DNA of 64,000 bases from an uncultured Clostridia bacterium. Lineage in GTDB: Bacteria; Aerophobota; Aerophobia; Aerophobales; AE-B3A. The stretch spans positions 6,025-70,024 of the forward strand of contig CAZIXA010000009.1 in the NCBI GenBank assembly GCA_964543295.1. The letters are read 5' to 3'. This document shows, one piece after another, positions 1-64,000 of this stretch (the first letter of the stretch is position 1; every line of letters starts with the position of its first letter). A program made the position numbers and the translations under genes. A model generated the notes under the pieces. The model saw only the letters and a list, made by a program, of their open reading frames with translations, ran no database searches and was not told the DNA's origin.

Positions 1-1
1 T

Positions 2-379
2 GTGGGTTATGCAGTCCTGCACAGTATAGAACTGGTTAGGCAAAGCGGGGTAAGGATAGATAGTCCTCTTTTTTTAGGAGAAGGGGGAGCGCAGTCCTCT
101 TTATGGAGACAAATTATCTCAGATATTCTTAACGCAGAATGTGCCTATATTAAAGAATCCAGGGGAGCTCCGGTGGGAGATGCTATCAACGCTGGAGTGG
201 GTGTGGGTGTGTTCAAGGACTATCACATAATCAAAGATTGGTTAAAAGTTACTGATGAGATAAAACCTAATCCAGAGCGTCATAAGTTTTATAATAAAAT
301 TTACCAGATTTACCGAAAGCTTTATCCCGCTTTGAAGAAGCACTATAAGGAGCTTGCCAAGGTAACCGGATACACCTAA
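2..379 (+). CDS. FGGY-family carbohydrate kinase (xylulokinase-like), 3' part only
   Basis: GGGAQSSLWRQIISDI and GDAINAGVGVG C-terminal FGGY motifs; runs off the window start. Confidence 0.85.
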   Translation: MGYAVLHSIELVRQSGVRIDSPLFLGEGGAQSSLWRQIISDILNAECAYIKESRGAPVGDAINAGVGVGVFKDYHIIKDWLKVTDEIKPNPERHKFYNKIYQIYRKLYPALKKHYKELAKVTGYT

Positions 380-427
380 ACGCCTGACCCCAATTTTTAC
401 CGCTCAAAATCCCTGGAAGCACCCAAA

Positions 428-1333
428 TTAATAATGCTCATCCTTGGCGAGAGTTCTAAACACACCGAAGTATCTGTCTAATTCTTTCATGTGGGGAGCG
501 AGATTTCCTGGTTTAAACGTTCCGGTCTCGGTTATTATTCCGGTTACTAGCTCGGGTGGGGTGAGATCAAAGCCTTCTTCTAATTTTACCTGCGAGCTAC
601 TAACTCGAGGATTGAATTTGAGCGTCTCACAAACTACGTAAAATGGTAGTTTACCTTTAGCTGCCAGGGCAAGCTCATGGGTGGGTAGGCCATTGATGAG
701 GCTGCCGTCCCGGAGCACAGAGTCGGCACCCACCAAGACTTTCCTTACCTCAGTTATACAATCCTTTATGGCAACATCAGGAATGAGGCGAGCAAAAATT
801 CTCTGCTGGCAAAGCTCCTCAGCCATAATTTTTCCATAAGATTTATCTCTGTACTTGGATTCTAAAATCCAAACCCGAACTTTTTTTTCACATTCACTCA
901 CTGTCCTGAAGACTTCTTTAATGGTTGAGCTGAAGCTACAAGTCATTATCTTATCATTATCTTCGATTATTTCAGCTCCCTGAGCGGCAGCTTTTTCAAG
1001 GCAAAGCTTAGAGAATCTTTCAAGCTCTTCTGCTTTAGACCAGGCAAAATCCCTCAAAAAATGGAGTTCTTTTTCCTTAGACACCTGGAATACCTCATAG
1101 ATAAGGTGTGCTACCAGGTTGGCTATGGGAGCCATACCAGGACGCACCTTTATTAGCCTATCTCCAGCATTTTTTAGCCCTTCAAGAAAATCGTCCTTTG
1201 TGCCCGAGCCTTTTTCTATTACCAATTTCAACACTTCCAGAGCTTGTCTAGAAAGCTGACTCGCTCCGTGTAGGCGATCAGCCCTAATCTCCTCAATTTG
1301 CCTGGCAACTCCATCCATAACATCAATTTTCAT
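428..1333 (-). CDS. eIF-2B/IF-2B family sugar-phosphate isomerase-like protein
   Basis: HGAS, RPGMA, TCSFSSTI, VGADSV..DGSLIN, TPPELVTGIITE motifs. Confidence 0.8.
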   Translation of the reverse strand: MKIDVMDGVARQIEEIRADRLHGASQLSRQALEVLKLVIEKGSGTKDDFLEGLKNAGDRLIKVRPGMAPIANLVAHLIYEVFQVSKEKELHFLRDFAWSKAEELERFSKLCLEKAAAQGAEIIEDNDKIMTCSFSSTIKEVFRTVSECEKKVRVWILESKYRDKSYGKIMAEELCQQRIFARLIPDVAIKDCITEVRKVLVGADSVLRDGSLINGLPTHELALAAKGKLPFYVVCETLKFNPRVSSSQVKLEEGFDLTPPELVTGIITETGTFKPGNLAPHMKELDRYFGVFRTLAKDEHY

Positions 1334-1739
1334 TCTCCACCCTTTCCCAGGTCTCTTTTAATTTTGGCACGGTAGAATATTTATCAATGTCTTGGGGAAG
1401 TATCCATTTTGCTTCCTTGTGTTCCCAATCGATTCTGACCTTGGTAGGGTCTTTAACTCGAAAAAGGTAAGGATGAACGATCCATTTTCTTCCCAGATCC
1501 TCGTCCACAACTTCCAATACGTCTCCTTCTTTAATTAGCTCAAGATCGTCGTGGGAAAGGCTTGTTTCTTCGCGTATCTCTTCCAGTGACTGCTCAAAGG
1601 GGGTGTTTCCTTCTTCTATGTATCCACTTACCCCGGCCCATTTTCCCTGGTAGGTACCAACCGCTTGGCTTCTTCTCAGGGTTAAGATTTTATTATCGTA
1701 TTCAAGAAAAGAGGTAACCACATGTTTTTCTTCCATCAT
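1323..1739 (-). CDS. Nudix hydrolase
   Basis: Nudix box GYIEEGNTPFEQSLEEIREETSL. Confidence 0.85.
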   Translation of the reverse strand: MMEEKHVVTSFLEYDNKILTLRRSQAVGTYQGKWAGVSGYIEEGNTPFEQSLEEIREETSLSHDDLELIKEGDVLEVVDEDLGRKWIVHPYLFRVKDPTKVRIDWEHKEAKWILPQDIDKYSTVPKLKETWERVENEN

Positions 1740-1748
1740 TGATATCCT

Positions 1749-2228
1749 TCAAGGATAGTAATTCAACAGATGGTGTTTTAATATTGACAGGGCCTCATCC
1801 ACAGCACTTTGCTTATTCTGGAGTCTCGTTCCCTGAAACTGATATTTCTTAGAAAAAGTCCCCCATGCGGATGAGAGCCCAAGGTAAAATAATCCCACTG
1901 GTTTTCCCGGTGTAGCTCCGGTGGGACCGGCTATACCGGTGGTTGATAGAGCTATATCGACGCCTCTTTTTCTTCTTATTCCAGAGGCCATCGCTTCGGC
2001 AACCTGAGAACTTACCGCTCCGTGCTTCTTTAAAGTTTCCTCTTTAACGCCTAGTTCCTCTTTTTTCATACGGTTGCTGTAGGTAACCATACCTCCTTCA
2101 CAATATTCGGAACTCCCGGAAACATTGGTTATTAGGTGAGTCAACAGGCCTCCGGTGGCTGATTCCGCAATGGCCAGGGTGAGTTTATGTTTCTTTAACA
2201 ACCTCCCAATTTCTTCTTCCAAAGACAT
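1749..2228 (-). CDS. pncC: CinA C-terminal domain / nicotinamide mononucleotide deamidase
   Basis: AESATGG, GAVS, STTGIAGPTG..KPVG motifs. Confidence 0.85.
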   Translation of the reverse strand: MSLEEEIGRLLKKHKLTLAIAESATGGLLTHLITNVSGSSEYCEGGMVTYSNRMKKEELGVKEETLKKHGAVSSQVAEAMASGIRRKRGVDIALSTTGIAGPTGATPGKPVGLFYLGLSSAWGTFSKKYQFQGTRLQNKQSAVDEALSILKHHLLNYYP

Positions 2229-2258
2229 TGTTTGACCTGTCCCTAGAGAATACCACTG

Positions 2259-2477
2259 CTATTTTATAATCTCTTCTAACTTCTTTCCCACTTCTGCAAG
2301 CCGCTGAATGTAAGGCTTTAATTCTGATCCATAAAATTCCTTGATGGACTTTGAACTCTTTATCTTCTCTATAATGGGATGATGTCTTTTGAAGAATCTA
2401 TCAAACCCTTTTTCTAAGCCCTCTACGTAGGACTTAAGATCCCCAATCATTCTCCGAAAATCTTTTTCGTCATCCAC
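2259..2477 (-). CDS. small hypothetical protein
   Basis: 72-aa ORF with AAGGAGG upstream, co-oriented with the downstream operon. Confidence 0.5.
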   Translation of the reverse strand: MDDEKDFRRMIGDLKSYVEGLEKGFDRFFKRHHPIIEKIKSSKSIKEFYGSELKPYIQRLAEVGKKLEEIIK

Positions 2478-2761
2478 GCAGGTACCCTCCTTATTTATAT
2501 TTTAACATATTGTGGTCATAACACAAGCCCACCTTCACCCTCTAAGAAAGCCTGGGTCAATTCCTGACCCTTCTGACTGACTTCTTCTAATAGTTCTCGT
2601 CTTATTCCTATCACATATTTTTTCACAGAGTTCCCCTTTTGTCATCTCGAAAAGGAAAGTTATCTCTGGCCTTAGGTTTCCTGGAAGAAAAACCACAAAA
2701 TTCGTTTTGATTAGGAAGGTACTATATTATCGGAGAGCAATTTGCCACTTAAAATTGATTC

Positions 2762-3940
2762 TTATTGGCCAGAGTCTGTGAACCTCTCCTCAAAGAAAGC
2801 TACCAGATCATGAGGATGGGGAGGGCAGCCTGGGACATACTCACCTTTTTCTCGAAATTTCTTGGTGCAAAGCCCGATATTGACCAGCTTTCCCTCATAT
2901 TTATCCGGAATCTTGACATTCTGACCAAAGATCAGAGTATAGCCCTTAAGAAGACCCAGTCTACCTTTGCTTTCCATGTAATAGGCAATAAAAGCTTCCA
3001 TTGTGTTTCTACAACCACTACAGGCACCTTTTTCATAAATTTCAATTCCTTTTTCTCTGTAGGACGCAAAATCTAATTTTAGCCGTTTAAAGGGTCTTTT
3101 TACCTCCTCAATGCGAAGGCCCACCACCTCGATTCGGGAAAGATCAGTACATCCCAGTCCTTGCTCAGAAGCCAGCTTTACGTATTCTATCTCTAAGGGA
3201 TCGATCCCCATCACGGCTGCTGCTACCGAGTCAGCAGCCACAGTATCGAAAGAAGAGATAATTACTCCGAGATTTGCGGGAGTTCCATGAGATGGCCCCA
3301 TTCCTTCCATACCCACTGTACCATCTAAGACAGTGATCTGAGGTAAAACCAGTTTATTCAAGTCCACAATGGACTGAGCCAGTCCCCATTTGTGAAATCT
3401 CTTTTTATCTTTTTCCTGAAGTACCCCTTTCATATTTTTCAGCCCTAAGGTTGCCGGAAAGACATCATGGGTTTTCATTACCGGAGCATTAATAACTACA
3501 TCAGCTTCCATAAAAGCTTCGGGAATCTTTAATCTCCTAAAGATCTTACCATTGGGTATTCCCATGTAGATTGTTTTGGTTTTTTTTAAGTCGATCAGAT
3601 CTACCCCTATTTTTGCAGAAAGCTCTTCCAATCCGGTGACGGTAAAAACCTCCTCCGTTCTAGACCCTACAGCAGACCCATCAGCTATGCTTACTTTCCG
3701 TGCTCCTGCCTCTTTTGCCAGCTCACACAGAGCCCTAATCACATGGGGACTTGTTGTTGCTCCCGTGGTATAGTGATAGGGAGCGATAAGGTTCGGCTTC
3801 ACCATGACCCTGTCACCTGGTGAAACTAAGCTATCCAGGCCACCAATCAGATCAAGAGACTCCTTAACTGCCTTTCTCACACTCAGGTGATCATGAATCT
3901 TCCGGCACTTAGCTATGGAAACCTGTGGTCTATTCATCAC
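2762..3940 (-). CDS. DUF362 Fe-S domain protein
   Basis: VKPNL, PVMKTH, TLGLKNMKG, GMEGMGPSHG; C-terminal ACSGC and GCPP. Confidence 0.85.
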   Translation of the reverse strand: MMNRPQVSIAKCRKIHDHLSVRKAVKESLDLIGGLDSLVSPGDRVMVKPNLIAPYHYTTGATTSPHVIRALCELAKEAGARKVSIADGSAVGSRTEEVFTVTGLEELSAKIGVDLIDLKKTKTIYMGIPNGKIFRRLKIPEAFMEADVVINAPVMKTHDVFPATLGLKNMKGVLQEKDKKRFHKWGLAQSIVDLNKLVLPQITVLDGTVGMEGMGPSHGTPANLGVIISSFDTVAADSVAAAVMGIDPLEIEYVKLASEQGLGCTDLSRIEVVGLRIEEVKRPFKRLKLDFASYREKGIEIYEKGACSGCRNTMEAFIAYYMESKGRLGLLKGYTLIFGQNVKIPDKYEGKLVNIGLCTKKFREKGEYVPGCPPHPHDLVAFFEERFTDSGQ

Positions 3941-4077
3941 CTCATCCTCCTTGCCAAATAGCTAATTATCCCACTTGATTATTATACGAAAAGATTGGAA
4001 GTTTGTAAAAACAGGTAGACCCAACCTTGCCCTAGCTAGATTTTCCCGTATAATCAAGCAAAGTCCCGAGATATTTC

Positions 4078-4106
4078 TTGACTTTTTATGGTCCACTCAC
4101 TATAAT
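4078..4106 (+). promoter_or_regulatory. sigma70 promoter for glyQS
   Basis: TTGACT-N17-TATAAT. Confidence 0.7.
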
Positions 4107-4192
4107 TGAACAGATTTAGCGCCAGAGACAACAATTAAGAGAAAGCTCCAAACGAGAGCTTAAGAGAAAATAGAACTACCTTATGGTTCAGA

Positions 4193-5062
4193 ATGAACTT
4201 TCAGGATATTATATCCACCTTAGAGAATTTCTGGAAAAATCAGGGTTGTTTGATTTTTCAACCTTATGATGTGGAAAAGGGCGCAGGGACATTCAACCCG
4301 GCTACCTTCCTAAGGGTCCTGGGGCCCGAGCCCTGGAGAGTTGCCTATGTTGAGCCATCCCGACGTCCGGCTGATGGACGTTATGGGCAAAACCCTAATC
4401 GGATGCGACTTCACTATCAATACCAGGTGATTCTCAAGCCCTCCCCTGACGATATCCAGCCTACCTACCTGAAAAGTCTCAAAAAATTGGGCATCCAGCC
4501 TCTTCATCATGATATTAAATTTATTGAGGACGATTGGGAATCTCCCACTCTGGGAGCATGGGGCTTGGGATGGGAAGTGAGACTGGATGGTATGGAAATT
4601 ACCCAATTTACCTATTTTCAGCAGGTAGGAGGATTTGATCTAAAACCGATCTCAGTTGAGCTAACCTATGGTCTGGAGCGAATAGGAATGTGCCTTCAGA
4701 GGGTGGAAAATGTCTTCGATCTCCAGTGGAATTCTCATATTAAGTATAAAGATCTTCAATATGAAAGTGAGGTAGAATTCTCTCGCTATAATTTTGAGGA
4801 GGTGGAAGCCTCCACTCAATTTAAACTATTCGGGATCTATGAGGCTGAAGCAAAAAGGCTTCTGGAAAAGGGACTTTTCCTGCCAGCCTATGACTACGTC
4901 CTCAAGGGTTCTCATACCTTTAATTTACTGGATGCTAGAGGCACCCTGGGAGTTAATGAAAGGGAAAGATACATTAAAAGAGTACGTCGCCTAGCTAATA
5001 GATGTGCCAGTCTTTATCTTAAGAAATCGGGTTCGTTAATTTCTGGTGGCTTAGGGACTTAG
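4193..5062 (+). CDS. glyQ: glycine--tRNA ligase alpha subunit
   Basis: [39 protein letters not shown]. Confidence 0.98.
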
Positions 5063-5104
5063 TAGAAAAAGAATCTTCAGGGAATTTTTTAAAGAGGAGA
5101 TTAG

Positions 5105-7198
5105 GTGGCTGAGACAGCATTGTTAGAGATAGGGGTGGAGGATCTACCGCCCTCTTTCGTTTGTGAGGCTCTTGGGCAGCTCAAGGAAAAAGGGGAGGAG
5201 CTTTTTGCCTCAGCTTATTTGGATTATGGAAGAGTCGATACTTTCGGTAGTTCTCAACGGCTAGTCTTTCAGGTAGTGGGTCTATCCCCTCACCAGAGAG
5301 AGCGCTTTGACAAGGAAATGGGTCCTCCTCAAATCATGGTTTTTGATGAGGCGGGAAGGCTTACCCCAAAAGGCAGAGCTTACCTAAAAGCTAAAGGAGT
5401 GAAAAAAGAAGATCTAGGGATAGAAAAACTAGAAAAGGGAAGTTATGTTTACATAAAAAGAAAGAAAATTAGTCAACCCACAGAGAAGCTTCTTCCCTCC
5501 CTTTTCCTTGAGCTCATCAAATCTATACATTTTCCTAAATCTATGAGATGGGGAAGAGAAGATTTTTCATTTGGACGCCCTATCAGATCTATTTTAGCTT
5601 TGTTTGGGGAAAAGCTAATAAGATTCAAGATAGCCGGAATTTCCTCGCATAGAAAGACGAGGGGACATCGTTTCCTCTCTCCTTCTTATTTCTCGGTGCC
5701 GACCACTCAGGAATACTTTCCTCTTTTGAAAAAAAATTACGTCATCGTGGACCCGGAGGAACGCAAAAAGCTAATCCTTAGACAGATAGGAAAAATAACC
5801 TCTTCCTTAAGAAAAAACAATCCTCAGGCAAAAATTTATGAGGATGAGGATCTTTTGGAGGAGCTAGTCTATCTGGTTGAGTATCCTACTTTATTTATAG
5901 GAGAGTTTGATCAAAGATTTCTCTCTCTTCCCCAGCCCGTCCTGAAAGCTTGCTTGAGAGATTATCAGAAGTATTTCTCAGTGGGAGATGAAAAGGGAAG
6001 CCTTGCCTATTTTGTGGGAGTAAGGGAAGGTAACAAAGATCACTTAGAAGAGGTGGTGGAGGGTAATCGAAGAGTGCTTAACGCACGTTTAACCGATGCC
6101 ATCTATTTCTTGGAGGAGGATAAAAAAACTCCTTTAGAAAAAAGAGTGTCAGAGCTTAAAGAGATGATTGCCCAGGAAAAACTGGGTAGTTATTATGATA
6201 AAACGCTAAGGCTGAAAAAGCTTGCTGGTAGGATCGCCTCTCCCCTGGGGCGCAGCGAGAAAATTAGGGAAAAGGTAAAAGAAGCAGCCCATCTTTGTAA
6301 GGCGGATTTAATTACCCAGATGGTCAAGGAATTTCCCTCTCTGCACGGAATAATGGGACAGGAATACGCCCTTCAATCTGGAAAAGATCAGGAGGTGGCC
6401 CAGGCTATTCTGGAACACAGAATGCCCCGCTTTAGTGGAGATGGACTTCCTCGCACAGAGGCAGGAGCAATCCTTGCTTTGACAGACAAGGTTGACACTC
6501 TGGTGGGTTCCTTCTGGGCCGGATTTGTTCCCTCCGGAGCGGGAGACCCCTGGGGTTTGCGAAGAGAGGCACAGGGACTTGTTGAGATAATTTTAGATAA
6601 GGAATGGGGAATCAGTTTAGATTGCCTGATTAGAGAGTCTTTAAAGCTTTACGGAGAAAAAACCCCCGGAATTGATCTTAAAGTCAAAGAATTCCTCCGG
6701 GCAAGAATTGTCGGGATTCTTAAAGAGAGACAAATTAAAACAGAGCAGGTTAAAGCCGTCTTAAAGGCCGGTTTCGACGATGTTGTTGATGTAGTTAAAA
6801 GAGGGGATGCTCTTCGCAGTGCTGCCACCAGACCAGAATTCAAAGAAGAGGTAATAGCCATCGTGAGGCTGGTCAATATCTTAAAGCAAGCCGAAGAATG
6901 GGGGCTGAGGATTCCTGACCATGTAAAGAAAGAGCTTCTGGAAGAAAAAGAGGAAAGGAATCTTTATGGCGATTGGAAAAAGATTGAACCCCAGCTTGAA
7001 AAATTGTTACGCGAACAAGATTATCTCCAAGTCTACCAAACTCTTTCTACTTTGACGCATTCGATTCATGACTTCTTCGAGGGAGTTTTAGTGATGAGCG
7101 AAGACAAAAACTTAAGATTAAATCGTCTTTCTCTTTTGAACAAAATAGGAAAAACTTTTCTCTCTATAGCTGACTTTACCGAACTCCAGGTAAAATGA
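5105..7198 (+). CDS. glyS: glycine--tRNA ligase beta subunit
   Basis: LLEIGVEDLP, FPKSMRWG, KADL..MVKEFPSLHG.MG, DPWGLRR, NRLSLL; follows glyQ. Confidence 0.96.
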   Translation: MAETALLEIGVEDLPPSFVCEALGQLKEKGEELFASAYLDYGRVDTFGSSQRLVFQVVGLSPHQRERFDKEMGPPQIMVFDEAGRLTPKGRAYLKAKGVKKEDLGIEKLEKGSYVYIKRKKISQPTEKLLPSLFLELIKSIHFPKSMRWGREDFSFGRPIRSILALFGEKLIRFKIAGISSHRKTRGHRFLSPSYFSVPTTQEYFPLLKKNYVIVDPEERKKLILRQIGKITSSLRKNNPQAKIYEDEDLLEELVYLVEYPTLFIGEFDQRFLSLPQPVLKACLRDYQKYFSVGDEKGSLAYFVGVREGNKDHLEEVVEGNRRVLNARLTDAIYFLEEDKKTPLEKRVSELKEMIAQEKLGSYYDKTLRLKKLAGRIASPLGRSEKIREKVKEAAHLCKADLITQMVKEFPSLHGIMGQEYALQSGKDQEVAQAILEHRMPRFSGDGLPRTEAGAILALTDKVDTLVGSFWAGFVPSGAGDPWGLRREAQGLVEIILDKEWGISLDCLIRESLKLYGEKTPGIDLKVKEFLRARIVGILKERQIKTEQVKAVLKAGFDDVVDVVKRGDALRSAATRPEFKEEVIAIVRLVNILKQAEEWGLRIPDHVKKELLEEKEERNLYGDWKKIEPQLEKLLREQDYLQVYQTLSTLTHSIHDFFEGVLVMSEDKNLRLNRLSLLNKIGKTFLSIADFTELQVK

Positions 7199-7220
7199 TA
7201 GTAATGAAGGAGCGGTAGAA

Positions 7221-8024
7221 ATGGCTCTGGTAGGGATAGAAATTTATCCTATAGGTGGAACAGTACACGTAATCTGCAAAAAGGCGAATCTGGAGACCAG
7301 AGATTGGTGTCTTTACCCGCTGAGAGATGGAATGGGGCTAGGGAGAATAAAATTTATCTGTTTAAGCAGCGAAAAAACTACCTTTCTGGGCGGAGAAAAA
7401 ATTAGAAAAGCAACCCCGGAGGATAGAGCAGAATTTGAACGTCGGTACGAGATTGAGAAAAAATCGTACCAAATAGCTTTAGAGAAAATCTCTTCTCGTA
7501 AGCTCCCTATGAAACTAATAGCCACCAAGTACCCTTTAGAGAGCAGCCGAATTACCTTTTACTATACAGCCAAAGAGCGAGTAGATTTCCGGGCATTGGT
7601 CAAGGATTTGGCGGCTGTTTTTAAAGTAAGGATACAGATGCAGCAGGTTGGGGTAAGAGATGAGCCCCAGGTCTTGGGAGGTTGCGGGATTTGTGGTAGG
7701 CCTGTTTGTTGTGCCTTATTCTTAGGTAAACGTAAAGAAAAGCTCGATTCGGTAAGCCTGGAGGTTGCACGCATACAGAACCTTCCTTTGACCTCCTCCA
7801 AAATATCGGGAATATGTGGAAGGCTTCGCTGCTGTCTAAATTTCGAATATCCTACCTACTCTATTTTAAAGAAAGAACTGCCCCGGGTAGGAGAAATTGT
7901 CCGATGGCAAGGGGAAAAGGTGAAGGTAATAGCCCAGGATATACTAAAAGAAACCGTGATAGTGGAGACTAAGGAAGGAATAAGAAAACTATTAACCAAC
8001 CAGGAGCTAAAAAACATAAGTTGA
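7221..8024 (+). CDS. ricT: PSP1/RicT (YaaT) family Fe-S regulatory protein
   Basis: RVDFRALVKDL, GGCGICGRPVCC, SGICGRLRCCLNFE. Confidence 0.9.
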   Translation: MALVGIEIYPIGGTVHVICKKANLETRDWCLYPLRDGMGLGRIKFICLSSEKTTFLGGEKIRKATPEDRAEFERRYEIEKKSYQIALEKISSRKLPMKLIATKYPLESSRITFYYTAKERVDFRALVKDLAAVFKVRIQMQQVGVRDEPQVLGGCGICGRPVCCALFLGKRKEKLDSVSLEVARIQNLPLTSSKISGICGRLRCCLNFEYPTYSILKKELPRVGEIVRWQGEKVKVIAQDILKETVIVETKEGIRKLLTNQELKNIS

Positions 8025-8998
8025 AGGCTCTAAGTCTATTTTCAGGAGGGCTGGATAGTATCCTGGCCACAAAGCTTTTGCAGCTACAGGGAATTGAAAT
8101 GGAGGGGGTGTGCTTTGTCTCCCCCTTTTTTGATGGAAAAAAAGCCACCAGAGCGGCTGAAAATCTGAAGATACGGCTCTATACCGTAGATATGGGAGAA
8201 GATCTTCTTCCCCTTCTTCTTTCACCTCCTCGTGGCTTTGGAAAGGGAGCTAATCCCTGCGTTGACTGTCATATTCTCATGGTAAAGAAAGCAGCAAGCT
8301 TAATGCAAAAAATAGGAGCAAACTTTCTGGTGAGCGGAGAGGTCTTGGGAGAAAGACCAAAATCACAGAGCAGATGGGCTCTTAATGTAGTAGATGAAGA
8401 GTCAGGCTGGGGAGATTATCTTCTCCGTCCCCTTACCGCTAAAAACTTATCTCCAACTTTTCCGGAAAAAAAGGGATGGGTGAAGAGAGACCAACTTCTT
8501 GAAATCAAAGGGCGGAGTCGAGTGGTTCAATTAAGGCTCGCTGAATCTTTAGGAATTTTGAACTTTCCTACGCCGGCTGGAGGATGCTTGCTTACTGATC
8601 CAGTCTTCTCCAAACGAGTTAAGGATTTATTAGCCCAAGGAAAGCTTAATCTCAATGAGATCGAACTTCTTAAAATAGGGAGGCACTTTCGCCTGGAGAA
8701 AACCGCTAAGCTCATTGTAGCCAGAAACAAAGAGGAAAACAGAAAAATTCTCGAGCTGGCTACCCCGGGCGATTTTTTTCTTGAAGTAGTCGGCTTTCCG
8801 GGACCGGTGGGACTTCTAAGGGGGGAACCACACCTCATCCTCAAGGCTGCTTCTGTAACCAGTCGTTACAGCGATGCTCCGCCGACCAGGATAAAAGTAA
8901 AGTACTATCAATTCCCTCACACAGAGGAAAGATACATTGAAGTAAACCCTGCAGAAGATGAGGAATTGGAGGTACTGAGAATCGGAGGCAGGCCGTGA
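8021..8998 (+). CDS. PP-loop ThiI/MnmA-like putative tRNA thiolation protein
   Basis: SGGLDS PP-loop, NPCVDC, GEVLGERPKSQ, PAGGCLLTD, GRHFR. Confidence 0.75.
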   Translation: MKALSLFSGGLDSILATKLLQLQGIEMEGVCFVSPFFDGKKATRAAENLKIRLYTVDMGEDLLPLLLSPPRGFGKGANPCVDCHILMVKKAASLMQKIGANFLVSGEVLGERPKSQSRWALNVVDEESGWGDYLLRPLTAKNLSPTFPEKKGWVKRDQLLEIKGRSRVVQLRLAESLGILNFPTPAGGCLLTDPVFSKRVKDLLAQGKLNLNEIELLKIGRHFRLEKTAKLIVARNKEENRKILELATPGDFFLEVVGFPGPVGLLRGEPHLILKAASVTSRYSDAPPTRIKVKYYQFPHTEERYIEVNPAEDEELEVLRIGGRP

Positions 8999-9798
8999 GT
9001 CTTTATATCTTTGATTTAGATGGGGTGATCTACCGGGGAGAAAGACTTCTTCCCGGGGTAAAAGAGACCCTAACCAAACTCAGAAAGAGGGGAGATGAAG
9101 TCTCTTTTCTCACCAATAACTCCACCCTGAGTAGACCCGGTTTTCAAAAAAAACTTACCCAAATGGGGATTGAGGTAAATCTGGAAGAGCTTTTTCCATC
9201 TTCCTATCTAGCTGCTATTTATCTTGGCCATAAAATTAAAAGAAAAAACACTAGGGTGCTGGTTTTTGGAGAGAAAGGACTTTTCGAGGAACTGAGCCAG
9301 GCGGGAATAAAGCTTACTTCAACCTCAAAGGATGCCGATTATGTAGTAGTGGGAATGGACAGGAAATTTGACTTTGAGAAACTCAAGCTCGCCTATGAGG
9401 CTATCTTAAATGGGGCTAAATTTGTAGCTACCAACAAGGACGTAACTTACCCTACAGAAGAAGGGACTGTTCCTGCTGCTGGAGCGATAGTTAAAGCTCT
9501 TGAGGTTTCTACTCACAAGAGGGCTTTACTTTTGGGCAAACCTCATCTCTTCGGGCTGAAGACCGTAATGAAAAGTAAAGGGTATACCTCAGCGGATACC
9601 ATTTTGGTAGGCGACCAGCTGAAGACAGATATCCTGGCGGGCAAAAGACTAAAGATTGCTACTGTCCTGGTTCTATCAGGAATTACCTTAGAAAAGATGC
9701 TACAGAAGGCTCCCCCTTCTCTCAAACCCGATTATGTAATCCAGTCGCTCCTGGATCTACCTTCTTTGAAACAAAGGGGGTCAGGTCTCAACATTTGA
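8995..9798 (+). CDS. HAD-IIA (NagD-like) phosphatase
   Basis: DLDGV, LTNNS, ATNKD, GKP, VGDQLKTDI. Confidence 0.9.
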   Translation: MSLYIFDLDGVIYRGERLLPGVKETLTKLRKRGDEVSFLTNNSTLSRPGFQKKLTQMGIEVNLEELFPSSYLAAIYLGHKIKRKNTRVLVFGEKGLFEELSQAGIKLTSTSKDADYVVVGMDRKFDFEKLKLAYEAILNGAKFVATNKDVTYPTEEGTVPAAGAIVKALEVSTHKRALLLGKPHLFGLKTVMKSKGYTSADTILVGDQLKTDILAGKRLKIATVLVLSGITLEKMLQKAPPSLKPDYVIQSLLDLPSLKQRGSGLNI

Positions 9799-9973
9799 CA
9801 TTCAACAATCTATTTTCCATAATCTTAAGATTTTTATTTTATCTCTTTATTTCCCAAGATCTCAATCACTTTAACTGACCATGATTACGCTTATTCTGCG
9901 GGTGGACTTTCTGGCAATTTCTCATATCAATCAAAAATCTTTTGTTGAATGTCAAATGTTGAGACCTGACCCC
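9777..9973. repeat. MITE/REP-like element with 32-bp perfect terminal inverted repeats
   Basis: GGGGTCAGGTCTCAACATTTGACATTCAACAA at 9777-9808 and its reverse complement at 9942-9973. Confidence 0.75.
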
Positions 9974-9980
9974 CTTGTTT

Positions 9981-10265
9981 TTAATAGCGAACAGAAAAAC
10001 TGGTAAATTCCCCTTTATACTCCTCCCACTTGACCTCAACATCCTCTACCACAGCAGACGGCGGTCCTTTGTAGCACCAGCCAATCATCTTTTGCACTTT
10101 CTGATCTTCTCCCTCAAAAACAGCCTCCACATTTCCATCCCATCTATTTCTAACCCAGCCAGTTATCCCCAGGCTATAGGCCTGGCTACGAGTCTCAGCC
10201 CGGAAAAATACCCCCTGCACCCTACCCTTAATCAAGACATGGGCCCTTACCTTCTTCACTCCCAT
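9981..10265 (-). CDS. acyP: acylphosphatase
   Basis: GRVQGVFFR, GWVRN..DG.VE, GPPSA.V. Confidence 0.95.
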   Translation of the reverse strand: MGVKKVRAHVLIKGRVQGVFFRAETRSQAYSLGITGWVRNRWDGNVEAVFEGEDQKVQKMIGWCYKGPPSAVVEDVEVKWEEYKGEFTSFSVRY

Positions 10266-10332
10266 TTCCTTTTCTTATTTCGTACCTATTCACCGCAGAG
10301 ATGTCAAAAAGAAGAAAAGGGATCAAAACCTT

Positions 10333-10364
10333 TTGTTGAATGTCAAATGTTGAGACCTGACCCC
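10333..10364. repeat. third copy of the 32-bp GGGGTCAGGTCT repeat
   Basis: Identical to 9942-9973. Confidence 0.8.
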
Positions 10365-10367
10365 AAT

Positions 10368-11096
10368 TCACATCAGGCCTCGGTCTTTCAGGCTAATATA
10401 CTTTTTACCACCAATGATGATGTGGTCGAGTAGGTCGATAGCCAAGGTCTTTCCCACCTCTTGCATCTGTCTGGTTACCTTTAGATCCTCATCACTGGGA
10501 TTGGGATCGCCGGAAGGATGATTGTGAGCGATGATTAAGCCGGCGGCTAGATACTCTATGGCTGGTTGGAATACCTCCCGTGGATGGACTAAATTAGCAG
10601 TGAGGGTACCAATGGAGATAATCTCATCATGGATAATTTTATTTCTTGTATTAAGATATAATCCACGAAACTGTTCCTTTTTCAGTTTTCTCATATCCTC
10701 CAGGTACCGATAGACATCCTCAGGGTTCCTGATGGTGGGCATCTTGCCTGGCTCTTCCTGAAAGAACCTTCTGCCCAGCTCAAAACAGGCCACTACCTGA
10801 CAGGCTTTAACGGGAGGAATGCCTAGAGTTTCGATTAGACGTGCCACATTCTTTTCCTGGGTTATCGCTTTAGAGCCATATTCCTTGATTATACGATGGG
10901 ATAACTCCAGTACAGTCTCTCCTCTATACCCTGTGTTTAAGATAATCGCCGTAAGTTCCGGGGTCTTCAGGACATCGGGGCCGTATTTTATCAGCTTTTC
11001 CCTGGGTCTTTGACAAGCCGGGAGCTCTTTCAACTTGACCCGATAACGATCTGAGCTTCTCATCTGCAGTTCCTTAATATAACTATTCAGCCGCAC
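10368..11096 (-). CDS. radC: RadC (JAB domain) protein
   Basis: RPREKL, VHPREVF, HNHPSGDPNPS..D, LLDHIII. Confidence 0.95.
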   Translation of the reverse strand: MRLNSYIKELQMRSSDRYRVKLKELPACQRPREKLIKYGPDVLKTPELTAIILNTGYRGETVLELSHRIIKEYGSKAITQEKNVARLIETLGIPPVKACQVVACFELGRRFFQEEPGKMPTIRNPEDVYRYLEDMRKLKKEQFRGLYLNTRNKIIHDEIISIGTLTANLVHPREVFQPAIEYLAAGLIIAHNHPSGDPNPSDEDLKVTRQMQEVGKTLAIDLLDHIIIGGKKYISLKDRGLM

Positions 11097-11186
11097 ATTT
11101 ACGCTGATATTTTTCTTTTATGTGTTTAAACCTCTCTTTGTGAATCTGTAGCTAAATAATCACGTCCCCTTTTTACCTTTTTTCCC

Positions 11187-14100
11187 TTAGTCCTCACTTA
11201 GCCAAAGCGACTTCGATCCTAAAAGATCTTCTACCTCGGAGATTAGGGAATCGGTGAAGCCCACCTTTATCGACCTTGACCTGATGATTGTTTCCTCCCC
11301 ACCTTTATTGCTGAAATGAAGGTAAATGTTATGTTTCCCCTTATAAGAACAAAGAATCTCCTTTAATCTAACAAGTTTTTCCTTCTCCAACCTATCTTCC
11401 TTTAGGTTAATATGGAGGTTGTGAGTAACATCCTTAATCCTGGAGAAGGGAAGTACCTCCTGGGCGATCACCTTGGGGGGTGTACTGGCAGTATCTAGTT
11501 TACCCTTAACCAGAACAAGACCTCCCTCTTTGATGTAAGAGGCATATTCTTCATAGAGACTGGAAAACACAACTATCTCTATCTCAGATTCTAAATCCTC
11601 CAGGGTAAAGAAAGCCATTCTCTTCCCTTTTCGGTCCTTTTTCTGGATAATGGTAGTTATAACCCCCATAATCCTTATCTTCTCTCTATCCCTCATCCCG
11701 GATAGATCATAAATGGAGTTAGCTAGATAATGGGTAATTTTTTTTTGATATTTCTCCAGAGGATGCCCACTTACATAGATACCCAGAAGTTCTTTTTCCC
11801 AGGCCAATCTCCTTGACTGGGGAGCCTCCTCTATCTCAGGAAATCTCTCCTTAGCTATTGACTCTCCTCTTTTCTCCAGCGTCCCAAAGAATGACAACTG
11901 CCCTCTTCCCCTATCGGCCTGAACCCGTGAGGCCTCCTCTGTTGCTTCATTAATTGCGGCCAGATTCTGAGACCGGTTGCCGACCAGAGAATCAAAGGCT
12001 CCACACTTGACCAAACTCTCTATTACCCGCTTATTCACTGTCCTAAGATCCACTCTGGTGCAAAAGTCAAAAACGGAACTGAACTCACCCTCCTTCTCCC
12101 TCACTTTAAGAACGGATGAAATAGCTGCCTCTCCTACATTTTTTACCGCCGTAAGTCCAAAACGTATCTTATCGCCGGCTACCGTAAATTTGGTTAGCGA
12201 TTGATTTATATCCGGCGGAAGCACTTCTATTCCCATTCTCCTGCATTCATTAATATAGAGGACGAGTTTATCTGTATTTTCCCTCTCCGAGGTAAGCAGA
12301 GCAGCCATAAACTCAAGTGGATAGTTAGCCTTAAGATAGGCCGTCTGATAAGAGATAAGAGCATAACCGGCAGAATGCGACTTGTTAAAGCCGTACCCGG
12401 CAAAATGAGCCATTAGTTCAAAAATTCGTTTAGCCACCACCGAATCAAGTCCTTTTTCTTTTGCTCCTTCTATGAATTTATCCCTCTGTTCATCCATTAA
12501 TCTTGGGATCTTTTTCCCCATGGCTCTTCTTAAGATATCAGCTCTCCCCAGACTAAAACCAGCCAGTACATTGGCGATTCGCATTACTTGCTCCTGGTAA
12601 AGAATAACGCCGTAAGTTTCCTCCAGAATTGGCTTAAGCTCAGGATGTAGGTACTGAACCTTACTTTGACCATGCTTTCTCTTAATGAAATCGTCCATCA
12701 TTCGGCTGTGCAGGGGTCCGGGCCTATATAGGGCAAGAACGGCAATGAGATCCTCAAATTTTTCCGGACAGAGTTTCTTGAGTAAATCTTGCATTCCTCT
12801 ACTTTCTAACTGAAAGACTCCCAGTGTTTCTCCTGCCGAAAGGAGCCGGTAGGTTTTCTCGCCCTCAAGAGAAATTCGATCTAGATCAATCTCTTCCCCT
12901 TTCTGCTGCTTGATTATCACTAGAGTGTCCTGGATCGCGTTTAAGGTCTTGAGACCAAGAAAGTCAATCTTAAGTAGGCCAATGGCTTCCAGAGAATGCA
13001 TCTCATACTGTGTAGTCATCTCATTCTTGGGAGTTCGATATAAGGGCGTGTAGTGGGTGAGTTTATCCGGTGCTATTACTACCCCGGCAGCATGGGTAGA
13101 GGCATGACGGGTTAAGCCCTCTATACTCTGGGCTATCTCGAAAAGATTTTTTATATCTGGATCTTCTTTGATAAGCTCCTTTAACTCTGTACTTTCCTCT
13201 ATGGCTGTTTTTAGCGACCTATTAAAGGAAATAAGTTTAGCAATCCGATCCACCTTGCTGTAGGGAATGCCTAAGACTCTTCCCACATCTCTTACGGCTC
13301 CCCTAGCTGCCATAGTTCCAAAGGTGATAATCTGAGCTACATTTTCTTTCCCATATTTTCTCCTTACATAATTGATGACCTCACTCCTTCTCTCATCCTG
13401 GATATCTATGTCAATATCAGGCATGGCAGTCCTTTCTGGATTCAAGAACCGCTCAAAGAGGAGCCCATAAGCAAGGGGGTTAATGTTGGTTATTCCCAGA
13501 AGATAGGCAACCAGGCTTCCGGTTACCGAGCCTCTGCCCGGACCCACTAAGATTTGCTTCTCCTTCGCATACCTGATAAAATCCCAGACGACAAGAAAGT
13601 AGCCGGCGTATCCCATCCGGCCAATTACGTTAAGCTCTACTTCCAATCTCTTGAGCACGGTAGAGGAAGCAGTAGCATACCGATTAGATACTCCTTCCTG
13701 GCAAAGTTTTTTCAAATATCCATTTAAATCATAGCCGGAAGGGATCTGGTAGTGAGGAAGATGTATTTTCCCTAGATCCAGTTTGAGATTACACTTTTCA
13801 GAGATGGCCTTGGTATTGGATATGGCCTCGGGAAGATCGGAGAAAACCTTCCCCATCTCCTCAGGAGAACGAAAGTAAAACTCCGAAGAAGCAAACTTCA
13901 GGCGATCAGTGTCCTTTAGAGTCTTGCCGGTTTGAATGCAAAGGAGGACATCCTGAGCTCTGGCATCTTTTCGGTAAAGATAATGCACATCATTGGTAGC
14001 CACGAGAGGGATGGAAAGCTCACGAGAGAGCTGGACTAGAGCCTGGTTGACCTCCTTTTGCTCTTCCAGACCTGTGTCTTGTACTTCCAGGTAGAAATCA

Positions 14101-14606
14101 TCCCTACAAAGGTCCTGATAGAAAAGACAAACCTGTCTTGCCTCATCAAACCTGTCCTTCTGAAGCAAAGAGGGAATCTCACCCTTCATGCAGCCAGAAA
14201 GAACTATCAATCCTTCTTTCTTACGGGAAAGGATCTCTTTATCAAGGCGAGGATGGTAATAAAAACCTTCCAAAAAGCCAATTGTTACCAATTCCATGAG
14301 ATTATGATAGCCTTTTTTATCCTTAGCCAGCAGAGTTAAGTGATAGGAGATAGTCTCTCCCTTTACTCTCTTTTTTTTGAATCGGGACCCGGGAGCCAAG
14401 TAGATCTCGCAGCCCAGGATAGGCTTTATTCCTCTTTTGCTGGCAATTTGATAGAACTCTACCGCTCCAAATAGGTTGCCGTGATCGGTCAGAGCTAAGG
14501 CAGGCATATCAAATTTATAGGCCTGATTAACTAACTGAGAAATGGAAGAAGCTCCATCCAGAAGACTATACTCACTGTGGGTGTGAAGGTGGGTAAATTC
14601 ACTCAT
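11187..14606 (-). CDS. dnaE: DNA polymerase III alpha subunit
   Basis: FTHLHTHSEYSLLDG PHP start, GPGRGS, PDIDID, GYGFNKSH; start moved to ATG at 14606. Confidence 0.98.
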   Translation of the reverse strand: MSEFTHLHTHSEYSLLDGASSISQLVNQAYKFDMPALALTDHGNLFGAVEFYQIASKRGIKPILGCEIYLAPGSRFKKKRVKGETISYHLTLLAKDKKGYHNLMELVTIGFLEGFYYHPRLDKEILSRKKEGLIVLSGCMKGEIPSLLQKDRFDEARQVCLFYQDLCRDDFYLEVQDTGLEEQKEVNQALVQLSRELSIPLVATNDVHYLYRKDARAQDVLLCIQTGKTLKDTDRLKFASSEFYFRSPEEMGKVFSDLPEAISNTKAISEKCNLKLDLGKIHLPHYQIPSGYDLNGYLKKLCQEGVSNRYATASSTVLKRLEVELNVIGRMGYAGYFLVVWDFIRYAKEKQILVGPGRGSVTGSLVAYLLGITNINPLAYGLLFERFLNPERTAMPDIDIDIQDERRSEVINYVRRKYGKENVAQIITFGTMAARGAVRDVGRVLGIPYSKVDRIAKLISFNRSLKTAIEESTELKELIKEDPDIKNLFEIAQSIEGLTRHASTHAAGVVIAPDKLTHYTPLYRTPKNEMTTQYEMHSLEAIGLLKIDFLGLKTLNAIQDTLVIIKQQKGEEIDLDRISLEGEKTYRLLSAGETLGVFQLESRGMQDLLKKLCPEKFEDLIAVLALYRPGPLHSRMMDDFIKRKHGQSKVQYLHPELKPILEETYGVILYQEQVMRIANVLAGFSLGRADILRRAMGKKIPRLMDEQRDKFIEGAKEKGLDSVVAKRIFELMAHFAGYGFNKSHSAGYALISYQTAYLKANYPLEFMAALLTSERENTDKLVLYINECRRMGIEVLPPDINQSLTKFTVAGDKIRFGLTAVKNVGEAAISSVLKVREKEGEFSSVFDFCTRVDLRTVNKRVIESLVKCGAFDSLVGNRSQNLAAINEATEEASRVQADRGRGQLSFFGTLEKRGESIAKERFPEIEEAPQSRRLAWEKELLGIYVSGHPLEKYQKKITHYLANSIYDLSGMRDREKIRIMGVITTIIQKKDRKGKRMAFFTLEDLESEIEIVVFSSLYEEYASYIKEGGLVLVKGKLDTASTPPKVIAQEVLPFSRIKDVTHNLHINLKEDRLEKEKLVRLKEILCSYKGKHNIYLHFSNKGGEETIIRSRSIKVGFTDSLISEVEDLLGSKSLWLSED

Positions 14607-14623
14607 ACTTAATCCTTTATTGT

Positions 14624-14681
14624 ATCTTACAAGATATTCAGTCCCTGTCAATTTGACAAAAAAAATGGCATAGTATAATAT
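14624..14681. promoter_or_regulatory. back-to-back divergent sigma70 promoters (dnaE / TPR gene)
   Basis: TGTCAATTTGACA gives TTGACA on both strands, with TAAGAT (minus, 16-bp spacer) and TAATAT (plus, 17-bp spacer). Confidence 0.55.
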
Positions 14682-14710
14682 ATTTAAAACTCTAGAGAGG
14701 GAAATAATAA

Positions 14711-17470
14711 ATGAAGAAAATATGGATGGTAGGATTGGGGATTTTTCTGTTCAGTTTTTTTCTTCTTCCTCAGGTCTGGGGGGAAGAACAGGCTTATAAG
14801 GAATTTATATTTGCTCAGGGTCTATATGAAGATGGCAAATTCGGTTTAGCAGCCGTTCAATTCCAAAAGTTCATCGAAGATTTTCCAGAAAATAGAAATT
14901 GTGATAGAGCCCAATACTTACTGGGAGCATGTTTCTGGAATCAGGAAAAATATGAGGAAGCCATCTCTGCTTTTGACAGGCTTCTTCAAAAATATCCCGA
15001 AAGCGACTGGGTCGATGATAGCCTTTATCAAGTGGGGGAAAACTATTATCGCCTGAGAAATTATGCAGAGGCTATCCCTTATTATGAGACGTTAATTGAA
15101 AACTACCCTCAAAGTAATCTTGTTGCCCCTTCCCTTTATTCATTGGGATACGTCTATGTTGAGCAAAAAAACTATGAGGGGAGTCTGCGAGTCTTCAAGA
15201 AACTGCGAGATGAGTTTCCTGAATTTAAGCAGATCTCTGAAGTTCACTACATCATTGCCAAGATCCTCTATGATAACAAAAGATATCCCGAGGCTATTAA
15301 TGAATACTCTACTTTCATCCGTGCTTTCCCAACTTCAAAATATCGATCTAACGTCTATCTGGAAAGGGGATGGGCTTATTTCGAAGAGGGAAATTACGAT
15401 AAAGCTAGGGATGACTTTGCTGCAGTAGGAGCCTTTTTCTGGCTGGGAGAGTCTCTCTATAATCTGGGTCAATTTAGAGAGGCAAGGAAGGCTTATGAGA
15501 AAGCCTTAGAAAAGCCCGAGCCAAGCTGGAAACCACAGGCCTATTATGGCGTTGCTTATACTTATTTTAAGGAAAAAAATTATCCCCAGGCGGCCGATGC
15601 TTTTGAAAAATACATCGCTGCCTTCCCAGATTCACCTAATCTTGCCGAATCCTGGACTCGTCTGGGAGATTGCCTCTATTTCCAGAACAAGTTTTCCTCT
15701 GCTAGAGAAAGTTACTTGACGGTAGTAACCAATTATCCGCAAAGTGAATTTGTTCCGGATTCTCTTTATGGAATTGCTTATACTTATCTCGATGAGAAAA
15801 CATATGAGGAGGCGGAAAATTATTTAAGTCAGCTAATTAAAAAATTCCCTAACTTTGAAAATATTCCAGATGCAACTTTCTGGTTGGGAGAATCTTTCCT
15901 TAACCTTTCCCAATATGGAAAAGCACTTGAAGCATTCCAGAAGGTCATCATTGATTATCCTGATGATCCACTAGCCGCACGTTCTCAATACGAGAGTGGG
16001 TGGTGTTATTTAAAACAAAACCGGTTTGAGGTTGCCACCACTGAATTTGACAAGGTCATCCAGAATTACCCTCAGTCTGAGTGGGTCGATAATGCCCTCC
16101 TGATGATGGGAAGTAGCCTTTTTAATTTGAAGAAGTTTAGAGAGGCTATTCAGACCTACTCAAAGATAGAGAAAAATTACCCAACTTCAAATCTCGTTCC
16201 CACCTCAATTTATCAAATCGCCGCCTCTCATTTCAATCTCGGTGAGTATGATGAGGCAAGACAACGGTATCAACGATTTCTAACCCTTTATCCTGAGGAC
16301 AGAGATGCCCCTAATGCTCAATTGTTCATTGGCTGGACCTACTTTAAACAAATTGAATGGGAGCAAGCCAAAGAAGCGCTCCAAAAAGTAATTCTCAATT
16401 ACCCCCAGGAAGAACAGCTTCATCCAGATGCCTATTCTCTTATAGGAGAGTGCAATTATAATCAGGAAAAATATGAAGAAGCTTTAAACACCTTCGAAAC
16501 CTTGATCGAGAAATATCCAAACAGCAATTTTATTCCTCACGCCTGGCTTAGAATAGGGGAATGTTATGAGCAGATAAATCAAGTAGAGAAGTCCTTGGAA
16601 GTCTTCCGTAAAGTGATAAGAGACTATCCTAATTTTGAGAGAGCTGATTATGCCCAGTGGAAGATAGCCATTCATTTTCTGGGAAAAGAAAAGTGGCAGG
16701 AAGCTGTTTCAGAAATGGAAAAGCTTATTAATAATTTCCCTGAGAGTTCCTATCTTTCCCAGGCCTATTACCGGACCGGTTGGAGTCTTTACAGATTAGA
16801 TAAATTTCCCCAGGCCGCCTCATATTATTCTCAATTTGTTAAGTTATTTCCCCAAGATCCCTTACGAGGAGAAGTTTTTTACCAATTGGGAGAATCTTTA
16901 TTAAAACAGAAAAAATTTAGAGAGGCTGTCGACTTTTATAGCCAGGCTCTCCAGGTGACCAAAGAGAAAGAGATCATCCTTAACTCCCTTTATGAAAGTG
17001 CCCTCTGCTGGGAAAATCTGGGTAATTGGGAAAAGCAAGGAGAAATTCTGGAAAAATTTATCGAACGATTTCCCGAACATGATTTGGCTTCTCTGGCTCA
17101 CCTAAAACTCGCTAATTCCCTTTTCAATAGGGGAAAAATTGCCCAGGCACGAGAGCACTACTCTTACGTGGTCAAAACTACCGAAGAAAGTCAATTGGCA
17201 GTAGAGGCCCAGTTTAGAATGGGAGATTGCTGGTTTAATGAGAAAAAATTCGATAAAGCTATAGTGGAATACCTCAGAGTTCCCATTCTTTATCCCCAGT
17301 TTGAGGAATGGGGAATTAAGGCTCAATTCCGTGTGGGACGTTGTTACGAAGCCTTGGGCAAGTTCGAGGAGGCGAAAAAAACTTACCAAAAGATCCTGCA
17401 AGTGGAGTCTCTTAAGGAAGAATACCGAAATGATGCCCAAGAAAGGCTAAGGCAACTGGAAGGTAGATAA
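14711..17470 (+). CDS. exported multi-TPR protein (BamD/CpoB-like repeats)
   Basis: N-terminal signal peptide; about 20 tandem TPRs with YP.S... linkers. Confidence 0.9.
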   Translation: MKKIWMVGLGIFLFSFFLLPQVWGEEQAYKEFIFAQGLYEDGKFGLAAVQFQKFIEDFPENRNCDRAQYLLGACFWNQEKYEEAISAFDRLLQKYPESDWVDDSLYQVGENYYRLRNYAEAIPYYETLIENYPQSNLVAPSLYSLGYVYVEQKNYEGSLRVFKKLRDEFPEFKQISEVHYIIAKILYDNKRYPEAINEYSTFIRAFPTSKYRSNVYLERGWAYFEEGNYDKARDDFAAVGAFFWLGESLYNLGQFREARKAYEKALEKPEPSWKPQAYYGVAYTYFKEKNYPQAADAFEKYIAAFPDSPNLAESWTRLGDCLYFQNKFSSARESYLTVVTNYPQSEFVPDSLYGIAYTYLDEKTYEEAENYLSQLIKKFPNFENIPDATFWLGESFLNLSQYGKALEAFQKVIIDYPDDPLAARSQYESGWCYLKQNRFEVATTEFDKVIQNYPQSEWVDNALLMMGSSLFNLKKFREAIQTYSKIEKNYPTSNLVPTSIYQIAASHFNLGEYDEARQRYQRFLTLYPEDRDAPNAQLFIGWTYFKQIEWEQAKEALQKVILNYPQEEQLHPDAYSLIGECNYNQEKYEEALNTFETLIEKYPNSNFIPHAWLRIGECYEQINQVEKSLEVFRKVIRDYPNFERADYAQWKIAIHFLGKEKWQEAVSEMEKLINNFPESSYLSQAYYRTGWSLYRLDKFPQAASYYSQFVKLFPQDPLRGEVFYQLGESLLKQKKFREAVDFYSQALQVTKEKEIILNSLYESALCWENLGNWEKQGEILEKFIERFPEHDLASLAHLKLANSLFNRGKIAQAREHYSYVVKTTEESQLAVEAQFRMGDCWFNEKKFDKAIVEYLRVPILYPQFEEWGIKAQFRVGRCYEALGKFEEAKKTYQKILQVESLKEEYRNDAQERLRQLEGR

Positions 17471-17480
17471 GGAGAAAAAA

Positions 17481-19322
17481 ATGATAAAAACAATATTGCT
17501 GTTTGCATTGACCTACTTAATTCTCTTTTCGAACCCTCTTCAGGCACAAGAGCCACCATTGAAAGAGGAGCCACTTCCCACGAAGCTCCCTACTGTCATA
17601 GTTAAGGGAACGGATAGGTCTTATTTGGAGATAATAAGGGCGAAGGCTCTTCCCCTCATGGAGTATCGGGGAAAAAAGGAACTAGCCCCCCCCTCCATCC
17701 AGATCCCTTGGGGTAAAAAGGTCTATTATCATCCGCTTTCTTTTCCCGGTTTAGAAAGATTAGAAAGAAAAGAAAGAAAAGTCATGGAAGGAGCCCCCCT
17801 AGCTCCTTTAAAGCCAGGAAAGAAAATCAGTCCAGTTGCTCTTGTCCTCCCTGAGCCTGTCTCACCATTTGCCAGATATATACCTGCTAGCAGGTATATA
17901 TCTGCTAGATATACCAGAATAGAGGCTCTTCCCCTCATGGAGTATCGGGGAAAAAAGGAACTAGCCCCACCCTCCATCCAGATCCCCAGGGATAAAAGGG
18001 TCTATTATCCCAGTCTAAGGAAAGAGTCACCTCTTCCTTACCTTAATCTTTTTGTGTCTTTGGCTCCCCATGACAGCTTCTCATACCAACTAGATTATGG
18101 AAGGCAAAAGGAAAGATTTACCGGCTATCTCAGTGCAGGAAGCGTTTCCACTCCACATTGGGTGAAATACGAGCCAGAAGAAGAGCTTTATTTAGGAAAA
18201 TACGAAGAAGCTATCGCCTCAGAGCTTAGCTGGGGTTCTCTGACAAATAGAACGCTGGTACTTAATTTAGAAAGAGAGGCGAAAAAGATTGATCTTCCCA
18301 ATGAGGATGAAAGAAATAAGAACGAAATTGAAATAGGAGCAAACCGAAGGCAAGAGTGGAAAACGAGCATTTTTACCATTGACGGCTGGGCTAACAGGTC
18401 AGTGGTAAAGGATCCAGAAGTTGACCAGGAAGATATAGCTCTGGGAACCGGATTAAAGCTGCGACTAAAGAAGATCCCCTTAGATATTGGAGTTAGTGTA
18501 GATCATAGTTCCTTCAGCGAGAAAACTCAGACTTACCTTTGGCTAGAGAATGATGCTATTACTTTTAAACGAATAAAGGAGCTAACTCTCGGTTTAGGGG
18601 GAGGAATGAAGGCAATAACAGAATCAGGCTCTCAATTTTTGCCCTCTCTTAAGCTAACTTACCAGATAAATCCTAGGTTTCAGCTAGGCGTAAGCGGAAA
18701 AAGGCATTTTTACCTTGCTCGATTTTCGGATTTATATTTTCTCCAGGATTATGTAGAAATAAATGAGGATCTTAATCCAGTAAAGATCTGGCACTATGAA
18801 ATTAAGATGGAGTATAAACTCTCCTCTCTGGCAAACCTTTCCCTGGTGGGATTTTACAAAGAGGGCGAAGATACCATTTGGAATTGGAACACTATCAGTT
18901 CCCTGGCCAGACCGGAAACTCGTGAGATGAATGTTTCAGGGGGACGTCTAAATTTTTTACTTCACTTCGGTGAAGCATTTGAACAGGGAATCTCTTACAC
19001 CTTTCAAAAAGCAGAAAATGCCCAAGATGAGACTAAGGTAATTCCCTACTACCCTCAGAATGAGGGAGATCTTTGGCTCATAGGGAGAACAAACGGTTGG
19101 GAAATTGAATTAGGAGCAAAATACATAGGCAAAAGATACTACGAGGAAACAAGCGAGGAGAAGCTTGATAGCGGCTGGATAGAAAGATTCAAAATCTCCA
19201 AAAAGATGGGCAAAGCCATAGAGTTGTTTGCTCAGTTGGAATTAAATGATTATGATCTCTGGAAGAATTACCCTCTAGAGAGGGAAAAAATTTCTCTCGG
19301 ACTTAAGGCCAAACTTTATTGA
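17481..19322 (+). CDS. putative outer-membrane beta-barrel (TonB-dependent receptor-like) protein
   Basis: Signal peptide, LPTVIVKG TonB-box-like segment, alternating beta-strand pattern, C-terminal LGLKAKLY. Confidence 0.6.
   Translation: MIKTILLFALTYLILFSNPLQAQEPPLKEEPLPTKLPTVIVKGTDRSYLEIIRAKALPLMEYRGKKELAPPSIQIPWGKKVYYHPLSFPGLERLERKERKVMEGAPLAPLKPGKKISPVALVLPEPVSPFARYIPASRYISARYTRIEALPLMEYRGKKELAPPSIQIPRDKRVYYPSLRKESPLPYLNLFVSLAPHDSFSYQLDYGRQKERFTGYLSAGSVSTPHWVKYEPEEELYLGKYEEAIASELSWGSLTNRTLVLNLEREAKKIDLPNEDERNKNEIEIGANRRQEWKTSIFTIDGWANRSVVKDPEVDQEDIALGTGLKLRLKKIPLDIGVSVDHSSFSEKTQTYLWLENDAITFKRIKELTLGLGGGMKAITESGSQFLPSLKLTYQINPRFQLGVSGKRHFYLARFSDLYFLQDYVEINEDLNPVKIWHYEIKMEYKLSSLANLSLVGFYKEGEDTIWNWNTISSLARPETREMNVSGGRLNFLLHFGEAFEQGISYTFQKAENAQDETKVIPYYPQNEGDLWLIGRTNGWEIELGAKYIGKRYYEETSEEKLDSGWIERFKISKKMGKAIELFAQLELNDYDLWKNYPLEREKISLGLKAKLY
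17644..18009 (+). repeat. 87-bp intragenic direct repeat flanking a 32-bp perfect palindrome
   Basis: Copies at 17644-17730 and 17923-18009 (5 mismatches); palindrome at 17873-17904. Confidence 0.9.
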
Positions 19323-19351
19323 CCCGGCAAATAGCCTGCTAATCAACTTCT

Positions 19352-20125
19352 TTAGTCAGCCGATTCTACATTAGTGAGAGAAGCAATCAAAGTCCCTAGA
19401 GATGTTTCTGCTTGAAACTCAACCGGAAGGTATCTCTCATCATCAGAAATCCATAGTTTTACTTCCGTCTCATCGGAGGAGGCTACTTCCGAACATAAAA
19501 AAGCCGTATAATCTCCGCGGTAGGTTGTCACTTTTTCCTTCTCAAGTACTTTTATCTCCACCTTTCTTAGATTACGACCTTCAATCAAAGAAAGTGAAAA
19601 AGATTTTCCCACCCGTAAATCCTGAGCTCTAAGCCAGTAGATTAAGGAAACTGTATCCATAGCCGGAAGCGAAAACTCTCTCTTAAATTCTCCCTTCCAA
19701 TCCTTAATCAAAGCTATTCCCTTAGTCTGATCTAGCTGGACTTCCCGATCTTTAATACGGCCTCCCTCCTCAAAATGGAATCTTATTAGCCGAGGATAGA
19801 GGGTCTTAACATCTACAAAACTCTCTATTGTATAATCAAAATGATAAAGTAAAGAAAAAGGATCGACTATCCTCACCCTCCAAAAAAGAGGGTAAGCAGA
19901 CTCTCCATCTATGGAAACCACATCTTTTATTTCCAGGGTTTCCTCCCCCACGGGAAGACCAAAGATTTTCACCCTATAGGTTAATTTCTCTCCCGGTTTA
20001 AAGGGATGAATCTTTTCTCCTCTACCAGGAGTAACCAGAAGAAGAAAAAAATAAAAAATGAGGCCAATTCTTGCTAAACTTCTCCCCTTCATCTCGTCCC
20101 TTTGCTGGCAGATAAATCCTACCAC
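19352..20125 (-). CDS. DUF3108 exported protein
   Basis: Signal peptide, PGEKLTY, D.VSLIYWLR, LWISDDERYLPV. Confidence 0.75.
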   Translation of the reverse strand: MVGFICQQRDEMKGRSLARIGLIFYFFLLLVTPGRGEKIHPFKPGEKLTYRVKIFGLPVGEETLEIKDVVSIDGESAYPLFWRVRIVDPFSLLYHFDYTIESFVDVKTLYPRLIRFHFEEGGRIKDREVQLDQTKGIALIKDWKGEFKREFSLPAMDTVSLIYWLRAQDLRVGKSFSLSLIEGRNLRKVEIKVLEKEKVTTYRGDYTAFLCSEVASSDETEVKLWISDDERYLPVEFQAETSLGTLIASLTNVESAD

Positions 20126-20386
20126 GCAAGTTTCCGTGAATAGTTATAAATATAGCATATGAAGTCAGGTTGTCAAAATCTTATTCCGGTTTCCTGAAAA
20201 AGCTCAAGGAGAACCTTTTGGAAAACTAGAATTCATTACTAAATTGACATACTTTTATAGTCTATTATGATAGCCTATCAGGCTGCCAAGCTGAAAGCAA
20301 GAAATATCTCGGGACTCTTCCCCTCAATAGGCGTATAAATCTTCTAGTATTTTCCCGAGTAATCAAGAACAAGAAGGGAGAGGTCA

Positions 20387-21694
20387 ATGCTGAATTTACC
20401 TGAGAAATTAGCTAAATTAGAGAAAAAAGGTGAGATCATCAAGGTGGGAATTGTAGGAGTAGGGCAGATGGGAGCAGGAGTAGCAACTGTCATCTCTCGG
20501 ATGAAGGGAATGGATGTTTTAGCTCTTGCCGATATTGATAAGGAAAAGGCTGTAAACATTTTTGAGGAGATAGGGGTTTTGCGAAAAGATATTTTTTGCT
20601 CATCAGATGATCCGGATGAATGCACCAGAGCGCTGGAGAAAGGGATGCGGGTAGTAACTGATAAAGCTCAGGTTATTCCTCTCCTTCCTTCTCTAAATGC
20701 TATAGTTGAGGCTACTGGCATACCTCGGGTGGGTGCAGAAGTTGCTTTTAAGGCCATAAAGAACAAAAAAAACATCATAATGATGAATATAGAAACCGAT
20801 GTTACAGTTGGTTGCATTCTTGCCGAACTCGCTAAAAATGCAGGTGTAGTCTATTCAGTAGGAGCAGGAGATGAACCAGGTGCCATCAAAGAACTTTATG
20901 ATTTTGCTAAATCCCTAGGGTTTAAAATAGTAGCAGCAGGAAAAGGCAAAAACAACCCTCTTGATAAAGAAGCAACACCGGAGAACCTGAAAGATATCGC
21001 CTTAAAAAAAGGGGTGAACCCTAAGATACTGACCGAATTTGTTGATGGTAGTAAAACTATGATTGAGATGACCGCTGTTGCCAATGCTACAGGTCTTGTT
21101 CCTGATGTAAGGGGGATGCATGGCCCAAGATGTGAGTTAAGTGAACTTACCTCTATTTTTACCTTAAAAGAAAAAGGAGGAATTCTCAATGAGGAGAGGG
21201 TGGTTGATTATACTCTTGGCAGGATAGCACCAGGAGTCTTTGTAGTTGTAACTACTGAGAACAAACGTTTGAGAAAAGATCTTGAATACCTTAGGATGGG
21301 CAAGGGTCCTAACTACCTTCTCTATCGCCCCTATCATCTTGCCAGTATAGAGGTTCCTCTTTCTGTAGCAAGAGCGGTTATCTACCAGGAGCCAACTTTA
21401 GTATCTTCAGGAAAACCTGTTGCAGAGACAATTACTGTTGCCAAGAGGGATTTAAGAGTAGGGGAGAGGATAGATGGTATTGGAAAATTTGATATCTATG
21501 GTTCCATTGAAAAGGCATCTGTTGCCCACAAAGAAAATCTTTTACCCCTGGGTCTGGCAGAGGGAGCAGTGCTAAAAACCAATGTAAAAAAAGGTGATTA
21601 CATTACTTGGCACCAGATAGAGCTTGAAAAAAGAAGTGTCTTGTTGAGCTTAAGGAGACTGCAAGATAAGCTCTTTTCCCCGAAGGAAAATTAA
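20387..21694 (+). CDS. homoserine dehydrogenase-like NAD(P) oxidoreductase with C-terminal SAF domain
   Basis: GVGQMG, GDEPG, AGKGKNNP, DGSKTMIEM, YRPYHL, AKRDL..GE.IDGIG. Confidence 0.85.
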   Translation: MLNLPEKLAKLEKKGEIIKVGIVGVGQMGAGVATVISRMKGMDVLALADIDKEKAVNIFEEIGVLRKDIFCSSDDPDECTRALEKGMRVVTDKAQVIPLLPSLNAIVEATGIPRVGAEVAFKAIKNKKNIIMMNIETDVTVGCILAELAKNAGVVYSVGAGDEPGAIKELYDFAKSLGFKIVAAGKGKNNPLDKEATPENLKDIALKKGVNPKILTEFVDGSKTMIEMTAVANATGLVPDVRGMHGPRCELSELTSIFTLKEKGGILNEERVVDYTLGRIAPGVFVVVTTENKRLRKDLEYLRMGKGPNYLLYRPYHLASIEVPLSVARAVIYQEPTLVSSGKPVAETITVAKRDLRVGERIDGIGKFDIYGSIEKASVAHKENLLPLGLAEGAVLKTNVKKGDYITWHQIELEKRSVLLSLRRLQDKLFSPKEN

Positions 21695-21814
21695 AATAAT
21701 GGAGTAAGGGGAGAGTTATATAAGGGGGATATCTTATCGTAAAAGGAGAACTGGAGCTTGACAGAACTATAGAATTAGCTATGGTAAAAAGACCTACTTA
21801 CAAAGGAGTCATCA

Positions 21815-22855
21815 ATGAAGGCCGCAGTTTTAAAGGCAATTGAGGATTTAGAAATTAAGAAAGTCCCCACTCCCCATCCTACACCAGAGGAAATACTTAT
21901 CAGGGTTAGAGCCTGCAGTATATGTGGAACCGATATAAAGGTTTATCATCATGGACACAAGCATATGAGATTTCCTAGGGTTACCGGGCACGAACTCGCA
22001 GGAGAAATTGTGGAATTAGGCCGTAAAGTCAATGGCTACAAAATTGGAGAAAAGGTAGCCGTAGCTCCGGCTATTCCCTGTGGTAGGTGTTTTTACTGTA
22101 GAAGAGGTATGCAGAGTATGTGCCTTAACCTTTCCGCTATAGGCTATCACTATGATGGAGGTTTTGCTGAATTTATGGTGATTCCCGAGAATGCTGTCCA
22201 TAATGGATGCGTGAATCCTATTCCATCAAACCTTTCCTTCGAAGAAGCAGCCTTAGCCGAACCTTTAGCCTGTGCTATAAATGGGCAGGAGCTCTCCAAA
22301 ATTAGCCTGGGTGACACAGTAGTAGTGGTAGGAGGAGGTCCCCTGGGATGCATTCATGTGCAATTGGCCAGGGCAAAAGGAGCAGGCAAAGTTATCCTTC
22401 TAGAACTTTCCCCGCAAAGAATAGAATTTATTAAAAAATTCACTCTCCCCGATGTGGTAATCAACCCCTCTCTGGAGAATGGTATAAAAAGGGTGTTAGA
22501 AGAAACCAAAGGAAGAGGTGCTGATAAAATAATCGTTGCCTGTCCCAGTGGAAGAGCACAGGAAGATTCACTGCAAATGGTGTCTCCCCGTGGTATAGTC
22601 AACTTCTTTGGGGGGCTACCACTGGATGAGCCTTTTATAAAGTTTAATTCCAATCTTGTCCATTACCGGGAATTTTATGTAGTAGGAACCCATGGCTCGG
22701 CTCCTTACCATAACCAGCTTGCTTTATCCCTGCTTTCTCAGAGAAAAGTAAAGGTCAAAGAACTTATCAGTCATCGCTTACCCCTGGAAAAACTGGAAGA
22801 AGGTCTTCATCTTGCCGAAACCCAGAAAGGAATGAAAATACTTATAATGTCTTAA
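21815..22855 (+). CDS. Zn-dependent polyol/sorbitol dehydrogenase-like protein
   Basis: CGTD, GHE, CGRCFYC..C, EPLAC, GGGPLG. Confidence 0.9.
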   Translation: MKAAVLKAIEDLEIKKVPTPHPTPEEILIRVRACSICGTDIKVYHHGHKHMRFPRVTGHELAGEIVELGRKVNGYKIGEKVAVAPAIPCGRCFYCRRGMQSMCLNLSAIGYHYDGGFAEFMVIPENAVHNGCVNPIPSNLSFEEAALAEPLACAINGQELSKISLGDTVVVVGGGPLGCIHVQLARAKGAGKVILLELSPQRIEFIKKFTLPDVVINPSLENGIKRVLEETKGRGADKIIVACPSGRAQEDSLQMVSPRGIVNFFGGLPLDEPFIKFNSNLVHYREFYVVGTHGSAPYHNQLALSLLSQRKVKVKELISHRLPLEKLEEGLHLAETQKGMKILIMS

Positions 22856-22907
22856 CCTCCCCAGCAGAACCATAAGCTTCTAATTTTGTTTTTATCCCTT
22901 CCTCTTT

Positions 22908-23885
22908 TCAAAGAGAACATCGTTTCACTTCCAATTTAATCTCATTATTTTTTATAAACTGCTCTGCCTCAGATCTAGTGAACACCCCGGCTGTACAGCC
23001 GACCTTCCTCACAGCAGATGCTCCCATAGCGCTGGCCAGCCTCAACGTCTCCTTAGGTTCCCAGCCATTTATAACGCCAAAGATAAAACCAGCAGAAAAG
23101 GCATCTCCTCCTCCAGAGGGATCTACCACTTCAACTTCGTATGTAGAGGCTCGGGCGATCTTATCTTTGGTTCTCACAAACGAACCTTCCTTTCCCATTG
23201 TGATAACTACCGTCATCTCATAATTATGCCTGAGTATCTCTTCAGCTTGTCCTCGGGGGTCAACTTGACCTGTGATTAGCCTGGCTTCGTCGGAATTGGG
23301 AAGAAAAAAGTCGGTGAACTTAAGTGCCCTTTTGCACTTGTTTATCCACCTAAGCTCTGTATGAGGAATCACCACATCTAGTACAGTAATTAAACCATTT
23401 AGTTTAGCAAATTTCAAAAGTTTGATTAAAGAATCTTCCTCCAGTTCAGGAAGAACCCCATATCCTCCCACATAGAGAATCTTTCCTTGACTAAGATAGT
23501 CAAAATCAATATCGTTGATATTAAAATTAGCATTGGCGCCTAGAGTATGAATAAACCTTCTATCCTCTGAATGGGTGAGAATAATCATGGTCTTAGAGGT
23601 TCCGAGTTTATGAGACACCGCAATTTTTGAGATATCCACTCCTTCCTTCCTTAAGTCCTCCTTAAGAAAATCGCCGAAATGGTCATGGCCCACTTTTCCT
23701 AGCGCCCCGGTCTTTAATCCCAACCTGGCTAAGCTCACAGCCGTGTTGTGAGCATGTCCACCCCCGGAGAGGGAAATCTCATCGGTAGATATTAGCTCGC
23801 CAGGCTCAGGTACCTTATCAATAGGGCTGCAAAGAATATCCACTACCAGGATACCCAGGCACACCACCTCGATCTTCTCACTCAT
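22908..23885 (-). CDS. PfkB-family carbohydrate kinase
   Basis: GGHAHNTAVSLARLG, DPSGGGDAFSAG. Confidence 0.9.
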   Translation of the reverse strand: MSEKIEVVCLGILVVDILCSPIDKVPEPGELISTDEISLSGGGHAHNTAVSLARLGLKTGALGKVGHDHFGDFLKEDLRKEGVDISKIAVSHKLGTSKTMIILTHSEDRRFIHTLGANANFNINDIDFDYLSQGKILYVGGYGVLPELEEDSLIKLLKFAKLNGLITVLDVVIPHTELRWINKCKRALKFTDFFLPNSDEARLITGQVDPRGQAEEILRHNYEMTVVITMGKEGSFVRTKDKIARASTYEVEVVDPSGGGDAFSAGFIFGVINGWEPKETLRLASAMGASAVRKVGCTAGVFTRSEAEQFIKNNEIKLEVKRCSL

Positions 23886-24123
23886 TTTTTAATCTTCTTC
23901 ACCTTCCTTCGCGTGGTCTATAGAGGTAACTAGTTTAGTTTTTCTGAAATTTTTCTCTTTTCTGCCACTAGTAAGCATTCAGCCATCAGCATTCAGTAAG
24001 TTGCTGATTGCTGAACACTTTTGAATATGTAATCTTTTAGAAAATCTTACCTATTACATTTTCTTTATATCACAGGTTTGCAGTACTGTCAAAGAATGCA
24101 AAACACCAAAATCCCCATTTGAG

Positions 24124-24177
24124 GTAGCCGCAACCTTTAGGTTGCGCTATTTTACGCAGGCTAGAGCCTGTGGCTAC
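24124..24177. repeat. GTAG-type REP doublet (REPIN)
   Basis: GTAGCCGCAACCTTTAGGTTGCG followed by the inverted copy CGCAGGCTAGAGCCTGTGGCTAC. Confidence 0.75.
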
Positions 24178-24278
24178 CTACCAATTTTTTTCGTGCAAAA
24201 GTTAGCTATCCTCAAGCTCTTGCTATGGTAGATGATTTTGATATAATCTAATGGTATAAAACTACTCTGGGGTCAAAA

Positions 24279-25802
24279 ATGTCTTTCGTTCTGGGAATAG
24301 ATCTAGGGACCTCCAGCGTGAAAGCTATTTTAGTAAGCGAAGGAGGAGAGATTATTGCCAGCTCATCTCAAGGATATCCTATTTATTCTCCTCATCCTAC
24401 CTGGGCCGAACAGGACCCAGAGGAATGGTGGGAATCTACTATTAAAGCAGTAAGAAAAGCTGTCCATCAATCCCATATAAGGCCTTCCCAAATAAAAGCA
24501 GTGGGACTCTCGGGACAAACTCACGGGACAGTATTAGTCGGAAAAAGTCTTCTTCCTTTGAGAAAAGCCATCATCTGGATGGATCAAAGAAGCATTGCTC
24601 AGACCCAATGGCTTCAAGAGAGACTAGGAAAAAGATTATGGCGGATAACCGGCCTTCCCATAGCCACTGGCTTTATGGCTCCTTCTCTTCTCTGGATCAG
24701 AAAAAATGAACCTGGCATCTGGAAAAAAATTCACCAATTCCTTCCCCCCAAGGATTATATAAGACTAAAGCTAACGGGGAATTTAGCCAGCGACGTCACC
24801 GATGCCGGCGGAACACTTCTTTTGGATACCGGGAAGAGAAAGTGGTCGCCAGAGATACTCCAGAAACTAGAAATTCCTGCTAGCTTCGCTCCCCCCCTTT
24901 GTGAATCCTGCCAGGTTACCGGGAAGATCACCAAAAACGCAGCCAAAGAGATCTCTTTAAAAGAAGGTACCCCCGTGAGTGGTGGAGGAGCGGATCAGAT
25001 AATGGGAGCGGTAGGCAATGGTATAGTTGAAACCGGAAGGGTAGCCTGCAGTATTGGAACGGGAGGATTAGTGGTAACCCCTATGGATCATCCTCAATTG
25101 GCTCCTGATGTAGGCTTGCATACTATTCCTCACGCAATACCCGGAAAATGGATTCTCATGGGAGCAATTCTCTCTGGAGGATCCAGCTTGAGCTGGTTTC
25201 ATAGGCAAGTGATTTCGGGAGAAGAAAAAAATCTTAAAAGTGAAAGTTCCTATCAGTTTCTAGTCCGACAAGTTTTACCGAGCCCTGCTGCTTCGAAGGG
25301 CTTAATATTCCTTCCCTATTTGAAAGGTGAGCGAACCCCTTATCTTGATCCTCAAGCAAGGGGAGCATTCATAGGCCTTAGCCTTCAACATAACAGAAGA
25401 GATTTAACTCGAGCTATAATGGAAGGAGTAGTTTTTGCTCTAAAGGGGTCTTTGGAAATATTCAAAGGGTTAGGAATTGAAATATCCAGCGTAACCGCCT
25501 GGGGAGGAGGAGCAAGAAATAAACTCTGGCGGCAGATTCAGGCAGATATATTCAACCTACCCATCCTCATTTCTCCCACCCAGGAAGGATCTGCTTATGG
25601 TGCCACCATAACAGCGGCGGTAAGCATAGGAATTTTCTCCACTATAAAAGAAGCTTCTAGACAATGGATAAAGATAAAAGGTGAAGTCTTGCCCATTCCC
25701 GCGAATGTGGCGGTATATAACAAAGCCTACCTGATTCACCGGGGTTTATACTCTAAACTAAAACATGACTTTCATACTCTTTCCAAATTAGAAAACGTCT
25801 GA
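24279..25802 (+). CDS. xylB: xylulokinase
   Basis: GIDLGTSSVK, SGQTHG, PKDYIR, GGADQ, PYLKGERTP, GGGARN.LWRQ. Confidence 0.85.
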   Translation: MSFVLGIDLGTSSVKAILVSEGGEIIASSSQGYPIYSPHPTWAEQDPEEWWESTIKAVRKAVHQSHIRPSQIKAVGLSGQTHGTVLVGKSLLPLRKAIIWMDQRSIAQTQWLQERLGKRLWRITGLPIATGFMAPSLLWIRKNEPGIWKKIHQFLPPKDYIRLKLTGNLASDVTDAGGTLLLDTGKRKWSPEILQKLEIPASFAPPLCESCQVTGKITKNAAKEISLKEGTPVSGGGADQIMGAVGNGIVETGRVACSIGTGGLVVTPMDHPQLAPDVGLHTIPHAIPGKWILMGAILSGGSSLSWFHRQVISGEEKNLKSESSYQFLVRQVLPSPAASKGLIFLPYLKGERTPYLDPQARGAFIGLSLQHNRRDLTRAIMEGVVFALKGSLEIFKGLGIEISSVTAWGGGARNKLWRQIQADIFNLPILISPTQEGSAYGATITAAVSIGIFSTIKEASRQWIKIKGEVLPIPANVAVYNKAYLIHRGLYSKLKHDFHTLSKLENV

Positions 25803-25846
25803 AAACATCCACCTTAATTTTATCTTCTTGGTGTGAAGGACATAAA

Positions 25847-27025
25847 TCATTTTTCCTTCGCTTCTACCTCAACCCATCTTTCCTCTTTGACTGACTTTTC
25901 CACCGCCTCCAGAACTCTCTGGCATTCAACTCCATCGGCGAAATTGGGTGTGGGCATCCTATCTTCATCCAGGGCTTTCATAAAATCATAGACTACGTGA
26001 ACAAAGGTATGTTCATACCCGATGATGTGTCCCGGTGGCCACCAGGCTTCTATATAAGGATGAGCAGCTTCGCTAACCAAAATTTTCCTAAACCCCTGCA
26101 TCCCATCAGGGTCATCACAGGAATAGAACCAGAGCTCATTCATATTCTCAAGCTCAAATAATAGGCTCCCCTTACTCCCATTTATCTCAAATCTCAAGCC
26201 ATTCCGCCGGCCATTGGCAAATCTAGTTACTTCAAAACAGCCCAACGCTCCGCTTTTAAATCTGGCCAAAAAAAGAGTAGCATCGTCAACCGTGACTTCT
26301 CCCAGTTTACCTCTTCTTGACTTTGCAGTAAGGCCAGTGGTAAGCTCCTCGCTCACTTCAAGCTCTGGTCTCTTCTTGATAAATGTCTCCTGCATCCCGA
26401 CGACTTTAGCAAAATCTCCCACCAGATACCGGGCTAAATCTATTATATGGGAATTTAAATCACCGTGAGCCCCGGCTCCTGCTTCTTCTTTTTTAAATCG
26501 CCAGACCAAAGGAAACTCCGGATCAGTGACCCAATCCTGCAGGTACTGAGCCCTGAAATGATAGATTTTACCCAGGTGTCCTTCTCCAATCAGTTTTTTA
26601 GCCAGACCGACAGCGGGAACTTTTCTATAATTAAAGCAAACCATATGTTTTACCCCGGCTCCCTGGGCTGCCTTTAGCATCTCCTCAGCCTCGGCTAAAC
26701 TTACCGCTAGCGGCTTCTCGCAGAGGATATGTTTTCCAGCTTTAGCTGCAGCCACGGCAATTTCCCTATGACTTGAGTTAGGGGTATTGATATCAACCAG
26801 ACCAATGTCTTGGCGCTGGAGGAGTTTTTCCCAGGATGTTTCGTAAGTTTCCCAGCCAAACCTTCTGGCAGCCTCGGAAACGGCAGTTTCTGTTCGACCG
26901 CAGATTGCTTTCATTACCGGTATTGTCTCGGTTTTAAAGAACATAGCCACATCTCGGTAAGCATGTGAATGAGCCTTGCCCATAAACTTATAACCCACCA
27001 TCCCCACATTGATCTTTTTTGCCAT
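25847..27025 (-). CDS. Gfo/Idh/MocA oxidoreductase
   Basis: GYKFMGKAH, CEKP, YLQDW, WWPPGH.IGYEH. Confidence 0.9.
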   Translation of the reverse strand: MAKKINVGMVGYKFMGKAHSHAYRDVAMFFKTETIPVMKAICGRTETAVSEAARRFGWETYETSWEKLLQRQDIGLVDINTPNSSHREIAVAAAKAGKHILCEKPLAVSLAEAEEMLKAAQGAGVKHMVCFNYRKVPAVGLAKKLIGEGHLGKIYHFRAQYLQDWVTDPEFPLVWRFKKEEAGAGAHGDLNSHIIDLARYLVGDFAKVVGMQETFIKKRPELEVSEELTTGLTAKSRRGKLGEVTVDDATLFLARFKSGALGCFEVTRFANGRRNGLRFEINGSKGSLLFELENMNELWFYSCDDPDGMQGFRKILVSEAAHPYIEAWWPPGHIIGYEHTFVHVVYDFMKALDEDRMPTPNFADGVECQRVLEAVEKSVKEERWVEVEAKEK

Positions 27026-27475
27026 AAAACACCTCTTTTATTTTTTAAATTAGCCATCAAATTTTAAATGTTTTAGAGTTAGTGACTTCGACCTTTGTCC
27101 TAGTTTAACCTTCCCATGAGTGTTTGTCAATATGAATAAAACATTAAATAAAAAAGAGGACACAGTGTCGTCAATCTACAATATAGAATGTAGTGAAAAT
27201 AAGGATTCTAGTTTAGAGGAAAGTAGTCAATGTCGCATTTTTACACAGAAGGCGACAAATCACAAAGAGACTTTTTTACGGAGAGCAAGATAGGCTCTTG
27301 CTCTCCTGTGGTTTTTACCATAGACCATAAGGGGAAGTTAAATTTCGACTCCTTGGTTCAGAAGGCCCACCTAATTTGACGGCCACAGTTGGCCCAAGTC
27401 CTCCTTGGAAAACTGCCGTCCCCAGCTTAGGCTTTTCCCCATAGAGTTGAACCAGACCAGTCCCCATCACACTAA

Positions 27476-28285
27476 TTATTTATCTCCATTTATTGGAATT
27501 GTGAAATAGAAGGTAGAATTTTTCCCTAGTTCCGACTCAACCCAGATGCGTCCCCCGTGGCGTTCCACAATTCTTTCGCAGATGGCAAGACCAATGCCAT
27601 TACCTGGATATTCCTTCCTGCTGTGCAGACGCTGAAAGATGACGAAGATGCGCTCGTAGTACTCTGAAACTATGCCGATACCATTGTCACGCACTGAGAA
27701 AATCCACTCATTCCCCTTCTGTTCAGCCGAGATGTGAATGTGGGGCGGTTCCCCGTTCCGGTACTTGATGGCATTACCGATCAGTTTTTCAAATAACTGA
27801 ACCAGCTGTGAGGCATCCACCATTACAGTAGGCAAAATCCCATGAGTAATAACAGCGCCACTTTTCTCGATCCTCGCCCGTCGATTGGTGAGTGCTTGGC
27901 CAAGAACAGCCTCGCAACCCGTTGGTTTGAAAGGTTTACCCTGCCTACCTACGCGTGAGTAGGCTCGTAAGCCATTAATTAACTTCTGCATCCAGGTTGC
28001 TCCGTCCATGATGTAGCCGATGAACTCATCGGCATCCGCATCGAGTTTACCTTTGTAGCGTTGGGCAACAAGTTGTGTGTACCTTGCCACTATACGTAGG
28101 GGTTCCTCTAAGGCACGGGAGGTCACATAGGCGAACTGTTCCAATCCGGCACTAGAATGCCTTAATTCTTCAGTGGCAGCCTGAAGTTCCTCGTTCTCTA
28201 TGTTTTCCCGGCCTGCTTTGTTTTTCTCCTTTTTCTCTTTAACTGTAATGTTTACGGCCTTAGGATCCTTGTATTCTATCTTCAT
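27476..28285 (-). CDS. sensor-less histidine kinase-like protein lacking the phospho-acceptor His (possible pseudogene)
   Basis: H-box reads [14 protein letters not shown] instead of the SHDL pattern; NAIKY, DNGIG and GIGLAIC boxes present. Confidence 0.75.
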
Positions 28286-28538
28286 ATAATATCCTTTGTG
28301 TTTTCAGGTAGTACCAACAATACTTTGTTTCTTTTTATAAGTCTTAAAGATTCACTTTTTCCACCAATGTAACGGTGTTCAAATCTTTAAAATCTCTACT
28401 ACAGGAGGAAAATCAACTCCGACTCTACTTTTGCTTGTTAATCGGCTAAATGATCATAAGCAGTAAACATTATGTTAAAGGACGAGTCCTTAGACTCGCC
28501 CTAGAAAGAATAATCCTCTATTTAGCTAATTCGTCTAG

Positions 28539-28574
28539 AGCAGTTGGGGACCTAACCCGGGGTCCCCAACTGCT
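28539..28574 (-). terminator. 14-bp perfect hairpin after the small ORF
   Basis: AGCAGTTGGGGACC-N8-GGTCCCCAACTGCT; no clear U-tract. Confidence 0.55.
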
Positions 28575-28587
28575 AGCTTACAGTGCG

Positions 28588-28662
28588 TTACTTCTTGCAG
28601 CCTTCCTTTTCCTTTCCCTTTTTCTCTTTCTGTTTCTTTTCCTTTTTCTCTTTCTTTTCCAT
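28588..28662 (-). CDS. 24-aa Lys/Glu-rich small protein MEKKEKKEKKQKEKKGKEKEGCKK
   Basis: ATG..TAA preceded by AAAGGAGGTGA and followed by a hairpin; too short for the ORF track. Confidence 0.6.
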   Translation of the reverse strand: MEKKEKKEKKQKEKKGKEKEGCKK

Positions 28663-28687
28663 AATTACCTCACCTCCTTTGGTCTCC

Positions 28688-29030
28688 CTATAATTTTACA
28701 GGAGACCCTGAGGAAATTTTGGACACAATCCCATGTAAAAACGTCTCAGTGACAGACTCTGCTTTGTCCACAAAAGATCCTTTTCTTTCATTAATTATCC
28801 AATGGGAAATAAAACCAATAATGATCCCATGCAGAACATCAGCTTGATTCATAGGATTAAATGGCCGGAAATCGTTACTTTCCCCACATCAGCTTCTTCA
28901 GTAATTTCATCAAGACTCGCTCTAAAGAAGCCTTTTTGAGAAAAAACTTTATAGGAAGCCCGAATAAGTTTATAAGGGTATTAATTTTTCTTCGGCCTTC
29001 AGTCATTTGATGAAAGACCCCTTCCCTCAT
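28688..29030 (-). pseudogene. TetR-family regulator remnant (frameshifted, internally deleted)
   Basis: LIRASYKVFSQKGFFRASLDEITEEADVGKVTI HTH, then ADVLHGIIIGFISHW...TETFLHGI in another frame. Confidence 0.75.
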
Positions 29031-29031
29031 T

Positions 29032-29114
29032 TTGACTAAATAGTCAAGATTGACTGTATAGCCATAGTCGACTAGTTAGTCAAATAATTATAATCATTTT
29101 TTAGAAAATGTCAA
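29032..29114 (-). promoter_or_regulatory. consensus promoter with TetR-type palindromic operators
   Basis: TTGACA-N16-TATAAT on minus (29114-29087); TTGACTAAATAGTCAA at 29032-29047 and TCGACTAGTTAGTCAA at 29068-29083. Confidence 0.7.
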
Positions 29115-29271
29115 GGACATCAAGAACTTGCCCTGGCGGACATCAGAAGCTCCTCCGGTGATCTTAAGAATTAGATTGATGGGTTCTCGGGTAGGTTTTA
29201 TGTGGGTGAGAATGAAGACGAATTAGAGAGCATCCCTGTAGATCATAGATGCTTTAGGGATCTATTCGAGG

Positions 29272-29568
29272 TCAAAGGAGATCTTGAGGCAAAAGGTTTT
29301 GAACCGCCCTCAGGACCCCTTGCTCTGAATCATCAATGAAAACTTTGTTGCTAAGTATTGCCCTCCAGGCAATTATCCTCACCAGATAACTTATCCATAA
29401 AGGGGTTATTATCAACATAAAAAGTAAATGTCTTCCCTTTCTTATCTTTCTCGAAATATAGTAAGCCAAGGGGTAGCTGGCGAGAATGGCCAGAGTCGAT
29501 GCAATCAAAGCTATCCTACCGCTCCTTAAAAGTATCTTGACATACGATGGCTTCTTTAAAATCTCCAA
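29272..29568 (-). pseudogene. ABC transporter permease fragment (PotB-like)
   Basis: LASYPLAYYI, PLWISYLVRIIAW; truncated. Confidence 0.75.
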
Positions 29569-29596
29569 ATAGTTGGAAAGAGTTAAAATATTTGAC

Positions 29597-30781
29597 CTAA
29601 CCTATTTCTGCCCTACCAGTTACAGGCTTTTTCTTGGCAGATGTCGTCTTAACCGTAACAACCTCATCGATATTATCAAAGACCCTGTGAAATGCTTCTA
29701 TATAGTATTTCATAAGCTCCAGGGGCTGAGGATAAATGGGGTAAGGTTCAGAGCAAATCACCAGAGAATCAGCTAATAGCTTCAACGTTTCTGGATAATC
29801 GTTTGGATCATAGCTTATCTTTTCTGCATACTGGCAGCTCCAGGGACAGCCTTTGCCATAGCCTCCCTTAAGCTGGAAGAGAGTCTGACCAGGAATCGGG
29901 ACAGTTTGCCAGAGGACAGCATCTACCCCCTCTGCCTGCAGGGCCTTCATCACTAGATCTCTGAACTTATCCGGTTCCATATCTAAACCCAACTCATCTG
30001 GATTTAGTCTGATTCTGTATTTATGATAAATATGGGTCCTATAATTCCATCCCATGGTGTAGGCATTGTATTTTCTTCCCTCCTCAGGTTTAAGGAACTC
30101 TCCAAACATCCTCACCATGTTTGCTTTACCCCTGTATTCTTCATTATTAGTAACAAAAAGGCCACCTTCTCCTCCCGGCATATTCTTGGTAGAATTTAAG
30201 CTAAAAGCTGCCATATCACTGAAATTGCCAGTCTTTTTATCATGATACAATGCTCCATGAGACTGAGCGGCATCCTCTATCACAACGAGATGGTGCTTTT
30301 TGGCAATCTCATTTATCTCGTCCATATCTGCCGGCAGGCCATGAATGTGAACAGGCATAATAGCCTTTGTCCTGGAGCCAATCTTTTCTTCTATCTTTTT
30401 TGGATCGACATTGAAGGTCTTAGGATCGATATCCACAAAAACAGGTATGGCATTATGATGGAGGACCGCCACTGCGGAAGCTAGAAATGAAAAGGCTGAG
30501 GTAATAACCTCATCCCCAGGTCCAAGGCCTGCTGCGGCCACCGCCATATGAAGGGCTGCTGTGCCACTATTTACAGCTATGCAGTATTTTGTCCCGATAT
30601 ATCTGGCAAAGTCTTCCTGGAGGCCTACCACCTCCGGAGCATAGGGACCCCACAGGATACCTCTATCTAAAACTCCCATCACCGCCTTCTTATCCTCCTG
30701 AGTAATTACTGGCCACCCTACCTTTAATTCCTCACGTACTGTCCTTTTTCCCCCAGCCATAGCTAAATCTCCCGTCATCAC
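29597..30781 (-). CDS. DegT/DnrJ/EryC1/StrS aminotransferase with an apparent in-frame internal deletion
   Basis: NSGTAALH, EDAAQSHG, FSLNSTKNM.GGEGG; GWNYRT joins directly to HIYH. Confidence 0.85.
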   Translation of the reverse strand: MMTGDLAMAGGKRTVREELKVGWPVITQEDKKAVMGVLDRGILWGPYAPEVVGLQEDFARYIGTKYCIAVNSGTAALHMAVAAAGLGPGDEVITSAFSFLASAVAVLHHNAIPVFVDIDPKTFNVDPKKIEEKIGSRTKAIMPVHIHGLPADMDEINEIAKKHHLVVIEDAAQSHGALYHDKKTGNFSDMAAFSLNSTKNMPGGEGGLFVTNNEEYRGKANMVRMFGEFLKPEEGRKYNAYTMGWNYRTHIYHKYRIRLNPDELGLDMEPDKFRDLVMKALQAEGVDAVLWQTVPIPGQTLFQLKGGYGKGCPWSCQYAEKISYDPNDYPETLKLLADSLVICSEPYPIYPQPLELMKYYIEAFHRVFDNIDEVVTVKTTSAKKKPVTGRAEIG

Positions 30782-30798
30782 AATACCTCCTCCCTATT

Positions 30799-30909
30799 TC
30801 AGAATTGTATGCCCTTTCTAGCTACGTACCTTACCCTGGGTACAAAGATATTTTTGAGAACAAGAATTGCTGCTCTCAGAGCTTCCGCATCGTCACCTAG
30901 GGTAGAAAT
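30799..30909 (-). pseudogene. ROK-family protein C-terminal remnant
   Basis: ISTLGDDAEALRAAILVLKNIF resembles the SxLGxDAxxxGAA ROK terminus. Confidence 0.5.
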
Positions 30910-31076
30910 TTATCGAACTTTATTCACAATATTTTTAAAGTTGTCCTGTCTCCTCTTAGTATGATAAGAAATTCCTTTAATCAATCAAGCCTTTCTTCAT
31001 AATTTTAAGAAAGTCGTAGCTTATTATGGCTAAAATTTAGGAGTGTCTCAGAAGGGAATAAACAACACTAAACCTC

Positions 31077-33323
31077 TTATGTCTGGATATGGTGAGATAG
31101 CGCCCTTCTCCATAGCTTCTCTAATTCATCTAGGCCGATATCTATGAGTTTTTTCCCTTTTACACCAATGATGAGTTTATCTCCCTCTACTTTTCCTAAT
31201 TTTACCAAGGGAGTTTTATTTTTATGAGCTAGATCCCTTATCTGGTTGAAATTTTCAGGACGGCAGGTGATGACAATGCGGGATTGAGTTTCACCAAAAA
31301 GTAAACCATCGGTCCTGAGGGACAATGGGAAAAAAGAGGGCAAGAGATCAATAATGGATCCAATTTTCTGATCAGAGTTCAAGATACAGCACTCAGCCAG
31401 AGTCACTGCCAAACCACCTTCAGAGCAATCATGAGCGGAGCTTATTAAACCTACCTTGATCGCCTCAAGGCAAGTTCTTTGAACTGCTTTTTCTCTATCC
31501 AGATTGATTCGGGGTGAATCCCCCATCCTTAAGCCATGAATGAGTTTAAGATATTCACTTCCCCCCAGATCATCCTCGCACTCTCCCAAAAGGATGACTA
31601 AATCTCCTTCTCTTTTAAAATCCGGGCTGCGGTAGCGGTCCACATCCTCAAGCAAACCCAGCATCCCTACCACGGGGGTTGGATCAATGGCTCCTTTGGG
31701 ATTCTCATTGTAGAAACTAACATTACCCCCCGTCACCGGGGTGCCAAGCCTGCGGCAAGACTCAGCCATTCCTTCCACGCATCTTTTAAACTGCCAAAAA
31801 ATCTCTGGCTTAGTAGGACTACCAAAATTAAGGCAATTGGTGATAGCCAGGGGCTCAGCCCCAGAGCAAACCACATTTCTGGCTGCTTCTGCTACAGCAA
31901 TCTTTCCCCCCTCATAGGGATTAAGATAACAGTAAGTACCGTTGCCATCAAAGGTTAAGGCGATGGCCTTTTTCGTTCCTTTGATTCTTATAAGGACACA
32001 ATCACTACCGGGAAGAAGAACGGTGTTGGTTCTCACCATATGGTCGTACTGTTGATAAACCCATTCTTTGGAGGAGATGGTGGGCGATCCGAGGAGTTTT
32101 TTCAAAACATCATTACAGTCCGGGGATTGGGGAAGCTCTGAAATTTTAAAACTCCTGGTCCGGGATAAATACTCTGGTCTTTTCTCCTTTCTGGCATAGA
32201 CCGGTGCCTCTTTAACCAGAGCCCTGGCGGGAATCTGAGCCACTATCTTATCCTTATTGAGCACCCGCAAAAGACCATCAACAGTTACCTTACCGATATT
32301 CACAGCATGAAGATCCCACTTTCCTAAAATCTTCTTGGCCAGCTTCTCCTTTTCGCGTCTAATAATGAGAACCATCCGCTCCTGTGATTCAGACAACATT
32401 ACCTCATAGGACATCATTCCCGTCTCCCTTTTGGGCACAAGAGAGATATCTATCTCAATGCCAGAACCTCCTCTGGAGGCCATCTCGGAGCTCGAGGAGG
32501 TAAGCCCAGCTGCTCCCATATCCTGCATAGCCACCACTGCCCCGGTGTTCAAAAGCTCCAGGCAAGCTTCAACGAGTAACTTTTCCCGGAAGGGATCCCC
32601 TATCTGAACCGCAGGTCTATCTCTATCTGATTCCTCGGTCAGTTCTCGGGAGGCAAAGCTGGCCCCTCCCAGGCCATCCCGACCGGTGTCTGCGCCTACG
32701 TAAAGAACAGGATTTCCCACCCCGGTTGCCCTAGCCTTAACGAGGTCATCTTTTCTGGCTACCCCCACACACATCACGTTCACCACGGGATTGCCCTCAT
32801 AAGTCTCATCGAAATAGACCTCCCCTCCCACTGTGGGAATGCCAATGCAATTGCCGTAAGCAGCAATTCCACCTACTACACCACTAAATAAATAACGGTT
32901 GCGGCCATTCTCTAAATGACCAAAACGGAGGGAATCAAGAAGGGCAACAGGGCGGGCACCCATGGTAAAAATATCTCTGATGATGCCTCCCACACCGGTA
33001 GCTGCACCTTGAAAGGGCTCTACTGCCGAGGGATGATTGTGGGATTCTGCCTTCATTACCACGGCTAGTCCATCACCGATATCGATAACTCCAGCATTTT
33101 CTTCCCCTGCCTTGACTAAAATGTTCTCACCCGAGGTCGGAAAGAGTTTCAAAACCGGTTTTGAACTCTTGTAACTACAATGCTCACTCCACATTACCGA
33201 AAAGATGCCGAGTTCCGTAAAATTTGGCTCACGAGAAAGAATTCCCTTGATCTTCTCGTATTCCTCCTCGGTTAGCCCATGAGCTTTTACCAGCTCCAGA
33301 GTTATTTTTTCAGGTTCTTTCAA
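31077..33323 (-). CDS. purL: phosphoribosylformylglycinamidine synthase subunit PurL
   Basis: [41 protein letters not shown]. Confidence 0.98.
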
Positions 33324-34031
33324 TTACACACCTCTAATTTCGCAGGACTCCACATAATCGGCAATTTTCTCTTTCATTTCCTCCAGTTTGTCTTTAGAAT
33401 ACGGCTCTATCTTTTCATATTGCTTATCGAGAGTCATCTTGGGCGCAAACTGCTGTAAGACATATTTTCTGGCACCTTCAAGGCCTCTGGCAATGGAGAT
33501 GACATCTTCCTGGTCAACAAGTCCTGGAACAACGGTAGTTCTCAATTCATAATCAATATTTGAGCTTAACAAGATTTTCAGACTTTCCTTCACGGCCACA
33601 AACAGTGGCTCATCAACAATTCCCGCTGCCTTCCTATATTTTTCCCACTCAAAGGGTGCCTTGATATCCAGAGCAAGATAGTCTACCAGACTTCTTTCCA
33701 CCAAACCCCTCAACATCCCAGGATTGGTACCATTGGTCTCAATTTCTACTAAAAAACTTTCTTTTTTGATCTTGCTCACAAAACTAGGAAGATCTTTCTC
33801 CAGCATCGGTTCTCCCCCGGTAACCGCCAGACCATCCAGCCATTTTCTTTTAGATAAGAGATGGTCTATGACCTCTTTTTCGCTGATAGAAGGAAGGCTC
33901 TGAGAATTAAGTACCAGATCTGGATTCTGACAAAATGGGCATCTAAAATTGCAACTTCCTATAAATGCCACGGAGACGATTTTGCCCGGATATTCTATCA
34001 AAGAAGTCTTAATAAAACCCTTAAACTCCAT
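33324..34031 (-). CDS. nrdG: anaerobic ribonucleotide reductase activase (radical SAM)
   Basis: CNFRCPFCQN, TGGEP, ETNG, RTTVVP; adjacent to nrdD. Confidence 0.93.
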   Translation of the reverse strand: MEFKGFIKTSLIEYPGKIVSVAFIGSCNFRCPFCQNPDLVLNSQSLPSISEKEVIDHLLSKRKWLDGLAVTGGEPMLEKDLPSFVSKIKKESFLVEIETNGTNPGMLRGLVERSLVDYLALDIKAPFEWEKYRKAAGIVDEPLFVAVKESLKILLSSNIDYELRTTVVPGLVDQEDVISIARGLEGARKYVLQQFAPKMTLDKQYEKIEPYSKDKLEEMKEKIADYVESCEIRGV

Positions 34032-34186
34032 CTAAAATCTCAATTCAGATCAGTCTTATCATATTTCGCTGCAAATTTTTTTCTGTTATTTCATCAAGTT
34101 TTTCTTTTTGATTTATCTCTGGGCACTCTGCGATCTTTGCGGTGGAAGGTTACGACTTGTCACAAGAAAAGTTCATCTGTGAAAAT

Positions 34187-36304
34187 TTAGTCCAATCTTG
34201 TGGCTCCTACAGCAAGCTCCTTTTCTAAGGCTATCTTTTCTTTATATTCCAGTCTCTGCCTGAATTCTTCCTGTTTACCCTCATTCCAGTTCCTCACGGG
34301 TCTAAAGTATCCTACCACCCGGCTGTAGACTTCCGTTTCTTTTCCACAGGTTGGACAACGAAAATGTTCCCCCACCAGATACCCATGGTCAGAGCAGATA
34401 GAATAAGTCGGCGTTATGGTAATATAGGGAAGTCTACTATTGTAGGCTATCTTTTTAAGTAATTTTTTCGCCGACTCTCCCGAGGACATCCTTTCCCCTA
34501 AGAACACATGGAATACAGTTCCTCCAGTATATAAAGTTTGCAGCTCCTCCTGATGTTCTAAAGCTTCCATTACGTCCTCGGTCTTATTCACCGGAAGAAG
34601 AGTAGAATTGGTATAGTAAGGAACTCCCTTGCCAGCAGTGATAATATCAGGATATTTTCTCTTATCAATTCTGGGTAGACGATAGGAAACTCCTTCCGCC
34701 GGCACCGCCTCTAGATTATAAATATGGCCTGTCTCTTCCTGAAAATCAGAAAGTTTCGCCTTCATAAATTTTAAGGTTTCTACAGCGAAACTTTTGCCTT
34801 CCTCAGAAGCTATATCTTTTCCCAACAGGTTTAAACAAGCCTCATTCATACCAACCGGACCAATGGTGGAGAAGTGATTTTTTAAGGTCCCTAAGTATCT
34901 TTTAGTATATGGCAAAAGGCCCCCTTTCATATTCTTTTCCACTATTTCTCTTTTCGTTTCCAGAGAAATCTTAGCCAGACCCATCAAGTATTCTAATCTT
35001 TCGAAAAATTCATCTTTATTTTTGGAGAGATAGGCAATTCTCGGTATGTTGATAGTAACAACGCCTACACTCCCTGTGGAGTCACCTGAGCCAAAAAGTC
35101 CTCCCGTGATATTTCTATCTAATTGTCTTAAGTTTAGGCGAAGCCGACAACACATCGATCTTATATCGCTGGGATTGAGGTCACTGTTGATAAAATTCGA
35201 AAAATAACCGAGGCCGTACTTCGCCGTCATCTCAAAAAGTAGTCTTGCGTTCTCCGCTTCCCAGTCAAAATCTCGGGTTAGGTTGTAGGTGGGAATAGGA
35301 AAGGTAAAAGGCCTCCCCTTCATATCCCCTTCCGTTAAAACTTCAATGAAGGCTTTATTGATTAGGTTCATCTCCTTTTGATAATCATCATAGGTTTCCT
35401 CCAGCAGCTTCCCTCCCCAGACAATCGGCTTACGGGCAAGGTCTCTGGGAACAGTCCAGTCAAAAGTTAAATTTACAAAGGGACTTTGGCCACCCCATCT
35501 AGAAGCTATATTCACATTGAAAACGAATTTCTGAATAGCCTGCTTAATCTCTCTATAACTTAATTTATCTTTTCTTATAAAAGGTGCCAGATAAGTATCT
35601 ATGGAATTAAATGCCTGGGCTCCTGCCCATTCGTTTTGCAGGGTACCAATGAAATTCACCATTTGAAGAAGTGCGGTATCCAGATGCTTTGCTGGCTTAG
35701 ATTCTATTATTCCGGGAACACCATTAAATCCTTCGTAAAGTAGTTTGCTTAAGGACCATCCTGCACAATAGCCGGTGATGCCAAAATATAAATCATGCAG
35801 GTGAATGTCGCCATTACGGTGAGCATCCGCTATCTCCATAGAATAAATCCTATCCAGGGTATAATCAGTAACCACCGAGCCGGCTACATGGAGCATAAGC
35901 CCGGACATAGAGTATCCTATGTTACTATTTTCCCTCACTCGCCAATCTATCTGAGAAAGATAATCACTCACTATCTTTTCTACCTCTAGAAAAGTAGTTT
36001 TAATTTTTCTCAGACTCTCGTGCTGTTTTCGATAAAGGATATAGGCTTTGGCTGTCCGGGCGTGTCCTTCTTCAATTAAAACTTTTTCTACCAGATCCTG
36101 AACATCTTCCACGCCGGGAATCTCCCGGGGGAATTTTTCCTCCAGCAGAGCCACTACCCGATTGGATAACCTCTGGGCCAATCTCCTGTCCCTTCCCCCT
36201 ACCGCCTGAGCAGCAGCCCAAATAGCCTTGGTAATTTTTTCCTTATCAAAATCAACTACTCTTCCGTCTCTTTTACGAATTTGGGCAATTTTTATAGATG
36301 TCAT
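34187..36304 (-). CDS. nrdD: class III ribonucleoside-triphosphate reductase with ATP cone
   Basis: KRDGRVVDFD..KI ATP cone, SMCCRL, glycyl motif YSRVVGY. Confidence 0.96.
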   Translation of the reverse strand: MTSIKIAQIRKRDGRVVDFDKEKITKAIWAAAQAVGGRDRRLAQRLSNRVVALLEEKFPREIPGVEDVQDLVEKVLIEEGHARTAKAYILYRKQHESLRKIKTTFLEVEKIVSDYLSQIDWRVRENSNIGYSMSGLMLHVAGSVVTDYTLDRIYSMEIADAHRNGDIHLHDLYFGITGYCAGWSLSKLLYEGFNGVPGIIESKPAKHLDTALLQMVNFIGTLQNEWAGAQAFNSIDTYLAPFIRKDKLSYREIKQAIQKFVFNVNIASRWGGQSPFVNLTFDWTVPRDLARKPIVWGGKLLEETYDDYQKEMNLINKAFIEVLTEGDMKGRPFTFPIPTYNLTRDFDWEAENARLLFEMTAKYGLGYFSNFINSDLNPSDIRSMCCRLRLNLRQLDRNITGGLFGSGDSTGSVGVVTINIPRIAYLSKNKDEFFERLEYLMGLAKISLETKREIVEKNMKGGLLPYTKRYLGTLKNHFSTIGPVGMNEACLNLLGKDIASEEGKSFAVETLKFMKAKLSDFQEETGHIYNLEAVPAEGVSYRLPRIDKRKYPDIITAGKGVPYYTNSTLLPVNKTEDVMEALEHQEELQTLYTGGTVFHVFLGERMSSGESAKKLLKKIAYNSRLPYITITPTYSICSDHGYLVGEHFRCPTCGKETEVYSRVVGYFRPVRNWNEGKQEEFRQRLEYKEKIALEKELAVGATRLD

Positions 36305-36316
36305 CTCTCATTCTCC

Positions 36317-37018
36317 TTATTCAAATTTTCCTTCCATACTTTTTATCACTGACTCAAAAATGAGTCTACCATCCTCTGAACCAAGAATGGACTCAGATGC
36401 TCTTTCAGGATGGGGCATCATACCCATAATATTGCCGTCTTTATTGCAGATACCAGCTATAGCCTCCTTTGATCCATTAGGATTGGACTCCTCAGAGACA
36501 GTTCCATCCTCACTGCAATATCTAAAAATAATTTGATTATTTTTCCTCAATTCCTGGAGGGTCTCATCATCCGCATAGTAATTTCCTTCAATATGAGCAA
36601 TAGGGATCTTAAGAACCTGTCCTCTACGACATAGGTTGGTGTAAGGGGTTTGGGGGTTCTCTACCCGAATATGGATAAATTTACAGACAAACTGAAGATT
36701 CTTATTCCTGATCACGGCCCCGGGTAATAGACCCGCCTCAAGCAGAATCTGGAATCCGTTACATATCCCTATCACCAACCCTCCTTCTCGGGCATAAGCT
36801 TCCACCAAACTCATCACTGGAGAAAACCTGGCTATAGCTCCGGTACGAAGATAATCCCCATAGGAAAAGCCCCCGGGAAGAATAACACAGTCATAACCAG
36901 CCAGATTTTTTTCTTTATGCCAGACAAAATCAACCTCTTTCCCCAATAGGTGCTTAACCACCCAGTAGCAGTCATAGTCACAGTTTGAGCCAGGAAAAAC
37001 AACTACTCCAAACCTCAT
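36317..37018 (-). CDS. purQ: FGAM synthase glutaminase subunit
   Basis: [30 protein letters not shown]. Confidence 0.97.
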
Positions 37019-37272
37019 TTTCCACACTTCTCCTCAATTTCATACCTATAATCCTCAATAACCGGATTGGCTAAAAGTTTAGCACACATCTGCTTTAAAT
37101 CACTTTCCGCTTTCTCTTTATCTTTAGTATTCAGCCTCATCTGAATGTATTTCCCCATGCGTACATTAGAAATGCCTTTATATCCCAGTGACTCCAGAGC
37201 TCCCTTTATAGTTATCCCCTGAGGATCAACTACTCCTTCTTTGAAAGTAATATATATCTTTGCTTCAAACAC
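37015..37272 (-). CDS. purS: FGAM synthase subunit PurS
   Basis: [14 protein letters not shown]. Confidence 0.95.
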
Positions 37273-37289
37273 CTCATTCCCCTATCTTT

Positions 37290-37350
37290 ACCCCGTTAGA
37301 AAGAAGGATCTGTCCACCCCCTCCGTTGAAGATGTTGTCTCTAACGGTGT
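37290..37350. repeat. short intergenic inverted-repeat element
   Basis: ACCCCGTTAGA ... TCTAACGGTGT between guaA and purS. Confidence 0.5.
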
Positions 37351-37357
37351 TTATCTC

Positions 37358-38911
37358 TTACTCCCATTCGATGGTGCTGGGAGGCTTAGAACTAATGTCG
37401 TAGACCACCCGGTTTACCCCTTTTACCTCATTAATGATACGGTGAGAAATCCTTTCCAAGAGATCATAAGGAACCCTGGCCCAATCAGCCGTCATCCCAT
37501 CCAGACTGGTGACGATTCGCAAAGCCACAGTATATTCGTAGGTGCGCTCATCCCCCATTACTCCCACACTTTTTATGGGTAGGAGTAAGGCAAATGACTG
37601 CCAGATTTCCGGGAACTTCTCATATTTTTGCATCTCCGCCGTAACTATTGCGTCAGCCTCACGGAGAATTTGGAGCCGCGGTCTGGTAACTTCTCCCATA
37701 ATCCTCACCGCAAGACCCGGGCCCGGGAAAGGCTGTCGATTCAAAATCTTTTCTGGCAACCCCAATTGCTTAGCCAGAATCCTCACCTCATCCTTAAATA
37801 GATCCTTTAAAGGTTCGAGAAGCTTAAAATGAAGATCACTGGGGAGACCTCCCACATTATGATGGCTTTTGATCGTAGCTGATGGCCCACCTTTTGCCGA
37901 GCGACTCTCAATCACATCTGGATATAGAGTGCCTTGAGCGAGAAACTCCACCTTACCCATTTTCCTGGCTTCCTCTCTAAAGACCCCAATAAATTCCTCA
38001 CCAATAACCTTTCTTTTTCTCTCCGGATCAGATATTCCAGCTAATTTGCTCAAGAACCTCTCCCCTGCCTCCACATAATGCAGGTTCAGGTGAAAGTGAC
38101 GAGTAAAGGTATTGATCACCTCCTCTACCTCCCCCTGACGGAGAAGACCATTGTTGACAAAAACACATCCCAATCTGTCTCCAATGGCCCTGTCCACCAA
38201 TACGGCCGTCACTGACGAATCCACCCCTCCACTTAAACCGCAGATAACTTTTTGGTTGCCCACCTTCTTTCTCATCCTCTCCAGCGAATAATCAATGAAG
38301 GAACTCATGGTCCACTGGGGGGAGCATTCGCATATCTTAAAGAGAAAATTCTGAATCATCTTTTTTCCCTGTGGAGTATGGGCAACCTCGGGATGGAATT
38401 GAACTCCATAGAATCTGCGTTTCTTGTCTCTCATACTAGCTACAGGGCAATTTTCGGTACGGGCAATTACCTCGAAGCCGGAAGGAAGTTTGGCTACTCG
38501 ATCCCCATGGCTCATCCAGGCAATCAGAGGAGACTTCAGTCCGTAGAATAGATCTTCATCCTCCCCTATGGTAAGCTCGCTTTTTCCATATTCCCTTTTC
38601 TTAGCCGAAGCAACCTCACCCCCTAAAAGCCAAGCCAGAAGCTGCATGCCATAGCAGATTCCTAAAACAGGGATTCCTAATTCAAGAATCTTTCGATGGG
38701 GAAAGGGAGCTCCTTTTTGGGCCACACTGGCCGGACCACCGGATAAGATGATACCCTTAGGATTTAGGCTGACCAATTCAGAAGGCGTTATATTAAAGGG
38801 AAAAAACTCACAGTAAACTTTGCTTTCCCTCACCCGGCGGGCAATAAGCTGATTGTACTGGGAGCCAAAATCAAGAATGGCTATCATCTCCCCAAAAAGT
38901 TTGTCAGACAT
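37358..38911 (-). CDS. guaA: GMP synthase (glutamine-hydrolysing)
   Basis: [34 protein letters not shown]. Confidence 0.98.
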
Positions 38912-38925
38912 TAACCTACTCCCTG

Positions 38926-39086
38926 AATCATACAATCCCTAAAGGCCCCCCTCCAGGCAGGACCACTCCCTCGGAATTAAGAATCTTTCCGGCACTACTG
39001 GTAACCAGAGCTTCTTCTCCCACCTTTTGCAGAGCTTTCTCTACACTTCTCAAGTTTCCCATTCCATAATCAACGACGGCTATCAT
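38926..39086 (-). pseudogene. hisH: hisH 5' remnant
   Basis: MIAVVDYGMGNLRSVEKAL...VVLPG, then GAFRDCM after a frameshift; remainder missing. Confidence 0.85.
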
Positions 39087-39381
39087 TTTTGCCTTAAGGT
39101 GACAGCCCTATAGCTTAAACCACCATTTGCCAAAATCCTTTATTCATAAACCTTAAATGCGTCTCTTTCTTAGATTATTCTATCATATTTAAGGTTAGGA
39201 GGCAAGTAATTTTTGGTTTTAGGTCACTGATAAATTATTTGGTTAGTCTTCCTCATTTCCGACTTGCAAAGCTTTTATCAATTTTTAATGGAGAAAAGAT
39301 TGATGTTGACCCTTCGGTATGGTTTGATAAACTGGAAAAGAAACATAGCAGGAAAATACAGTAGAAGAACCGCCCAAATTC

Positions 39382-39507
39382 ATCCAACACGAGCTTTGTG
39401 ACTTGGGTATACTTTGCTCAAATCGTCTTCGGCGGCTTCGCCGCTTGGCCTTCGGCACAGCCCTTGCTTCGCTCGGGCCGTCGCAAACCGTGGAACCGTT
39501 ATCAGAA
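39382..39507 (+). other. attC-like recombination site
   Basis: GC-rich branched palindrome ending in GTTATCAGAA, whose exact complement TTCTGATAAC lies 3 bp after the next gene's stop. Confidence 0.6.
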
Positions 39508-39524
39508 ATTTTTGAGTTTAAGAT

Positions 39525-40232
39525 ATGAGGGTCCAAAAAATGGAAGTACTCAATGATATAGCTTTTCAATTAGATAAGGATACACTTTTAGCAAGGTTAC
39601 ACACAGATAAAGAAAGCGAAGACGCAAAAGATATTCAACATCTCGTCGACCACGTTGCTCCTTTAATCAAGCCCAAAGCTGTCTATGAAGTTTCCTATAT
39701 TCAATACAAGGGCTGCGACACGGTGAATATTGGAGGAGTAACATTTACCAGCCGTGTTCTTCGGGTTAATTTAGACAAAGTAGAAAGGGTTTTTCCCTAT
39801 ATTGCTACATGTGGAAGAGAATTAGAGAAAATAGTAGCTGCCACCGATGATTTTATGAGACGATTTTGGCTAGATACAGTCAAAGATATAGCTTTAGAGG
39901 CTAGTGGAAAATATCTTAGTAATTATTTAAAAAGAAGATATGCACTGGGACAAATGTCCTCAATGAGTCCCGGAGCAGGGTCCCAGGATCTATGGCCCAT
40001 AGAACAGCAAAAACAATTGTTTTCAATTTTCGGTAATGTAGAAGATTTGATTGGAGTTAGGCTGACCGATAGTTTTTTAATGATTCCCAATAAATCTCTC
40101 TCTGGAATATATTTCCCCACAGAAATTAAGTTTGAAAGTTGTCAGTTATGCCCAAGGAAGGGATGTCCCTCAAGAAGAGCGCCTTACGACAAAAATTTAT
40201 TAGAAGCAAAATATTATAAAGGGTTAAATTGA
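39525..40232 (+). CDS. vitamin B12-dependent methionine synthase activation domain-like protein
   Basis: YIATCG, MSPG, WPIEQQ, IGVRLTDSFLMIPNKSLSG, CQLC...CPSRRA. Confidence 0.8.
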   Translation: MRVQKMEVLNDIAFQLDKDTLLARLHTDKESEDAKDIQHLVDHVAPLIKPKAVYEVSYIQYKGCDTVNIGGVTFTSRVLRVNLDKVERVFPYIATCGRELEKIVAATDDFMRRFWLDTVKDIALEASGKYLSNYLKRRYALGQMSSMSPGAGSQDLWPIEQQKQLFSIFGNVEDLIGVRLTDSFLMIPNKSLSGIYFPTEIKFESCQLCPRKGCPSRRAPYDKNLLEAKYYKGLN

Positions 40233-40540
40233 AACTTCTGATAACATAAAATAAAAAGGGAATTACTGCTAAATTATTTTGAGTATGATTCTGAATTTCT
40301 CTTTATGCCAATCTTCTAAATTCTCTATTTTTTTTCCACATTTTCACCTCCCGTAAATTTATAATTTTTCTAGAATTTCATACTGGTTTAATGACACGCA
40401 CTTAAAATTGAGATTTTTGAGATGCGAATCTCCATAATGCAGAATTATAAAGGACTAGAAGGATTTTGCAAAAACGGTTCCGAAATCTTGGAAAGCCATG
40501 AATAGGAGAAACAATCCTGACGATGCCCAAAAGCAAGTAA

Positions 40541-41632
40541 TCAATCTCCAAAGCAGGTTCCGAGCGAACGAGCAGTCTTTATCAATGGATGGTCCAAGGG
40601 AACGGTTTTTGTACCTTCGGCTACTATCTGCAAGGAAACACTAGCCATTGTGTTTCCGCTCACTCCGACCATGTACCCAAATTCTTCGTTTTCTATCATA
40701 TCAACTGCCTTGCTCCCTAATTGGGTTGCCAGTACCCTATCAAAGGAAGTGGGAGAGCCTCCTCTTTGAAGATGCCCCATGACCACGGTGCGGGTTTCAA
40801 GTTCTGTTATTTTTTCTATTTGCTCTCCTAGAACAAAACCTACTCCTCCCAGGCGAATTGGATCCGTACTCTCCTTTACTATTCTCTGTATTACGATATC
40901 ACCACCCTTAGGTCTTACTCCTTCAGCAACCACCACTATGCTAAACCTTCTTCCCTTCTTGTTTCTCTCTTTTACCTTTTTGGCTATAATATTAACATCG
41001 TAGGGGATCTCCGGGATAAGAATGATGTCTCCTCCTCCTGCTACTCCTGCATGAAGGGCAATCCATCCCGCTTCATGGCCCATAACTTCTACAATCATAA
41101 TCCGGTGATGAGACTGGGCAGTGGTATGGATCCGGTCGATGCCTTCCGTGGCAATCGAGACGGCAGAATCAAAACCAAACGTAATGTCGGTTCCTCTCAA
41201 ATCGTTATCGATTGTCTTTGGCACTCCAACGATAGGGATTCCGTCTTTAAAGAGCCTGTAAGCTATGCCCAGGGTACCATCCCCCCCTATAGATACAAGG
41301 CAGGCGACCCCTAGTTTCTTCAGGTTTTCAATAGCAGTTTTCGATAGATCCTTGAATTCTAGCCTCCTGCCCTTTCTTACAGCATACCTGTATGGATTCG
41401 CTGTTTTAGAAGTACCGAGGATTGTACCACCCAAGGTAAGGATTCCTGAAACATCGTCGTAGGTGAGCGGCCGGTATTGATAATTGACAAGCCCATGATA
41501 ACCATCTTCTATACCTATTACCTCCATGTCTTTCTCATAAATGGCCTTCTTGACCACCGCCCGTATGACTGCATTTATGCCGGGGCAGTCACCGCCGCCA
41601 GTGAGAATCGCAATTCTTTTTTTGCTTCTCAT
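40541..41632 (-). CDS. pfkA: 6-phosphofructokinase (group III type)
   Basis: TGGGDCPG, GGDGT, PKTIDND, EVMG, GHLQRGG. Confidence 0.93.
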   Translation of the reverse strand: MRSKKRIAILTGGGDCPGINAVIRAVVKKAIYEKDMEVIGIEDGYHGLVNYQYRPLTYDDVSGILTLGGTILGTSKTANPYRYAVRKGRRLEFKDLSKTAIENLKKLGVACLVSIGGDGTLGIAYRLFKDGIPIVGVPKTIDNDLRGTDITFGFDSAVSIATEGIDRIHTTAQSHHRIMIVEVMGHEAGWIALHAGVAGGGDIILIPEIPYDVNIIAKKVKERNKKGRRFSIVVVAEGVRPKGGDIVIQRIVKESTDPIRLGGVGFVLGEQIEKITELETRTVVMGHLQRGGSPTSFDRVLATQLGSKAVDMIENEEFGYMVGVSGNTMASVSLQIVAEGTKTVPLDHPLIKTARSLGTCFGD

Positions 41633-41891
41633 ACTCTACTTCCTTTCACAACTTGTACTTTTCTTATTCTAACACTGCTTGAAGAATTTTGCAAGTGAGA
41701 CACTTTCAGAGGTTCCTCAAAAATCAACACCGTATTCTTCAAAATGATTGTGTAGTGAAGGATAGAGCTTTTGAATAAGTAGAGCCCTCGTAGCACTTTT
41801 GTTGTCTTCTTAACTCCTCTTTAATTCAGCACCTTGGGAAAAAGATATAAAATTTCGGGGAATCATCAGTTTGAGGAAGTTTGAGGAAGGG

Positions 41892-41920
41892 TTGACAACC
41901 ACTTAATTTTACCTTAATCT
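41892..41920 (+). promoter_or_regulatory. sigma70 promoter upstream of the aldo/keto reductase
   Basis: TTGACA-N17-TAATCT. Confidence 0.65.
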
Positions 41921-42071
41921 TTCCCCGGAGGATGGTATGAGGGAGTTTTTAAATAAGTGGTGAATTCGGTGCATATGCGACATTGTTGCCTATACTCCAA
42001 AATTGGAAGAATATCTGACTGTGTCGAATATCAAAGAGATAGGCAAAATCATTTACCAATAGGGGGTAATA

Positions 42072-43055
42072 ATGAAATACAGAATTTTTGGAAAAATCAA
42101 TTGGAAGGTTAGTGAGGTTGGTTTAGGTACCTGGGCACTTGGTGGGGGTTGGGGACGTGTAAGTAAAAGTGATGCCATAGGGGTTCTGGAAAAAGCTATT
42201 GAAAGAGGCATTGATTTTTTCGATACCGCGGATGTCTATGGGGATGGAAAAAGTGAACAACTAATTGGGCAGGTTCTGAAAAGTACAGATCAAAAAATCT
42301 ATGTTGCTACAAAATTTGGCCGAAGATTAGATCCTCATGTTAGCTCAGGATATACAAAAGATAATCTGGAAAGATTTTTAGATCGCTCTTTGGAGAATCT
42401 CGGTGTCGACACGATTGACTTGATACAGCTACACTGTCCGCCTATAGATTTATATTATAAACCAGAGGTTTTTGAAGCATTGGACAGTTTTGTTGAACAA
42501 GGCAAAATTCAGCATTATGGCGTTAGCGTTGAGAAAGTCGAAGAAGGTCTTAAAGCGATTGAATATCCTGGGGTTGTCAGTGTACAAATAATATTCAATA
42601 TTTTCCGACAGAGACCGTTGGAACTGTTTTTTGAACAATGCAAAAAGAAAAATATTGCGGTTATTGCCAGGGTTCCATTAGCCAGTGGACTTTTGACGGG
42701 AAAAATGAGTCTCGCCACAAAATTTCCTGAAGATGACCACAGAAATTATAATCGGCAAGGGAAATTTTTTGATGTAGGTGAGACGTTTTCTGGAGTAAAT
42801 TTTGAAATTGGCCTCAAAGCAGTTGAGGAATTAAAAAGGGTAAAGCCAGACGATATTAGTTTTGTACAAATGGCATTGAAATGGATATTGATGCACAGTG
42901 AGGTGAGTTGTGTTATTCCAGGAGCAAAGAATACAAAACAGCTTGAGGAGAATATTAGTGCCAGCGAATTAACAGACCTGGATCCAGATGTTTTAAAAGG
43001 TATTAAGATTATTTATGAAAAGTTTATTAAGCCTACAGTACATCATAGATGGTAA
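42072..43055 (+). CDS. aldo/keto reductase
   Basis: GLGTW, DTADVYG, ATKFG, QLHCP, VPLASGLL, IPGAK. Confidence 0.95.
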   Translation: MKYRIFGKINWKVSEVGLGTWALGGGWGRVSKSDAIGVLEKAIERGIDFFDTADVYGDGKSEQLIGQVLKSTDQKIYVATKFGRRLDPHVSSGYTKDNLERFLDRSLENLGVDTIDLIQLHCPPIDLYYKPEVFEALDSFVEQGKIQHYGVSVEKVEEGLKAIEYPGVVSVQIIFNIFRQRPLELFFEQCKKKNIAVIARVPLASGLLTGKMSLATKFPEDDHRNYNRQGKFFDVGETFSGVNFEIGLKAVEELKRVKPDDISFVQMALKWILMHSEVSCVIPGAKNTKQLEENISASELTDLDPDVLKGIKIIYEKFIKPTVHHRW

Positions 43056-43059
43056 AATT

Positions 43060-43230
43060 GACTTCGCCATGAGTCTAACTTCGGGCGAAGTCTGAGTCCC
43101 GTTAAGCAAAATGAAGCGAAGCGACATTTTGCTTAACTAAAGATTACCGAATCTTCAATCATCGTCCTAAGCTGCGCATCTCAAATCGCAATCTTCTTGG
43201 TTTTCATAATATATAATATAAACGTTGTGC
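43060..43230 (+). other. attC-like palindromes including a 37-bp GTTA...TAAC unit
   Basis: GACTTCGCC/GGCGAAGTC stem; GTTAAGCAAAATG/CATTTTGCTTAAC at 43101-43137; GTTGTGC at 43224. Confidence 0.5.
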
Positions 43231-43309
43231 CGAATGGGCGCATGAAATCGTAATAAAAGCTGAAAAATTTGCGCTCACAATAACATTGGTAGAGTGTAGA
43301 TGAAATTTT

Positions 43310-43900
43310 ATGAGAAAATATAAAAAAGACTTTAACGATAAGGATTTTGCTAATTACTACATAAGGAAACATAAGAAGATAATCGAAAGGCTTGGGTATA
43401 ACTATGCAAAAAAGTTAGCATCTCTAGGATTTGAAAAGGGCAAAATTCTTGATGCTGGTTGCGGATTTGGAGGAATGGATATTGTCTTGGTGGAAGAACT
43501 TCCCAAGTGTGAAATAATTGGCATTGATTTATCAGATCCACTTTTGGAATATGCAAGTTCTCGTATATCAAATACTAATATTGAGAATCGATTAAGATTT
43601 AAAAAGGGGGATGTGCAAAGAATTCCCTTCGAAGATAATACGTTTGATGTAGTATTGAGCGTGAACATGGTTCATTGGGTGAATAAACCTATTGTCATGT
43701 TAAATGAAATAGAGCGAGTACTTAAACTCAATGGTTATCTTTTCATAAAAGATCTCAAGTGTTCTTGGCTTGGAATTTTTGAAAGTGAGATAAAGTCAGC
43801 TTTCACTTTAAATGAGGCAAAGAAATTGATTGGCCAATCAAAATTAAGAAAAGGAACTTTCTCGAAGAGTATTTTATGGTGGAATTTTGAGATATGTTAA
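43310..43900 (+). CDS. class I SAM-dependent methyltransferase
   Basis: ILDAGCGFG, GIDLS, GDVQRIPF..FD; AT-rich. Confidence 0.9.
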   Translation: MRKYKKDFNDKDFANYYIRKHKKIIERLGYNYAKKLASLGFEKGKILDAGCGFGGMDIVLVEELPKCEIIGIDLSDPLLEYASSRISNTNIENRLRFKKGDVQRIPFEDNTFDVVLSVNMVHWVNKPIVMLNEIERVLKLNGYLFIKDLKCSWLGIFESEIKSAFTLNEAKKLIGQSKLRKGTFSKSILWWNFEIC

Positions 43901-44103
43901 ATGTTATTTAATGCATATTCCTAGTTGTGCCTACTACGCGCAACAGCGGACAAAAGGCTTCACTATGCTTCGTCTAAATTACCTTCGATAATTTCTTTTA
44001 TCCATAAAATGTTGACCTTACAACCCAAGCACCCCACAGCCAATAGGATGGAGTAGAGTAGGAATCTCCACCAGAGCCCTCCGTAAGTGTTCAAAATTTG
44101 GAA

Positions 44104-44187
44104 TCAACCTCGGGCAAGATCCACTTCTACTTCCACCGGGTAGGCATCTATTCCTTGAACCCCACTAGAATAAACCTTGGCTAGCAT
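44104..44187 (-). pseudogene. comM: comM/yifB 5' stub
   Basis: MLAKVYSSGVQGIDAYPVEVEVDLARG then stop. Confidence 0.75.
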
Positions 44188-44314
44188 CCTTTTTTACCCT
44201 GCTATAATCTAGTGTAGTTTAGGAGTGATGTCAAGAAAAAAGAGTCCACTCGATTTAATGGTGGGAAGTAGTAAGAAGAATGAGTAAGAAAGTTCACATA
44301 TGCCAACTCAGTAA

Positions 44315-44378
44315 GAGATAATGCGAAGTTCGTATATATCCTTTGAAACTTAACAAAAAGCGAAGTTTGTATATAATT
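44315..44378 (+). repeat. about 65-bp intergenic repeat, copy 1
   Basis: AATGCGAAGTTCGTAT...AAGCGAA...TATATAATT, similar to 46203-46267; followed by GTTATCC. Confidence 0.65.
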
Positions 44379-44467
44379 AGTTATCCGTCATGCTGCGATT
44401 TGCGGTCATCCACGGCCAATTTGGGTCCCATGCTCACATCGGGGTGGGATAACTCGGGGGTAATTTT

Positions 44468-45142
44468 ATGTTCAAATCTATAATTTTTGATATGGATGGA
44501 GTCATAATTGACAGTGAACCAATCCATTTTAAAGTTGAAAAGAAACTCTTTAAGAATTTAGGTCTAGCCATTTCTGACGAGGAGCATCATTCTTTTGTCG
44601 GTACTAAGAGTAGAGAAACGTGGTTATACATAAAAGACAAATACAAGCTTAATCGGTCACTTGAAGAATTGGTTGAAATGGAAAGAGTCAGCTACATGGA
44701 TTGTCTATTATCGCAGGAAAATATAAAGCCAATACCTGGAGTGACTGAGTTAATTGAAAAATTGTGTAGAAATAATGTAAAACTTGTTGTAGCGTCATCT
44801 GCTTCAATTGAAAACATTGAAACAGTTCTCAAAATGTTTAACTTGGAAAGATTCTTTGAGACAAAAATTAGTGGTGATGAGGTCAACAATGGAAAACCTG
44901 CTCCAGACATTTTTCTTTATGCTGTTAAAATTATAGGTGCCGAGCCCGAAGAATGTATTGTAATAGAAGATTCAAAGAACGGTGTAGATGCGGCTAAGTC
45001 AGCCGGAATGAAATGTATTGGTTTTGAGAATCCAAATTCTGGAAAGCAAGATTTATCTTCTGCAGACATGGTTATAAATAGTTTTTCAGAAATTAATTAT
45101 CAAAAACTACGGCAGATTTATGAACAGTGGCAAAAAGAATAG
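44468..45142 (+). CDS. HAD-IA phosphatase (beta-phosphoglucomutase-like)
   Basis: FDMDGV, ASS, KPAPD, IEDSKNG. Confidence 0.92.
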   Translation: MFKSIIFDMDGVIIDSEPIHFKVEKKLFKNLGLAISDEEHHSFVGTKSRETWLYIKDKYKLNRSLEELVEMERVSYMDCLLSQENIKPIPGVTELIEKLCRNNVKLVVASSASIENIETVLKMFNLERFFETKISGDEVNNGKPAPDIFLYAVKIIGAEPEECIVIEDSKNGVDAAKSAGMKCIGFENPNSGKQDLSSADMVINSFSEINYQKLRQIYEQWQKE

Positions 45143-45250
45143 AACATCAGTGAACTACTAAAAATGTAGTGATAATTGCCAGGGAAGTTGGGTCTGTGCC
45201 AAAAAATACGAGTATTCTTTGTGTTTTTAGGGGGTAAATAAATCTCCATT

Positions 45251-46126
45251 GTGAAGGTGAAAACAATAGGAATGTTGGCAACTCTGGGAGCAAGCATAGC
45301 GTGGGCTCTTGAGCCCATTTTTGCTAAATTGTCTTATGCAAACGCAGATTTTCTTGAAACTTCCACTGTTAGAGCTATATTTGTTGCATTAATTGCATTA
45401 ACTTACGCCTTTATTACCAATAAGGGAAATCTGAAAGTCAATAAAAAACAATTTTCAATACTCGTTTATATTGCCCTAGCGGGAACACTATTTGCTGATT
45501 TAATCTATTTCTTTGCATTAACTAAAGTTGCGGTAATTAATGCTGTTTTAATAGGACATATGCAACCAATTTTTATCGTTTTTATGGGATTTTTTTGTTT
45601 AAAAGAAGACAGACTAACAAAGTTTGATTATGCAGGAATATTTTTTATGATTATTGCGGGTTTGCTGGTTACGACAAAAACCCTAACAAATTTATCCATG
45701 CTGCGATTGGGGAGTGTTTATGATCTGGTGGTGCTGTCTGCAACGATTGCATGGGCAACCACCGGAATAGTAATGAGAAAATATCTCAAGCAAATGAATG
45801 CGGGTGTTGTTACATTTTACAGATTCTTCATCGCTTCAATTGTCTTTGTGATTTACGTGCTCTCAACCTCCTCAGTGCTTTTTTCTAATATTTATCAAAT
45901 CTTGGTTGGAGTTATAGTGGGGGCAGGATATATCCTCTACTATGAGGGTTTGAAGCGCATTAAAGCTGCTCAATCCTCTGCACTTGAGCTTTCGACACCA
46001 TTTTTTGCTACATTATTGGGTTTTTATATTTTAGGAGAATTAGTCACAGTTATGCAAATTTTTGGTATTCTCTTGCTCTTTGTGGGGATTGGTTTTTTAT
46101 TTGTGAGAGAAGAAGTGCATTCTTAA
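45251..46126 (+). CDS. EamA/DMT family transporter
   Basis: About 10 hydrophobic helices in two repeats; QPIF..LKE and TPFFA..LGE. Confidence 0.88.
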   Translation: MKVKTIGMLATLGASIAWALEPIFAKLSYANADFLETSTVRAIFVALIALTYAFITNKGNLKVNKKQFSILVYIALAGTLFADLIYFFALTKVAVINAVLIGHMQPIFIVFMGFFCLKEDRLTKFDYAGIFFMIIAGLLVTTKTLTNLSMLRLGSVYDLVVLSATIAWATTGIVMRKYLKQMNAGVVTFYRFFIASIVFVIYVLSTSSVLFSNIYQILVGVIVGAGYILYYEGLKRIKAAQSSALELSTPFFATLLGFYILGELVTVMQIFGILLLFVGIGFLFVREEVHS

Positions 46127-46202
46127 AAGGCTCAGCAGTTACAGTCCTTAAGTTATATCAAAAGACTCTGCACTCACCCATCATATTGGTTTGGGGGCCG
46201 CT

Positions 46203-46267
46203 GAGAGGTAATACGAAGTTCGTATGTTCTTCTAAATTTGATTAAGAAGCGAATCTCATATATAATT
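46203..46267 (+). repeat. about 65-bp intergenic repeat, copy 2
   Basis: Similar to 44315-44378; followed by GTTATAC at 46294. Confidence 0.65.
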
Positions 46268-46350
46268 GAAATAAGCGGAAATTCGCTGCGTCGGTTATAC
46301 GAAATTGACAGTAAAGATTTATAAGCAATTGACATTGATGAGAACAAACT

Positions 46351-48222
46351 ATGCCGAGTAATCAAGATAAGAGGTTAATCCGTCAACTGGGCGGTATTGC
46401 TGTATTTTGCATTGCCGCTGGTGCAATGATCAGTTCTGGTTTGTTTATTCTTCCCGGACTGGTTTATGCTAAAGTTGGACCGGCGGTGATCTTAGTCTAC
46501 ATTCTAGCGGGTATATTATACTTACCTACATTGTTTGCCAAAGCTGAGCTGGCCACGGCTATACCCAGAGCTGGCGGCGATTACTTCTTTATTGAGCGAA
46601 GTATGGGCTCAGCAGCGGGTACAATAGGCGGGTTTGCCAGTTGGTTCTCGCTTAGCCTTAAAAGTGCATTTGCATTAGTTGGCATTGGTGCATTTACAAT
46701 ATTGATCAATCCAAATATTACCGAATGGCAGATTAAACTCATTGCTATCGGGTTCTGTATATTTTTTACGATTCTCAACTTGATAAGTGTCAAACTCACA
46801 GGGAAATTTCAGATTTTTCTGGTAATTCTACTTTTCATTTTATTATTCCTCTATATCTTTCGTGGGTCGATGTCGCTCAATGTTCATAGGTATACACCGT
46901 TTATGCCCTTTGATAAGCGCGCACTACTTGCAGCAGTGGGTATGGTCTTTATATCATTTGCTGGACTCACAAAAGTTGCCAGCATCGCCGAAGAAATCAG
47001 GAATCCTGTAAAGAATATCCCCTACGGAATGATCCTGGCATTTTGCACGGTACTGCTCCTTTATGGGTTAACCGTTTTTGTGACTGTGGGTTTGCTCGAT
47101 GGACACCAATTGGCACATTCACTCACCCCCATATCAACCGGTGGATATAAAATCTTTGGCACAGTTGGTAGCATAATTATGGCATTCGCAGGAATACTTG
47201 CTTTTGTTTCCACGGCTAACGCTGGCATATTGGCTGCGTCACGCTACCCTATGGCAATGAGTCGTGACCAACTCTTACCGGAATTTTTTGCAAAGGTGAA
47301 TAAGCGATTCAATACGCCTCATTTCACTATAATATTTACCGGTATTTTTATGGTAACAGTCATACTCTTCCTGAACCTTGAAAATCTTGTAAAAGTGGCC
47401 TCCACCATGATAATCATATTGTTTATTCTTGTGATGCTGGGATCCATTATTATGCGCGAGTCGAGGATTCTGAATTATAAGCCAACATTCGTTTCGCCCT
47501 TATATCCGTGGTTACCGATCTTTGGACTCATCGGTTACGGTGTTCTCTTATCTCAGATGGGTATTGTAGCGCTTTTGGCAACGGGGGGATTCGTCCTTGT
47601 CAGCATTATATGGCATAAGATTTATGTTCGCGAGATAGCTATGCGCAAGTCTGCCTTGATACATATTGTTGAGCGTGTTACTGCCAAAGAGATAGCCGGT
47701 GATTCACTAGGCACTGAACTGCGTGAAATTTTAAAAGAGCGTGACAAAATAGTTGAGGATAGATTTGACAAATTAGTGAAAAGATGTGAAGTAATTGATA
47801 TAGGTAAACAAATTGCACTTATAGAATTTTCAACAATTGTGGCCAAGAAAATCGCTGAGCGATTAAAGATTGATCCCAAGCAATTGCTTGACTCTCTTAT
47901 TTCGCGTGAGAAGGAGTCAACAACAGAAGTACGACCCGGGCTGGCCATTCCCCATATAACTGTTGATGGTGAGCACAAATTCGAGTTGGTTATAGCGAGA
48001 TGCGAGGCCGGTATTAATTTCACTCAAGACTTGCCACCCGTCTATGCTGCCTTCGTATTAGTCGGCTCGCGTGACGAAAGGAACTTCCATTTGCGTGCAC
48101 TATCAGCGATCGCACAAATTGCACAAGATCCAGATTTTGACAAGAACTGGCTACGCGCTAAAAACATTGAGGAGTTGCGTGATATAATACTTCTGGCAAG
48201 AAGGCATCGTGAAGGGGCCTAA
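46351..48222 (+). CDS. APC amino-acid permease fused to a PTS EIIA-like domain
   Basis: GAMISSGLF, AELATAIPRAGG, AEEIRNP; C-terminal REKESTT..GLAIPH. Confidence 0.88.
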   Translation: MPSNQDKRLIRQLGGIAVFCIAAGAMISSGLFILPGLVYAKVGPAVILVYILAGILYLPTLFAKAELATAIPRAGGDYFFIERSMGSAAGTIGGFASWFSLSLKSAFALVGIGAFTILINPNITEWQIKLIAIGFCIFFTILNLISVKLTGKFQIFLVILLFILLFLYIFRGSMSLNVHRYTPFMPFDKRALLAAVGMVFISFAGLTKVASIAEEIRNPVKNIPYGMILAFCTVLLLYGLTVFVTVGLLDGHQLAHSLTPISTGGYKIFGTVGSIIMAFAGILAFVSTANAGILAASRYPMAMSRDQLLPEFFAKVNKRFNTPHFTIIFTGIFMVTVILFLNLENLVKVASTMIIILFILVMLGSIIMRESRILNYKPTFVSPLYPWLPIFGLIGYGVLLSQMGIVALLATGGFVLVSIIWHKIYVREIAMRKSALIHIVERVTAKEIAGDSLGTELREILKERDKIVEDRFDKLVKRCEVIDIGKQIALIEFSTIVAKKIAERLKIDPKQLLDSLISREKESTTEVRPGLAIPHITVDGEHKFELVIARCEAGINFTQDLPPVYAAFVLVGSRDERNFHLRALSAIAQIAQDPDFDKNWLRAKNIEELRDIILLARRHREGA

Positions 48223-48296
48223 AAATTCAAACAAAAATTTGAGAATGGTTAAGAAATTGTTGGAGTTCGAACAGGCGAACCGGTAGTTTTAGCACT

Positions 48297-48350
48297 GAAA
48301 TCTTGATTTCACTGCTTGTCAATCTGTTTTGAGGCTCTAGTGTGGGGATT
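48297..48350 (-). repeat. promoter-like repeat, copy 1 (degenerate)
   Basis: CTTGTCAATCTGTTT..GTGTGGGGATT shared with copy 4. Confidence 0.55.
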
Positions 48351-48444
48351 TGGTTTTTGGTGGAGGTAAGTGCCAAAGCCGAAGCACAAGTTTAACGGTT
48401 GGCGTGGCCGATTGGCGAAGAATTGTTGCAAATGTATATTGTTA

Positions 48445-48717
48445 TTAATCTTTTCCCCAGAACTTATCTGCTTCTTTTTCCATCTTCTCAAGCCTATCGT
48501 AATAATCCGGGAATTCATTTAGATGTGCCAAAGCGATTTTGCCAGTCACCAAAGATTCATCGTTAGTTACATTTGTAAGTGAATCTCGAGATCCATGTTC
48601 AAGTTCAACATTCATCCCTCTTCTGAATTGGTCCACATTAAATTTATCCCATTTAATACCTAACTTTTCTCCTATTGTTTTTGCTTCCTCTTCACTAAAC
48701 TGTTTCTTAGACTGCAT
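48445..48717 (-). CDS. small conserved protein (DUF5661-like)
   Basis: FRRGMNVELEHG, NVTND, KIALAHLNEFPDYY.RL. Confidence 0.75.
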   Translation of the reverse strand: MQSKKQFSEEEAKTIGEKLGIKWDKFNVDQFRRGMNVELEHGSRDSLTNVTNDESLVTGKIALAHLNEFPDYYDRLEKMEKEADKFWGKD

Positions 48718-48768
48718 TTTAACAACCTCCTTTGGGACCTAAGATTCCCTAATAGCATCCGGAATGAA

Positions 48769-48805
48769 AGATTAGCCAAATCTCAGCACTTGTCAATCTA
48801 GTTTG
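48769..48805 (-). promoter_or_regulatory. promoter-like repeat, copy 2
   Basis: AGATTGACAAGTGCTGAGATTTGGC-TAATCT on minus. Confidence 0.65.
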
Positions 48806-48889
48806 GCAGGGGTTCACAGAATCATTGTTTCTCAATAATGGCGACCTTAAAAGGTCCACCCGAATCTAGGAGAATCTTGATCTTCCAGT

Positions 48890-49140
48890 CGGTTTCCTTT
48901 CTTAAATCTGGCGGCCTTCAAACCCAGCCGCTCAACCCTTCCACAATCTCATGGCCTGGGATTAAGGGAAGTTTTGGCTGAAGTCTTGCCTCGGTTTCAT
49001 CGATTTCGGTATAACAGACTCCACTGGTCAGAACCCTTTACCAGCATTTCTTTTGAATTTGGGTGAGGAACCAGCAAATCAGCCATCTCTAAAGGTTTCT
49101 TTTCTACCAAGGAGATTCTCTTCAGTATCATCGCCTTCAT
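48890..49140 (-). pseudogene. Zn-dependent alcohol dehydrogenase 5' remnant
   Basis: MKAMILKRIS..KPLEMADL.VP.P, then GVCYTE and PLIPGHEIV across frameshifts. Confidence 0.75.
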
Positions 49141-49206
49141 TTTGAGTCTCATCCTTGGTCTAGATTATTTTTGATTCGCTCTTTTCACCTAATATCTAGT
49201 GAACAA

Positions 49207-49848
49207 TCACATCGTTCTCTTTATCTTGTTAGCATATCTATGGGCCAAATACAAAGGCTCCGGGAGCCTATGTTCCCTAAAGCAACTTTTAACAATCATG
49301 AGACTAGATTTCAAAGAGACTTTGTACCCGGGCGAAACATAGATTGCCTTAGCTCCCTTTCTTGCCTTTAAATCGTAGCCTCGCTTCTCCCCATTGATAT
49401 ATATTGCTTTATCAATTATTTTTCCCTCTAATAGATTCTTTGCCACTCCAATAGCCGGTTGATTTAACATTAAACCAACATAAGAAGCCAGGCCAAACTT
49501 TCTCATATGGGCTATTCCGTGACCCTCTACAAGTAAAACATCTGGTTTTGTTTTTAGCATTTTGAAAACCTCAATAATAGCTGGACCTTCCCTAAAACAG
49601 AGTAATCCTGGAACATATTCAAGTTGAGCCTCAACAATGACATATTCTCTTTCCATTATTTCCATCCTCTTCCTATCACAAACAACAGCGGCGGAGATTA
49701 TCTTATTATCAAAAAAAGCCTGATCAACTCCGCCTATCACACTAGTTTCATAGAATTCGTCTTTGATGATAATTCGGGGGGCCAGTTTAATCTGCTCTTT
49801 TTTGAGTTCCTCAATTCCTTCTTTGAGAAAAGATCCGACCAGAAACAT
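49207..49848 (-). CDS. nfi: endonuclease V
   Basis: GVD, YVPGLLCFREG, GIAH, IGVAK, YVSPG, LPEPL..AH; start reset to ATG at 49848. Confidence 0.9.
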   Translation of the reverse strand: MFLVGSFLKEGIEELKKEQIKLAPRIIIKDEFYETSVIGGVDQAFFDNKIISAAVVCDRKRMEIMEREYVIVEAQLEYVPGLLCFREGPAIIEVFKMLKTKPDVLLVEGHGIAHMRKFGLASYVGLMLNQPAIGVAKNLLEGKIIDKAIYINGEKRGYDLKARKGAKAIYVSPGYKVSLKSSLMIVKSCFREHRLPEPLYLAHRYANKIKRTM

Positions 49849-49900
49849 CAATTTTCTTCCTTCTCCTAGGGAGGCTATCCCCTTGTCTATGCACACCACA

Positions 49901-49930
49901 GGCCAAATCTCAGCAGTTGTCAATCTGGCG
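49901..49930 (-). promoter_or_regulatory. promoter-like repeat, copy 3
   Basis: AGATTGACAACTGCTGAGATTTGG on minus; -10 degenerate. Confidence 0.55.
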
Positions 49931-50049
49931 TTGGAGGAGCCTGATACACGATCTGGTCATTCTGGGACTGACTAACATCCCCGTCTCTTCGTCACAGGGT
50001 TTTTCCATACCATGCGTCTGTATCGGTTCTAGGAGTCAGGTCATACGTA

Positions 50050-50201
50050 CGGGAGATCCTTCTTTATTTGGGTCAGCTTCCGGTTAGTTCCGCTTTATTG
50101 ATCTGAAACTCAATATTTGAAAAGCTAGGTTCTCACTTTTCTGTTTGAGCATTATCCACCAAACGCGTAATAGCATAAATAATGGTATCCGTTACTGGCA
50201 T
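50050..50201 (-). pseudogene. broken cassette gene resembling an abortive-infection protein N-terminus
   Basis: MPVTDTIIYAITRLVDNAQTEK*EPSFSNIEFQINKAEL starts just after the attC GTT; family assignment from memory. Confidence 0.45.
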
Positions 50202-50239
50202 TCGTTCCCTTCTTTACCTACTTAGTTTTCTTTATCTGA

Positions 50240-50308
50240 GTATAACGCTTACCGCTCATCAGCCTGTTCGAGTCCCAGCGAGAGCTGGTCTGATGCAGCG
50301 GGTTTTAA
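50240..50308 (-). other. attC site
   Basis: Minus strand: TTAAAAC-CCGCTGCATCAG...CTGATGAGCGG-TAAGC-GTTATAC; paired arms with extrahelical bases, 13 bp after a stop codon. Confidence 0.75.
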
Positions 50309-50321
50309 TCTGTCGAAATTG

Positions 50322-51020
50322 TTAGTTCCATTTCAAATTTATTTCTATTTGTCTATCCTCGTGGCTGTACACCAAGACTTTTGGTCGTCTTAAACCTGGC
50401 ACTCCAATGTAATTTCCCAATACTAACGTCAAATCTATACTCATGAAATAACACGTAACACCCTTAAGATATTTGTTGCTTTTATCTTTTCTAAAATCGA
50501 ATCGCATGTGGTCTTTTGCCGGAACTGTATATTCTGTTCTTTCGCTGGAGTACAAACAAAAATATTCCGGCCAACTGCGTTGCTCAAAAAGAATCTCAAC
50601 AACTTCACGCGGAACCCTTCTGTCTTTGCCTCCATAGTTGCCGGAAGCAATTGCTCCGCACGCTACTTTTAGCAACCAACGCTCCAAGTCACGGCCATCA
50701 AAATTAAAACTCAATTGAGAAACATCAATGATTCCTTGAATTCCGCCTCTTGTGCAATGGTAAATAGTTTCAAAAAAGCGCTGTGCGCTGGAATCAATAG
50801 AGCTCAATTCACTATTGTGTTTTCGACAAAGGACTCTTGCCGTTAGGTTGCTTTTCATAAGTCGTTGCGCAGAATCCCGTTTTTGCCAGGGAAATCCCGA
50901 TACTATGAAAGAAACACCGCTCATTAAGTTAAAGATAGCTTCGGAAATGTAGTGCTCTCTTGACATTTTGGAATCACAGTTTCCCAGAATATTGGCATAG
51001 CATTTTTTGTTCGTTTTCAT
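50322..51020 (-). CDS. putative HNH-type nuclease (cassette gene)
   Basis: CY....C...SREHYIS...LCRKHNS.LS..D pattern. Confidence 0.55.
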   Translation of the reverse strand: MKTNKKCYANILGNCDSKMSREHYISEAIFNLMSGVSFIVSGFPWQKRDSAQRLMKSNLTARVLCRKHNSELSSIDSSAQRFFETIYHCTRGGIQGIIDVSQLSFNFDGRDLERWLLKVACGAIASGNYGGKDRRVPREVVEILFEQRSWPEYFCLYSSERTEYTVPAKDHMRFDFRKDKSNKYLKGVTCYFMSIDLTLVLGNYIGVPGLRRPKVLVYSHEDRQIEINLKWN

Positions 51021-51096
51021 CTTAGCGACCTGTCCCAATTGATAGTATCACTTCTGAAGCTAGAGTGACTGACCTAATGGTCCTAAGAGCAGGTCA

Positions 51097-51165
51097 AGAT
51101 TAAACCAAATCTCAGAACTTGTCAATCTGTTTGGACGGGTTTGGATGGGTTTGGTGTGGGGATTC
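51097..51165 (-). promoter_or_regulatory. promoter-like repeat, copy 4
   Basis: TTGACA-N17-TAATCT with spacer AGTTCTGAGATTTGGTT. Confidence 0.7.
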
Positions 51166-51189
51166 CTTTTTCGAAGCACACCTCAGCGT

Positions 51190-51798
51190 TTATGTTGCCT
51201 TATTTTTATTATATTCCCTTACTACTATGATTCCTCTGACTTGTTTATCTTCTGCAAGATTTTCACTAACCCATGTCAGATATTTTTGGATTTGACCGAC
51301 AACCTCGTACGAACCTTTGCCTTTTTTTTACTCTACTACAACAAAATTTCCATTTTTGTCTCTATATAAAATATCTATATTACCAACGGAAGTTGAGTAT
51401 TGATTCCCAATAAGTTCTAACCCTTCTTCCAAAACTCCAGGGTTTGATATTATAGATGCCTCAACTTCGGACTCCAGCACTTCATTGCTTTCTTTTACCT
51501 CTTCTTCAATCAGTTCTTCTAAACCCCATGTTTCTTCTACTATTTCAACTTCCTTCTCTTTTTTGATTTCAATTATTTTTTCCCTGAAATTTTTAATTGT
51601 TGGCAGACTCGCTTTATAAATTTCGATGCCTTCGTAAATGAAATTTGGAATAATGAGGTTTATACTAACCTTTCCTTTTCCGCTTACATAAAAAGTCCAA
51701 TAACCTATCCCTATTTTTACTAACTCGTCCCCAAATTGCCAGAAACTGTATTCCTGGTATTCCCAAAACGCAGATGGAAAAAAAAGAGAGCTATCCAA
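51190..51798 (-). pseudogene. NucS/EndoMS-like PD-(D/E)xK nuclease domain with premature stop
   Basis: GNIDIL..D..GNFVVVE*KKG...VVGQIQKY...VRGIIV; TAA falls inside the E-x-K motif. Confidence 0.75.
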
Positions 51799-51953
51799 AG
51801 AAGAGAGAGGTTGGTATGTGCCTGATTTGTTTAGTGAAAAACCGTGGCCAGGCCAAGATAACCTCTAACTTATTTAGAGATGTAAGAGTCACTGTTTTTA
51901 GTCGACGACCGGCTCTGGACTGATATGATGGGAATTATAAAGAATAAAGTTCT

Positions 51954-52238
51954 GTGGATATGAATAGACGCAAACTATTAAGAACACTAATTACAGAGGA
52001 TTTATGGAAAAAGCTATCTCCAGAAGAAGTTAGGCTATATCTTCTTCTTATAATTTCTATGGATGAGACAAAGGAAATAGGGGAACTAAGAAAACGGGAT
52101 ATTGAGAAATGCCTGAGATATAGTCTAACTGTTTGGCAATTAGAAAAGATTGGCCATGCTTTCCGAGAACTTAACTTAGCGGAGATAGGATATTCTAAGG
52201 GGAAATCAGAGATAAAATTTACACTTTTGACAGGGTAG
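51954..52238 (+). CDS. hypothetical protein (possible winged helix)
   Basis: 94-aa ORF, LWKKLSPEEVRLYLLL; family not recognised. Confidence 0.45.
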   Translation: MDMNRRKLLRTLITEDLWKKLSPEEVRLYLLLIISMDETKEIGELRKRDIEKCLRYSLTVWQLEKIGHAFRELNLAEIGYSKGKSEIKFTLLTG

Positions 52239-52280
52239 GAGATGAAAATTACTTGGAGTGTGAAATATACGCGGTGGGTC

Positions 52281-52377
52281 GGATAAATACCTAAATTGGC
52301 AGACATCCGAAATACTTCGGATATGCCATCAATTGGGTAGTGTATCCAAACTGCCTCGGATATAAAACGAGTTAGTC
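52281..52377 (+). other. attC-like long imperfect hairpin
   Basis: GGATA..TACCTAAATTGGCA..ATCCGA/TCGGATATGCCA..AATTGGGTA..TATCC followed by GTTAGTC. Confidence 0.45.
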
Positions 52378-52494
52378 GAAATGCCTCAAATAACATTGAA
52401 GGATAATAACTGTTCTATAAAATCAGATAAGGGTGCATGTCAAATTGCAGGGTAATAGGAAGGGCTAAATCTAACAACAAAAAAGGAGGGGAAA

Positions 52495-52773
52495 ATGCTA
52501 TACATGACCATTGTTACTTGGGAACCAGACAAAACGGAAGAGTTGATTAAAAGATATCAGCAAGTAGGAGCAAAATTTCCTAAGGGGATGAAAGTGATTA
52601 GCCAGCGGAGTGAGCTCCATGGTGGTCGAATTTTTCAGCTGAGTGAGGTACCTGCGCCTGATCCCAAAATTGTCATTGAAGCCTGCTCACCTTGGTACGA
52701 CCTTTGCAAGATGGAGTGTATTCCTGTCATGGAAACAGAAGAGCTGATGAAACTAATTCCACGTAGGCTTTAA
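52495..52773 (+). CDS. DUF3303-like small protein
   Basis: MLYMTIVTWEP, PKGMKVI, PWYDL..ME.IPVM; AGGAGG RBS. Confidence 0.7.
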   Translation: MLYMTIVTWEPDKTEELIKRYQQVGAKFPKGMKVISQRSELHGGRIFQLSEVPAPDPKIVIEACSPWYDLCKMECIPVMETEELMKLIPRRL

Positions 52774-52802
52774 AAATCATATCCAAATATAAAATTGCCT
52801 CC

Positions 52803-53107
52803 TTGGTATTGGTAGTACTGAATCCGTTGCTCCATACTCTTATGGCAAGGATTCATCCGCCTACTCCCGAGGAATTATTCAATATTTTTGCTAAAGCAAG
52901 GATGATGTTTCCGGAAGTTCCCATTCTTTTGAATTGTGCTTGTCCTGGGGGGAAGTATCGGCTAAAAATAGACAAATATGCTCTGCACGCAGGATTAAAT
53001 GGTATTGCTTATCCTGGAGAAGGGATACTCTCTTATGCAAAAAAAAAATTGGCCTCAAGCCAACTTTCTCTGAGTACTGCTGCTCATTAATATTCGAGGA
53101 ATTTTGA
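52803..53107 (+). pseudogene. radical SAM C-terminal remnant (LipS1-like)
   Basis: PPTPEE..ARMMFP..PILLNCACPGGKYR..ID..A..AG.NGIAYP, then FSEYCCS after an A-run frameshift. Confidence 0.6.
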
Positions 53108-53325
53108 AAGGAGTCTTCAGAATCCATAAGAGCGCTATATATTTGTAGAAAGGCCACTTTCCCCCTGTTGACAAAAAACTATGACCAAGAACGAAAACTT
53201 TAACTACCTTGTTCTTATAAATAAAAAGAAAGGCATTCTATTACGGCTTCCGGAGCTTTAAATCTTGCCAGTTATTTACCTTCCTCTTTATTTTACCTAA
53301 CGGTTTGCGAGTCATATCAGATTTT

Positions 53326-53628
53326 TTATGAGAATACCCTCTGATAGCTGGTTATAAAATCAATAAGTCTATCATAATCTACTACCTCAAAAATAGGAGG
53401 TATTTCCTTTAATGCTCGGGCATCCACATCTGCCTTAAGCATGTAAAGAGGTACTCCTTTGGCTTTGAGGTTCTTTACAGATGACCAGAGATTCTCCGGC
53501 CTTTTTTTTGCTATATAAATCCCTTCGTGAATAAAGACAACACCGTCACTGGGTTTAACCCACTTTAATGGCATAAGAGATTCACTAATCACAAATGGTG
53601 ATTCCTTAACAATAAATAGAGTATCCAT
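53326..53628 (-). CDS. dsrH: DsrH/TusB-family sulfur relay protein
   Basis: TLFIVKESP, VVFIHEGIY, ADVDARAL, VVDYD..IDF; last gene of a DsrEFH trio. Confidence 0.8.
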   Translation of the reverse strand: MDTLFIVKESPFVISESLMPLKWVKPSDGVVFIHEGIYIAKKRPENLWSSVKNLKAKGVPLYMLKADVDARALKEIPPIFEVVDYDRLIDFITSYQRVFS

Positions 53629-53655
53629 GTTGCCTCCTTTTAGAAAGTCATAATG

Positions 53656-54971
53656 TCCCTTTCACCAAATTCGGAAACCCGCTTTATTGCAGTATTTTCA
53701 AGTACCTTGTTTTTCCTTTTGCCCTCCTATGTCAAAACCCTTGCTGGGTGAGGGTTTTAAAGACCAATTTTTCAATTTTTACCAAACTTTGTACCCTTTT
53801 GGAGGGGATGGAGGGCAAAAATTTTCCCTGTCACATTTCGTGAAAACCTACCAAATTTTCAACCTAGATTTTACGAGGTTCCTTTTTTGATCTTCCTGAG
53901 GAAATTTTGATTTTTTACCTCCTTTCTCTCCTGTGGTATCATTTTTTAAGAGAAAATCTTTCGCCTTTCACAAAATTGGAAGATGGAGGATGAAATTGAG
54001 ACAAAAACTTCTATTCCATCCAGAGGCCTTATCCAAAGATCGATTAAAAAAGTTTGAACTGTTTTTCGACACTTTAGATCTTAGAGCTCCACAAAAACCA
54101 AGATCAAAAGGTAGACGCCCTACAGATAAGATGAGCATTGTCCGAGCCTTGATCTTCAAGAACCTGCGAGGACTTCCCATGTTAACTGATCTTGCGGTAG
54201 AGCTTCTTGAACGACCTTCCTTGGCCCACATTTTAGGATTTGAGCCTGGTTTAGTTCCACCGGTAGAAAGATTCTCCCATTTTCTACGAGTTGAGAATAA
54301 CAATTTCCTGCAAGGAATAAGAGAGGATCTCGTTAAACGTCTTGTATCCTTGGGTCTTTCCCCTATGGCAGCTGTTGGAGACTCTGAACTTGATGCATCT
54401 CCCATTCTTGAGTACATCTTGAATACCATGAATGCAAAACCTGTAATTGCCAAAAATCCACGCGGTGGTGCTCCCTCTACTACCAAACTCTCATCTAAGG
54501 GTGTTCCCATTTGCCTTGCAGGTTTTGAGATGGCATCCAGAGGAAGATTCTATGATAGAAAGCAAAAGAGGTGGCGTCATAAGTTCATCTGTCCTATCCG
54601 CGCATCAAAGAAGTTCTCTAAAAAGCAACCTTATTGTCCTTGGTTCCACCCTAAGTTTACAGAAAGTACTGGCTGCTACAGGTACATTAGAATAGACGTA
54701 GATGATACAGTCAGACACAGAATCGATTATAGGTCAGAGGAATTTAAGAGAATCTACAACCTGCGTACAAGCTCTGAGAGGGTATTCTCCCGTCTTTTAT
54801 CTGTGCTAATGCAGGAACCATTCGTAAAGGGACTAACCTCAGCAGCCAACAGTTGTACCCTTGCTCACATTACTGTCCTTGCCGTTGCTTACTTTGCCAC
54901 AGTTGTGAAAGAGCAAGACAAAATACGATTCGTCAAAAGTTTCATTCAAAATTTCTAATTTTGTGAAGCCC
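53656..54971 (+). mobile_element. insertion sequence with 15-bp flanking direct repeats
   Basis: TAGAAAGTCATAATG at 53641-53655 and 54972-54986; imperfect inverted ends TTCACCAAATTCGGAAA / TTTCTAATTTTGTGAA. Confidence 0.85.
53933..54958 (+). pseudogene. DDE transposase (IS4/IS5/IS1182-like), apparently internally deleted
   Basis: GRRP..K.SIVRALIFK, AVGDS..D, YNLRTSSERVFSRL; first catalytic Asp segment appears absent. Confidence 0.7.
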
Positions 54972-55333
54972 TAGAAAGTCATAATGACATCAGATGATCC
55001 GATAAGATCCGTGACTTCATCGTCTGTAAGAAGATCTACTTTTCTAATTTCACTCTCACTTATGGCTCTTTTCTCCAGGGACGGTTTATGAGCGAATAGC
55101 TTGATATCAAAATCTTCAAGATCCTGGAAAGCCAACTCAAAGCTTTGCATCTCTAAACCGGAAGGGTTCTGCCCTTCAAGAAGAAAATAGACCCCATCAT
55201 TAACCAACAAGATTGAACTTTCAACATCCTCTCCGCTTAACCCCACGGCTGCCCTTTTTGCCTCATAGGTACAGATACCACAGAGAGTGCCGTAGGGAGA
55301 AGATTTAACTATCAATAAGGTTTTCTTGGCCAT
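54971..55333 (-). CDS. dsrF: DsrF/TusC-family protein
   Basis: SSPYG, LVNDGVY.L..GQNP, SLEKR, DVIMTF. Confidence 0.8.
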   Translation of the reverse strand: MAKKTLLIVKSSPYGTLCGICTYEAKRAAVGLSGEDVESSILLVNDGVYFLLEGQNPSGLEMQSFELAFQDLEDFDIKLFAHKPSLEKRAISESEIRKVDLLTDDEVTDLIGSSDVIMTF

Positions 55334-55347
55334 TTATCCCTCCTTTT

Positions 55348-55698
55348 TTAGAAACCGAGAGAGATGTATCTTTTGGAACTTTTTACCAGTTCACCAAATT
55401 TTGGTAGTCCACCCCTGGTGACTCCAGATACCATCATCTTCTTTTTTACACCTCTGTACTGCATACAGACACCGCAACCTACTACCTCTACCCCAAGTGA
55501 GGCAAGCTCTTCCATCATCTTTCCTATATCCCGATCGCCAGAGGGTTTTATGTTGGCGTTAATGTTGTAAGAACCATCCATGTAGAGAAAAAGAGAGCAA
55601 GAGTGTCCCTTTTTAATCGCCGCCTTTATAAGATTGTAGGCAGTATCAATATTCTCAAAGGTGTAAGGTCCTGTTTGCACCATGAAACCAATCTTCAT
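55348..55698 (-). CDS. dsrE: DsrE/TusD-family sulfurtransferase
   Basis: TGPY, LFLYMDG, CGVCMQYRG. Confidence 0.85.
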   Translation of the reverse strand: MKIGFMVQTGPYTFENIDTAYNLIKAAIKKGHSCSLFLYMDGSYNINANIKPSGDRDIGKMMEELASLGVEVVGCGVCMQYRGVKKKMMVSGVTRGGLPKFGELVKSSKRYISLGF

Positions 55699-55999
55699 CT
55701 TTTCCTCCTTGTTTTCATGGGTATCGTCAAAAATTCTTTCCTTTCTTTATTTGCACCAAAATCTTTCATGGTTTGTTTGACACCACCTTACAAAAACCTT
55801 TAAACTCCCTTTTGGAGGATTAGTAGCCCATAGGCCTCTTCAAAGAGCAAGGTATCCCTAAGTTTCTCGAGATTGGCGGGCTACGGTCTTAGAACCTACC
55901 ACGGTGCTCACTCCTCCAACTTTGGTTGTACCTTGGGCCACTGCATCACTTCCTCACTTCACCCTCTGTCAGATCTTCAGCGCAGACACTGCACCTCAA

Positions 56000-57046
56000 T
56001 TAGCCGCATCCACCGCCCGAGGACTCTGGTGTCGTTTCTGTCGGTGAGGAGCTTACAAAGGGATAATCCATGCTGTTGACCGGGTCAAACCTATAAGGTG
56101 CCACCTCCTCGTTTTTGGTCCATCCGGTCATTCCCCAATGAAGGTTGACCGCATTGTAACCGAGAACGTTCAAAATAGCCGTAGCCTGACTGGCAGTGCG
56201 GCCGGTGTAGCAGTAGAGTACAATTTTCCTATCCGGAGGGAGTTTTTTCAAATTGGACTTCTTGGCTATCTCCCGCCAGGGTATGTTAATGGCCCCGGGG
56301 ATATGGCCCTTGGCATAGTCCTCTGGGTTACGCACACTGACGATCAGGGGATCGTTGGCCGGGTCCTCATCAATCAGCAGCTCGGACAGCTCCTTGGCTG
56401 AGATATCTGGGTGTTCAGTGCTGGTATAGAGATAGCAGGCCGCCCGGATAGTTTCTCTTTTTAGGGATGAGGAGGTGTTATCCACCGTGGGGAAGGAGTA
56501 AGTTTCAGTGGGTTCGTTGACTTTAGTCTCAAGCGGATAATCCATAGGGGTTTTCTCCGGGTCAAAACGGTAGGGAGCTACCTCGGTATCTTTGGTCCAT
56601 CCGGTCATCCCCCACTTGAGGTTGACGGCATCAAAGCCAGCTAAGTTAAGAAGAGCTACAACCCGGCTTCCAGTATGACCAGTGTAGCAGTAGACCACGA
56701 TTTGTCTGTCTTTGGGAAGCTTGCCCAGGTTCTCAGACTTAAACACCTCGGCCATAGGTATATTAACTGCTCCGGGGATATGGCCCTTGGCATAGATAGC
56801 AGGTGCCCTGATGCTGAGTATGAAGGGGTCGTTGTCCGGGTTACCATCAAGCTTATTGGACATCACATCTTTTGAAGAGATATTGGCTGGTTTGCCAGCG
56901 CTCAGGTAGGTATTTGCCGCATCAGCAAGGACATCAAACTCTGATGCCTGCAAACCTATAGCCAATACCGGTATAAGCACCAGCAAGACAATCCCGCATA
57001 GGAGCAGGATACCCCGCTTAGTTCTTCCTTCCTTTAGTCCTAACAT
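56000..57046 (-). CDS. exported tandem-domain rhodanese with C-terminal GGGCG tail
   Basis: N-terminal hydrophobic signal; two YAKGHIPGA.NIP repeats and two CYTG active loops. Confidence 0.9.
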   Translation of the reverse strand: MLGLKEGRTKRGILLLCGIVLLVLIPVLAIGLQASEFDVLADAANTYLSAGKPANISSKDVMSNKLDGNPDNDPFILSIRAPAIYAKGHIPGAVNIPMAEVFKSENLGKLPKDRQIVVYCYTGHTGSRVVALLNLAGFDAVNLKWGMTGWTKDTEVAPYRFDPEKTPMDYPLETKVNEPTETYSFPTVDNTSSSLKRETIRAACYLYTSTEHPDISAKELSELLIDEDPANDPLIVSVRNPEDYAKGHIPGAINIPWREIAKKSNLKKLPPDRKIVLYCYTGRTASQATAILNVLGYNAVNLHWGMTGWTKNEEVAPYRFDPVNSMDYPFVSSSPTETTPESSGGGCG

Positions 57047-57107
57047 TTGAACCCTCCTTTAGTTTGGAATTTTTGACAATCTCCACATACACACTTCATA
57101 CCTTTAA

Positions 57108-58133
57108 TTATCTCATAAGCAGCAGATACGCCGCTAACCAGCATCCCAGGATGATGAAGCTACCACCAAGTAGGGAACTCAGTGCCAGTTGAGGTACTCC
57201 ACTTAAAATGTGACTTATGTTACATCCCATCTGGCACACAGCTCCAAAGCCCATCAAGCATCCACCAAAGAAGCACTGAATTAGTACTCTCGGTGCTGGT
57301 GCCCGAAGTTTAAACTCACCAGCCAACAGAGCAGCAACACAGGCGCCCACAATGGTAGCCAAAAGTTGCATAGATAACCAGGAGAGGAAGTTCTGACCCA
57401 TAATCAAGGTTTTCACAGTTGTAAGATATCCTCCAGTGATAGCCAGGGGATAGTTTCGTCCAGCCTGTGATGAGGCATAGAAGGCAATTATCCCTATGAT
57501 ACCCATTACAATTCCTGTTGCCGTCCACCCCCAGCCCTTTTTAAAAATCCTGGCACCCAGTGACACAACTTCCTCTTTTTTCTCCTTAGTGCTGGGAGCG
57601 CCAAAGACAGCCCAGAGAATGAGGGCCACACCAGCAATCCCAAAGGCAAAGGTATAGTGCGGGAGATGAAGCACATTAGCAACTGTGAGATTTACTCCTC
57701 CAGGTTGAGTTATTCTGGTGTTCTGGAAAAAGCCCACTACTGGCCTAAGAATACCCATAGAGCTCATCAGTCCCACAAGTGTCAAACCCGCCACTGCGGA
57801 CATGGCACCCACCATACCTTCTCCAAAGCGGTAGGTAATTCCACTGGCACATCCCCCGGCCACCACCATACCCATGCCAAAGATAAAACCACCAACCATA
57901 TTGGCGCCCCACATGAAGGGGAGGGGGTTTAGATCTATCACCCCGGCCAGGTTCAGGACTTCAAACCCTACCATCTCAACCACTATCGCCACCCCCACTG
58001 CTTTCAGGAGCGTATAATCCCTCATTAGAATGATGTCTCTGAAGGCGGAGTTCATGCAGAACCTTCCTCTCTGTAGAGCAAAGCCAAAGGCAAATCCTAT
58101 AGGAAGTCCGGTGAATACAAGAGGATTCATCAT
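57108..58133 (-). CDS. yeeE: YeeE/YedE thiosulfate/sulfur transporter
   Basis: RGRFC, GGCASG, MGCNI: the three conserved Cys motifs; multi-TM. Confidence 0.92.
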   Translation of the reverse strand: MMNPLVFTGLPIGFAFGFALQRGRFCMNSAFRDIILMRDYTLLKAVGVAIVVEMVGFEVLNLAGVIDLNPLPFMWGANMVGGFIFGMGMVVAGGCASGITYRFGEGMVGAMSAVAGLTLVGLMSSMGILRPVVGFFQNTRITQPGGVNLTVANVLHLPHYTFAFGIAGVALILWAVFGAPSTKEKKEEVVSLGARIFKKGWGWTATGIVMGIIGIIAFYASSQAGRNYPLAITGGYLTTVKTLIMGQNFLSWLSMQLLATIVGACVAALLAGEFKLRAPAPRVLIQCFFGGCLMGFGAVCQMGCNISHILSGVPQLALSSLLGGSFIILGCWLAAYLLLMR

Positions 58134-58378
58134 TCACCCCCTTTAACTTCTATTAGAATCCTGTGCTCAGGACCCTCAATTTTTTCTACACTCAACACCT
58201 TGTGCCCCTCTTTTTCCGCGGTCCTGGGGATGCGTTCTACTGAAAGGGGATAGTCAGTTAAAACCTCAAGAATTTGTCCTTTTTCCATTTTCTTCAACGT
58301 TTTCTTGGTTTTTACATCCGGATAGGGACAGATTTCTCCTTTTGTATCAAGCGTTTTGTCAGGTCTAATCTCTGCCAT
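58130..58378 (-). CDS. tusA: TusA/YeeD sulfurtransferase
   Basis: LDTKGEICPYP, LEVLTD. Confidence 0.92.
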   Translation of the reverse strand: MAEIRPDKTLDTKGEICPYPDVKTKKTLKKMEKGQILEVLTDYPLSVERIPRTAEKEGHKVLSVEKIEGPEHRILIEVKGGE

Positions 58379-58499
58379 TTCTCTCCTCCTTTTTTTTTCT
58401 TAGTATTGTCAAAAATTCTTGAGGTTATTTAAGAACCTCTATCCTTGTATTTTTCATTCATTTCAATCCACCAAAATTCCAAACAACCTACTTAACCAG

Positions 58500-58610
58500 G
58501 TAATTTTGTATCTATTCAAGGACATGGTTCATTCTTTTGTCGAAAGTTTCCAGACGAGAAAATAATCTTTCAACACTTTTTCTTGGAAACTTCCTTTATC
58601 CCAAGCTGGA
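58500..58610 (-). pseudogene. short transposase remnant
   Basis: RKSVERLFSRL resembles the DDE C-terminal motif. Confidence 0.35.
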
Positions 58611-58774
58611 TTGACCTGCCTGTTTTTGACCTCCGTCCTGGCCTTAATCTCCAGCTTCTTATCTTAAAACATATCTATCCTGTATTTTATTATAATCGTT
58701 TTTTTTTGCAAGTGCGGCTGAAATTAAAAACGTAAGTTAGCTACTTCCTTTTCTATGAGCTGTTTTTTGAGGTA

Positions 58775-59800
58775 CTAAGCAGTCGAGTCTGGGTCTATTT
58801 TAAAATCTTTATTCTCTGAGAAAATAAGTTCTGACCAATCATCGATTGGAAGATCCAGTCCTTCAAGCTGAGCAGGAGATGACCCTCTGCGTTTTCCTCT
58901 GGGGAATTTTCTGAAGTTATGCCTTAAGGTGAAAAGATCAAAGTGAGCTTGTGCTCCCCCTCGAATTTGGAACTGTTTCATTACCTTGTACTGAGGCTTA
59001 AAGAGGCTAAATACAATTTCAGCCGCATTGTTGGTATTATCTATTCCCCTTTCGGGGAGTTTCTTGTAGAGGAAAAGATCCTTTGAATTTTTTTCGATAA
59101 ACCCCAGCATGGGTTGTGTCCATTCTCTTTTTTTCCCTGGTGTAAAAGAGCTTAAGTTCTCTTTTTATCTGACCTATCTCAGAGTTTATCTTGCCTATAT
59201 TGTCCTCTTCAAATAGCAAGCCGAATCTTTTCTTTATCCTTACCATATATTCTGAAAAGAACTTGTCCTTCTTGGCCTCAACTGGAAGATCCCTTATGAT
59301 CCTTGCAATACCTCCTCTCCCATGAGTTGTGCAAAGCTGGTGCAGGCAAGCTTTAAAATAGCCTGCAACTGTTCTGTAAGTAGGCAGAAGATCGGTTATG
59401 AGAAGGTTAAGGTTGAATCCTTCCTGTCTGTATCCTAAGAAGCTTTCTATACTGGCCTCATCTATAGCGCAATGGGAGATACCTGCTAAGAATCTTACCT
59501 TTAAGTTAACCTCCCTTGCAAGAGAGGATGCCCTCATAAGCTCGGTGTAGATGAACTCTAAGCTTACATCTACATACAGGATCTTTCCGATACAATCCTG
59601 GAGGGCTCTTAGAGATGCTTTCCCATCAGTTCGAAGTATCCCAATGGCTCTTTTTACCTCCCATTTTATGTGGGTGTGGATGCCCCCTTTTTTTCTATAT
59701 GGAGGCTTTTCTTTTGTAAGCTGCCGTCTTTTGCTTCATCAGCGATGGGTAAGAGTACAATTTCTATCATTAAGTTCTGGTTGAGCAATTTGAGGCAAAG
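58775..59800 (-). mobile_element. fragmented DDE transposase
   Basis: AIDE, LITDLLPTY, HQLCTTH, TNNAAE..FS, HNFR..G.SPAQL across frameshifted ORFs. Confidence 0.7.
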
Positions 59801-60189
59801 TATTGGTTAAAAACAGGTACCCATCTATATTGTCACTTTTAACATCCTCTAATTCCTCTTAATATCTATTTTTTCGAATGATTAAAGCATTACTAGCTTG
59901 AAAGCCAGCAGTTTTCGGGAAACTGGAGTTATTTAAGACAATTGCGCACCCAAAAGGCAACCTATGACATTTTCAAAGAACGATAGAATTGCGTAGATCA
60001 GTACCAAAAAGCATTTTAAATTATTTAGGGATTTCCGTTAATAATCTTATTTTTGGTTTTCATATCTTTTCATAACTTTTTCACATTACCTTTTTCTTCT
60101 CTTTCAACAGTAATCATCTGCTTTCACCTCTTTTTATCACCCCTTCCTGTAGATTAATGACTTTACCTATTATAATCTACCAAAAAGAT

Positions 60190-60621
60190 TCATTTTTTTT
60201 CTTTTTTTACATGTTTTTTTATCTCTCCTTTTAGCCAATCATGGGATGCTTCTCCCTTCATCAAATTGGAAAGTTCTGAGGTATCTTTTATCTTCATTTT
60301 GAACACCCATCCCTCACCATAAGGGTCAGAGTTTATAATGGTGGGATCATCATCCACCTCTTCATTAACAGCAGTAACCTGGCCAGATAAGGGAGCGTAT
60401 AGCTTGCCAAGCCATTTTCCTGTCTCTATGGTTCCCACTCTCTCGTCCTGTTTTACCTCATCACCTTCCTCAGGCATCTCAATATAACTTATCTCACCGC
60501 CGAGTTTCTGGGTAAAATCAGTTAATCCCACAATAGCTTCCTCCCCTTCTACTCTCACCCATACATGCTGCTTATGGTAATATAAATCATCTGGAACCTC
60601 ATAACCTTCTACAACTGCCAT
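60190..60621 (-). CDS. GcvH/LbpA-type lipoyl carrier protein
   Basis: LYY..H.W, VGLTD, IETGKW lipoylation site, INSDPYGEGW. Confidence 0.9.
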   Translation of the reverse strand: MAVVEGYEVPDDLYYHKQHVWVRVEGEEAIVGLTDFTQKLGGEISYIEMPEEGDEVKQDERVGTIETGKWLGKLYAPLSGQVTAVNEEVDDDPTIINSDPYGEGWVFKMKIKDTSELSNLMKGEASHDWLKGEIKKHVKKEKK

Positions 60622-60636
60622 CTTTTCTCCTCCTTT

Positions 60637-61470
60637 TTAGTACTCCCGGGGAAGCTCTTTTAATTGAGCGTAGCTGAATATGGGTCCATCTTTACATACG
60701 TAGAATCTTCCAATGTTACAGCAGCTACACTTCCCTGTACCGCATTTCATCCTCCTCCCTAAGGATAGATAGACCCTCTCGGGAGGAAATCTAAGTTTGT
60801 CCAGGCTAATAAGGGTATACTTTATCATTATTGGTGGGCCACAGGCTACAGCGTAGGTATTCTCCGAAGTAGTTACCTTCTCCTCCACAATCTTAGGTAC
60901 AACTCCAACCAATCCTTTCCAGTTTTCGTCCCCTCTATCTACAGTTAAATAAACCCTTAGATCATCGCTTTTTTCCCATTCTCTAAATTCTTCCCTATAT
61001 AAAAGCATTCCCGGGGTTCTTGCTCCATATACAAGGGTAATTTCTTTGAAATCACCTCTTTTAGCAAGGAGATACTTAGTTAATGCTCTTAGGGTAGTGA
61101 AGACGAATCCACCCCCTATAATAAGGACATTTTTATCTTTGAAAATATTTATCGGATAATAATTACCCAGAGGACCTCTTATCACTAATTCATTACCCTG
61201 TTCCAGGTGATGCAGGGCCTCGGTGACAACACCAGCTTTGTTCACCGTAAATCTCAAGAAGCCCTTTTCTGTCGGTGATGAAGCAATGCCAAAGGGTGCC
61301 TCCCCTTTACCAAGAATAGAAATCTCACAGAACTGTCCTGGCATAAAGTTAAAATCTTTTTCATCTTTCTCATTAAGGAAAATGAGATCCACTGTATTTA
61401 ACATTCTGTCTCCACTTTCTAAAAATGTTCTCTTTACCTTCACTGGCATGGGAAAATGGGGACTTTGCAC
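60637..61470 (-). CDS. FAD/NAD-binding 2Fe-2S subunit (FlxA/AsrB/HydG family)
   Basis: PGQF, GEAPFGIAS, RGPLGN, CGPPIM, MKCG.GKC..C..G..YVCKDGP. Confidence 0.9.
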   Translation of the reverse strand: MQSPHFPMPVKVKRTFLESGDRMLNTVDLIFLNEKDEKDFNFMPGQFCEISILGKGEAPFGIASSPTEKGFLRFTVNKAGVVTEALHHLEQGNELVIRGPLGNYYPINIFKDKNVLIIGGGFVFTTLRALTKYLLAKRGDFKEITLVYGARTPGMLLYREEFREWEKSDDLRVYLTVDRGDENWKGLVGVVPKIVEEKVTTSENTYAVACGPPIMIKYTLISLDKLRFPPERVYLSLGRRMKCGTGKCSCCNIGRFYVCKDGPIFSYAQLKELPREY

Positions 61471-61482
61471 TACAAAGCTCCT

Positions 61483-62488
61483 CTATTTTAACTCGGTTAT
61501 TTCCTTCAACACCCTTCTAACATCTATATTGACCGGACAGTTTATGACACATCTTCCACAGCCAACACAAGCCGGCTCCTTGTAGTTTTCCACAAAATAG
61601 TTAAATTTGTGCATTATTCTTTGCCTCATCCTTTCCTTGCCTGTTGGCCTTGGATTATGCCCCGATGCCTCTAAGGTGAAAAGAGAAAACATGCAGGAAT
61701 CCCAGTTCCTGACTCTTCCTTGAGAATCTACTGCCTCATCCACAATATCAAAACAATGACATGTAGGGCAAAGATAGGCACATACACCACATCTCAGGCA
61801 TTTCTCCGATAAGCCATCCCAGAAGGTAGTTTCAAACATTTTATCGAGTTTTTCCTTCGCGCCTTTTATTTCAACTTTTGATTTAATCTTTTTGACCGCT
61901 TTATCCTTAATCTCTTCTGCCAATTTTAACTGCTCATCTGTTGCCCCAGTAAAATCCTCGGTTAAAATCTGCTCACCCTTTTCAGTTAGTACATCAACAA
62001 CATACTCCTCCCCTATATCAACAAGTAGAAGATCCATGCCATCTCTTGAAAAAGGTTCTATACTAAAGGAGGTACAGAAACAACTACTGAGAGGCAAGTT
62101 GCATCTCAGACCAATAATAATGGTGTCTTCCCTTTTGTTTGTATAATAGACATCTTTGTAATCAGGGGCCTCAAAGACATTATCTAAAAGTGAGATTGCC
62201 TTTGCATCACAGGGCACAGGGCCTGATACCAAATAAAATTCTCTTTTTTTCTACCTTTTCTGTTGACTCTACTTTTCCGTTCCTGTATTTAAACATCACC
62301 TCTGATTGGGCAAAAAATATCTCCTTAGGTGATTTTTTAGAATTTTGATAATCCAGCTTTATCTCTTCTGGTTTAGTTGTTGCTCTAAAACAGTCAATTC
62401 CATCAACCTCTACTGGCGCAAAAACAGTATAATCCTTAATTAGTCTTTGAATAAACTTCTCTATTTTCTTTTTAGTAATTTTCCTCAT
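61483..62488 (-). pseudogene. 4Fe-4S subunit (FlxB/AsrA/HydB family) split by a 7-bp duplication
   Basis: SPKEIFF, FGIRPC|DA, CLRCGVC...CPTCHCF, CVGCGRC...CP; ACAGGGC doubled at 62209-62222. Confidence 0.85.
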
Positions 62489-62540
62489 AATCTTCCTTTA
62501 ATTTTTTTGGGCCAAGACCTTTCACCAGAATCACAAAGAT

Positions 62541-63596
62541 TTATTTTTCTATCTTCATAGCCTTAAGAAGATCCTCAGGTCTTACTCCAGGAGACTGAGT
62601 CTGATTTTTCTCATAAATTTCCTCTATTCTGGGAGTAAGGGTTTTCTTCTCTCTTTTACTACCAACTAATCCCTTTTCCAATTTGACAAGTCCCTCTTTG
62701 GGATAAAAAGTAAAATCACCACAAATATCAATGTCATTTATTTTCTCTCTTTCTACCTCTTGAGCTGTTTTTATCAGCCCTCCTCTAGCTTTATGCATCC
62801 CATATAGAATCTCAACCCCCTCTTTTATCTTTACCCCCTTTGGGATTTTCATTGTTTTCTTAAAAAGAAACTGAGGGGAGGTGAGATATTTTTCTACCTC
62901 CACCATTTTTCTTCTTATCCTGCTGTCTAAAACCGTGGGTTCTAAAGGACCCAGCAGTTTTTCGAATTTTTCTATTAGGACATTTCTAATTTCATTTCGT
63001 GGCGGAAAGATGCCCAATTCTTTCCTCATGGTGGTTAAATTTTCTTCCATTTTCTTGTGTACCTTGTCTCTGAATTTTTCGTCGGGAACCTTAATTACCT
63101 TTGCCATGGTATCATAATCAAAATCTAAGATAATACTCCCTACAAAAACCATAGAATTGGAAATGTTACTTCCTCCTTCTCCGGCGATTTTCTTTCTATC
63201 CTCGGTAACAATATCATTTACATATCTGAAGTTAGTTTTTATTCCAAATTCACCGTAAGTCTCTATTGGTGGTTGAGAAAAATCCTCATAAAGCTGAGAT
63301 ATTGTTGGAGGAAGATGGGGATTATCTTTGTTCAGTATGACATGGTAAAATATCTGGTCTTTATCCAGTAAAACAGCCCCTCCCCCAACCTCTCTTCTTA
63401 TAATGGGCATATTGATTCTTCTGCAGTATTCCAGATCCACCTCCTCCCTAGCGTCCTCGAAGTATCCTATGCTCAGATATTGGGTTCGGGGAGAGACAAT
63501 TATAAGGGCTTCAATCCCCATCCTGGCAAGGGTGTGAAAGAGAACCATGGCATCCTGCCAACGAACCTTACCCAAATTAAATAAATACATCCCCAT
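62541..63596 (-). CDS. lipoate-protein ligase (LplAB / sLpl-like)
   Basis: RREVGGGAV, ND...KKIAG, C-terminal KARGGLI..GDF domain. Confidence 0.9.
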   Translation of the reverse strand: MGMYLFNLGKVRWQDAMVLFHTLARMGIEALIIVSPRTQYLSIGYFEDAREEVDLEYCRRINMPIIRREVGGGAVLLDKDQIFYHVILNKDNPHLPPTISQLYEDFSQPPIETYGEFGIKTNFRYVNDIVTEDRKKIAGEGGSNISNSMVFVGSIILDFDYDTMAKVIKVPDEKFRDKVHKKMEENLTTMRKELGIFPPRNEIRNVLIEKFEKLLGPLEPTVLDSRIRRKMVEVEKYLTSPQFLFKKTMKIPKGVKIKEGVEILYGMHKARGGLIKTAQEVEREKINDIDICGDFTFYPKEGLVKLEKGLVGSKREKKTLTPRIEEIYEKNQTQSPGVRPEDLLKAMKIEK

Positions 63597-63604
63597 AACC
63601 CTCC

Positions 63605-64000
63605 TTATTTAATAAAATCCTACCTATCATCCAGCTCAAATGTAGCCAGAGGTAGCCGGGCATCAGGGTCTAATCCTGTCTCAAAATTAAAAAATTCTTT
63701 TACATCCTTATTAATCTTTTTAGTTAAAAAAGCGCAGGTTTATCTCCATAGGACAAGCTCTCTCACATGATCCGCAGTCAACACATCTCCCGGTTTGATG
63801 GTAAGCTCTGATAATATGCCAAAAGGCAATATCTGTCAAATCCAAGCTTTTTTCTATCCACTTAGGGAAGGAGGAATCAACCAAACATTCCTCGCAATAG
63901 CACATCGGGCAGGCTTGTCTACAGGCATAACATCTAATACATTTACTTATCTCGTTAGTAAAATACTCCCATCTTTCCTCTGCGGATTTTTTCTCATATT
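63605..64000 (-). pseudogene. 4Fe-4S subunit (FlxC-like), 3' part with frameshift and internal stop
   Basis: CIRCYACRQACPMCYC..C, GRCVDCGSCERACP; frameshift at A-run 63726-63731 and TAG at 63620-63622; runs off the window end. Confidence 0.75.

Follow-up and report, generated by a model that had tools for sequence, protein, structure and literature searches.

Do genes for sulfur import and relay, a lipoyl carrier and Flx-type redox subunits that lie side by side in a sediment bacterium belong to one sulfur system, and is that system still at work where it was found? The genes run along the minus strand at the end of the 64,000-nt stretch of DNA analysed here (the window), from a genome that is 91% complete. 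Based on open reading frames (ORFs) and matches to Pfam and NCBIfam, every gene named in the initial annotation was recovered in its place on this strand.

The sulfur half comprises subunits resembling DsrH/TusB (53326-53628), DsrF/TusC (54971-55333, supported also by comparison with the related contig L166) and DsrE/TusD (55348-55698, with Cys75 and Cys78), followed by a tandem rhodanese (56000-57046), exported or anchored as judged from a signal-like segment at its N-terminus and with a conserved G-G-x-C-G in its C-terminal tail. Next come a YeeE/TsuA-like sulfur (thiosulfate) transporter (57108-58133), best matched in NCBIfam by TsuA at 283 bits, and, overlapping it by 4 nt, a TusA/YeeD-like sulfur carrier (58130-58378) whose active-site motif reads C-P-Y-P. 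The redox half starts with a GcvH-like lipoyl carrier (60190-60621) that we term KW type after its ETGKW motif (E-T-G-K-W-L-G-K); it holds zero cysteines, has a pI of 4.8 and ends in the extension W..GEI.K. Beyond it lie an flxA-like flavoprotein gene (60637-61470; FlxA/AsrB/HydG-like, with FAD_binding_6, NAD_binding_1 and a 2Fe-2S DHODB-type domain), a broken flxB-like gene (61483-62488; FlxB/AsrA/ShyB/HydB-like, Fer4_22), a divergent two-domain lipoate-protein ligase (62541-63596; LplA-B_cat and Lip_prot_lig_C, of the Lpl_w-type clade) and the 3' part of an flxC-like Fe-S gene with an FrhB_C-like region and two 4Fe-4S motifs (63720-64000). The latter runs off the window edge to about window position 64552 (position 70576 of contig C9), beyond which the contig closes with an IS transposase. 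On the plus strand next to dsrH, an NCBIfam match marks the stump of a LipS1-type lipoyl synthase (52767-53090), covering only residues 206-299 of 319 and 57% identical to the LipS1 encoded on contig C14 of the same genome.

The two halves could in principle have been joined merely by an IS element. In metagenome contig L166 they co-occur without any IS, in the order HdrA-MvhD-HdrA-MvhD-FlxC-ligase-FlxB-FlxA-GcvH-TusA-DsrE2-DsrEFH-TusA-YeeE-DsrEFH, i.e. 19 genes on a single strand, none separated from the next by more than 286 nt. This operon is collinear with the window copy, its proteins share 74-94% identity with those of the window (94% for TusA), and its FlxB is intact (337 aa). MvhD, the FlxD equivalent, and HdrA, both predicted upstream of flxC, are found directly there.

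Set against L166, the window copy is decaying and partly pseudogenised. A 7-nt tandem duplication at 62208-62221 splits flxB into two ORFs, a frameshift at an A7 run splits flxC, and the hdrA/mvhD head is absent along with one TusA-DsrE2-DsrEFH set, i.e. five sulfur-relay genes. As to the two IS elements noted initially, the one between dsrF and dsrH is a clean plus-strand insertion (53656-54971; transposase ORF 53933-54958, weak DUF772 match), bordered by a 15-nt target duplication (53641-53655 and 54972-54986) in which the dsrF 3' end is repeated. The other turned out to be a degenerate remnant only, with approximate boundaries (about 58435-59927), no assigned strand, frameshifted transposase fragments on the minus strand (58775-59537) and no significant end repeats; it sits where L166 carries TusA-DsrE2-DsrE-DsrF-DsrH. 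A third IS terminates the contig 2.2 kb past the window, leaving no sequence upstream of this copy in which hdr genes could appear. Independent assemblies reproduce the damage: contigs from a third sample (X3) carry the window sequence with 0 differences, and a strain from another study (X4, 90-99% similar) retains the IS between dsrH and dsrF. The rhodanese gene, absent from L166, has a GC content of 0.51, compared with 0.37-0.42 in most neighbouring genes (0.49 in yeeE), indicating a recent, higher-GC addition.

The frameshifts in flxB and flxC, the severed dsrH and the missing relay set render any function of this copy doubtful. We lean towards regarding the locus as a relic in its host, in which flxC, flxB and the lost hdrA/mvhD, which make up the redox half, no longer function and at most TusA-YeeE-Rhd-DsrEF still work. 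The three IS elements or remnants and the LipS1 stump fit such decay, and no orthologue of the L166 hdrA/mvhD genes at about 80% identity occurs elsewhere in the host genome. However, with 91% completeness the missing head could be unassembled, and the frameshift in the poly-A run may stem from a sequencing error or be slipped over in expression. Moreover, the reading frames of the ligase, flxA and gcvH are still open and 83-88% identical to those of L166, suggesting that they were under constraint until recently or still are. Taken together, the redox half of this copy is probably non-functional in the host.

The function is probably carried there by an intact paralogous cluster on C14, which reads HdrA-MvhD-HdrA-MvhD-FlxCBA-HdrCB-MvhG-HdrA/MvhD-MvhA-protease-HdrB-DsrE2-TusA-DsrEFH-GcvH-ligase-OsmC-LipS2-LipS1. 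A genome of the same genus (G006) has HdrA-MvhD-FlxCBA-GcvH-ligase-LipS2-LipS1, and three WOR-3/Stahlbacteria genomes carry, in identical order and with no ligase at the locus, an FlxA-like gene, HdrB and TusA-DsrE-DsrF-DsrH-GcvH. The proposed linkage of a sulfur module, a dedicated lipoyl carrier and ligase, and Flx subunits is hence conserved in L166, on C14 and in WOR-3/Stahlbacteria. The collinearity with L166 and the recurrence of the core in the other two indicate an arrangement beyond chance, i.e. that YeeE/TusA/DsrEFH, the carrier with its own ligase and the NAD(P)H-linked Flx-type subunits are genuinely connected and were not brought together by IS elements. We regard the window locus as an IS-eroded copy of an operon conserved in some Aerophobota.

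What the operon does must be read against the rest of the genome. The initial annotation saw neither gcvP/gcvT nor dsrAB/dsrC or sox genes in the window. Genome-wide, gcvT/P are present on contig C42, whereas searches of the 91%-complete genome gave no match to DsrC, NIR_SIR (DsrAB/AsrC), AprA or SoxY, and for SoxB only scores below the cut-off. No usual acceptor of a DsrEFH relay was thus found, neither DsrC nor DsrAB/AsrC, and no sulfite-to-sulfate route, given the lack of an AprA match and a Sat-like gene broken by two in-frame TGA codons.

We tentatively propose, as the best reading of these gene sets, that imported sulfane sulfur is reduced via a lipoyl dithiol that is recycled by Flx/Hdr. 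Four modules, encoded together in the intact L166 operon, would cooperate: one for importing and relaying sulfur (YeeE, two TusA, DsrE2 and two DsrEFH sets, with the exported tandem rhodanese added in this strain), the dedicated KW-type carrier, the carrier's own lipoate ligase, and an NAD(P)H-linked Flx unit (A, B and C) headed by HdrA and MvhD. Sulfane sulfur of thiosulfate or polysulfide would be captured outside the cell, brought in by YeeE, loaded onto TusA and handed along the DsrE-type relay in the form of a protein persulfide. The carrier's dihydrolipoyl arm would then free the sulfur as sulfide, and Flx/Hdr would use NAD(P)H to reduce the lipoyl disulfide so formed, providing an electron sink for a fermenter; in the C14 cluster, H2 input may also take place via Mvh and HdrBC. 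We infer the direction of electron flow, the direct reaction between persulfide and lipoyl arm and which subunit reduces the lipoyl disulfide. Reduction of the sulfane sulfur of thiosulfate by dihydrolipoate is a known rhodanese-catalysed reaction, and the link to NAD(P)H is supported by the FAD, NAD and 2Fe-2S domains of FlxA and by the Rex gene at the head of a third Flx-Hdr cluster of the host (contig C24). Against this reading, the lipoyl couple, at about -0.29 V, is poorly suited as the high-potential acceptor in NADH-driven bifurcation. The window contig has neither HdrB nor HdrC, where action on a disulfide would be expected, and both are unseen in L166, which begins within hdrA. Most KW-type carriers have lactate dehydrogenase-CCG fusions, fumarate reductase-Hdr or membrane cytochrome-HdrD modules as neighbours and no sulfur genes, so that the carrier is not sulfur-specific, and published work takes yeeE-tusA-dsrEFH clusters as oxidative.

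Alternatively, the locus may consist of two adjoining but functionally separate units, a biosynthetic sulfur supply formed by YeeE-TusA-(Rhd)-DsrEFH and an unrelated NAD(P)H/ferredoxin loop of Flx-HdrA-MvhD and the lipoyl carrier, which we regard as unlikely. The sulfur would in that case serve cysteine, Fe-S clusters or thio-cofactors, or be inserted by LipS1/S2. YeeE/TsuA and a TusA-like partner are annotated as a thiosulfate uptake pair, and imported sulfane sulfur would be useful as the genome lacks an assimilatory sulfite reductase. In L166 the 286-nt gap falls between gcvH and the first tusA, and on C14 the relay genes directly adjoin the carrier, ligase and LipS2/LipS1. None of the eight KW-type loci (8 of 80 genome loci) has TusA, DsrE or YeeE within 7 kb. 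However, members of two phyla share the order TusA-DsrE-DsrF-DsrH-GcvH with HdrB and FlxA-like genes immediately adjacent, and the two complete relay sets plus DsrE2 of L166, co-directional with the redox genes, are heavy equipment for cofactor supply. Furthermore, in a genome of the same order (G024) the YeeE-Rhd-TusA-DsrEFH string closes with a lipoamide-dehydrogenase-like disulfide reductase.

The reverse, sHdr-like direction appears improbable: relay-bound sulfane sulfur would be oxidised or disproportionated to sulfite, and the lipoyl carrier followed by Flx/HdrA would deliver the electrons to NAD(P)+ or ferredoxin or, through the Mvh of C14, to H+. The C14 combination equals the accessory set described for shdr-lbpA clusters (lipoyl carrier, dedicated ligase, LipS1/S2, OsmC, TusA and DsrE-type transferases), yeeE-tusA-dsrEFH clusters have recently been argued to mark sulfur oxidation capacity, and the presence of KW-type carriers beside electron-donor modules such as the lactate dehydrogenase-CCG fusions makes it plausible that a substrate module reduces the carrier. 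However, there is no sHdr-type set (shdrC1B1AHC2B2 or sHdrB3/Etf), the Hdr genes being conventional with MvhD or Mvh. The two cysteines described as conserved in LbpA by Cao 2018 are missing from the carrier, no route for sulfite was detected (no NIR_SIR, no AprA, the broken Sat-like gene), and DsrAB, present in 73.9% of published type II clusters, is absent here.

An ordinary glycine-cleavage H protein with a salvage ligase, placed here by coincidence, is disfavoured and very improbable: the carrier passes NF002270 (144.8 bits, cut-off 117) and TIGR00527 (133.4, cut-off 115.85) and all 13 of 13 matched PDB sequences (E up to 1e-5) are GcvH, yet on C42 the host already has a canonical gcvT-H-PA-PB set along with a ligase belonging to it. 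Among the carriers sampled, 29 KW-type and 78 non-KW proteins, none of the former has gcvT/P in its neighbourhood and 25 have Hdr/Flx/CCG genes there, as opposed to 36 of the 78 near gcvT/P. In a careful 50-row tree the split between ordinary GcvH and the KW side has 100/100 support; a basal position of the window/L166 carrier beside ordinary GcvH is compatible with the AU test on this tree (p 0.131) and on a quick 107-row tree (p 0.774, the constrained tree scoring higher). The clade of the window ligase (23 rows; 17 near Hdr/Flx/CCG genes, 0 near gcvT/P) is separate from the host's gcvTP-linked ligase. Carrier and ligase thus branch apart from the gcvT/P-linked proteins, a grouping with which the initial annotation had named as a refutation.

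In comparison to known systems, the likeness to sHdr/LbpA drawn at the outset does not hold, since the carrier is cysteine-free and all Hdr genes found are of the conventional long HdrA/MvhD/HdrBC types. Likewise, the Asr-type label has to be dropped, there being no siroheme subunit in the genome. The system is new in relative terms: its sulfur half corresponds to the yeeE-tusA-dsrEFH (YTD) cluster already in the literature, and GcvH as a partner of Hdr has been suggested in one sentence of one paper. The operon points to a possible route by which fermenting anaerobes may pass electrons to, or from, bound sulfur.

The genome studied (2.6 Mb in 82 contigs, 91% complete, with the window at C9:6025-70024) encodes a single minus-strand string, running from 63998 down to 53326, in which redox and sulfur genes stand together, as called from the ORF listing and profile scans. 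An FlxC-like Fe-S protein comes first, followed by a lipoate-protein ligase (62541..63596), an AsrA/ShyB-like Fe-S protein ('FlxB'), an AsrB/HydG-like FAD/NAD/2Fe-2S flavoprotein ('FlxA') and a GcvH-family protein with the lipoyl motif ETGKW (60190..60621). Beyond an IS remnant lie TusA, a YeeE/TsuA-like transporter, a tandem rhodanese with a signal-like N terminus (56000-57046), DsrE and DsrF, then an IS and finally DsrH, which ends the string at 53326. A LipS1 stump, comprising residues 206-299 of 319 only, adjoins the locus on the other strand. This gene order and the neighboring LipS1 remnant, first read from the bare sequence in the initial annotation, are borne out by both the ORF listing and the profile scans. 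Close homologues of the carrier bear the NCBI label 'Candidatus Aerophobetes bacterium'. A promoter and terminator scan returned counts close to those of shuffled sequence.

An intact relative of the operon, L166, was found by a metagenome scan with the carrier. The contig spans 14,882 nt and holds 19 genes on a single strand with zero IS. Its redox part reads HdrA (partial), MvhD-like, HdrA (1011 aa), MvhD, FlxC, ligase, FlxB, FlxA and GcvH, and its sulfur part TusA, DsrE2, DsrE, DsrF, DsrH, TusA, YeeE, DsrE, DsrF and DsrH. Identity to the window proteins is 83% for the ligase, 80% for FlxB (intact here, 337 aa), 85% for FlxA, 88% for GcvH, 94% for the second TusA, 79% for YeeE and 86%, 88% and 74% for the last DsrE, DsrF and DsrH, respectively. 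Set against L166, the window copy is missing the hdrA/mvhD head as well as the first of the two relay sets, TusA-DsrE2-DsrEFH, while the rhodanese gene is a gain. Since L166 carries both halves without any IS, these are joined naturally and not, as had been considered, by the IS. HdrA and MvhD, anticipated upstream of flxC, are found at exactly that place in L166, immediately upstream of the gene, with HdrB/C not on that contig. The suggestion to read past 64000 for hdr genes succeeded only by way of L166, as C9 terminates 2.2 kb beyond the window in a third IS (DDE_Tnp_1_4), leaving the region upstream of flxC unreadable in this genome. No orthologue of the missing hdrA/mvhD head at ~80% identity is present in the genome, where the best matches (53-78%) all fall in a paralogous cluster on contig C14.

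The window copy is damaged. A 7-nt tandem duplication at 62208-62221 splits flxB, and flxC breaks at an A7 run. On either side of the IS that separates dsrF from dsrH stands a perfect 15-nt duplication of the final dsrF codons, indicating that the two genes once adjoined and that the IS simply inserted at their junction. The gcvH-tusA interval contains frameshifted transposase fragments only, and no significant end repeats were found for this second IS; the sole end repeat is an 11-nt direct repeat (58424-58434 and 59928-59938), of a kind expected ~0.7 times by chance on a rough estimate. The damage is no artefact of a single assembly: contigs (X3) from a third sample of the same study agree with the window over the flxB duplication and over the two ends of the first IS (0 differences), and a strain of 90-99% similarity from another study (X4) retains the IS between dsrH and dsrF, together with rhodanese, yeeE and gcvH. 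In the latter, 291 nt are deleted from within the transposase gene of the IS copy (window 54589-54881). Samples X1 and X2, which may be where this DNA came from, do not count as independent. With flxB and flxC disrupted here and flxB intact in L166, we lean slightly towards a redox half that has lost its function in the window copy. Elsewhere in the genome, the sole ATP-sulfurylase match (C3:54100-54759, L198) contains two in-frame TGA codons and lies beside a transposase-like match (C3:55312-56322) that is 23% identical to the transposase of the contig-end IS; this Sat-like gene may be another pseudogene of an IS-rich genome.

The redox subunits had been described as Flx/Asr-type, and the Asr part of that label does not hold. 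AsrABC membership was ruled out: the genome has 0 NIR_SIR matches, hence no siroheme subunit, and the AsrB and AsrA scores (187.9 and 130.6) stay under the family cut-offs of 288.6 and 323.15. The FlxA-like protein possesses the NAD_binding_1, FAD_binding_6 and DHODB_Fe-S_bind domains that serve to recognize FlxA. The FlxB-like protein has Fer4_22/AsrA-ShyB-like domains and the FlxC-like protein two 4Fe-4S motifs plus a weak FrhB_C match, both assignments being by domains rather than by comparison with D. vulgaris Flx. MvhD-like (FlxD) and hdrABC genes are not in the window, past which the contig ends in the third IS, and are present in two paralogous clusters.

The first of these, on C14, is intact and reads on one strand HdrA-MvhD-HdrA-MvhD-FlxC-FlxB-FlxA-HdrC-HdrB-MvhG-HdrA/MvhD-MvhA-protease-HdrB, continuing as DsrE2-TusA-DsrE-DsrF-DsrH-GcvH-ligase-OsmC-LipS2-LipS1. 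Its hdrB pair is a 946-nt, 99.9% identical direct repeat (C14:38461-39406 and 44502-45447, L012) that brackets mvhG-hdrA/mvhD-mvhA-protease, the product of a recent duplication or else of a loop in the assembly. The second, on C24, reads Rex-HdrC-HdrB-(HdrA fragment/NuoE)-x-NuoF-HdrA-MvhD-FlxCBA and is devoid of a carrier. Only three genes in the genome match CCG/HdrB, two near-identical on C14 and one on C24, all in conventional HdrCB/long HdrA/MvhD contexts. The Flx and GcvH proteins of the window are 52-59% identical to those of C14 and the ligases merely 26%, and the window copy is hence an old paralogue rather than a recent duplicate. Canonical glycine cleavage genes, gcvT-H-PA-PB, are located on C42 with a third ligase. 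There, a 1259-aa open frame (C42:8594-12373, L014:595-4374) combines a serine hydroxymethyltransferase region (116-503) with a GcvT region (847-1214), upstream of gcvH-PA-PB with a transketolase-like gene in between. A fourth GcvH paralogue (C29:2862-4976, L013; 128 aa) lacks the ETGKWLGK-like motif that defines what we call KW-type carriers and sits beside a 551-aa MetF-like methylenetetrahydrofolate reductase fusion, a pair that recalls the acetogen Wood-Ljungdahl clusters, which contain gcvH/lpdA genes.

The window carrier is a GcvH-family protein by its lipoyl-lysine motif and its scores (PF01597, 140.8 bits; NF002270, 144.8 bits against a cut-off of 117). It shares with its Hdr-linked relatives a W-[LIV]-G-K continuation of the lipoyl motif, an N-terminal PD(E/D)LYYH block and a C-terminal W..GEI.K extension. 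The protein has 0 cysteines and a pI of 4.8; the relatives have 0-2 non-conserved cysteines. A PDB sequence search with the carrier returned GcvH entries only and no LbpA entry, and thus cannot separate these two families. Genomic context was compared for 107 GcvH-family proteins drawn from 80 genome loci (retrieved by searching with an alignment of KW-type carriers), 20 metagenome loci and 14 earlier rows, excluding proteins outside 110-175 aa and loci without a called GcvH ORF (6 of the 80 genome loci); labels came from BLAST against our own reference set, with Pfam spot checks. Within the fetched flanks of this sample, which is biased by KW-type fetching and rich in kin, 25 of 29 KW-type proteins have Hdr/Flx/CCG genes nearby and 0 have gcvT/P, while 36 of 78 non-KW proteins are near gcvT/P and a single one near hdrCBA.

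In a careful 50-row tree, the 26 rows of the KW side and the 24 rows of ordinary GcvH part at a split with 100/100 support, and the window carrier falls inside a 10-row KW set (98/96). Moving the window/L166 pair to the ordinary side of this split is not rejected by an AU test (p 0.131), and the constraint would already be satisfied were the pair simply the earliest branch of the KW side. The same constraint on a 107-row quick tree gave p 0.774, with the constrained tree scoring better, which shows that the quick tree search was poor. The short carrier alignment by itself does not fix the placement of the pair. Grouping the window carrier with the 36 gcvTP-linked rows was rejected (p 2.45e-9), a result confounded by the gcvTP-linked rows forming no clade. 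Taken by context and branching, the carrier is neither encoded with gcvT/gcvP nor branches with proteins so encoded, with the proviso that the AU test does not reject the ordinary side.

A dedicated ligase is present at the window locus, where LipS1 is only the stump and LipS2 is absent; intact LipS2/LipS1 are found on C14. In a 37-row ligase tree, the window-type ligase belongs to a 23-row clade with support of 100, of which 17 of 23 members are near Hdr/Flx/CCG genes and 0 of 23 near gcvT/P. Ligases linked to gcvTP, including that of C42, form a separate clade of five rows, and the LipS-linked clade with the C14 ligase is likewise separate. On these grounds, neither carrier nor ligase is an ordinary component of glycine cleavage. 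Within the phylum, the window-type ligase is patchily distributed: of 30 other genomes, 4 have it (58-62% identity), whereas none of 4 same-genus genomes (77-88% complete) does.

The company of the carrier in other genomes is varied. In three other Aerophobota genomes (G013, G028 and G029) and several metagenome contigs, carrier and ligase orthologues belong to the string GntR-malic enzyme-fumarase-GcvH-ligase-HdrCBA-FrdBA-like-HdrA/GltD-like-MvhD, and on one metagenome contig (L173) Mvh hydrogenase genes adjoin such a fumarase-GcvH-ligase string. KW-type carriers of Desulfobacterota, WOR-3 and Thermoplasmata MAGs, often accompanied by the window-type ligase, adjoin LarA and a D-lactate-dehydrogenase/Fe-S/CCG fusion or other modules, namely LutAB-like proteins, GlcD-HdrD pairs and multihaem cytochrome/NarI-HdrD modules. 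The best 120 matches to the Desulfobacterota-type carrier, viewed for cultured hosts, are almost all uncultured. In Desulfarculaceae and WOR-3 MAGs (L078, L085), KW-type GcvH is followed by LarA and then by an 833-839-aa FAD-linked oxidase/4Fe-4S dicluster/CCG fusion, an arrangement that suggests lactate oxidation passing through the lipoyl carrier. Four WOR-3/Stahlbacteria genomes were searched, and carrier surroundings fetched in three (G031, G032 and G034). All three have TusA-DsrE-DsrF-DsrH-GcvH, the order of C14, with a KW-type carrier 55-57% identical to that of the window and the window-type ligase elsewhere in the genome; in G031, FlxA-like and HdrB genes lie just upstream. In view of these varied neighbors, the carrier appears to be a partner of CCG-domain enzymes at large, with sulfur as one module among several.

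In the sulfur half, TusA, YeeE, DsrE, DsrF and DsrH follow one another as in the yeeE-tusA-dsrEFH ('YTD') synteny. The individual family assignments are looser: YeeE scores 283 against a TsuA (NF052577) cut-off of 400, matches to TsuB/YeeD (NF041048) and YedF (NF008242) reach 29.2 of 147.5 and 78.2 of 79, and DsrE, with Cys75 and Cys78, scores 42.2 against the TusD/DsrE cut-off of 89.25, a comparison made with these models rather than with type II references. DsrE has no close relatives in species-representative genomes, the best being 41% identical in a Promethearchaeota MAG. For YeeE, TusA and rhodanese, the nearest relatives in such genomes (55-75%) are from Dehalococcoidales and other Chloroflexota MAGs, in which the sulfur module is also found among HdrA-, MvhD- and FrhB-like genes; YeeE proteins of other Aerophobota are only 31-41% identical. 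GC content is 0.51 in the rhodanese gene (GC3 0.57), 0.49 in yeeE and 0.37-0.42 in most neighbors. The rhodanese gene is a recent addition, as it is missing in L166. A recent Chloroflexota transfer of the whole sulfur half was considered and softened, as TusA-YeeE of L166 are already at ordinary GC and only rhodanese and yeeE stand out. A G-G-x-C-G C-terminal tail is present in 5 of 5 aligned rhodaneses (the window and Dehalococcoidales L043, L044, L047 and L055). This Gly-rich, one-cysteine tail recalls the sulfur-carrying C terminus of SoxY, and by analogy may be a swinging persulfide arm feeding YeeE.

Two further arrangements of sulfur genes were observed. In a same-order Aerophobota genome (L068, G024:C16:735-5133), YeeE-Rhd-TusA-DsrE-DsrF-DsrH is directly followed by a 469-aa lipoamide-dehydrogenase-like class I disulfide reductase, possibly a simpler NAD(P)H-to-persulfide link without Flx/Hdr. 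The string DsrE2-TusA-MvhD-HdrA-like-HdrA-like-(two FrhB-like genes)-MvhD-TusA-Rhd-YeeE recurs in L067 (G015:C173) and in Dehalococcoidales L046 and L047, hence spans Aerophobota and Chloroflexota, and has no lipoyl carrier nearby. A tRNA thiolation function (TusBCD-TusE) was set aside for the window genes, as no DsrC/TusE family member was found in the genome.

Based on gene content, synteny and tree branches, we propose the following mechanism, a tentative reading that we regard as falling just short of probable. Sulfane sulfur would be taken up, in this strain with help of the exported rhodanese and its C-terminal cysteine tail, imported by YeeE onto TusA and relayed onward by DsrE2/DsrEFH. 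Without DsrC as the receiver, the dihydrolipoyl arm of the carrier would attack the persulfide, yielding sulfide and a lipoyl disulfide; reduction of thiosulfate sulfane sulfur by dihydrolipoate, catalysed by rhodanese, is chemistry of a similar kind. Flx/HdrA/MvhD would then re-reduce the disulfide with NAD(P)H, joined in the C14 system by HdrBC and the Mvh hydrogenase. Alternatively, the sulfur genes may constitute a biosynthetic importer that is merely adjacent to the redox genes; we consider this unlikely, with both halves in one string in L166 and a sulfur relay next to the carrier in C14 and WOR-3/Stahlbacteria. Oxidation or disproportionation in place of reduction is somewhat less likely still. 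DsrC, NIR_SIR, AprA and SoxY have no match in the 91%-complete genome, SoxB has matches below cut-off only, and reduction fits the fact that no sulfite-handling enzyme was found.

Beyond this reductive persulfide-to-lipoyl-to-Flx/Hdr route, it is possible, if rather doubtful, that conventional Hdr/CCG enzymes in general have the KW-type carrier, paired with a ligase of its own, as their physiological dithiol/disulfide partner, with interchangeable modules of which the operon is one. The carrier would then act in anaerobes without CoM/CoB and DsrC as a 'bacterial heterodisulfide', onto which the persulfide-relay module would be docked in the window operon, C14 and the WOR-3/Stahlbacteria genomes, and lactate dehydrogenase-CCG fusions, soluble fumarate reductase or membrane cytochrome/NarI-HdrD elsewhere. 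The Aerophobota operon would accordingly be an NAD(P)H/H2:persulfide oxidoreductase operating via protein-bound lipoate. In non-methanogenic anaerobes lacking DsrC, to our knowledge, no physiological disulfide has been established for the many enzymes of Hdr, Flx-Hdr and HdrD-like type. The window locus and its intact relatives provide a concrete candidate, a lipoyl protein with its own ligase, which could link imported sulfane sulfur to NAD(P)H or H2 in sediment fermenters that have no DsrAB, Apr or Sox genes. If so, sulfide production or sulfur-dependent redox balancing would be hidden in lineages now scored as plain fermenters, thousands of 'glycine cleavage system H' annotations in sediment metagenomes would be misnamed, and yeeE-tusA-dsrEFH clusters would be no simple marker of DsrAB-based sulfur oxidation.

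Methanogens link MvhADG-HdrABC to a thiol:fumarate reductase (TfrAB), and Hdr-linked soluble fumarate reductase clusters have been proposed for bacteria. The fumarase-GcvH-ligase-HdrCBA-FrdBA-like strings headed by carrier and ligase orthologues in other Aerophobota are similar to these. However, such bacteria would need a disulfide other than CoM-S-S-CoB, for which the lipoyl carrier is a candidate, and the window operon has a sulfur module in place of the fumarate module. In Culexarchaeia, where GcvH is encoded next to HdrB, the available text of Kohtz et al. (2022, PMC9723716) suggests the GcvH lipoyl disulfide for HdrB/bifurcating Hdr in the absence of CoM/CoB. This is a one-paragraph suggestion on an archaeal membrane hydrogenase cluster, without ligase, sulfur relay, Flx or carrier-clade analysis in that text, and it is only in this brief form that a lipoyl carrier for Hdr exists in print. 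No paper in the literature searched ties a lipoyl GcvH carrier to Flx or to HdrD, and the papers on heterodisulfide reductase, lipoate-protein ligase and GcvH together all concern sHdr or sHdr-bearing organisms.

With YTD clusters, the locus shares the YeeE-like transporter, TusA and the three-gene DsrE/F/H set in synteny. In the available part of Plum-Jensen et al. (2026, PMC13293266), this synteny is described for 985 genomes, 73.9% of them with reductive dsrAB, and read as oxidative, and one of its supplementary files mentions neither Aerophobota, WOR-3 nor Chloroflexota. Here, in contrast, DsrAB and DsrC are absent, and the cluster is fused to Flx/HdrA and the lipoyl carrier.

The sHdr-LbpA system, whose signature the initial annotation had recognized in the locus, is alike in encoding a GcvH-like lipoyl carrier and its own ligase with Hdr-type genes and TusA, DsrE-type and rhodanese sulfur transferases, and in the LipS1/LipS2 and OsmC that accompany the carrier in the C14 paralogue. 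As far as the available texts define them, sHdr gene sets are shdrC1B1AHC2B2 (type I) or sHdrB3 with EtfAB/EMO (type II) (Tanabe et al. 2023, PMC10332631; Tanabe et al. 2024, PMC11094781; Cao et al. 2018, PMC6067878), and LbpA, in the latter, has a lipoyl lysine and two conserved cysteines near the N and C termini. Neither set occurs here; the Hdr parts are instead long HdrA with MvhD, Flx and, on C14, the Mvh hydrogenase. The acidic, cysteine-free carrier is set apart from LbpA by description rather than by trees, the window ligase is in another clade than the LipS-linked ligase, and the host is a DsrAB-, Apr- and Sox-free sediment organism, probably an anaerobe, in which the likely direction is reductive. 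The locus would work like sHdr-LbpA in its pairing of carrier and sulfur transfer, but departs from it in two defining respects, gene set and LbpA cysteines.

Likeness to FlxABCD-HdrABC of Desulfovibrio, reportedly the subject of work by Ramos et al. in 2015, and of other anaerobes comprises an FlxA-like FAD/NAD/2Fe-2S flavoprotein, FlxB- and FlxC-like proteins, an MvhD-like protein and HdrA in one string, a likeness by domains rather than by comparison with D. vulgaris Flx, as well as the Rex regulator that heads the C24 paralogue. HdrBC is not seen on the L166 contig, a ligase is inserted between flxC and flxB, and the lipoyl carrier follows flxA. The substrate proposed there, in the available text of PMC6470260, is DsrC, which this genome lacks. 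The system resembles Flx-Hdr with a lipoyl carrier in the place for which DsrC is proposed.
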